Shown: positions 1 through 32,000 of the stretch, in pieces
Position numbering within the stretch: position 1 is the first letter of the stretch
How the letters are laid out: the number at the start of each line of letters is the position of its first letter
Source of the DNA: an uncultured Planctomycetia bacterium
Lineage (GTDB): Bacteria; Omnitrophota; Gorgyraeia; Duberdicusellales; 4484-171
Length of the DNA: 32,000 bases
Reading direction: 5' to 3'
Assembly (NCBI GenBank): GCA_964536865.1
Contig: CAZHYN010000001.1
Span: forward strand, 213,555 to 245,554
The notes under the pieces: model-generated
Seen by the model: only the letters and a program-made list of their open reading frames with translations
What the model was told of the DNA's origin: nothing
The model's database searches: none
Made by a program: the position numbers and the translations under genes

Positions 1-1
1 T

Positions 2-58
2 ATTGTAGTTGCTCTATTTTTACCCATTATAAAGATAACTCAACTTTTAGGAAGATGA
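2..58 (+). CDS. 3' end of a PilC/GspF-type pilus platform protein (partial; starts upstream of the window)
   Basis: Frame 2 reads IVVALFLPIIKITQLLGR* (stop 56-58). The hydrophobic ...LP-I-x-K/L... tail resembles the conserved C-terminus of GspF/PilC family proteins, and it sits directly upstream of a pilin gene. Only 18 residues are visible. Confidence 0.4.
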   Translation: MVVALFLPIIKITQLLGR

Positions 59-67
59 CTTTAAAAG

Positions 68-508
68 ATGAAGGATAATTTTACTCTGGTAGAAGTTATG
101 ATTGTGGTAGGGATTTTGGTACTTTTAACTGTTCTAGTAGTTCCTAATATTTTAAGAGCCCGCATTACTGCTAACGAAGTAGGAGCAATTACTTCCTTAA
201 AAACTGTCTTTTCCTCTGCTCAAATTTATAAAAATATCAACTCTGTCTACCCTTCCTCTTTAGGAGATTTAGGAGATGCTAATCCCCCTTATATTGAGGA
301 AGAGTTAAGCTGTAATGACCAACCTTGTCCCAAACAAGGGTACAATTTCACTCTTACTGGCTCGGAGTACTCTTTCTATGCGGTAGCCTCTCCTCAGATT
401 TTTGGCTTCACCGGGATAAGAAGTTTCTACATAGACGAAAATGGCCTAGTTAAGTACTGTGATACCGCTGATTGTGATCCTTCCCAGGGGATAATCCTTC
501 AAGAGTAG
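68..508 (+). CDS. Type IV pilin / pseudopilin with a prepilin N-terminal cleavage-methylation motif; Cys-rich C-terminal domain
   Basis: N-terminus MKDN-FTLVEVMIVVGILVLL has a short basic leader, Glu at +5 and a hydrophobic alpha1 helix, followed by PNILRARITANE, which is typical of GspG/PilA-like proteins. Length is 146 aa. Confidence 0.85.
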   Translation: MKDNFTLVEVMIVVGILVLLTVLVVPNILRARITANEVGAITSLKTVFSSAQIYKNINSVYPSSLGDLGDANPPYIEEELSCNDQPCPKQGYNFTLTGSEYSFYAVASPQIFGFTGIRSFYIDENGLVKYCDTADCDPSQGIILQE

Positions 509-525
509 AGGAGAATTTCTAGCCA

Positions 526-554
526 TTGAAAAATACCTCCAGGTATGCTATATT
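526..554 (+). promoter_or_regulatory. Candidate sigma70 promoter for the structured RNA
   Basis: TTGAAA (526-531), 17-nt spacer, TATATT (549-554). The spacer contains the inverted repeat ATACCT-CC-AGGTAT (533-546). Predicted TSS is about 561. Confidence 0.4.
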
Positions 555-560
555 TTAGGT

Positions 561-792
561 AGACAATCTTGGGAACGAGAAAGGCAAACTCAGGGTAACC
601 TGGGGACCCGCGAAAGCGGCTATTTACCTAACTGGGTAAATAGGCAAAGCCGTGCGTCCCGCTCTTTCTAAAACCCAGATTAACAGGGGTTTGAAGTTAA
701 AGTGCATAAGGGATGCAGAGGCAGGTAAACTGCAGGATTTAACTAGAAATATGAAAAGGGCGGGATAGGCAGGTTGCCGAATTCCTAAAAAT
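561..792 (+). ncRNA. Structured noncoding RNA; candidate c-di-GMP-I (GEMM-I)-like riboswitch variant with extra helices
   Basis: ORF-free and noticeably more GC-rich than its flanks. Many perfect local helices: 589-604 with GUAA loop, 608-619 with GAAA loop, 620-628/635-643 (9 bp), 671-676/687-692, 696-701/738-743, 703-707/713-717, and a long-range 11-bp helix 657-667/755-765. Ordered blocks resemble GEMM-I: AAAGGCAAAC + 6-bp GNRA hairpin + GAC (580-607), GCAAAGCC (644-651), GGGA-UA-GGCAGGUUGCCGAA (762-781). Bounded by a promoter-like site and an intrinsic terminator. Confidence 0.45.
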
Positions 793-821
793 ACCCAGGT
801 AGGTTATTACCTGGGTTTTTT
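793..821 (+). terminator. Intrinsic terminator (possible riboswitch expression platform)
   Basis: Perfect 9-bp stem ACCCAGGTA (793-801) / TACCTGGGT (808-816), 6-nt loop, then a T-run through 821. Confidence 0.75.
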
Positions 822-842
822 AATAGAGAGGGGGGGTAAATA

Positions 843-870
843 TTGACATTTCTTCAGATTGTGGTATAGT
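843..870 (+). promoter_or_regulatory. Candidate sigma70 promoter for the second pilin gene
   Basis: TTGACA (843-848), 16-nt spacer, TATAGT (865-870). A strong SD (AAGGGGGTGAGG, 893-904) precedes the ATG at 906. Confidence 0.5.
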
Positions 871-905
871 TAAAAATGGTTTATCAAGAAGAAAGGGGGT
901 GAGGA

Positions 906-1301
906 ATGAGGAAAGGTTTTACTTTGGTAGAAATTATGATTGTTGTAGCAATCATCGCCCTTTTGGCAGCTATTGCTATTCCTAACCTGCTAAGAGCTCG
1001 TATCACCGCTAATGAAAGTGCTGCTCAGGCAAACTTAAGAACTATCTCTACTGCTTTAGAAAATTATGCAGCTGCTAACAACGGAAGTTATGCCACTGAC
1101 GAGAGTCAACTTACCGATGCTACTCCTCCTTACTTGAATCAATCCTTCTGTGGCAATACTATTCAAGGGTATACTTACTCTTGTACCCTTGCTGCTACTG
1201 GATACACAGTAACCGCTACTCCTGCATCCTGTGGGACGAGTGGAACAAAGACTTATACTATAACAACTGGTGGTGTTTTATCTTCAGCGGATTGCTCTTA
1301 A
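906..1301 (+). CDS. Type IV major pilin / GspG-like pseudopilin
   Basis: MRKG-FTLVEIMIVVAIIALLAAIAIPNLLRARITANESAAQANLRTI is a canonical prepilin leader (G-1, F+1, E+5) and alpha1 helix. Length is 131 aa. It has a strong SD and is followed by a strong terminator, as expected for a highly expressed major subunit. Confidence 0.9.
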   Translation: MRKGFTLVEIMIVVAIIALLAAIAIPNLLRARITANESAAQANLRTISTALENYAAANNGSYATDESQLTDATPPYLNQSFCGNTIQGYTYSCTLAATGYTVTATPASCGTSGTKTYTITTGGVLSSADCS

Positions 1302-1325
1302 CGAATCAAGGTAGGATATCTTTAG

Positions 1326-1361
1326 CCCCCTCTCTTCGAAAAGAGAGGGGGTATTTTATTT
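1326..1361 (+). terminator. Intrinsic terminator after the major pilin gene
   Basis: Perfect 11-bp stem CCCCCTCTCTT (1326-1336) / AAGAGAGGGGG (1341-1351), 4-nt loop, T-rich tail TATTTTATTT. Confidence 0.8.
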
Positions 1362-1371
1362 AAGAGGAAAG

Positions 1372-1722
1372 ATGTTAGTTAAAGCTTATACTCTAGGAGA
1401 AGTATTGGTGGCAGGAGCAATTATTTTAATTTGTGTAGCTGGTCTTCTTTTTCTCTTTGTTACTTGTAGATTTTTAAATGATTTCAACAGTAACCTTGTT
1501 ACTGCTGCCTCTGATGCGCAAACAGTGCTAGAGCAGATAAAAGATCTTAGCTATTCTCAGATAGGAAGTTATACTCCTCCTCAGTTTAATCACTTACCTG
1601 AGGAAAATGTTACTCTTACAACCTCCTCACAAAATAGATTGACGGAGGTGACGGTAAATGTCAACTGGACAGAGAGAGGTCAGAAGAGAACTTTCACACT
1701 CAAGACATATTTTTCTCCCTAA
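1372..1722 (+). CDS. Minor pilin-like protein (degenerate prepilin N-terminus)
   Basis: MLVKA-YTLGEVLVAGAIILI has a pilin-like leader with Ala at -1, Glu at +5 and a hydrophobic helix. It is small (116 aa) and located in the pilin cluster. Confidence 0.55.
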   Translation: MLVKAYTLGEVLVAGAIILICVAGLLFLFVTCRFLNDFNSNLVTAASDAQTVLEQIKDLSYSQIGSYTPPQFNHLPEENVTLTTSSQNRLTEVTVNVNWTERGQKRTFTLKTYFSP

Positions 1723-2236
1723 ACTAAAGGGGGTTACTCTAGTGGAAGTTCTCATCGTTACGGCAGTTATGTCAACAATTTTTGCTAGTTTATTTTATGT
1801 GCTTACACAGGGGTACCTCTCTAATGAAATTGGGTTAGCAAAGCTAAAACTTCAAGAGGAAGCAAGGAGGGCGATAGAGGTTATAGGAAAGGATGTTCGT
1901 CAGACTACGGTAAGTGAAATCAAAAGTAATAATCCTTCCAGCTCTCACCTTAAGTTTCGTATTTATCAAGATTACTCTGGAGGTAATCCTCAATGGAGTA
2001 GTAACTATATCGAGTATACTTATGATGCCAATTCTTATAAACTTCAACGTACCGATTATAACTCAAATATTACCACCTACTTTTATAACATAGCTAGCCC
2101 CCCTTTTGATGTTGAAGAGTTAATTAACAATAACGAAAATAAAATAAGTATCGATTTAAATATGCAAGAGACAGTGAAAGGTTCTTTACCGATAAATTTT
2201 TCTTTAACAGGAGAGGTGACCATACGCAATGAGTAA
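1658..2236 (+). CDS. Minor pilin/pseudopilin (prepilin-type N-terminal domain); start uncertain
   Basis: Contains LKG-VTLVEVLIVTAVMSTIFASLF (G-1, E+5). The only canonical start is ATG 1658, which gives a 25-aa basic leader and a 65-nt overlap with the upstream gene. Confidence 0.6.
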   Translation: MSTGQREVRRELSHSRHIFLPKLKGVTLVEVLIVTAVMSTIFASLFYVLTQGYLSNEIGLAKLKLQEEARRAIEVIGKDVRQTTVSEIKSNNPSSSHLKFRIYQDYSGGNPQWSSNYIEYTYDANSYKLQRTDYNSNITTYFYNIASPPFDVEELINNNENKISIDLNMQETVKGSLPINFSLTGEVTIRNE

Positions 2237-3131
2237 AAAGGGAGTAGCTCTTCTTTTAGCCCTTTTGATTCTAGCAGTTCTAGGTATTCTAGGAAGTTCA
2301 CTTTTTATAAGTAGTTTAACAGAGAGCAACCTAACGAAGAGAGATATAAGAGGGAAAAGAGCCTTTTGGGCAGCGGAGTCAGGAATTTCTAAAGGGATAG
2401 AAAAGTTAAAAGAATGTGTACAAAGTGGTGATTGCCAGGTAAGCGGGACTATAGATTATGAAAATGAGAGTTATTCCTATTCTGCTACTATTTCCGTATT
2501 AGATAGCCTAAATTATCGTATAGATTCCTCAGGTTCTTTAGGTCAGATAACTAAGAATATTTCTGCAGTTGTAAGGTTGAGAGATATCGATGCTAATAAT
2601 TTTCCTTATGCTATAGAAACTGAGGGTCTTTTGGAGATCGGAGGAAATGCTCAGATAACTCCTTCTGATAGCACCAAAGAGCAATCATCTTTAGATTTTA
2701 ATAGTCTGTTTACTTTTACTAAGGAAGAATTAAAGTCTTACGCTGATTACACCTATACGGATCCTCCCAATAATATCACTCCTTGTGAGGGCATCACTTG
2801 GGTAGATGTATCTCCTGAGGATGAGTTTAGAATAACTTCAGATAGTTGGGAAGGTAGTGGTATTCTTGTGATTGAAGGCAATGTTAAAATAACTGGAGGG
2901 AGATTCCGAGGGATAATATATATTATTGGGGGGCAGTTAGAGGTACCTTTAGAGGTAGCAGCAGGTAACCCCATCATAGAGGGAGCTATCCTAGTGGAAT
3001 GCATACCCACTAGTACTACTCGCATAAGAGGAGATTTTACTTTGAATTATGATCTCGATGCTATCAACGAAGCTTTGGATAATTTAAGATTTATTGCTCC
3101 TCGAATAGTAGCGTGGTGGGAAGGTAGTTAA
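2229..3131 (+). CDS. PilX-N / GspK-like minor pilin (paralog 1)
   Basis: N-terminus KKGVALLLALLILAVLGILGSSLF...RAFWAAESGI matches the PilX N-terminal-domain pattern (G-x-ALxxxL helix followed by AF-x-AAE-x-G). Length is 300 aa. Confidence 0.6.
   Translation: MSKKGVALLLALLILAVLGILGSSLFISSLTESNLTKRDIRGKRAFWAAESGISKGIEKLKECVQSGDCQVSGTIDYENESYSYSATISVLDSLNYRIDSSGSLGQITKNISAVVRLRDIDANNFPYAIETEGLLEIGGNAQITPSDSTKEQSSLDFNSLFTFTKEELKSYADYTYTDPPNNITPCEGITWVDVSPEDEFRITSDSWEGSGILVIEGNVKITGGRFRGIIYIIGGQLEVPLEVAAGNPIIEGAILVECIPTSTTRIRGDFTLNYDLDAINEALDNLRFIAPRIVAWWEGS
2357..2617 (+). repeat. 261-bp block, copy A, 100% identical to 3279-3539
   Basis: Base-by-base comparison of the two stretches (offset 922) found no mismatch. 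The flanks diverge immediately on both sides. Confidence 0.9.
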
Positions 3132-3153
3132 AAGAGTTTGGGGTGAATAAAGG

Positions 3154-4038
3154 ATGAGAAAAGCCATCGCCTTAATTTTTAGCCTTTTAGTAATGGCAGT
3201 TCTATTTATAATTGGGCAGTCCTTTTTCACTCAGACCTTAAATGGAAGTAACTTAGTGAAAAGATATGTAACCTCCTTAAGAGCCTTTTGGGCAGCGGAG
3301 TCAGGAATTTCTAAAGGGATAGAAAAGTTAAAAGAATGTGTACAAAGTGGTGATTGCCAGGTAAGCGGGACTATAGATTATGAAAATGAGAGTTATTCCT
3401 ATTCTGCTACTATTTCCGTATTAGATAGCCTAAATTATCGTATAGATTCCTCAGGTTCTTTAGGTCAGATAACTAAGAATATTTCTGCAGTTGTAAGGTT
3501 GAGAGATATCGATGCTAATAATTTTCCTTATGCTATAGAGAGTCAGGGAGCGATTGAGGTAAAGGGAAGTGCTCAGATAACTCCTTCTGATAGTAAAAAG
3601 GAGAATAGCGATTTAGATTTTAAAAGTTTATTTGGTTTTACTAAGGATGAACTAAAGAGTTATGCTACCTACTATTACCAGGATCCTCCCAATAATGTGG
3701 AGCCGGTTGAGGATATAACTTGGGTGGAGCTCTCTGAAGGAAAAGAACTTAGGATTACTTCTAACAATTGGGAAGGTAGTGGCATTCTGATAATTAATGG
3801 GGATGCTAAAATAACAGGTGGGGAGTTTGAAGGAATAATTTATGTGATTGGAGAGTTGGAAGTGCCTGCAGGCAATCCTACGGTAGAGGGGACCATTTTG
3901 GTAGAAGGAGACCCTTCAGAGACTACAAGTTTGAGAGGTAATTTTGAGTTAGACTACGATACAGAGGCAATAGATGAAGCCTTGAATAACTTAAGATATG
4001 TGGCTCCTCAAACTGTAGCTTGGTGGCAAACTTATTAG
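3154..4038 (+). CDS. PilX-N / GspK-like minor pilin (paralog 2)
   Basis: Same architecture as 2229-3131. N-terminal helix is MRKAIALIFSLLVMAVLFII, followed by RAFWAAESGI. The C-terminal half is about two-thirds identical to paralog 1 by eye. Confidence 0.6.
   Translation: MRKAIALIFSLLVMAVLFIIGQSFFTQTLNGSNLVKRYVTSLRAFWAAESGISKGIEKLKECVQSGDCQVSGTIDYENESYSYSATISVLDSLNYRIDSSGSLGQITKNISAVVRLRDIDANNFPYAIESQGAIEVKGSAQITPSDSKKENSDLDFKSLFGFTKDELKSYATYYYQDPPNNVEPVEDITWVELSEGKELRITSNNWEGSGILIINGDAKITGGEFEGIIYVIGELEVPAGNPTVEGTILVEGDPSETTSLRGNFELDYDTEAIDEALNNLRYVAPQTVAWWQTY
3279..3539 (+). repeat. 261-bp block, copy B, 100% identical to 2357-2617
   Basis: See copy A. The block encodes RAFWAAESGISKGIEKLKECVQSGDCQVSG...NNFPYAIE in both paralogs. 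Confidence 0.9.
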
Positions 4039-4053
4039 TACCAGGGGATTAAA

Positions 4054-4081
4054 TTGACTTTTTTCTTAATTAATGTAAGAT
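4054..4081 (+). promoter_or_regulatory. Candidate sigma70 promoter of the pilMNOPQ-exeAB-like operon
   Basis: TTGACT (4054-4059), 16-nt spacer, TAAGAT (4076-4081), in the 69-bp gap after the PilX-like genes. Confidence 0.4.
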
Positions 4082-4107
4082 AGTTTAAAGGTGAAATTAG
4101 TTTAAAG

Positions 4108-5118
4108 GTGAAATTAGCTCAGTTACTAAAAAAGAAAATTAGTGAATGGAACGAAAAGACCAAAAGGCTATTTGCCTATGAAGAGAAAGATTTTGTTTCT
4201 CTTGACTTAGGAGCTAGGTACTTAAAGGGAGCTTTAGTTAAGGATGGTAAGATTGGGGAGTTATTTATAGAAAAAAAAGGAGAGTCAGCTTCAGCGATTG
4301 ACTTTTTGAAGAGCAAAGGAGTCCTTTCTAAAGAAGTTAAATTTGCCATAAAAGGGCCTGAAACCCTTATAAGATATATTCCCTTCCCTAAAGTAGAGAA
4401 AGGTAAGTTAAAAGAGGTTTTTGGCTACGAACTATCAAAGTACATCCCTTTTTCTCCTGAGGATGTATACTTTGATATTTCTATCCTCGATGAGAATTAT
4501 TCTAAAGATGAGTTTTTGATACTTCTTGCTGTAGCAAAGAAAGAGTTTATTGATTCTCTCCTTTCTCCTTTTCGAGAAAGAAAAGTGGAGGTTAAAGAGA
4601 TTTCTCTGAGTAATTTAGCTCTCTTGAATCTTTTTTTTCACTGTAAAGAAAAAAAAGCTTCTAACACTGCTATAATAGATTTAGGGTTTTCTTCCACCCT
4701 TCTTAATCTAGTAAAGGGAGAAATGCCTTATTTAAGTAGAGAGATTAAAGTCGGTTGTTTTCACCTTATAGAGAAGATATCTTTAGTTAAGAATTTATCT
4801 CATGATAAGGCGGAGGAGTGGTTAGTTACCTCCTCCCAAGTTGACGAACTTCTTAAGATAGGAGAAGAGCCACTATGGGAACTTTCTCGAGAGGTAAAAA
4901 GTTCTCTCGATTACTTTGAGATGAATGTAGGAGAGAATGTAGAGGAGTTTTATCTTACGGGAGGAGCCTCTTCTGTAGAAAGTGTTAGAGAAGTGATTAG
5001 TAAGTCTTTAGGAGTTAAGTTAATTCTTTGGGATGTGGCAAAGACTTTAGATATAAAAGTTAAGAGCTTCTCTTTTCCTCTTCAAATGTTTTCTCCAGTG
5101 ATAGGTTTAAGCCTATGA
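4108..5118 (+). CDS. pilM: Type IV pilus assembly protein PilM (actin-like ATPase fold)
   Basis: Contains SLDLGARYLKGALV, IIDLGFSSTLLNLVKG and YLTGGAS, the actin/HSP70-like phosphate-binding motifs typical of PilM. Length is 336 aa and it is followed by PilN/O-like genes. GTG start. Confidence 0.85.
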   Translation: MKLAQLLKKKISEWNEKTKRLFAYEEKDFVSLDLGARYLKGALVKDGKIGELFIEKKGESASAIDFLKSKGVLSKEVKFAIKGPETLIRYIPFPKVEKGKLKEVFGYELSKYIPFSPEDVYFDISILDENYSKDEFLILLAVAKKEFIDSLLSPFRERKVEVKEISLSNLALLNLFFHCKEKKASNTAIIDLGFSSTLLNLVKGEMPYLSREIKVGCFHLIEKISLVKNLSHDKAEEWLVTSSQVDELLKIGEEPLWELSREVKSSLDYFEMNVGENVEEFYLTGGASSVESVREVISKSLGVKLILWDVAKTLDIKVKSFSFPLQMFSPVIGLSL

Positions 5119-5678
5119 AGAAGATATTTATTAATCTTTGTCCTGAGGGAGGAAAGAGAGAAAATAAAATACTCCTTTCTGCCCAAAAATACGCCTCTTT
5201 TGCCCTTCTGTTATTAATTTTATGTATAGGCATAAATGTTATATTTTTTGTGTTGGGAGCTTTTCTTCAGCTTCCCTATAGGAAATTAAGTGCTCGTTGG
5301 CAGCAACTAACTCCTCAAGTTAACTCTATTCTTTCCCTAAGGAAAGAAGTGCAAGCTCTAACTAAAGAGAGAGAGGAGTATAAGACTTTATTCCAAGAAA
5401 GTATTTCTCTCTCTAGAGTGTTTGCCGAAGTATATGAGTCACTTCCTAAAAATATTTGGTTTGAGACAATAAAGTTTAAAGGCGATGCTATTGAGTTTGT
5501 AGGATATGTAGTAAAGTGGAAAGAAGATTATTTTGATTCTCTAAATAAATTTATTAAGAATTTAAAAAATAAGACTTACTTTAGTACTGTCTTTAAGAAA
5601 ATTAATCTAAAAAACTCTCGCAAAGGCAGGATAGCTAGTAGAGAAATTTTAAAATTTGAAGTAGAATGCAAAAAATGA
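5115..5678 (+). CDS. pilN: PilN-like pilus assembly protein
   Basis: N-terminal FINLCPE resembles the conserved INLLP PilM-binding motif. It has a single TM helix (FALLLLILCIGINVIFFVLGAF), then coiled-coil and alpha/beta regions. A 4-nt ATGA overlap links it to pilM. Confidence 0.6.
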   Translation: MKKIFINLCPEGGKRENKILLSAQKYASFALLLLILCIGINVIFFVLGAFLQLPYRKLSARWQQLTPQVNSILSLRKEVQALTKEREEYKTLFQESISLSRVFAEVYESLPKNIWFETIKFKGDAIEFVGYVVKWKEDYFDSLNKFIKNLKNKTYFSTVFKKINLKNSRKGRIASREILKFEVECKK

Positions 5679-6211
5679 AGCTTGACAAACGCATTCTTAT
5701 TGTTATTGTTTACGTTGCACTATTTCTAGAAATAATTTGGTTTACTCCTTTTCAAATAAAGAAATTTATTCACCTTTCTTCCGAAGTTGGAAGATTGAGA
5801 AAGAATATAGTTCAGTTTAGTAACCAAAAAAATTATCAGCAGAACCTTTTGTCTCGCAAGAAGGAAATAAGTAGGGAGATTATAGAGCTTAAAAGTAAAA
5901 TCATTGCCCCTCAAGATGTCTCTGTCTTGCAAGCTTACCTTTCTCGAAAAGCAAAAGAGAATAGGTTAGATATAGAGGAGATAAGTCCTAGCTCACCTCG
6001 GGAATATAAGATTACCTCCCAAGGCAAGTTTTTAGCTTTACCTATTGATATAATTTTAGAGGCTGACTTCCATAGTCTAGCTAGATTTCTCGATGACTTA
6101 GAAAAAGGAGACTACTTTTTAGCTCCTAAAGAAATGGAGGTAATAGGAGCAAAACCTTATCACAGAGTAAATTTAGAACTTTACGCTCTTATCAAGGAGG
6201 GAGGGTGGTAA
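5666..6211 (+). CDS. pilO: PilO-like pilus assembly protein
   Basis: Bitopic: N-terminal TM (ILIVIVYVALFLEIIWF), a coiled-coil region and a C-terminal domain. It sits after pilN and overlaps both neighbours. Called from position and architecture only. Confidence 0.5.
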   Translation: MQKMKLDKRILIVIVYVALFLEIIWFTPFQIKKFIHLSSEVGRLRKNIVQFSNQKNYQQNLLSRKKEISREIIELKSKIIAPQDVSVLQAYLSRKAKENRLDIEEISPSSPREYKITSQGKFLALPIDIILEADFHSLARFLDDLEKGDYFLAPKEMEVIGAKPYHRVNLELYALIKEGGW

Positions 6212-6543
6212 AAGTAGCAGTGTTTTTTTTAATTCTTATTCTTACCATAGGAGCTTATGCTCAGGAGTTTAAATACCCTTATAATCCGCTTACTGAAAGA
6301 GATCCCTTGCGTCCTCTTATAGATGAGGAAGGTAACATCTTAATAAAAGAGAAAAAAGAAGGTAGCTCTTTTATCCTCCAGGGAATAATTTATTCTCCAC
6401 AAGGCAGTGTAGTAATAATAAATAACGAACTTTTCCATGAAGGAGATATACTAATGGAGCAATTTAAGGTAAAGAAAATAGAAAGTAATGGAGTAGTTTT
6501 AGAAAAAGATGGGGAAGAATATTTTTTAAAATGGGAGGGATAA
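6205..6543 (+). CDS. PilP/MshK-like small periplasmic pilus assembly protein (GspB-type C-terminal domain)
   Basis: Signal/anchor MVKVAVFFLILILTIGAYAQ, an RDPLRP motif (compare RDPF in PilP/MshK), then LQGIIYSPQGSVVIINNELFHEGDIL...V..IE.NGVVL. A strong SD (AAGGAGGGAGG) precedes the GTG at 6205. Confidence 0.5.
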   Translation: MVKVAVFFLILILTIGAYAQEFKYPYNPLTERDPLRPLIDEEGNILIKEKKEGSSFILQGIIYSPQGSVVIINNELFHEGDILMEQFKVKKIESNGVVLEKDGEEYFLKWEG

Positions 6544-6544
6544 G

Positions 6545-7897
6545 ATGAAAAAAGAAGTCATTTTAATTTTTACGATAATGTTTAGTATATTATTTTTAAA
6601 CCTTTTTGTTTTTGCTCAGGAAGGGAGGATTTCTTCCTTAAAGTTTAGAGATGCTGATATTCGGGTGGTTCTTCAGGCGATTACCCAGAAAGCAGTAAAG
6701 AATGGGGTTAAAGTAAACATTATTATCTCCCCTCAAGTAAAAGGCCCGGTTACAGTTGACCTAGAGAATGTAGATTGGCAAACTGCTTTAGATGCAGTAT
6801 TGAAAACCTATGACTATGGATACGAGTGGGTAGGCAAGAACATAATTCTAGTAGATACTTTGGATAATTTAGCTAAAAGAAGAAAGAAAGTTCAGGAGGC
6901 TCAGGTTGCCGAACCCTTAGCTACCAGAGTTTTTACTCTTAATTTTGCTAAGGTTGAGGAGATAAAGGATACTCTGGAGAAATTATTAACTCCTAAAGGT
7001 AAGTTAACTTATGATAAAAGAACAAATACTTTGGTGGTAACTGATACCCAGTCTAGCTTTTACGCCTTAGAAGAGACCATTAAGGCTTTAGATGAAATAA
7101 CTCCTCAGGTTTTAATTGAGGCAAAGATTTTAGAAACCGATTTAGATGTTACTAACAAGTTAGGGATAAACTGGAACATTCAAGGTACTATCTCAGGAAG
7201 TAAACGGGTTCACACCTGGCCCTTTACTAAGCATTCAGAGAATAAATATTTAAGGGGAGATGATATTCCTAGCGTTTCCAGTGTACACTCAACCCTTTCT
7301 GATGTATTTGCTTTCGGTACTTTAGATACTTCTTCATTGTCGGCAGTATTAGAGATTATTTTTAATGATACCAGTACTAAAATACTGTCTACACCCAAAA
7401 TTACTACCATGGATAACCATACCGCTACTATTGATGTTATAACCGAAGACCCTGTACCTAATTATACTTATAACTCTGAAAGAGGAAGCTGGGAGATATC
7501 TGGTTACGAATGGGTAAAGTATGGGGTATCTTTAGAGGTGACCCCTCAGATAAATAAAGAAGGATTCGTTACTTTAGCGATAAAACCCAGGGTGAGTGAG
7601 AATCTTGGTGATAAAGAGTTTACTTCTTCTTCTGGAGCTGTGGCTCAGATACCTAGGCTTTACACTCAGACCACTTCCACGAGAGTAATGATAAAAGATG
7701 GAGAGACTTTAGTAATTGGAGGATTGGTCAGAGATAAAGTAGTAGATACTGTTAACAAAATTCCCCTCTTAGGGGATATTCCTATTCTTGGGTATTTCTT
7801 TAAACACAGAAGTAAAACCACAGAGAAAAAGAATCTTTTGATCTTTATTACTCCCAGGATAGTTACTCCTCAGAAAGAGACAGCCAGTGCTAAATAA
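6545..7897 (+). CDS. pilQ: Secretin (PilQ/MshL/GspD family), compact form
   Basis: Signal peptide, and an N0-like domain (FRDADIRVVLQAI...VTVDLENVDWQTALDAVL). The secretin C-domain shows STPKITTMDNHTATI, GETLVIGGL and IPLLGDIPILGYFFKHRSK...LLIFITPRIV. Only 450 aa, with no AMIN domains evident. Confidence 0.9.
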   Translation: MKKEVILIFTIMFSILFLNLFVFAQEGRISSLKFRDADIRVVLQAITQKAVKNGVKVNIIISPQVKGPVTVDLENVDWQTALDAVLKTYDYGYEWVGKNIILVDTLDNLAKRRKKVQEAQVAEPLATRVFTLNFAKVEEIKDTLEKLLTPKGKLTYDKRTNTLVVTDTQSSFYALEETIKALDEITPQVLIEAKILETDLDVTNKLGINWNIQGTISGSKRVHTWPFTKHSENKYLRGDDIPSVSSVHSTLSDVFAFGTLDTSSLSAVLEIIFNDTSTKILSTPKITTMDNHTATIDVITEDPVPNYTYNSERGSWEISGYEWVKYGVSLEVTPQINKEGFVTLAIKPRVSENLGDKEFTSSSGAVAQIPRLYTQTTSTRVMIKDGETLVIGGLVRDKVVDTVNKIPLLGDIPILGYFFKHRSKTTEKKNLLIFITPRIVTPQKETASAK

Positions 7898-7903
7898 GAT
7901 ATT

Positions 7904-8701
7904 ATGTATCTTGATTTCTATGGCTTAAAGCAGGTCCCTTTCAGTATTACTTCTGATCCTCAATTTTTCTTTGAGAGTTCTTCTCATCGAGAAGCTTTAG
8001 CTACTCTCCTTTATGGAATAAGAGAGAAGAAAGGGATAATTTTAATTACAGGAGAGGTAGGAACAGGCAAAACCACTCTTTGTAAGGCTCTTCTTGATAA
8101 GTTAGATCATAATATAAAAACTTCTTTGATTTTAAATCCTTTCTTCAGCTCTGTGCAACTCATTCAGGCTATAATTGAGGATTTCGGTATACATCCGGAT
8201 AAGAAAAGTAAGTTAGCTCTTATAAATAATTTAAATAGTTTTCTTATAGATATTACTCTTAAAGGAGGAGGGGCGGTTGTTATAGTTGATGAGGCTCAAA
8301 ATTTAACTCCCAATCAGCTTGAGCAAATAAGACTACTTTCTAATTTAGAGACATCTAAAGAAAAACTTTTACAGATAGTTTTGGTAGGTCAACCTGAGAT
8401 TATAGAAAAACTTAACCAGCCTCGGTTAAGACAGATACGTCAGAGGATTTTTGTAAAGTATAGTCTTTCTCCTTTAAGAGAGGAAGAGATAGCTGAGTAC
8501 GTAAATTTTAGACTCAAAAAAGCAGGGCAGGCAGATGTTAAAATTTTACCCCAAAGTTATAAAATTATCTATCAGTTCTCAAAAGGAATCCCCCGGCTTA
8601 TCAATATCCTCTGTGATAGAGCCTTGCTTTTCGGATTTGCTAAAGAAAAAAAAGTCCTAGATGAAGAGGTGTTCAGAATCTGTGTAGAGGAGCTTATATG
8701 A
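7904..8701 (+). CDS. ExeA/GspA/MshM-family AAA ATPase
   Basis: N-terminus YLDFYGLKQVPF, Walker A GEVGTGKTT and Walker B VVIVDEAQNL, with the typical ExeA-like length of 265 aa, directly after the secretin. Confidence 0.8.
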   Translation: MYLDFYGLKQVPFSITSDPQFFFESSSHREALATLLYGIREKKGIILITGEVGTGKTTLCKALLDKLDHNIKTSLILNPFFSSVQLIQAIIEDFGIHPDKKSKLALINNLNSFLIDITLKGGGAVVIVDEAQNLTPNQLEQIRLLSNLETSKEKLLQIVLVGQPEIIEKLNQPRLRQIRQRIFVKYSLSPLREEEIAEYVNFRLKKAGQADVKILPQSYKIIYQFSKGIPRLINILCDRALLFGFAKEKKVLDEEVFRICVEELI

Positions 8702-9114
8702 GTATAATCTATGATGCTTTAAAAAAAATAGAAAAGAAGCACTTCCAGAGTTCTCCTGTAAAGTTCAAAAAAAAGTTAGTTATTTTTCTCTCTGGTTTGG
8801 GTGTTGTATGTTTAGTTTTCCTAGCAGTTTATTTAAAGATTAATCATTCTAAATTGACTAAGGATTCTGTAAAAAAAATGACAAATAGTAAAACAGTTCT
8901 TTCTAGGAAAATTTCCCAAAAAAGAAAAAGGCAGGAGAAAACTTATATTCTGGAAGGTATTATCTATGATGAAAAGGCCCCTCTAGCGATGATTAATGGG
9001 AGGATGGTAAAAGAAAAGGATAAGATAGGTAACTTAGAAGTAATGGAAATCTCTCCAAATTCTGTGAAATTACTTAACTTAGAAGATAAAACTATTTTTA
9101 CCCTTTCTTTTTAA
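8698..9114 (+). CDS. GspB/ExeB-like protein
   Basis: N-terminus MSIIYDALKKIEKK (GspB-type MSxIxDALKK motif), one TM helix, and a C-terminal LEGIIYDEKAPLAMINGRMVKEKDKIG..V..I..NSVKL domain. A 4-nt overlap links it to the ExeA-like gene. Confidence 0.55.
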   Translation: MSIIYDALKKIEKKHFQSSPVKFKKKLVIFLSGLGVVCLVFLAVYLKINHSKLTKDSVKKMTNSKTVLSRKISQKRKRQEKTYILEGIIYDEKAPLAMINGRMVKEKDKIGNLEVMEISPNSVKLLNLEDKTIFTLSF

Positions 9115-9168
9115 TTCAAATCTTAGAATTTTACCTTCTCATTCCTCAAATAATTTTTGATTTATGTA

Positions 9169-9197
9169 TTGACTTTTTTTCTTGGTAATAGTAAAAT
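9169..9197 (+). promoter_or_regulatory. Candidate sigma70 promoter of the ligase-to-barrel operon
   Basis: TTGACT (9169-9174), 17-nt spacer, TAAAAT (9192-9197). It is overlapped by the perfect palindrome AGTAAAATTTTACT (9190-9203). Confidence 0.45.
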
Positions 9198-9293
9198 TTT
9201 ACTAATTAAATTTTACTATTTTATGGTTAAGATATATAACAATATATAAGAGAGGTAAATCTTCATGAAAATGACTGGGGAGGTGTCTAAGAG

Positions 9294-10826
9294 TTGAATA
9301 TTCACCAAGCTCTGATAGAGCAGGCAAGAGATTATCCTCAAAAGCCTGCCATTATTTTCAAAGATGAGAAGATAAATTTCTGTCAGTTGAAGGATAACTC
9401 TTTTAAGGTAGCGAACTATCTTCGTAGTTTAGGCATAGAAAGTAATAAAAAAGTTGCTATTTTTCTTCCTAATGCCCTTGAAGCAGTCTATAGTTATCTT
9501 GGTGTTTTAATCCTTGGTGCAGTTTTGGTTCCCTTCGATTTTATGCTTACTGAGGAGGAGTTAATTCATCTTATTAACCATGCTGAGGCAGAAATTTTAA
9601 TTACCCAGATTAAAAAGGATATAGATTTAAAAAATGTGAAAAAGAGTTGCCCTAACCTAAAAAGAATAATTCTTTGTAAAGAAAAAATAGATGGGTTTTA
9701 CCTCTGGCAAGATATCTTAAAAAAATCTTCTTCCAAAGAGCCCCCTTTTTTTTATGAACCTGCCCAAACCGCCTGTATTCTGTATACATCTGGCTCAACC
9801 GGACACCCTAAGGGAGTAGAACTTACCTTTAATCATTTAAATGTTCCTCTAAAGACTGTAGATTATTTTTTAAAACTTTCTTCCTCAGATATACTTCTCT
9901 GTGGAGGAGTCCCCTTTTCTCACTTAGGAGGGCTGGATTATATACTTGTTATGGTTGCAAGAGCCTCTACCCTTATTTTAATGGAAAGGTTTAAGCCTTA
10001 TCAATTTCTTTTAAATGCACAAGAATATAAAGTTACTGCTTTCTGGGTTGTTCCTTCTATGTATACAGCAATTTTATCTTTAAAAGAATATGAGAAATTT
10101 AATTTACCTCATCTAAGGTATGCAGTTGTCTTTGGCGCATCCTCTTCTCCTCATCTTTTAAAAAAATTTCACAGAATTGCACCAAATGCTTTTCTTTTAA
10201 ATGGATGGGGAATGACCGAGACCTCAGCTCCTAACTGTGTTGTGCCTCCCGGGATAGATAAAATTGAAAGTATAGGAAAGTTTTTTAATATGGAGGCAAA
10301 AATAGTTGATGAGGAAGGAAGGGCGTTAGGAGCTAATGAGAAAGGTGAGTTATGGGTAAGGGGTGAAGGGGTTATGAAAGGATATTTTAAAGAACCTCTT
10401 CTTACTCAAGAAGTTTTAACTTGCGATGGATGGCTTAAGACAGGAGATATTGCTTATTATGATAGCCAAGGCTTTTTTTATATTGTGGGAAGGAAAAAAG
10501 ATATGATTAAAGTAGGAGGGGAAGTTGTTTTTTCCTCTGAGGTGGAAGAAAAGATTTTGCTTCATCCTGAAGTAAAAGAGGCAGCAGTAATCGGGGTTCC
10601 TGATAGATTAAGGGGTGAGGTTCCCAAAGCATTTGTTGTATTAAAAAAGAATGAGAAATTGCCTCAAGCAGAATTAAAAGAATTTTTAAAAAAACATTTA
10701 GCCCATTTTAAAATCCCTCATTATATTGAATTCAGAAAAAAGCTTCCTAAGACACGTTCAGGTAAAATTGATAAAAAAAGACTAAAAGATGAAGAAAGTT
10801 CATCTCACACCAGAAATTATCTTTAA
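9294..10826 (+). CDS. AMP-dependent synthetase/ligase (acyl-CoA synthetase family)
   Basis: AMP-binding signature YTSGSTGHPKGV, GWGMTE, and WLKTGDIAYYD..GFFYIVGRKKDMIKVGGE, ending in a SGKIDKKRL-type C-terminus. TTG start with SD GGGGAGGTG 8 nt upstream. Confidence 0.85.
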   Translation: MNIHQALIEQARDYPQKPAIIFKDEKINFCQLKDNSFKVANYLRSLGIESNKKVAIFLPNALEAVYSYLGVLILGAVLVPFDFMLTEEELIHLINHAEAEILITQIKKDIDLKNVKKSCPNLKRIILCKEKIDGFYLWQDILKKSSSKEPPFFYEPAQTACILYTSGSTGHPKGVELTFNHLNVPLKTVDYFLKLSSSDILLCGGVPFSHLGGLDYILVMVARASTLILMERFKPYQFLLNAQEYKVTAFWVVPSMYTAILSLKEYEKFNLPHLRYAVVFGASSSPHLLKKFHRIAPNAFLLNGWGMTETSAPNCVVPPGIDKIESIGKFFNMEAKIVDEEGRALGANEKGELWVRGEGVMKGYFKEPLLTQEVLTCDGWLKTGDIAYYDSQGFFYIVGRKKDMIKVGGEVVFSSEVEEKILLHPEVKEAAVIGVPDRLRGEVPKAFVVLKKNEKLPQAELKEFLKKHLAHFKIPHYIEFRKKLPKTRSGKIDKKRLKDEESSSHTRNYL

Positions 10827-11496
10827 ACTTTATAATATAAAGAAACCTGAAAAGATAGACTTTGCTTTTAGTTTTGATTATAAAAACTTGGCTTTAAAAT
10901 CCTTGACTTGTTTTAAAAATCCTGAAAAAATTATAAATTTCTCTGGATTGGTCTTCTGGCAGGCAGATTATAAAGATAAAAAAATTATTATCTCTTATGG
11001 AGGAAGTTACGCTCCTGATACCGCTATAGGAACTGAACTTTTATGTTTTTTGGAAGCAGGAAAGATTTTACGTATCGGTTTATGTGGAGGATTAAAAAAG
11101 GAGATGGAAATAGGAGATTTAATTGTTGCTGATTCTATTTTAGATTATACAGGAGTTACTAAGTTTTATCCGGCAAAATTAAAAATTAGCTTTTCATTAA
11201 ACGAGAGAATAAAAAAGATTTTTAAAGAATATAAAATTTATTGTGGAAAAGTCTGCTCTACCGATGCTTTATTTAGAGAGACAAAAGATTTTATAAAAAA
11301 AATAAAAGATAAAAGTTGTATAGCGATTGAGATGGCATTATCAAGTTTTTTTAAAGTAGCTAGTTTCTATAAGAAAGAAGCAAGTTCTCTTTTGGTGATA
11401 AGTGATAATTTAATTACACAAAATTTAGGATTTAGAGAAAAAAAACTTTTTGAAAGATTAAATATAGTTATAAAAAAGATACCCCAGTTTCTATGA
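10789..11496 (+). CDS. PNP/UDP-family (nucleoside phosphorylase / nucleosidase-like) protein
   Basis: The pattern IISYGGSYAPDTAIGTELL...ILRIGLCGGL...IGDLIVADSIL and IEMALSSFFKVA...LLVISDN mirrors the Pfs/MtnN/PNP_UDP_1 core (G-x-G..., GxAGGL, EME, SD). Start uncertain because of a 38-nt overlap with the ligase. Confidence 0.55.
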   Translation: MKKVHLTPEIIFKLYNIKKPEKIDFAFSFDYKNLALKSLTCFKNPEKIINFSGLVFWQADYKDKKIIISYGGSYAPDTAIGTELLCFLEAGKILRIGLCGGLKKEMEIGDLIVADSILDYTGVTKFYPAKLKISFSLNERIKKIFKEYKIYCGKVCSTDALFRETKDFIKKIKDKSCIAIEMALSSFFKVASFYKKEASSLLVISDNLITQNLGFREKKLFERLNIVIKKIPQFL

Positions 11497-12068
11497 GTTT
11501 TAAGAAAGAAAAAGACCAGATAATTTTTTGGGCTCACCAGCTTTATGAGAAGAATTTAACAAAAGCTAAAAGTGGAAATATTTCTTTAAAAGTAGAAAAA
11601 GACAAAATTCTTATTACTGCTCATGATACTTTTTTAGGATATTTAGAAAAACAGGATATTATTTTGATGGATTTGGAGGGAAATATTTTAGAAGGAGAAA
11701 AAGAGGTAACCAGTGAGAAACCAGTTCATTTAAGTATTCATAAAAAATTTCCTCAAAAAAAAGCAGTGCTTCATGCCCATCCTTCCTTTGCGGTAGCCTT
11801 TTTTCATTATTTTAAAAAATTAGATAATATTTTTTTGGAAAGCAAATACTATTTAAAAAATATAAAAGTTATTACTCAAAAGACAATTAATATTACAAAA
11901 ATTGGCCCGGTTTTATCTGCTTTAGCTGAATCCAGTATAGTGATGATAAAAGACCATGGGGTAATTAGTATAGGAGATAATTTCAAGGAAGCTTTTGGTT
12001 TGATAGAGTTACTTGAGGAGCAGGCAAAAATAAATTTTTTTATGAAATTGCTAAATAAAGATGGATAA
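11493..12068 (+). CDS. Class II aldolase/adducin-domain protein
   Basis: SGNISLKV...ILITAHDT, SEKPVHLSIHK and AVLHAHPSFAVAF match the class II aldolase family pattern (SGN-S, metal-binding His cluster). Length is 191 aa. Confidence 0.7.
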   Translation: MSFKKEKDQIIFWAHQLYEKNLTKAKSGNISLKVEKDKILITAHDTFLGYLEKQDIILMDLEGNILEGEKEVTSEKPVHLSIHKKFPQKKAVLHAHPSFAVAFFHYFKKLDNIFLESKYYLKNIKVITQKTINITKIGPVLSALAESSIVMIKDHGVISIGDNFKEAFGLIELLEEQAKINFFMKLLNKDG

Positions 12069-14409
12069 AGAGTCTCGCGTTTTTAAATTAGCACGCACAA
12101 TTATTCACTTAAGAATTTATGTCATACTTTCAGGAATAATTATCTCTCTTTTTTTCATTAATGTTTTAAAAGATATAAAAATTGAGACTCATCTTGAAGA
12201 TTTCTTACCACAAAGACATCCTTTTATTAAAGTTCAGTATAGATTGACCCAGATTTTTGGAGGGCTTAATCAGGTCAGTATTGCTTTAAAGACAAAAAAA
12301 GGAGATATCTTTAATAAAGATTTTTTGGAAAAAGTTATCTTTTTAACCGAGGACCTTTATCTTTTAGAAGATGTAAATCCTTCAAGAGTTATTTCTTTAG
12401 CTTCCCGACATATAAAACATGTAACCGCAAATGAGGAAGGTTTTTTTGTAGAAAGGCTTTTAAGAGATGTTCCCTCAAAAGATAAGATAGAAGAGCTTAA
12501 AGAAAGAATTTTAAATAACCCCAATATTTATGGAAAGATAGTATCCAAAGACTTAAAAAGCACATTGATTCAGGTAGATTTTACATCTTCCGCAAGCACC
12601 TCCTATATCTTTAATACTTTGATGAAACTGAAAAAGAAATATGAGGATGAAAACACAAAGATTTATATCGCCGGACGAGCTATCTTAGAGGGCTGGCTTA
12701 ATTTTTATCTTCCTCAAATGTTTAAAATTTTAATCATCAGTTTCCTGGTAATTGGTTTTATTCTTTATCTTACTTTTCGCTCAAAAAGAGGGGTGATTCT
12801 GCCTCTATTAGATTCTTCTATGGCGACAATCTGGGGAATGGGAGCGATGAAGCTTTTAGGGTTAAGACTTGATCCTTCCACAATTTTAGTTCCTTTTATC
12901 GTTCTTTCCTTAGGGATTAGCCATTCTGTTCATACTTTAAAGCGTTATTATGAGGAGATGAGGAATCCCAAAATGAAAAGTAAACATGCAATTATAAATA
13001 CGATAGCACATTTGTTTATTCCTGGGTTAGCATCTTGTCTAACTGATGGATTTGGATTTTTATCTTTGCTTTTAGTTCCTCTTCCCACAATAAAGAGTAT
13101 GGCTTTAGCCAGTGGTTTAGGTATACTGGCTAATTTTTTAACCTCATTTATGTTTACTCCTGCCCTTTTATCTTTTATGAAGAGACCTAAAATCTTAGAG
13201 ATAGAGAAAGAAGAAAGACATAAATGGGTAGATAAGTATCTTAAACAATTAAGTATATTTTCCTTAAATAAAAAAGCAGGAACAATTGTAGTAAGTGTAT
13301 TTATTATTTTGTGTTTATTCTCATTTTTAGGGATAGGAAAGATAACTGTAGGAGAAAATACTTCCGGCACAAGTTATTTATATCCAGAAAGCCCTTTTAA
13401 CAAAGCAGAAAGATTTATTAACAAAAACTTTGGGGGGACAAATACTTATTATATTCTTGCAGAATCAGAAGATAGCCTTCTTAAGGTTAGTAAATTAAAA
13501 GCAATACAGGAACTTCAGGGTTTTATTTTAAAAAATGTCTCCTCCTGTGGTTCAGCAAGCTCTTTTGTAGATGCAATTAAGGCTCTTAATATGTTTATGT
13601 TTGGTGGAAAAAGAAGTTATTTTAAGCTGCCTCTACAGGATAAATTAGTTTATCAATATTGGTTTTTATATACGATGAGTGGATTTCCTTCAGACTATGG
13701 CCATCTTATCTCAAAAGATAAGCGTTTTGCTAATATAAAATTTGATTTTAAGAATCATAAAACTTCCACAGTAGAGGAGGCAGTAAGAAAAACAGAGGAA
13801 TTTTTAAAACTTCATGAGTTTAAAGATATTAAATTCAGTTATGCGGGAGGAGATATCGGAATTAGTTTTGCTGTAAATGAGATTATAAAAAAGACGATTC
13901 TTCCCAACATACTTTTTATCTCCTTTTTAATCTTTCTATATGTAAGCTTTGTTTATAAATCTTTTACCTCAGCAGGAATTTTACTCATTCCTCTTCTTAT
14001 AAGCAATATTGTTGTTTTCTCTTTATTTGGATTTCTTAAAACATCCCTTACTACTGAGACTTTGCCTTTGGCTTCTTTAAGTGAAGGATTAGGGATAAAT
14101 TATGGGATTTATATACTTTCTCGGTTATATGAAGAGATAAAAAAGAAAAAAAAGACTTATAGAAAAATCCTTTATGATACTCTTACAAGCAGCGGAAAAG
14201 CAGTTTTTTTCAGTGGAGTTATAGTTTCTTTGGGAATTTTTGTCTGGATATTTTCCCCTATACGTTTTCAGGCACATTTAGGAATGAACTTATGCTTGGC
14301 TTTAATTTTAAATATGTTGATTTCTTTAATTATGATTCCGGTGATGATTTGGTGGATAAAACCAAGATTTCTTTTTAGAGGAATTAAGGGAAGATTAAAG
14401 AGGAGGTGA
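12061..14409 (+). CDS. RND-superfamily exporter, MMPL/COG1033-like (HpnN/MmpL-type architecture)
   Basis: 782 aa with an internally duplicated 1+5 TM layout and two roughly 190-aa extracytoplasmic loops, as judged by eye from hydrophobic segments. The SLGISHSVHTL / SEGLGINYGIYIL helices are typical of MMPL-type RND proteins. Confidence 0.7.
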   Translation: MDKESRVFKLARTIIHLRIYVILSGIIISLFFINVLKDIKIETHLEDFLPQRHPFIKVQYRLTQIFGGLNQVSIALKTKKGDIFNKDFLEKVIFLTEDLYLLEDVNPSRVISLASRHIKHVTANEEGFFVERLLRDVPSKDKIEELKERILNNPNIYGKIVSKDLKSTLIQVDFTSSASTSYIFNTLMKLKKKYEDENTKIYIAGRAILEGWLNFYLPQMFKILIISFLVIGFILYLTFRSKRGVILPLLDSSMATIWGMGAMKLLGLRLDPSTILVPFIVLSLGISHSVHTLKRYYEEMRNPKMKSKHAIINTIAHLFIPGLASCLTDGFGFLSLLLVPLPTIKSMALASGLGILANFLTSFMFTPALLSFMKRPKILEIEKEERHKWVDKYLKQLSIFSLNKKAGTIVVSVFIILCLFSFLGIGKITVGENTSGTSYLYPESPFNKAERFINKNFGGTNTYYILAESEDSLLKVSKLKAIQELQGFILKNVSSCGSASSFVDAIKALNMFMFGGKRSYFKLPLQDKLVYQYWFLYTMSGFPSDYGHLISKDKRFANIKFDFKNHKTSTVEEAVRKTEEFLKLHEFKDIKFSYAGGDIGISFAVNEIIKKTILPNILFISFLIFLYVSFVYKSFTSAGILLIPLLISNIVVFSLFGFLKTSLTTETLPLASLSEGLGINYGIYILSRLYEEIKKKKKTYRKILYDTLTSSGKAVFFSGVIVSLGIFVWIFSPIRFQAHLGMNLCLALILNMLISLIMIPVMIWWIKPRFLFRGIKGRLKRR

Positions 14410-14411
14410 AG

Positions 14412-15281
14412 ATGCGATTTTTTTTAACTCTTTTATTTTTTTGGAATATAGCTGGATTCGCACAAACACTTGAAATAGGAAAACTCTATCATTTAAAAGA
14501 AGGAATGAGTGCGGATGAGATTATGAGAATTGTGTATCATAATAAATATTCTTTGTTTTGTAAAGATATTACTTTTAAGGGGGAAGTGATTTATGTTGAT
14601 TCTCCCACATTGATGCGCAAAAGAAAATATATAAAACATAGAATAATTTTAGGCAAAGATGATTTCTCTTATAAAGAATTAACTGCAATTACTTATCCTA
14701 CAGAGGTAAAGGGGCTGGCAATTCTTGTCTGGAGTTATCTTTCGCCCCAAAAAGATCAGCAAGTCTGGCTGTGGCTTCCTACTTTAAAAAAGGTGAGGAA
14801 AATTTCTGCCTCCCAGGACGACGATGCTTTTATGGGTTCAGATTTTACAGTTGAGGAGGTCTCAACCCGCCGATTTGAAGATGAAACTTATAGATTAATT
14901 GGGGAAAAGCTTTTCTCCGGTTATAAATTCAAATATAAAGATGAGATTTTATTTAAAGGAAGAGATTGTTTTGTGATTGAGGCTCATCCTAAAAAAGCAC
15001 ACTGGTATTATGATAAAAGGATAATTTGGGTAGATAAAAAGACAGGAGGACACATTTATGAAGAGTATTTTGATAAGAAAGGAAGATTATTTAAAAAAAT
15101 TTTCAGAAATTGGAAACTTATAAAAGTGAGCGATAAACTTTATCCTACCCAGATTGCTTTAGAGGCGGAGGATTTACGCACCCATCATCGCACAGTAATT
15201 TTAATGAAGGATATAAAATATGACCAGGATTTATTGGAAAGTTTATTTACAGTTAAGACTTTGATGAGGTCAAGATGGTAA
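14412..15281 (+). CDS. LolA-like outer-membrane lipoprotein-sorting family protein (periplasmic)
   Basis: Signal peptide MRFFLTLLFFWNIAGFAQ. The motif QVWLWLPTLKKVRKISASQDDDAFMGSDFTVEEV matches the LolA_like family signature (...LP.l.rvrri...sFmGSDF..eD). ATG 14412 is preferred over GTG 14406 because the SD AGGAGG abuts 14406. Confidence 0.65.
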   Translation: MRFFLTLLFFWNIAGFAQTLEIGKLYHLKEGMSADEIMRIVYHNKYSLFCKDITFKGEVIYVDSPTLMRKRKYIKHRIILGKDDFSYKELTAITYPTEVKGLAILVWSYLSPQKDQQVWLWLPTLKKVRKISASQDDDAFMGSDFTVEEVSTRRFEDETYRLIGEKLFSGYKFKYKDEILFKGRDCFVIEAHPKKAHWYYDKRIIWVDKKTGGHIYEEYFDKKGRLFKKIFRNWKLIKVSDKLYPTQIALEAEDLRTHHRTVILMKDIKYDQDLLESLFTVKTLMRSRW

Positions 15282-15302
15282 AAAAGAGGAGGTGAGAAAA
15301 AA

Positions 15303-16688
15303 ATGAGCAAGGCTTTAATTATTTTTTTAGTTGTATTTCCTATTAGTGTATTTTGTGCTCAAATTGAAAATAACTTAGAGTATGCTGGGTATATAAAGAG
15401 CGAAACGTGGGTCAAAACTAATAACGATAATTCTCATTTATTTCTTTCTGCTTTCAAGAATACTTTTGATTTAGAGGTAGAGTATAAATTATCTAATGAA
15501 TGGACCTTGTTTGTTCACCCTCGCTACTTCTATGATTTTGCTTACGATATAAGAGATGAAGCCAATTTCGATAAAAATCAGTTTAAAATGGGACATACCC
15601 AAAGGACAGAATGGCTAAGAGACTGCTACTTAGATTTTACCTCTGATAAGTTAGATATCAGGATCGGTAAACAACAGGTTGTCTGGGGACAAGCCGATGG
15701 ACTTCCTTTTTTAGATAGGGTTATGCCTTTTGATTTGACTTACTATTGGTTGCCGGATTTTGCTGATATAAGGATTCCTTTATGGATGGTAAAGATTGAG
15801 TATTCTCCTTGGCTAAATTCTACTCTGCAGTTTCTCCTTATTCCTGATTTTGAAGCATCACGCTCTGCACCTGCCCATGCTCCCTTTGCTTTTAAGGCAA
15901 ATACTGCTTGGGAGGATTTTAAAGCTATCAATGCTTCCTCGGGAGGAACAGCTTCAACCACTATTTACCGACCTCCTAAGGAGTTTGAGAATTCAAGGGT
16001 AGGATTAAGATGGCGTTCAATGATGGGTGATATGGAGTATACTCTAAACTGGTTGTATGGTTACTCTAATAGCGCTTACACCTATACCGATTCTTTTACT
16101 CCTATCATTGGTGCTATCGGCCATTACAAGGTGTCTCGGCGACATAAGCTAATGCATTTGGTAGGTTTCTCTTTTAACAAATCTTTTCTTAATCCAGGTC
16201 CTTTAGAGGGATGGACCATTCGGGGTGAATTTGCTTATCTCCATAATGAACCAACCTATTATGGAACCGATGGTTCTAGAAAGCTTACTGAGAGGACAGA
16301 TAAGTATGCCTATGTATTAGGATTTGATAAGAGCTTCTTTACTAACTGGGCCTTTTCCTTACAATTTTGTCAATTTATTCATGATAAAAAAACATTTAAA
16401 GGGTATCAAGTTATAAATGCCTACACTTACGGATTGATGGAAAAAATTGAGAATACTTTAACTTTGAAAGTTGCTACTGATTTCATGCACCAGCGCCTCA
16501 AACCAGAAGTTTTAATTATCTATGGAGACGATAACGACGGAAGAATCTCTTTTAAAACAAAGTATGAATTGAAAGATAACGTTTGGTTTACTTTTGGCTA
16601 CTATCATTTTTGGGGTCCTCCTCGGGGCTCTAACGGCCAATTTAGAAATAACGATCATTTCTTTTGCGAAGTGAAGTATACTTTTTAA
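15303..16688 (+). CDS. DUF1302-like outer-membrane beta-barrel protein
   Basis: Signal peptide MSKALIIFLVVFPISVFCAQ. It has the LDIRIGKQQVVWGQADG motif seen in DUF1302-type barrels, alternating beta-strand character and a C-terminal aromatic residue (...EVKYTF). SD is GGAGGTGA. Confidence 0.6.
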   Translation: MSKALIIFLVVFPISVFCAQIENNLEYAGYIKSETWVKTNNDNSHLFLSAFKNTFDLEVEYKLSNEWTLFVHPRYFYDFAYDIRDEANFDKNQFKMGHTQRTEWLRDCYLDFTSDKLDIRIGKQQVVWGQADGLPFLDRVMPFDLTYYWLPDFADIRIPLWMVKIEYSPWLNSTLQFLLIPDFEASRSAPAHAPFAFKANTAWEDFKAINASSGGTASTTIYRPPKEFENSRVGLRWRSMMGDMEYTLNWLYGYSNSAYTYTDSFTPIIGAIGHYKVSRRHKLMHLVGFSFNKSFLNPGPLEGWTIRGEFAYLHNEPTYYGTDGSRKLTERTDKYAYVLGFDKSFFTNWAFSLQFCQFIHDKKTFKGYQVINAYTYGLMEKIENTLTLKVATDFMHQRLKPEVLIIYGDDNDGRISFKTKYELKDNVWFTFGYYHFWGPPRGSNGQFRNNDHFFCEVKYTF

Positions 16689-16752
16689 ATTTATAAGGAT
16701 AGAGCTTTCTGCCCAGTGTGAGACCGATAAGCACCCCACCTTTTACTTTCAG

Positions 16753-17454
16753 ATGGTTCAACCTTTGTATCAGTCGCAGGATAGAATTAATACCCTTTTT
16801 TACCAACCTCGTATCTCTCTAACAGGAGGAGATTTAACTTATAGTTTAGGGGTGGGTTATAGGAAGATTTTGCACAGTAGTCTTATCTTAGGAGTTAATT
16901 TGTTCGGAGATTACCAAGATCTACATGAGCATGGACGGTTGGGTTTAGAATTTGAGGCTTTAGAAGAAATTTTAGAGGCACGTTTTAACAGCTATTTCGG
17001 TGTCACTACCAAGAGGATAGTAGAGAATTCTCCTAGCTCTACAACTTACGAGAGAGTGGCTGATGGTTTAGATTTTGAGGTAGGCGCACCTCTCCCCTAT
17101 CTTCCTTGGCTTAAGATATATACTGCAGGATTTTGGTACGATTTCGATAAGTTTAATGATAAGTACGGATGGAAAATGCGCCTTACGGTTAAACTTAACA
17201 ATACTTTTACTCTGGAAGTTTACACTTGGGATGACAATAAAGGAGAGCAGGAGTACGGAGGAAAACTAGAATGTCGTATCCCTTTTGAAACGATCCCTGA
17301 TTTTAGAGAAATTTTTGTATTGAGTAAAGAGCCTTTCCCCAGGGAGGATATAAGAAAGAAAGTGCTTATTCCTGTAGAAAGAAATTTTGATATAGTAGTG
17401 GAGAAGTGGATAGAAACGGCATCTATGACAATAGAAATTGGGAGAGGAAATTAA
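16753..17454 (+). CDS. Inverse-autotransporter (intimin/invasin-type) beta-barrel domain fragment; no signal peptide, likely 5'-truncated remnant
   Basis: LGVGYRKIL, LGVNLFGDYQD, HGRLGLEFEAL, ERVADGLDFEVGAPLPYLPWLK and IPVERNFDIVVEK parallel intimin beta-domain motifs (LGxGxR, GxNxFxDxD, RxGxGxE, ERPANGFD, LPxxP, LVQRNNNIILEY). There is no SD and no signal peptide. Similarity continues upstream of the ATG in frame, back to a stop at 16672-16674. Confidence 0.5.
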   Translation: MVQPLYQSQDRINTLFYQPRISLTGGDLTYSLGVGYRKILHSSLILGVNLFGDYQDLHEHGRLGLEFEALEEILEARFNSYFGVTTKRIVENSPSSTTYERVADGLDFEVGAPLPYLPWLKIYTAGFWYDFDKFNDKYGWKMRLTVKLNNTFTLEVYTWDDNKGEQEYGGKLECRIPFETIPDFREIFVLSKEPFPREDIRKKVLIPVERNFDIVVEKWIETASMTIEIGRGN

Positions 17455-17474
17455 TAAGTTAAGGGGGTAGAGAT

Positions 17475-18122
17475 ATGAGAAATAATATTTTATTCTTAAT
17501 TTGTATTATTCTTTTTTCTCTAAGCTACAGCGTCTATGGAGCAACCGGTTATGGTACTCCGGAAATTTATAGAATCACTATTAGTAAAGTAGAGTTATAT
17601 AATAGTACAACCTCTTCTTGGGTGACAGTAGGAGAGGGGGAGCTCACCTTTAATATTGCCAGTGTAAATGCAGGAGAGATAGTAGGTTCCTACGTAAGTA
17701 GTAAATCTATTCCTGAGGGTGTGTATACTAAGGATAGAGTGACTGTTTCTCGGACAATATCCATAAAATCTACAGGAACTATAGGAGCCACTACTTATTA
17801 TACTACAGCAACTACAGTATCAGGGCCTGATGGTACTCAAGCAGTATTAGCATCTACTAATTCAAGTGATTATGGAGAGGGGACATTGAAATCTCCTGAA
17901 ACTTCCCAGGGCGAGCATTATAATGTGATAGGAGAGTATTTTACTGACACTAGTACTTTTTCTCAACCTTTAGTAGTAAAAAAGGGTACGACTAAGAAGA
18001 TAAGAATAAAATTTGATGTTACTAATGCTGTAACCTTTGATGATACAGATGGTATTTCAGGAAACGGAAACGATATCTGTTATCCCAATGCTCCTACGGT
18101 TACAGTAGAGGTAGTAGATTAA
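17475..18122 (+). CDS. Secreted Thr/Ser-rich protein of unknown function
   Basis: Clear signal peptide MRNNILFLICIILFSLSYSVYG. The mature part looks beta-rich (possibly a DUF4382-like beta-sandwich, which is a weak impression). Good SD (AAGGGGG). Confidence 0.55.
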   Translation: MRNNILFLICIILFSLSYSVYGATGYGTPEIYRITISKVELYNSTTSSWVTVGEGELTFNIASVNAGEIVGSYVSSKSIPEGVYTKDRVTVSRTISIKSTGTIGATTYYTTATTVSGPDGTQAVLASTNSSDYGEGTLKSPETSQGEHYNVIGEYFTDTSTFSQPLVVKKGTTKKIRIKFDVTNAVTFDDTDGISGNGNDICYPNAPTVTVEVVD

Positions 18123-18164
18123 TCACCTTTCCTAACCTATCATATCAGAACCAACCTTCTTATT

Positions 18165-18207
18165 TCTTCTGCAACATTTGTGTTTCAAACAAAAATGTTG
18201 CAGAAGA
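18165..18207. repeat. Left REP-like palindrome
   Basis: TCTTCTGCAACATTT (18165-18179) pairs perfectly (15 bp) with AAATGTTGCAGAAGA (18193-18207). The 13-nt loop GTGTTTCAAACAA is itself nearly self-complementary. Confidence 0.75.
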
Positions 18208-19127
18208 GGAACGAATGTAGTAAATTATTGTTAAATATGGATATATTAGAATTGATAGAGAAAAAGAAAATTAATCGTTATCTGGGAGTTAATAAGAAGA
18301 TTATTTTAGAAAATAATTTTTATCATGTTACCCAAAGAGCACCGGGAAAAGAACAGTTATTTTTAGAAGAAAATGATTATCTTTATTTTCTTTATCTTCT
18401 CAAAAATACTTCTAATGATTTTGGTTTAGAGATTTACTCTTTTGTGTTAATGCCTAATCATCTTCATCTTTTATTATATTTGACTCAAAGAAATTTAGAT
18501 AAGGCGATGAAAAAACTTTTTCAGAGATACGCTACTTATTTTAATAGAAAGTACCAAAGAAAGGGACATGTGTTTTGTGGAGTATATAGGTGCGCTCTCT
18601 GTAGAGAAGAAATTTACCTTTTAGCAATTTCTTTATATATCCATTTAAATCCTTTAAAGGCAAGATTATGTAAAGATTTATGTGATTATAAATGGAGTTC
18701 TATCCAACTATATCTCGACCCTTCTAAGACCTCTTTTGTAAAAAATGATTTTATCTTAAATATTCTTCATTGTGACAGAAAAAAGGCAATTGCAGAATAT
18801 AAGCGACTTTTAGAAGAGTGCGCAAGAATAAAGTATACACCACTCTTAGAGAATTTGAGGGGTTTAGAAAAAATATGTAAGAAAGTTTCTGTACAAGCGA
18901 GCTCTTTCCTTATTAAAAAGAAAGAAAAAGCAAATAAAAAGGATTTTTTAGAAGAAAAGATTCGCCAATTTAAGGATAAAAGGAGGATAGTTAAGCCTGA
19001 AGAGAAGCAAGCATTGATTTATGTTATAGAGCAGTTGAAAAGTAGAGGCTTTAGAGTTAAAGAGATATCGGGTATCTTAGGTATAAGTCGTCATAAAATC
19101 TATCGCTTATGCAACATTTCTGTTTGA
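18195..19127 (+). CDS. IS200/IS605-family Y1 transposase, REP-associated tyrosine transposase (RAYT)-like, with C-terminal HTH
   Basis: YHVTQRAP..., HUH motif MPNHLHLLLY, RKGHVF and the catalytic-Tyr region YIHLNPLKA are present. The C-terminal ALIYVIEQLKSRGFRVKEISGILGISRHKIYRL looks like an HTH. ATG 18195 is preferred; the ORF also opens at GTG 18180. Confidence 0.75.
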   Translation: MLQKRNECSKLLLNMDILELIEKKKINRYLGVNKKIILENNFYHVTQRAPGKEQLFLEENDYLYFLYLLKNTSNDFGLEIYSFVLMPNHLHLLLYLTQRNLDKAMKKLFQRYATYFNRKYQRKGHVFCGVYRCALCREEIYLLAISLYIHLNPLKARLCKDLCDYKWSSIQLYLDPSKTSFVKNDFILNILHCDRKKAIAEYKRLLEECARIKYTPLLENLRGLEKICKKVSVQASSFLIKKKEKANKKDFLEEKIRQFKDKRRIVKPEEKQALIYVIEQLKSRGFRVKEISGILGISRHKIYRLCNISV

Positions 19128-19142
19128 AACTCAAATGTTGCA
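19110..19142. repeat. Right REP-like palindrome
   Basis: TGCAACATTT (19110-19119) pairs with AAATGTTGCA (19133-19142). The 13-nt loop is CTGTTTGAAACTC. It overlaps the transposase stop and the annotated rlmN start. Confidence 0.7.
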
Positions 19143-20163
19143 GATGGAGGATATTAAGAGCTATACTTTAAAGGAGTTAGAGGATTTACTTAGAGAAAAA
19201 GCGTATCCAAAATTCTACGCCCATCAGATTTTTAATTGGATTTATAAAAAAAGGATAGAGAATTTTGATTTAATGACCAACCTCTCTAAGGAAGCAAGGG
19301 GGTTTCTGAAGAATAACTTTTATTTCTCTCACCTTAAATTAATAGAAAGGGAAACCTCTGAAGATGGAACAGAAAAATTCTTATTTGAGTTAGATGATGG
19401 CCATAGGATAGAAACAGTTCTTATCCCTGAAGGAAAGAGAATTACTCTCTGTGTCTCTACTCAGGTAGGATGTAAATTTAAATGTAGATTCTGTGTAAGT
19501 GGAATCTCTGGATTTAAGAGGAATTTGAGGACATCAGAGATTATTTCTCAGTATCTAGAGGTGGCCAAAAGAATAGGGAGAATTACCAATATAGTATTTA
19601 TGGGCATAGGAGAACCTTTAGATAATTTTGACAATGTTGTAAAAAGTATAGAAATTTTAAAAGAACCCCATGGCATTTCCTTTGGTAGAAGACGGATATG
19701 TATTTCTACCTTAGGGATTATTCCTAAGATAGAAAAATTAAGAGAGCTGAATTTAGGAATAAAACTTTCCATTTCTCTTCATTCTCCTGATTCTAAAGTT
19801 CGTACATTCCTTATGCCCGCGACAAAAAGATACCCCCTTAAAGAGTTAATGAAAGCTGTAAAAGCGTTTGCTAAATACGGAAGATACCCCATAACTTTTG
19901 AATATATTATGATAAGGAATTTAAATACAAAAAAGGAGGATGCCTTAAAACTGGTAAAGTTAGTTAAAGGAATTAATTGCAAGATAAACCTTATACCCTA
20001 TAATCCTTCTCCCTACTTTGAATGGGAAGCCCCTTCCATCCAAGAGATAGAAGTATTCAAAAATACATTAAAAAAATGTAAAATATTTTTTACATTGAGG
20101 AGACCCAGGGGAGAGGATATAAAGGCTGCTTGCGGCCAACTTAAAGTCACATTTAAAAATTAA
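19135..20163 (+). CDS. rlmN: 23S rRNA / tRNA (adenine-C2)-methyltransferase RlmN (radical SAM)
   Basis: CVSTQVGCKFKCRFCVSG (CxxxCxxC), MGIGEPLDN, SISLHS, FEYIMIRNLN, NLIPYNP and ACGQL give a full-length match to the RlmN/Cfr pattern. An alternative start is ATG 19144 (MEDIK...). Confidence 0.9.
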   Translation: MLQMEDIKSYTLKELEDLLREKAYPKFYAHQIFNWIYKKRIENFDLMTNLSKEARGFLKNNFYFSHLKLIERETSEDGTEKFLFELDDGHRIETVLIPEGKRITLCVSTQVGCKFKCRFCVSGISGFKRNLRTSEIISQYLEVAKRIGRITNIVFMGIGEPLDNFDNVVKSIEILKEPHGISFGRRRICISTLGIIPKIEKLRELNLGIKLSISLHSPDSKVRTFLMPATKRYPLKELMKAVKAFAKYGRYPITFEYIMIRNLNTKKEDALKLVKLVKGINCKINLIPYNPSPYFEWEAPSIQEIEVFKNTLKKCKIFFTLRRPRGEDIKAACGQLKVTFKN

Positions 20164-21059
20164 TGGAACCCTCCTATTTACAACTTTATCGCAAAGGAAA
20201 GTTAGAAGAGATAGAAAACAAACTCACTCAAAGTTTAAAGAACTGTAATCTCTGTCCTCGTAACTGTGGAGTGAATAGATTAAGAGGGGAAGTTGGATTC
20301 TGTAAGACTACTCGCCTTGCCAAAGTGGATAGTTTTTTTCTCCATTTTGGAGAGGAGCCAGAACTTGTGGGAAGAGGTGGCTCGGGAACGATATTTTTTT
20401 CCTGGTGTAATTTAGGATGCATTTACTGTCAAAACTACCCTATATCTCATTTAGGCGAAGGAAGAGAAGTCTCTAAGGAAGAGCTAGCAGAGATGATGAT
20501 TACTCTTCAAGATAACGGAGCAGAGAACATTAACTTTGTTACTCCTACTCATGTAGTTGCTCAAATAGTAGAAGCCTTACCTCTTGCTATTCAAAAAGGT
20601 CTTTCTTTACCTTTGGTGTATAACTGTGGAGGGTATGAAAGTGTAGAGACTTTAAAGATTATAGAGGGAATCTTCGATATCTATATGCCTGATGTAAAAT
20701 ACTCAGATAGCAGTGTGGCTAGTAGACTTTCTTCAGCCCCCAATTACTGGGAAGTAGTTAAAGAAGTTTTAAAAGAGATGTATAGGCAGGTAGGAGGTTT
20801 AGTAGTAACTAGAGGTATCGCTAAGAAAGGACTTCTTATACGCCATCTAGTGTTGCCTTCCAGACTCGCTGGTTCTTTCAAAATTTTAGATTTTATAAAA
20901 GAAGAAATTTCTGTTAATACTTATATCAATATAATGGAGCAGTATCATCCTTGTTTTAAAGCTCATTATATAAAAGAGCTATCTCGTAGGCCAACTATTG
21001 AGGAGTTTAAGGAGGTAGTTGAGTATGCTAAAAAGCTAGGCTTTTACCGAGGTTTCTAA
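20163..21059 (+). CDS. Radical SAM protein, PflX-like (pyruvate formate-lyase activase homolog family)
   Basis: N-terminal Cys cluster CNLCPRNCGVNR...GFC, followed by radical SAM CNLGCIYCQN. Length is 298 aa. A TAATG overlap links it to rlmN. Confidence 0.7.
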   Translation: MEPSYLQLYRKGKLEEIENKLTQSLKNCNLCPRNCGVNRLRGEVGFCKTTRLAKVDSFFLHFGEEPELVGRGGSGTIFFSWCNLGCIYCQNYPISHLGEGREVSKEELAEMMITLQDNGAENINFVTPTHVVAQIVEALPLAIQKGLSLPLVYNCGGYESVETLKIIEGIFDIYMPDVKYSDSSVASRLSSAPNYWEVVKEVLKEMYRQVGGLVVTRGIAKKGLLIRHLVLPSRLAGSFKILDFIKEEISVNTYINIMEQYHPCFKAHYIKELSRRPTIEEFKEVVEYAKKLGFYRGF

Positions 21060-21099
21060 CTTTATATAGCACTGATTAGTGAGAAAGAAAGGAGGGAGT

Positions 21100-21651
21100 A
21101 TGAAGGTAGAGGTTAAAAAAAGCGTGGCTAATAGATTAATTAACTGTGGAGAAGTGATTTTAGTAAGTTGTGCTTACAAGGATAAGAAAAACGTTGCTAC
21201 CTGTGCCTGGCATATGCCTTTTTCTAAAAATCCTCCTTTGTTGGGTGTTGCTTTAGCAGGAAAACATTTTTCTTCTGAGATTATAAGAAAGAGTGAAGAG
21301 TTTGTTGTAAATGTTCCTGAGTGGAGTATTATCGATAAGGTGATTTGCTGCGGGAAACTAACTGGTTGGAGTGTAGATAAGTTTAAAGAGTGTGGTTTAA
21401 CTCCCCAAGAACCTCATTCATTAACTAAAACTTGTAAAGTTGCTGAATGTATAGGACATCTTGAGTGTTCTTTAGTTGATGTCAGAGAGATAGGAGATCA
21501 TTATCTATTCATAGGAGAGATAATCTATGCCGAAGCAGATGATGAATACTTTAAGGGAGATTTTTGGAATACCGAGGAAGTAAAGCTAATTTTTTATTTA
21601 GGTTCAACTTTTTTCTTTAAATCCACTAAATTTGTAGAATTTAAAAGGTGA
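21100..21651 (+). CDS. Flavin reductase-like (FMN-binding split-barrel) protein
   Basis: VILVSCAYKDKKNVATCAWHMPFSKNPPLLGVALAGKHFSSEII and GDHYLFIGEI are typical of the flavin_reduct family. ATG 21100 is preferred (SD AAAGGAGGG) over GTG 21079. Confidence 0.75.
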   Translation: MKVEVKKSVANRLINCGEVILVSCAYKDKKNVATCAWHMPFSKNPPLLGVALAGKHFSSEIIRKSEEFVVNVPEWSIIDKVICCGKLTGWSVDKFKECGLTPQEPHSLTKTCKVAECIGHLECSLVDVREIGDHYLFIGEIIYAEADDEYFKGDFWNTEEVKLIFYLGSTFFFKSTKFVEFKR

Positions 21652-22592
21652 AGCGAGTAATTTTTCAACTTCCTTCTCCCTTTATAGAAAAGATTAAGAG
21701 AATTTACCCTTCTAGTTATCCTCGAATTTTAGAAAGTTTTTGCCAGAAGAAACTTCATACATTTAGAATAAATTATCTAAAGATAGATCTAAGTAAGCTA
21801 AGAAAGGAACTACAGAAAGAAAAGATTAGATATAGAGAACTTTCTTGGCCTAAAGGGAGTTTTGTGCTTCACTCCAACCTCAGAGAGTTACAAAGAAGCT
21901 ATATTTATCAGAAGGGGTTTATTTATGTTCAAAACATTTCTAGTATGATTCCTCCTATTTTGCTTTCTCCTCAGAAAGGAGAAAAAATATTAGATATGTG
22001 TGCTGCTCCTGGAGCAAAGACTACGCAAATTGCTTCTTTGGTAGCTGATAATGCTCAAATTGTAGCTGTTGAGAAAATAAGAACCAGATTCTATAAACTT
22101 TTAGCAAATTTAAAAATTCAAGGAACAAATTGTGTAAAACCTCTTCTTATAGATGGAATACGTATAAGAAACAAATTTCCTGATTATTTTGACAAAATTC
22201 TTTTAGATGCTCCCTGTTCCTGTGAGGGTCTTTTCTATGTAAATAACCCTCATTCCTTTAAGTACTGGAAGGAAAGAAAAGTAAAAGAGATGGTTCATAA
22301 ACAGAAAAAGCTGCTTTCATCGGCAATATATGCTTTAAAAGAAGGGGGTATTTTAGTTTATTCTACCTGCACTTTTTCTCCTGAAGAGAATGAGGAAGTA
22401 ATCGATTGGGCACTGAAGAAGTTTGAGGGGAATATAAGAGTAGTTCCTATAAGTATACCTTTAAAGAATGTAAGAAGAGGATTAGAAAGATGGAGAGATA
22501 AGTATTTTTCTCCACAGCTGGAGTTATGTTTACGTATAATCCCTAATAGATTTATGGAAGGTTTCTTTATTGCTAAGTTGATGAAAGAATAG
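21648..22592 (+). CDS. NOL1/NOP2/Sun-family RNA m5C methyltransferase (RsmB/RsmF-like, short form)
   Basis: Contains DMCAAPGAKTT (SAM motif I), LLDAPCSCEG (motif IV Cys) and YSTCTFSPEENEEV (motif VI TC). Confidence 0.8.
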   Translation: MKRVIFQLPSPFIEKIKRIYPSSYPRILESFCQKKLHTFRINYLKIDLSKLRKELQKEKIRYRELSWPKGSFVLHSNLRELQRSYIYQKGFIYVQNISSMIPPILLSPQKGEKILDMCAAPGAKTTQIASLVADNAQIVAVEKIRTRFYKLLANLKIQGTNCVKPLLIDGIRIRNKFPDYFDKILLDAPCSCEGLFYVNNPHSFKYWKERKVKEMVHKQKKLLSSAIYALKEGGILVYSTCTFSPEENEEVIDWALKKFEGNIRVVPISIPLKNVRRGLERWRDKYFSPQLELCLRIIPNRFMEGFFIAKLMKE

Positions 22593-22598
22593 AATTTA

Positions 22599-24305
22599 AT
22601 GAAAAGAGTTTTACTTATTCTTCCTCCCGTACGGGACTTTTATTTTACTTTCTCAAGAAATTATCCTTTAGGGCTTCTCTACTTAGCTACATTCCTAACC
22701 AGGGAAGGGTTTAAAGTGAAAATTATTAATGCTCTGGAGCGGAGAAGTAAAGTTACTCTTAAAGTTCCTCAAGCTTTTTCTTATCTTAACCGCTATTACC
22801 GCTCTAATAAATCTCCTTTTAGACTCTTCAATAATTTTTATCATTTTGGACTAACTTTTGAGGAGATTCAGGGTCTCATTGAAGATTTTAGACCTCATAT
22901 TGTGGGTATCTCTGCTAATTTTTCATGTTACTTTGACAGTGTTATTCAGGTTACCGAGACTGTTAAAAGAATAGATAAAAGGATTATCACTGTAGTAGGG
23001 GGTAGGTTTGCTACTTCTCAACCGGAGGTACCTCTTAAAAACCCAAATATAGATTTTGTGATTCGTGGAGAGGCAGAGTATACTTTTTTAGAGTTATGTA
23101 AAAAAGTAGATAAAGGAATAGAGCACATTGCTGGTCTTTGTTATAGAACGGGCGATAAGCTCTTTATTTCTCCTCAAATTCCTATCGTAGAAGATTTAGA
23201 TAAAATACCCTATCCTGAACGGACACTTATAAACTACTATGAGTACAAAATAGATGGAAATGTGTATACTTCGTTGATTACTTCTCGAGGGTGTAACTTG
23301 GGTTGTAGGTTTTGCGCAATAAGAGAGCCCTTTCGTTATCGGAAGGCAGAAAATGTATTTGGAGAGATAGAAATTTGTTATAGCCTAGGAATAAGGCACT
23401 TTAATTTTGAAGACGATAATATAAATCTTAATCCTCAGTTCGAGAGACTTCTAGATCTAATTATCGACAGTTTAGTAGACAAAGGAAAGAGTATAAGAAT
23501 TTCCTTTATGAATGGTTTGATGAGTAAAAATTTAAATTTCTCTATTTTAAATAAACTTAAAAAATGTGGTCTTACCCATGTTGATTTTTCTCTAGTGACC
23601 AGAAAGAAGAGTCTTATGAAATATCTTAATCGCTGCCAAGAGAAGAAAATTCTTCCCTTCTCCAGCTACCTTGCTGATAGAGATATTTATCCCTTTATCC
23701 ATTTTATCGTAGGGTTACCTCGTCAGAAATTTGAAGAATGTCTTAAAGATGTAAGTTTCTTAGCAGGCAAAAGAGTTTTTTTAGGGCCAAGTATCTTCTA
23801 TCTTGTTCCGGAAAGTGAGCTATTTAAGGAACTCTTTCCTATCTCCCGAATTAGGGAAGAGGATTATATTTATTTTAGGAGTAGTTGTGCTTATTTCGAA
23901 AAGGATATGAAGAGGGATGAAATATTTTTTATCTTTTACATTTGCAGGATAATTAATTTTATAAAAGAAGTTATAGATAAATTTATGCTGAGTAACTATG
24001 ATTTCCTTTCTTGGATAGAAAGGGTTACATCCACAGTAAAGGTCTTTAGAGACAAAATAGTTTCCTATGAAAAATTAGATAAGTATACCCTTGGAGCAAT
24101 AATTATAAAAGAGTTGCTTACTCAAGAGACTTTATTTAGAATTGTACTCGAGAAGAAAAAAGAAATGTACATCTATAAATTAATAAAAGAAGAATTTATT
24201 CCCTCTCAGTTTATAAGGACTTTCTTGCAGAAGGTTAGAAGTATTTGCGGGGTAAAGAATCCTTTTTCTGTCCAACTGCAAGGGGCATATAGCCCCTTGC
24301 AGTAA
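22599..24305 (+). CDS. B12-binding-domain radical SAM protein
   Basis: N-terminal Rossmann-like cobalamin-binding-type region (VLLILPP...YPLGLLYLATFLTREGFKVKIIN...IVGISA), then SRGCNLGCRFCAI. Length is 568 aa. Confidence 0.7.
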   Translation: MKRVLLILPPVRDFYFTFSRNYPLGLLYLATFLTREGFKVKIINALERRSKVTLKVPQAFSYLNRYYRSNKSPFRLFNNFYHFGLTFEEIQGLIEDFRPHIVGISANFSCYFDSVIQVTETVKRIDKRIITVVGGRFATSQPEVPLKNPNIDFVIRGEAEYTFLELCKKVDKGIEHIAGLCYRTGDKLFISPQIPIVEDLDKIPYPERTLINYYEYKIDGNVYTSLITSRGCNLGCRFCAIREPFRYRKAENVFGEIEICYSLGIRHFNFEDDNINLNPQFERLLDLIIDSLVDKGKSIRISFMNGLMSKNLNFSILNKLKKCGLTHVDFSLVTRKKSLMKYLNRCQEKKILPFSSYLADRDIYPFIHFIVGLPRQKFEECLKDVSFLAGKRVFLGPSIFYLVPESELFKELFPISRIREEDYIYFRSSCAYFEKDMKRDEIFFIFYICRIINFIKEVIDKFMLSNYDFLSWIERVTSTVKVFRDKIVSYEKLDKYTLGAIIIKELLTQETLFRIVLEKKKEMYIYKLIKEEFIPSQFIRTFLQKVRSICGVKNPFSVQLQGAYSPLQ

Positions 24306-24312
24306 TTTTCTT
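24276..24312. terminator. Bidirectional intrinsic terminator between convergent genes
   Basis: Stem CTGCAAGGGGC (24276-24286) / GCCCCTTGCAG (24292-24302), loop ATATA, then TTTTCTTTTT. The hairpin lies inside the last codons of the radical SAM CDS and is 12 nt from the end of the HU gene. Confidence 0.7.
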
Positions 24313-24313
24313 T

Positions 24314-24580
24314 TTAAAGGATAGCTTTTAACTCCTTGGAAGCTCTAAATCCTACGGTTTTCTTCGCAGGAATTTGGATGGTTTCTCCTGTTTTAGGGTT
24401 TCTTCCTGTTCTTGCTTTCCTTTCCTTTACCTTAAATGTTCCAAAACCGGCAATAGTTACAGATTCTTTCTTTTTTAAAGAATTCTTGATTGCTTCCAAT
24501 AGGGCCTCTACTGCCATTTGTGCTTCTTTTTTGGTGCAGGTTTTCTTAGCTACTACTTCAATTAACTGGGCTTTATTCAT
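24314..24580 (-). CDS. hup: HU-family nucleoid DNA-binding protein
   Basis: MNKAQLIE...IAGFGTFKVKERKARTGRNPKTGETIQIPAKKTVGFRASKELK is the canonical HU/IHF signature. Length is 88 aa, with SD GGAGGTG. Confidence 0.92.
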   Translation of the reverse strand: MNKAQLIEVVAKKTCTKKEAQMAVEALLEAIKNSLKKKESVTIAGFGTFKVKERKARTGRNPKTGETIQIPAKKTVGFRASKELKAIL

Positions 24581-24659
24581 CTACACACCTCCTTTTTTAA
24601 TTAGTTATTGATATTTTTAAAAATTAACTTTAAACTATTTTATAATCCTCTAAAGCTAG

Positions 24660-25511
24660 TTGTCAAGCATTTTTATTGATTTTACAATGGATTTCGTAGT
24701 TATTACTAAGAGGGAATTTGATGGTATTTTAAGAAATAGAGAAAAAGGTTTTTTTTCTTTGAGGGTAGATTTTGGACTTAAAGAAGTTAAGGTGGAGATA
24801 AGGGAAGAAAAAGCTATTCTGGATGGGAGGTTCGTTTTAGATTTAAGAAACAGATTAAAACCTCATTTTTGCTATCTTTTAAAGAAAAATAAAATCTTGC
24901 CTATAGCTTTTTTCTCCAAAGATACTAACAGATTCTATAAGCTTATTCCTACCAAGGACTGGCCAAGCTTAGCTATTGGCTCAGTTCCTATGCATAAAGT
25001 GAAGCTATCTTCTCCTTACCAGGATACTAAGGAAAAAATTGAGCTCCTTCGTCCTTGGGGGAGAGTTCTAGATACGTGCATGGGACTGGGTTACACAGCA
25101 ATTTTAGCTTCTCCTTACAGTAAGGAAGTAATAACCTTTGAAAAGGATAAAAACGTTTTATTCTTAACGAAAATTAACCCTCTCTCTTACCAGATCTTTT
25201 TAGACCCTAAGATAAAAGTAAAAAAAGCAGATATAACTAAATATATTCACCGATTTCCTTTAGGTTACTTTGACTGTGTAATCTGCGATCCTCCTACATT
25301 CAAGTTAGCACCTTCCTTATATAGCGTGGATTTCTACTACCAACTTTATCGAGTTTTGCGAAAGAAAGGAAGGCTCTATCACTATCTTCCTTTGTATAGG
25401 ATCACTCAAGGTTACAATTTTCCTTCAAAAATTAAAAGGAAATTAGAAGAAGTAGGATTCAGAACTAAAAGATTTTTACCTTCAAAAGGTCATCTTTTAT
25501 GTATCAAATAA
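24660..25511 (+). CDS. Class I SAM-dependent methyltransferase (amino-methyltransferase-like DPPTF motif); start uncertain
   Basis: VLDTCMGLGYTAILAS (motif I), EVITFEKD, and FDCVICDPPTF (DPPY/F-type motif IV). TTG 24660 or ATG 24687 are both possible starts, and neither has an obvious SD. Confidence 0.6.
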   Translation: MSSIFIDFTMDFVVITKREFDGILRNREKGFFSLRVDFGLKEVKVEIREEKAILDGRFVLDLRNRLKPHFCYLLKKNKILPIAFFSKDTNRFYKLIPTKDWPSLAIGSVPMHKVKLSSPYQDTKEKIELLRPWGRVLDTCMGLGYTAILASPYSKEVITFEKDKNVLFLTKINPLSYQIFLDPKIKVKKADITKYIHRFPLGYFDCVICDPPTFKLAPSLYSVDFYYQLYRVLRKKGRLYHYLPLYRITQGYNFPSKIKRKLEEVGFRTKRFLPSKGHLLCIK

Positions 25512-26101
25512 ATTTAGAGAAAGAAAGGGAAAAATTGGATAGAGAGATAACTTTTTTCCACTTAAAGAGAGCTAAAAGAATTGCTTTGCGTGCTTTGAAA
25601 GAAGCAAGAAGAAGAAAAGATTGGTTCTTTATTTACTACTTTACTGCCCAGAAGTATATTTTGAGTGAGAGATTCAGGGAAGCAAAAAGATACTTGGAGA
25701 AAGCATTGAGATTAAGGCCTAAAGATGCACTAAGTTACAATGACAAAGCTATATGTTTGGCAGAACTCGGAGATTATGAGGATGCTCTTTCTTGCTTCAA
25801 TGAAGGAATTAAGAAGAATAAGGATTGCCCCACCTTATTCCACAATAAAGGATGGTTTCTTAACTTTCTCAATAGACACAAGGAGGCATTAGTATGTTTT
25901 CATAAGGCTTTAGAGTTTGATCCCTCTCGTGCTGAGTCTCTTTACAGTTTGGCAGATTCTTACTTCTCTTTAGGAAAATTTAAAGAGGCAAAGAAATATT
26001 TCCAAAAGGCTGCTCAGGTAGTTAGAGGAAAAAGTAGTTTTGTTTACCGGGAGGCTAAGCGGCGTTTTAAAGAAATTCTTTCCTTGGAGAAGGATACTTA
26101 A
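25499..26101 (+). CDS. TPR-repeat protein
   Basis: Repeated 34-aa A/Y/L patterns (YLEKALRLRPKDALSYNDKAICL, ALSCFNEGIKKN, FHKALEFDPSRAESLYSLADSYFSLGKFKEAKKYFQKA). Confidence 0.7.
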   Translation: MYQINLEKEREKLDREITFFHLKRAKRIALRALKEARRRKDWFFIYYFTAQKYILSERFREAKRYLEKALRLRPKDALSYNDKAICLAELGDYEDALSCFNEGIKKNKDCPTLFHNKGWFLNFLNRHKEALVCFHKALEFDPSRAESLYSLADSYFSLGKFKEAKKYFQKAAQVVRGKSSFVYREAKRRFKEILSLEKDT

Positions 26102-26197
26102 TTTAAAAGTTCCCTTTTCTGCATATTATATCAACGTAAGCTTAAATCCTTAGCGATTATACTTTCTATAACTATAATAGATGATGAGAAAGATAGT

Positions 26198-28825
26198 TTA
26201 ACCCAGGAGAAGTTTTATTACGCATACATTGCCAGGAGGCAAAGAAGAGATAACCTCTTTAGGTATTTTTACAATTTCTTCCTCTAATTTTTTGGAGAGC
26301 CCATTTATTATTACCTGTTTAGGCTTATAGAATTTTTTGGTATTTGTCTTTTGGTAGATTACCTTGATCTTTCTTCCTTGAAATTTTAATTCCATCTCAA
26401 TACTCTTTTTAAAAAAGTTACTATTAGTGAGTTTAGGTTGAAGTAACAAGTCTCCTTGAGAAAATTTTATTCCCATAACCTCTTCGAAAATAGTATAAAT
26501 ATACCAACTTGCTGAGCCAGTCAGATAGAAGTAGAGCCCTCTTCCTTCTAGATTGAAGTACTCAGGAATCATAGGATAGATTTTACTAAACTTAGATGTG
26601 GACATCTTGTAGATAGAATATAAAGCCTTAAACCCTTCTTCTATAAATCCTCTTTTATATAATCCGTAAGCGAATAGAACCACCATGTGATTGAAGAATG
26701 CGCCATTTTCTTTATCTCCGTAGCTGAACCCGAAAGCCCTGCCCAGTTCAAGGTAGGGAGTTTCAAAGTTGGTGTTAAGGCGTAGGCCTTTCAGTTTTTT
26801 ATCCTTAAGATAGCGGTTAACAGAGATAATAATCTTTCTAATTTGATTAGAAGTGGCCACTCCACTAATTATAGGAAATACCTGTGATTGAAGCAGGAGT
26901 CGGACTTTCCCTTTTTTCTTTCCCTCTACCCGTCTTCCCCGGTTATCATAGTAACCGTTGAAAAATCCTTCTTTTAGCCACTCCTTTTTTCTTATATAGT
27001 TGTAAATCCACTCTCCCTTTTCTTTTAAGTCTCTAGCTAGCAAGGAAGTTTTTATCTTCATCCTTTTACCACTCACCTTGTATTTAGTTTTTTCTAAATA
27101 GCAGGATAAAATTTCTTTTTTTCTATTTGCATTATTATAATCTATAGGATGATTTAATCGATTCAAAAGGAAGCTAATTTCCTTTAGAAGTTCTATTTTT
27201 TTTCTTCTTTTAGCAATTTCTTCCAAAATATCTCCTAATCTCTTAAGATTGTAACCATACATACAGTAAAAAGGCACACTTTCTCCTTTGTCAGGAGCAC
27301 AGTCTAACCCATCATTCCAATCCGCATTTTCTAACCTTAAGATATTGTGGTCTCCTACGTTGAAGAATTGTACAAGATTCTGTATAAGGAGATGCTCTAA
27401 AACACTCCCTTTATAAAGTTGGTTCCTTTCTGTTCTTAGAAAGAAATCCTCTCCCTTAAACTTTAGATCAATCTCTTTAGCTCTCTTAAGTTGATGATCT
27501 CTAAAGTAGGGTATCTTTTTAAAAAGAAGATTCCAATTTCCCGAGTAATTTAGGTAAAGCTCAACAGCAAGGAGGGGCCAAACACCATGGTCTGTCCAAA
27601 CTCGGGAGATTCGGTTTCTGTCAGATATAAATTTCCCCTCTCTAGTAATTATAGTGGCGTTAGAACCATCAATCCTTATTCCTTTAAGATTATTAAGAAT
27701 TAATTTATCTATGTTTTTCTCTCCTCGTAAGATAAGAGAAAGTATGTCTTGCCAGAGATCTCGCCAGCCTCTGCCTCCTTTTCCATAATCAAAATGAGGT
27801 AAAAATGAGCACCCCCATAGTTTCCTTAAAGTAGGTTGAAAATACACCCACAGAAGCCAGTTATTGAATAATTTATTCTTAAAATCAAATCTTAAAGAGG
27901 AGAGGTGTTTTTGCCAGTAGCTTTTTGTTTTCTCTAAGTAAAGTTTTATTTTTTTCTGAGAGTTAAGTTTTCTAAAGGTCTCATACATATACTGTTTATC
28001 CTCAGCTATCCCCATAATTACAAAGAAATTTACCTCTTCCCCTTTTCTAATAGTTAGTTCTCTAAATCTAAATGCTGCACAACTCTCTTTCCCATCAAAG
28101 TTTTTCTGTTTTCTCTTGAAAGGCTTTAGATTTCTATATACTGCTTGGGGTTTTTCTAAATTTCCTTCTTCTCCACAGAAAGTTAAGAGAGTAGGAAATT
28201 GCCCTAAGGGCGGCAAAGAGTTCTGATGCGCAAAGGCAAAGTAAAGAGTGGTGTTTTCTCTATGCTTGCGCTCATCAAAAATCATCGTAGGTTTAAGAAT
28301 AATCTCATACCTTTTAAGTTCTACTCTATTTAGGAGAGAGGTAACGTGACGGTGATCTCTTAGGCTTTTTTCTCCTCTTCCATAAAGAGGAAGAAAAGAG
28401 GTGGGGGTAATTTTTATCTTTTTTTTGCCTCTGATTTTCACCCACATTACTTCCACATCTAAGTCAAAAGGGATAAAATTTAGAATTTCTAAGGAAAATA
28501 GCTCATTTTCCTTAATGAGCTTATGGTATAGAAATCCACATTCTAAATATTCCTGAGGAAAAGGTTTTGAGGCCTGATATACTATTCCATCTTTGGTTCT
28601 TATAAAGAAGTCCCTGCGACACAAAGGATTATTTTTTATATCCTCTATAGTAGCAGGAGGAGTAAGGAATCTGTCATTATCCTTTTTTATATCTCCTGCT
28701 AAATTAGGGCTAATAGAGCTTAGGAGTGTACCGTCTTTATTAGTAAGAGGAAAGTAGAGGTAGGAGATCTTACAGGGGCTATTCACGCGGAATGTTCCGT
28801 AGTTATCTATAAAGTGATAAATCAT
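26198..28825 (-). CDS. GH94-like glycoside phosphorylase (cellobiose/chitobiose-phosphorylase / GT36 family-like)
   Basis: 875 aa. GRGWRDLWQDIL, ENADWNDGLD and LTGSASWYIYTI correspond to the RD..QD, DWND (catalytic Asp) and GSAAW motifs of GH94-type (alpha/alpha)6 phosphorylases. Confidence 0.6.
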   Translation of the reverse strand: MIYHFIDNYGTFRVNSPCKISYLYFPLTNKDGTLLSSISPNLAGDIKKDNDRFLTPPATIEDIKNNPLCRRDFFIRTKDGIVYQASKPFPQEYLECGFLYHKLIKENELFSLEILNFIPFDLDVEVMWVKIRGKKKIKITPTSFLPLYGRGEKSLRDHRHVTSLLNRVELKRYEIILKPTMIFDERKHRENTTLYFAFAHQNSLPPLGQFPTLLTFCGEEGNLEKPQAVYRNLKPFKRKQKNFDGKESCAAFRFRELTIRKGEEVNFFVIMGIAEDKQYMYETFRKLNSQKKIKLYLEKTKSYWQKHLSSLRFDFKNKLFNNWLLWVYFQPTLRKLWGCSFLPHFDYGKGGRGWRDLWQDILSLILRGEKNIDKLILNNLKGIRIDGSNATIITREGKFISDRNRISRVWTDHGVWPLLAVELYLNYSGNWNLLFKKIPYFRDHQLKRAKEIDLKFKGEDFFLRTERNQLYKGSVLEHLLIQNLVQFFNVGDHNILRLENADWNDGLDCAPDKGESVPFYCMYGYNLKRLGDILEEIAKRRKKIELLKEISFLLNRLNHPIDYNNANRKKEILSCYLEKTKYKVSGKRMKIKTSLLARDLKEKGEWIYNYIRKKEWLKEGFFNGYYDNRGRRVEGKKKGKVRLLLQSQVFPIISGVATSNQIRKIIISVNRYLKDKKLKGLRLNTNFETPYLELGRAFGFSYGDKENGAFFNHMVVLFAYGLYKRGFIEEGFKALYSIYKMSTSKFSKIYPMIPEYFNLEGRGLYFYLTGSASWYIYTIFEEVMGIKFSQGDLLLQPKLTNSNFFKKSIEMELKFQGRKIKVIYQKTNTKKFYKPKQVIINGLSKKLEEEIVKIPKEVISSLPPGNVCVIKLLLG

Positions 28826-29694
28826 TTTAATTTTTTATATACTTCCTCTAATAAGCTTAAAGGTGTAGAAGCCCCTCCTATGATTCCTACTGTTTTAAAT
28901 CTTTTTATATTCTGAGGTAATTCAGGTTTAGTTACGAAGAAAGTGTTATCGTTGATTTTTTTAGAGATTCTATACAAACGTGTAGTATTAGCGCTTTTTT
29001 TTGAGCCTATTACAAGGATTGCTTCACACTTTTTAGCTAACTCTTTTACCTCTTTTTGTCTTTTTTCTGTCTCTTCGCAAATAGTGTTAATAAAAAACAA
29101 TTCCTTAGCTATTTTAGAGAGCCGGTAGATAATTTTTGCCACATCATCGATATTCTGGGTAGATTGGACTACTATAGCAACTTTCTTTTTTATCTTATGT
29201 TTTATTTTCTTTAAGTCAGTTTCTTTCTCAACTACTATGCCTTTTTTCGTGTTACCCAGTATTCCTATAGTTTCTTCATGATTTCTGTCTCCCACTATGA
29301 TTATTTGATAACCCTTTTCTTCTAGGTTTTTTACTTTTTTGTGAATCTGGGTTACTTTGGGACAGGTAGCATCAATGATATTTATATTTTTTCTTTTAGC
29401 TTCACTGTATAACTTTTGTGGTACTCCGTGAGCTTTAATTAGAAGAGCTGCTCCTGAAGGGATAGAGTCTATATCTTTTACTTTCTTTACCCCCATTCTC
29501 TGTATTTCTTCAGAAACTCTTTCGTTATGTACTAAGTCACCGATTATATAGATTTTCTCACCAAGATTTGCACCTTTAGAGTTTTCTAAACCAGAATGAG
29601 ATTTTTTAAATTTAGAGACAGCTCTCTTGGTTATTTCTATTGCTCTTTCTACGCCAAAACAGAAACCTAAGTTCTTAGCTTTATAGATCTTCAT
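28822..29694 (-). CDS. ispH: 4-hydroxy-3-methylbut-2-enyl diphosphate reductase IspH/LytB
   Basis: GFCFGVERAI, LVHNE, ATCPKVT, NHEE, NTICEET..RQ and VIGSKKSANTTRL include the three conserved Cys and family motifs. It carries a short insert (HSGLENSKGANLGEK) after the first motif. Confidence 0.9.
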   Translation of the reverse strand: MKIYKAKNLGFCFGVERAIEITKRAVSKFKKSHSGLENSKGANLGEKIYIIGDLVHNERVSEEIQRMGVKKVKDIDSIPSGAALLIKAHGVPQKLYSEAKRKNINIIDATCPKVTQIHKKVKNLEEKGYQIIIVGDRNHEETIGILGNTKKGIVVEKETDLKKIKHKIKKKVAIVVQSTQNIDDVAKIIYRLSKIAKELFFINTICEETEKRQKEVKELAKKCEAILVIGSKKSANTTRLYRISKKINDNTFFVTKPELPQNIKRFKTVGIIGGASTPLSLLEEVYKKLK

Positions 29695-29761
29695 AGATAA
29701 TATTGTATAATAAATTCTTTATTTTTCATCTAATTTTTACTATAATTAGGAAATTAATTAG

Positions 29762-30151
29762 GAAATAAAGAGAAAGTTATTTTTCTTTCTTTTATGCCTC
29801 CCTTGGTTAGTTTTTGCAAAAGAAGAGGTAGAAGCTCTTTTTTATTCTCCCCAACGCAAAGCGTGTTTGAGAATAAAAAATGAGTTTCTTCCTGAGTTTT
29901 TAAGAAAGTATCAGGATATAGTAGAAGTAAAATTCCTAAGTGTTTATAAACCAGAGAATTTAAGTTTTCTCGTTTTTCTCTCTACCCGTTTTAAGAAAGA
30001 AAAAGTAAAGGTTCCTACTGTTTTGGTGGGAGATAAGTTTTTAGAGGGTTTCCCTCAGATAGAAGAGAATTTAGAAAGATTAGTGAATTTAGTTCTTAAG
30101 AGGAAAATGAAAATTAAGTTAAACCTTGCTCAGAAAGTTATTCTAGATTAA
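29762..30151 (+). pseudogene. Thioredoxin/glutaredoxin-fold exported protein lacking a canonical start codon (ATA where ATG is expected)
   Basis: The frame is open from 29762. The region 29765 onward reads I-KRKLFFFLLCLPWLVFA-KEEVEALFYSPQRKAC..., which would be a perfect signal peptide if ATA 29765 were ATG. The only canonical start (TTG 29867) lies after the signal peptide. The domain has a Grx-like layout (..VPTVLVGDKFLEG..). Confidence 0.4.
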
Positions 30152-30173
30152 GTTTAAGGAGTTTTCTTTTCTT

Positions 30174-30885
30174 GTGATAATTTCTGCTGGCTTAATCAAT
30201 GGTATAAATCTCTGTGCTTTCACAGTTATTGTTTTCTTTGTTTCTTTCTTGGCAGTTTATCAATATCGTAGAGAAGAGATAATTTTTGTTGAATCCTTCT
30301 ATATCTTAGGAATATTTATTACCTACCTTCTTTTAAGTCTGAGGGTTTCAGATTCCTTTACACTGTAAGTAACTTTTATTTCCTTATAAAGGGATTCTAC
30401 TACATGGTGGCAGGTTTTTGTTTTTGTCTTTTTATATTTGCTCTATATGGTTACTTTAAATACCGGAAAACAAAAGAAAGTGAGGGCTTAATTTTGCAAT
30501 TGCCTTCTTTCTTGAAGAAAAAAATAAATCTGGTGATTGGTAAAGGGCTGAGAAAAAAAGAAAGAAATTTTTAGAGTTATCCATCGTCTCTTTAGTTGTA
30601 GGGTTTTTAGTTTCTTTCCTAGAAGGAGTCTGTACTGGTCAGGTATACCTTCCTACTATATTTTTTATTCTCAAAACCTCTACCTTGAGATTGAAGGCTT
30701 TTATTTACCCTCTTATCTATAATCTTGTCTTTATTGCCCCCTTAATTGTAATATTTTTACTTTCTTTCTTGGGCGTTTCTTCTCAGGAGGTTAACAAGTT
30801 TCTTAAGAAGAATTTGGATGGGGTAAAGTTAAGTATGGCAGTTTTATTTTTAGTTTTAGGGTTAGCCATTCTTTGGGTCAGTTAG
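30174..30885 (+). pseudogene. DsbD/CcdA-like (cytochrome c biogenesis-type) membrane protein disrupted by at least two frameshifts
   Basis: One coherent protein is spread over three frames. Frame 3 (30174-30368) reads IISAGLINGINLCAF...YILGIFITYLLL. Frame 2 (about 30341-30574) reads GFRFLYTV...MVAGFCFCLFIFALYGYFKYRK...INLVIGKGLRKK. Frame 1 (30544-30885) reads LSIVSLVVGFLVSFLEGVCTGQVYLPT...LGLAILWVS. The second shift lies in the A-rich run at 30551-30567. Confidence 0.5.
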
Positions 30886-31034
30886 TGATAGGAGGAGACT
30901 TTCTTCTTTGTTTCTTGCTGGCAGATTCGGGGGGTTTGTTGAATTTAGAAATTGGTTTACTTTGATATCTCTAAATAAAGTTTCCCTTCATTTTATTTTT
31001 TTGATAAAATAATTATCTTTAGAAAGGAGGAGAG

Positions 31035-31256
31035 ATGGTAACTAAGGAGGTAGAGTTAACTATTCCTGGGGAATTTAAGGACGAACCTATTTTTTACTAC
31101 ATTATCAAGAATTTTGAAGTTGTTCCTAATATTGTAGAGGCTTCCTTTTCTACGGAGATGGGATGGGCAATTGTAAGAATCGAAGGAGAAGAGAAAGAAC
31201 TAGAGAAGTTATTTAACTTCTTGAAAGAGAAAGGTGTCCAAGTTAACTTTAGATAG
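31035..31256 (+). CDS. NIL-domain (ferredoxin-like, MetN C-terminal-type) small protein
   Basis: VELTIPGEFKDEPIFYYIIKNFEVVPNIVEASFS...GWAIVRIEGEE fits the stand-alone NIL-domain pattern. Length is 73 aa, with a strong SD (AAGGAGGAG). Confidence 0.55.
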   Translation: MVTKEVELTIPGEFKDEPIFYYIIKNFEVVPNIVEASFSTEMGWAIVRIEGEEKELEKLFNFLKEKGVQVNFR

Positions 31257-31944
31257 AGATAAAGTATTTAAGAATATCCATATTGTTTTAGTTTCTCCTC
31301 AGGTTCCTGAAAATATAGGGCTGAGCGCTCGCATCCTTAAAAATACTTCCTTTTCTAATCTCATTCTTATAAATCCTAACCTCACTAATAAATCTTTTGA
31401 AGTAGCTAAAAGAGCAAGAGACGTCCTAGAGAAAGCTAAAATCTATAATAGATTAGAGGAGATAAGAAATGGCTACTATTTCATTTTTGCCACTACTCGT
31501 CGGAGGAGAGAGTTTAAAGTCATCTATAACTTTAACTACATCTTACCTCAACTCGTTTGTTTAGCTTCTTCTAAAAGGATAGCTATTCTATTTGGGAAAG
31601 AGAATTTTGGGTTATCTTACCAAGAACTTGAATTTGCCGACAGTATCTTCTATATCCCTGCAAATAAAAGTTTCCCTTCTTATAATTTAGCTTTTAGTGT
31701 GGGTATTGTGTGTTATGAGATTTTTCGTTTCCTTGAGGATACCTTTTCTCGATCCTATCTAAATCTAGCTAAGAGGAAAAATATTCAGGCTCTTTTCGAT
31801 TTTATTAACGCTACCCTAACAAGGAAATTTTCTGAAGAGGTAGCTACCTCTATTAGTAAGATACTTGCCGGATTACTGAAGAGAACTTACCTTACTAAGA
31901 AAGAATGTGAAATCCTCAAGTTTTTATTTCTCAAACTCTCTTAG
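31234..31944 (+). CDS. SpoU/TrmH-family RNA 2'-O-methyltransferase (TrmJ-like)
   Basis: IHIVLVSPQVPENIGLSARILKNTSFSNLILINP (motif 1), ILFGKENFGL (motif 2) and YIPANKSFPSYNLAFSVGIVCYE (motif 3, SLN-type). The GTG start overlaps the NIL gene by 23 nt. Confidence 0.75.
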   Translation: MSKLTLDRDKVFKNIHIVLVSPQVPENIGLSARILKNTSFSNLILINPNLTNKSFEVAKRARDVLEKAKIYNRLEEIRNGYYFIFATTRRRREFKVIYNFNYILPQLVCLASSKRIAILFGKENFGLSYQELEFADSIFYIPANKSFPSYNLAFSVGIVCYEIFRFLEDTFSRSYLNLAKRKNIQALFDFINATLTRKFSEEVATSISKILAGLLKRTYLTKKECEILKFLFLKLS

Positions 31945-32000
31945 TCTATGATAACGTAAAATATTTTGTGGACTTTTCTCTTGACAGAATAATAAAAAAG

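Follow-up and report, generated by a model that had tools for sequence, protein, structure and literature searches.

What does the 397-nt gap between two pilin genes encode, and does it control the gene that follows? The gap lies in a 32,000-nt stretch of DNA from a Candidatus Omnitrophota bacterium (hereafter, the window). A preliminary description had placed in it a GEMM-I-like aptamer with two extra hairpins after a GAC motif and a domain of roughly 90 nt in the second arm, and had proposed either a riboswitch variant or a new RNA class. The first of these alternatives holds: homologues show the same architecture and place the RNA at 571–785 in the c-di-GMP-I class, of which it is an unusually enlarged structural variant and a sub-threshold member, and the idea of a new class was abandoned. 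Judged from sequence, its homology to the GEMM-I (c-di-GMP-I) aptamer is almost certain. For the locus as a whole, we cautiously favor a reading in which this aptamer, equipped with its own promoter, serves as a terminating OFF switch ahead of the major pilin gene. The relevant features are as follows.

68–508, forward strand: upstream pilin-like gene, 146 aa (ORF list), ending 18 nt before the upstream promoter.
526–554, forward strand: upstream promoter (P_up), TTGAAA-17-TATATT with a TG-extended –10 box (promoter scan, 10 of 12 consensus positions).
571–577, forward strand: 5′ strand of the closing helix (crystal P1), GGGA-A-CG, pairing with 778–785; six of six pairs standard.
578–588, forward strand: junction and conserved block AGAAAGGCAAA (alignment to the Rfam consensus).
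589–604, forward strand: first hairpin (GEMM 'P1' distal stem), 6 bp (589–594 with 599–604) and a GUAA tetraloop.
605–607, forward strand: GAC side of the internal loop; C607 is C44, the partner of bulged G83 (G768).
608–619, forward strand: inserted hairpin 2, CCGC-GAAA-GCGG, folding as predicted.
620–643, forward strand: inserted hairpin 3, 10 bp and a 4-nt loop, flush against G644.
644–648, forward strand: G644 and C645 (G45, C46), closing the 2-bp stem, and A646–A648, the AAA linker (A47–A49).
648–662, forward strand: basal 5′ strand of the second arm (GEMM 'P2', crystal P3), pairing with 760–775.
663–759, forward strand: branched extension of 97 nt within the second arm's apical loop, made up of one stem and three hairpins.
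760–777, forward strand: 3′ strand of the second arm with bulged A767 and G768 (G83), then junction G776 and C777 (C92) (RF01051 alignment through the relative L230).
778–785, forward strand: 3′ strand of the closing helix, CG-AA-UUCC.
793–821, forward strand: intrinsic terminator, 10-pair stem, 4-nt loop and T-run; its stem, CCCAGGUAGG/UUACCUGGG, is the same helix sequence as in the first hairpin.
843–870, forward strand: downstream promoter (P_down), TTGACA-16-TATAGT, TG-extended (promoter scan, 11 of 12 consensus positions), between terminator and pilin gene.
906–1301, forward strand: type IV pilin gene, 131 aa, with an N_methyl motif (PF07963); the proposed cis-gated major pilin gene.

We checked every coordinate of the preliminary description directly against the sequence and found all of them correct, including its three conserved blocks (AAAGGCAAAC...GGGGAC at 580–607, GCAAAGCC at 644–651, and GGGAUAGGCAGGUUGCCGAA at 762–781), its GNRA loops (GUAA, 595–598; GAAA, 612–615), and a long-range helix of 11 pairs (657–667/755–765), one of them G-U. 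A promoter scan recovered both of its promoters (526–554 and 843–870), and its terminator with a T-run was likewise present at 793–821, with a stem that we count as 10 pairs. The GC enrichment it had seen in the gap amounts to 45.6% G+C in 560–822 versus 34.2% for the whole window, and the minimum free energy of 555–830 is –98.7 kcal/mol (z = –5.9 against dinucleotide shuffles). Only its statement that the gap lacks an ORF needs amending: a 38-aa GTG ORF exists at 652–768, but it is not credible as a gene, being wholly inside a strain-specific extension region and missing in sister strains.

The conserved core of the aptamer is complete. GEMM RNAs are defined by a first hairpin in which a 3-nt internal loop separates a 2-bp stem from a 6-bp stem with a GNRA loop, and by a nearly invariant AAA linker (PMC1950547). 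In the window, G584 and C585 form one strand of the 2-bp stem (pairs G584–C645 and C585–G644), A586–A588 make up the internal loop, the 6-bp stem carries its GNRA loop, and A646–A648, inside GCAAAGCC, provide the AAA linker between the hairpins. The GYRA form of the loop (GUAA), together with a bulge near the base of the second arm, fits the receptor-less type within RF01051 (PMC1950547). All Rfam consensus pairs can form, and the pocket and tertiary-contact nucleotides are kept without exception (G20 = G583, C44 = C607, G45 = G644, A47 = A646, G83 = G768, C92 = C777), the equivalences for G583, A646, and C777 being taken from alignments to the Rfam consensus via the relatives L230 and L008. 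Since G20, A47, and C92 are ligand-contacting nucleotides (PMC4744006, PMC3764141), the pocket composition suggests that the ligand is probably c-di-GMP; C44 and G83 form an interhelical pair in GEMM-I (PMC3764141, PMC4744006), and this pair is predicted here as well, C607 and bulged G768 both being present. The resemblance to Vc2 of Vibrio cholerae, which the preliminary description had drawn correctly in substance, takes in the first hairpin and the closing helix as well as G20, A47 in the AAA linker, C92, and the second arm with bulged G83. What sets the RNA apart from Vc2 and RF01051 is the addition of a 36-nt two-hairpin module and a 97-nt branched domain; the aptamer is 215 nt long, compared with the usual length of about 85–90.

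Covariation, a check that had been suggested for the proposed helices, supports them. Across 13 homologues, 96.7% of cells are paired versus 70% in shuffles, and both sides change in 33 of 42 pairs, although pair counts are biased upward because the alignment was fitted to our own structural model. None of 500 shuffles reached the observed values, and sliding the partner columns lowered the paired cells to 31–46%. Helices 1 and 2 covary in homologues, which is the evidence for the closing helix; the first hairpin shows covariation in 5 of 6 pairs, with U590 replaced by C in sister strains so that a G-U pair becomes G-C. In the second arm (helix 7), 9 of 14 pairs covary, and comparison with L230 reveals compensatory changes from U657–A765 to C-G and from C662–G760 to A-U.

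Automated annotation, by contrast with these alignments, passes over the RNA. A scan of the whole window with Rfam models at the gathering score gave no match, including for RF01051 (threshold 35 bits), and the c-di-GMP-II model (RF01786) had no match in 480–920 even at E up to 10. Under a permissive scan, the best family for the window was RF03167 (c-di-GMP-I-GGC), with a partial match of 26.4 bits (E = 3.7e-4); the alignment covers half the length and misplaces its 3′ half onto inserted hairpin 2 (CGAAAG), an artefact. We therefore rejected membership of this family, for which at least 59 bits are needed and whose first linker position is G, where the window has A (consensus GCGAAgC, versus GCAAAgC in RF01051; the window, L008, and L230 all carry GCAAAGCC).

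The relatives account for this failure. At the same position as in the window, L008 carries a compact 85-nt aptamer for which RF03167 is again the best-scoring family, at 66.2 bits and above gathering, and the window aligns to it block for block apart from the two insertions. A compact canonical aptamer occupies that position in L237 as well (58 bits on RF01051). The sister strains L230 and L229, with the two-hairpin module and a short second arm, score 37.7 and 35.5 bits on RF01051 and differ from the window at few positions outside the second arm. The covariance-model check thus came out split, negative at gathering for the window itself and positive for its sister strains, and the window falls below gathering because both insertions are present. 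The outcome is a natural score series, from 58 (RF01051) or 66 (RF03167) for the compact form through about 36–38 (RF01051) with one insertion to a sub-threshold value with two, and shows that covariance-model annotation overlooks real riboswitches carrying two large insertions. Our literature search on four-way-junction or insertion variants of GEMM-I, and on riboswitches in Omnitrophota, returned nothing relevant.

The first insertion comprises 36 nt placed exactly between C44 and G45, on the 3′ side of the first hairpin's internal loop, making this hairpin a four-way junction. It is found in L229–L231 and not in L008 or L237. No fewer than nine other GEMM-I RNAs from metagenomes carry the same kind of module, which covaries strongly among them. 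Equivalents of hairpin 2 in nine of them change both sides in three of four pairs with 100% of cells paired, and the helix equivalent to hairpin 3 does so in ten of ten pairs (93.5% of cells paired). Nine of the ten inserts compared fold as two hairpins, in seven of these nine the hairpins directly adjoin the conserved blocks on either side, and eight of the nine have fold z-scores between –2.8 and –5.1, the remaining one (L212) reaching –2.2. A test pattern for the variant, run on viral contigs, yielded 23 matches, none with GEMM-I-like flanks and most apparently chance hits in coding-like sequence; the pattern was then made stricter and applied in a single metagenome scan, and the variant counts are lower bounds. 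BLAST revealed no further copies of either insert in the window or the collected loci, so the inserts were rejected as repeats or mobile elements.

In the literature searched, the two-hairpin GEMM-I module is without a previous description. It shows that the C44–G45 backbone beside the c-di-GMP pocket tolerates insertions, which recur there, and this can serve structural studies and the design of GEMM-I biosensors. The insertion adjoins pocket-forming nucleotides and could alter affinity or specificity. One could go further and regard GEMM-I RNAs carrying two additional hairpins as a distinct four-way-junction subclass, with the hairpins inserted between C44 and G45 or, for a second group, on the 5′ side of the GNRA hairpin. 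The added helices would then do what the compact aptamer cannot, be it replacing the tetraloop-receptor contact, changing affinity or ligand choice, or binding a second partner, and the 260-nt Omnitrophota transcript might act as a c-di-GMP-loaded RNA between tandem pilin promoters; we put this forward as speculation and consider it improbable.

The 97-nt extension has a narrower distribution, being confined to the window and L001, L002, L004, and L005, where it shows zero differences against about 4% flanking divergence; L229–L231 have a 7-nt loop instead. The second-arm domain (648–775) has a fold z-score of –3.5, and neither insertion disturbs the core pairs, each folding into helices of its own. 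The RNA in its entirety carries one substitution in 252 nt, whereas the flanks diverge by about 4% (P about 4e-4), and this change converts a G-U to a G-C pair. Zero divergence across 591–828 could, however, mark a recent recombination tract and not selection. Beyond these strains the riboswitch is sparse: a model match was present in one (L008) of 80 Omnitrophota and other PilC loci scanned, and no riboswitch was found in L232–L236 or L238–L240. Where it does occur, the cassette lies directly upstream of the major pilin gene in the same orientation, in each of three upstream contexts.

The gene it precedes is well defined. The product of 906–1301 has more than 5,000 homologues, and among the best 120 all source names shown are pilin or pseudopilin, mostly from Omnitrophota MAGs. 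The product of 68–508 has a hydrophobic pilin-like N-terminus with no N_methyl match; its gene is absent in L008 and truncated in L230 and L231. The –35/–10 arrangement of P_up also precedes the aptamer in L229–L231, L008, and L237, and we infer a transcription start near 561. L237 has a different gene upstream of this promoter arrangement. P_down is kept in L229–L231, L008, and L237, as well as in the riboswitch-less L236 and L238. Being independent of the riboswitch, it would provide pilin expression that is not gated by c-di-GMP, an unusual logic in which a terminator-gated promoter is followed by an ungated one; near consensus as it is, P_down could make read-through from P_up quantitatively unimportant.

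How might ligand binding be coupled to transcription? Aptamer and terminator have no nucleotide in common, 7 nt separating the closing helix from the terminator. The duplex of the terminator with the 5′ half of the aptamer has a predicted energy of –12.7 kcal/mol, a value that 1.2% of shuffles equal or exceed; such duplexes are equalled by only 0.8–3.3% of shuffles in five of seven lineages, while the other two, L152 and L113, do not exceed shuffles in complementarity. The complementary segment follows the aptamer sequence, AAAC(U/C)CAGG facing CCUGGGUUU in the window and L230, GGCAAAC facing GUUUGCC in L008 and L172, and GGUAAAC facing GUUUACC in L237. The lack of overlap between aptamer and terminator, along with complementarity that co-changes with the aptamer, suggests an OFF switch, and we lean slightly toward this direction, with c-di-GMP favoring termination. 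Without ligand, AAAC and both strands of the first hairpin (586–604) would swap strands with the terminator arms (794–800 and 810–818), letting transcription from P_up continue into the pilin gene; c-di-GMP binding would lock the aptamer, allow the terminator to form, and stop transcription at about 821. Terminating OFF switches of class I have a precedent in C. difficile: ahead of the flgB operon, which serves a surface appendage, a GEMM-I aptamer precedes an intrinsic terminator, and the ligand is proposed to promote termination (PMC11477304). That system differs in that its appendage is a flagellum and not a type IV pilus, and in that the window has a second promoter after the terminator and a direction of switching that is predicted.

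The calculated energies permit such an exchange to varying degrees. For the window, the calculation gives –90.8 kcal/mol with aptamer and terminator both formed and –90.1 kcal/mol after strand exchange, making the two forms isoenergetic; the antiterminated fold is the minimum in L008 (–48.3 versus –48.2) and is preferred in L237 (–43.6 versus –40.1). In L230, strand exchange is 7 kcal/mol less stable (–65.3 versus –72.5), and the terminator may consequently form by default in the sister-strain clade. Of the two mutually exclusive pairings that the preliminary description had proposed, the exact match of ACCUGGG (598–604) to 794–800 remains plausible, as part of a two-strand exchange. The other, between AAACCCAG (671–678) and its exact complement at 811–818, did not survive: the enforced fold reaches –79 versus about –90 kcal/mol, a cost of about 11–12, and the segment is absent in sister strains, so that the complementarity is probably coincidental. 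Pairing of 568–573, at the 5′ strand of P1, with 794–799, seen in a prefix fold, was rejected as well, being weakened by substitutions that the sister strains carry at 568 and 570.

The majority of terminator-bearing GEMM-I riboswitches are ON switches, and several metagenomic two-hairpin variants (L212, L139) have an ON-type design, which raises the possibility that c-di-GMP blocks termination here and increases pilin expression. In C. difficile, c-di-GMP induces type IV pili, and a c-di-GMP-sensing RNA lies directly upstream of the pilin operon (PMC11477304); that RNA, however, has the unrelated class II fold along with its ON direction. At our locus, the separation of terminator and aptamer leaves no space for an intermediate anti-antiterminator, and the only strong alternative pairings break aptamer and terminator together, so termination is predicted when the aptamer is stabilized; we regard an ON switch as rather improbable. 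Somewhat less remote, though still unlikely, is a stand-alone c-di-GMP-binding sRNA of about 260 nt that acts as a buffer or sponge or in trans, with pilin expressed from P_down only. This would make sense of a unit that starts at a promoter of its own and ends at a strong self-contained terminator, of a near-consensus promoter directly after that terminator (an arrangement kept in L008, L230, and L237), and of the 7 kcal/mol by which L230 favors the terminator form. It has a parallel in the merRNA of Bdellovibrio bacteriovorus, where a GEMM-I aptamer sits in a self-contained transcript with its own promoter; this riboswitch-containing non-coding RNA is proposed to store c-di-GMP and may work by binding this messenger, not as a classical leader (PMC3627812). 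Yet merRNA is without a downstream cis gene, whereas the cassette invariably stands immediately upstream of, and co-oriented with, the major pilin gene, and without regulated termination there would be little reason for the terminator's complementarity to follow the aptamer sequence. Pilin 5′ regions were rejected as targets in trans, their complementarity to the RNA being no better than that of shuffles.

The remaining alternatives concern the aptamer itself and not its wiring. One is a former riboswitch broken by two insertions, now a decaying or ligand-blind leader or terminator region. In its favor are the score below all Rfam thresholds, the insertions adjoining the binding pocket, the restriction of the 97-nt extension to one species-level lineage, and the dispensability of the riboswitch at this locus, seen in the PilC survey and in the riboswitch-less relatives. 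Against such decay stand the full set of conserved pocket and tertiary-contact nucleotides, an RNA far more conserved than the flanking genes, insertions that are self-contained and spare the core pairs, and the maintenance, with covariation, of the two-hairpin module type in many other GEMM-I RNAs, and we consider it very unlikely. Slightly less probable still is a ligand other than c-di-GMP, be it 3′3′-cGAMP (GEMM-Ib type) or something else, the insertions having shifted the specificity. Such shifts do occur among GEMM-I variants (PMC7266159, PMC9481103), and the two-hairpin insertion splits C44 from G45 near A47–A49; the specificity position G583, however, equivalent to G20, is G as in c-di-GMP binders and lacks the changed nucleotide of the c-AMP-GMP (GEMM-Ib) variants (PMC9481103), and A47 and C92 are canonical too.

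A c-di-GMP-responsive OFF switch, our preferred reading, offers a testable link between this second messenger and the expression of type IV pilin in the uncultivated phylum Omnitrophota. No GGDEF or EAL genes lie within the 32-kb window. The PilB encoded at the locus carries an MshEN domain, a c-di-GMP-binding domain (PMC12448109).

The window derives from a Candidatus Omnitrophota bacterium whose PilC shares 99% identity with its counterpart in MAG B7_G16, and the RNA lies in a type IV pilus cluster, ordered as follows:

PilB, first in the cluster, with a c-di-GMP-binding MshEN domain
PilC
68-508, pilin-like gene
571-785, aptamer, with its terminator at 793-821
906-1301, pilin
minor pilins
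PilM, PilN and PilO
secretin

The product of 68-508 has a hydrophobic, pilin-like N-terminus (FTLVEVMIVVGIL), carries N instead of G before the F and lacks an N_methyl match in Pfam; its gene is missing in the related Omnitrophota chromosome CP070807.1 (L008) and cut to 82 aa in two sister strains (L230 and L231). Further along, 2229-3131 and 3154-4038 encode neighbouring PilX-like paralogues that share long identical stretches, and PilX-like copy number varies among strains (L003 and L004 align differently).

On direct sequence check, all coordinates in the preliminary description proved correct. Consensus scans recovered its upstream promoter (526-554, hereafter P_up; sigma-70-type, 10 of 12 positions, TG-extended), its terminator (793-821; a 10-pair stem and a T-run) and its second promoter (843-870, P_down; near-consensus), and the reported G+C enrichment was confirmed (45.6% in the RNA region vs 34.2% in the window). 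This region folds at -98.7 kcal/mol (z = -5.9 vs shuffles). The gap, described as free of ORFs, does hold one 38-aa GTG frame (652-768), which we judged not to be a gene because its segment is missing from the sister strains. [quoted passage not shown]

Helices are named here after the crystal structures (P1, closing helix; P2, first hairpin; P3, second arm), P2 and P3 having been called 'P1' and 'P2' in the original GEMM paper; Vc2 numbering follows PMC3764141 and PMC4744006. An Rfam scan of the window gave no match at gathering score, and a permissive scan gave a single clan match, to the c-di-GMP-I-GGC variant RF03167 (26.4 bits, E = 3.7e-4), correctly aligned in the 5′ half only. The decisive evidence for the identity of the RNA is comparative. 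L008, whose PilC is 77% identical, carries a compact 85-nt aptamer in the same place (66.2 bits, above gathering) and in the same layout of promoter, aptamer, terminator, second promoter and pilin; apart from two insertions in the window, the blocks AAAGGCAAAC, GNRA hairpin, GGAC, GCAAAGCC and UAGGCAGGUURCCGA all match. The sister strains L229-L231 (pilins 94-96% identical) have the same RNA, 36-nt insertion included, but a short P3, and pass the GEMM-I model RF01051 (37.7 and 35.5 bits vs a threshold of 35), while L237 (pilin 77% identical, different upstream gene) has a compact aptamer scoring 58 bits.

The window sequence allows all 42 consensus pairs, and the predicted pocket is of the c-di-GMP type, since every highly conserved nucleotide is present: G583 (G20), C585, A586-A588, GUAA and G605-A606-C607 (C44) in the 5′ half, then G644 (G45), A646-A648 (A47-A49), G768 (G83) and C777 (C92). 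These core nucleotides rule out pockets of the c-AMP-GMP and GGC types. The proposal of a GEMM-I variant was thus essentially right and the finding real, and its alternative, a new RNA class, is rejected in favour of a twice-expanded, sub-threshold c-di-GMP-I member. Its value is moderate, and bears on annotation sensitivity, the structural tolerance of GEMM-I and c-di-GMP control of pili in Omnitrophota.

The first expansion (608-643), a CCGC-GAAA-GCGG hairpin followed by a hairpin with a 10-bp stem, is wedged precisely between C44 and G45 and abuts each of them, which would make P2 a four-way junction. Among the matches listed in a metagenome pattern scan, at least nine other GEMM-I RNAs carry two hairpins at this point, and their hairpin sequences include several unrelated ones. 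Of ten inserts compared, nine form a pair of hairpins (flush in seven of these nine), with z from -2.8 to -5.1 in eight and -2.2 in L212. For covariation, a covariance model built from the window core was used to align 13 homologues: both sides change in 3/4 pairs of hairpin 2 and 10/10 of hairpin 3. The proposed helices were supported, with 96.7% of cells paired vs 70% in shuffles, in an alignment itself fitted to the model; sliding the partner columns lowered paired cells to 31-46%. Six of the nine metagenomic RNAs among the matches listed pass RF01051 unaided, and annotation pipelines therefore already label them c-di-GMP-I. Our literature searches found no published description of the module. 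The window RNA brings to light a recurrent, apparently undescribed four-way-junction variant of GEMM-I. In two loci (L194:11085-11434 and L206:689-1000), a two-hairpin variant and a compact canonical c-di-GMP-I aptamer stand in tandem in one leader, ~100-230 nt apart. L139 (minus strand, ~12010-12166) has two copies of the 3′ block AGCCGGGUU(G/A)CCG, 37 nt apart; Rfam and the window-core model pick different copies, and in the Rfam alignment hairpin 3 of the insertion takes the place of the GNRA hairpin, which suggests nested or alternative aptamer folds.

The second expansion (663-759) enlarges the P3 apical loop by a 97-nt branched domain, confined to the species-level lineage of the window (L001, L002, L004, L005) and replaced by a 7-nt loop in L229-L231; no further copies were found in the window or comparison loci. 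Folded jointly with the basal P3 stem (648-775), the domain gives z = -3.5. It shows no substitutions vs ~4% divergence in the flanks, and 571-822 differs at one of 252 nt (P ~4e-4), a G-U pair becoming G-C, although a recent recombination tract could mimic such conservation. P3 is a tolerant site, as large expansions also occur there in L151, L156 and L228.

The terminator begins 7 nt past P1 and shares no nucleotides with the aptamer; the aptamer could hence stay bound while the terminator forms, and the standard ON design (PMC1950547) does not apply. Its arms are complementary to the aptamer 5′ half. In the window and L230, AAAC(U/C)CAGG (586-594) pairs with CCUGGGUUU (810-818) and ACCUGGG (598-604) with CCCAGGU (794-800), such that P2 and terminator would swap strands in a nested two-strand exchange. 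In L008 and the metagenome locus L172, the partners are GGCAAAC and GUUUGCC, the latter within the loop and 3′ arm of the terminator, GGUGACGCG also pairing with CGCGUCAUU in L008; L237 has GGUAAAC in the aptamer and GUUUACC in the terminator.

Folding energies of the alternative forms (kcal/mol)
Window: aptamer plus terminator, -90.8; exchanged form, -90.1
L008: aptamer plus terminator, -48.2; exchanged form, -48.3
L237: aptamer plus terminator, -40.1; exchanged form, -43.6
L230: aptamer plus terminator, -72.5; exchanged form, -65.3

Of seven lineages, five had an aptamer-terminator duplex stronger than 97-99% of shuffles, the exceptions being L152 and L113. Given the absence of overlap and the complementarity of the terminator arms, we lean towards an OFF switch in which c-di-GMP would promote termination, as it does in C. 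difficile class I riboswitches (PMC11477304).

The window, L229-L231, L008 and L237 share conserved P_up (TTGAAA-17-TAtAtT) and P_down (TTGACA-16/17-TATAgT) promoters. The riboswitch-terminator cassette is missing from most related loci. In L236 the promoters are separated by ~30 nt that hold no riboswitch, and in L238:1120-1330 (also L239 and L240) they flank an unrelated ~170-nt element with T-runs, which in L238 had no Rfam match at gathering score. Retention of the promoter pair without the riboswitch in L236 and L238 argues that the cassette is an optional gate on P_up only. The terminated 260-nt RNA may itself be functional, as proposed for merRNA (PMC3627812); no complementarity to targets beyond chance was found in pilin 5′ regions. 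Just 5′ of the pilin genes of L236, L237 and L238, the spacer of the downstream promoter is conserved (TTGACAAAAnnGAAAGGAGGTGnTATA), and the 5′ UTR after this promoter is long, ~200 nt vs ~30 nt in the window.

A second group of GEMM-I RNAs (group B; L113, L134, L149, L152, L172/L211, L178, L191, L203) has its extra hairpins 5′ of the GNRA hairpin, after AAAGGCAAAC. These hairpins often start CUCCGCCA...UGGCGGAC, and several loci pass RF01051. Between riboswitch terminator and next gene, L152, L172/L211 and L113 have two to three AAAAGUGCCAGGCA-like boxes, whose reverse complement holds CTGGCAC, like a sigma-54 -24 element or activator site. By eye, the downstream gene of L172 and L152 appears to encode an IS200-like Y1 transposase-domain protein, a kind resembled by the 315-aa product of window 18180-19127, which joins such a domain to a C-terminal extension.
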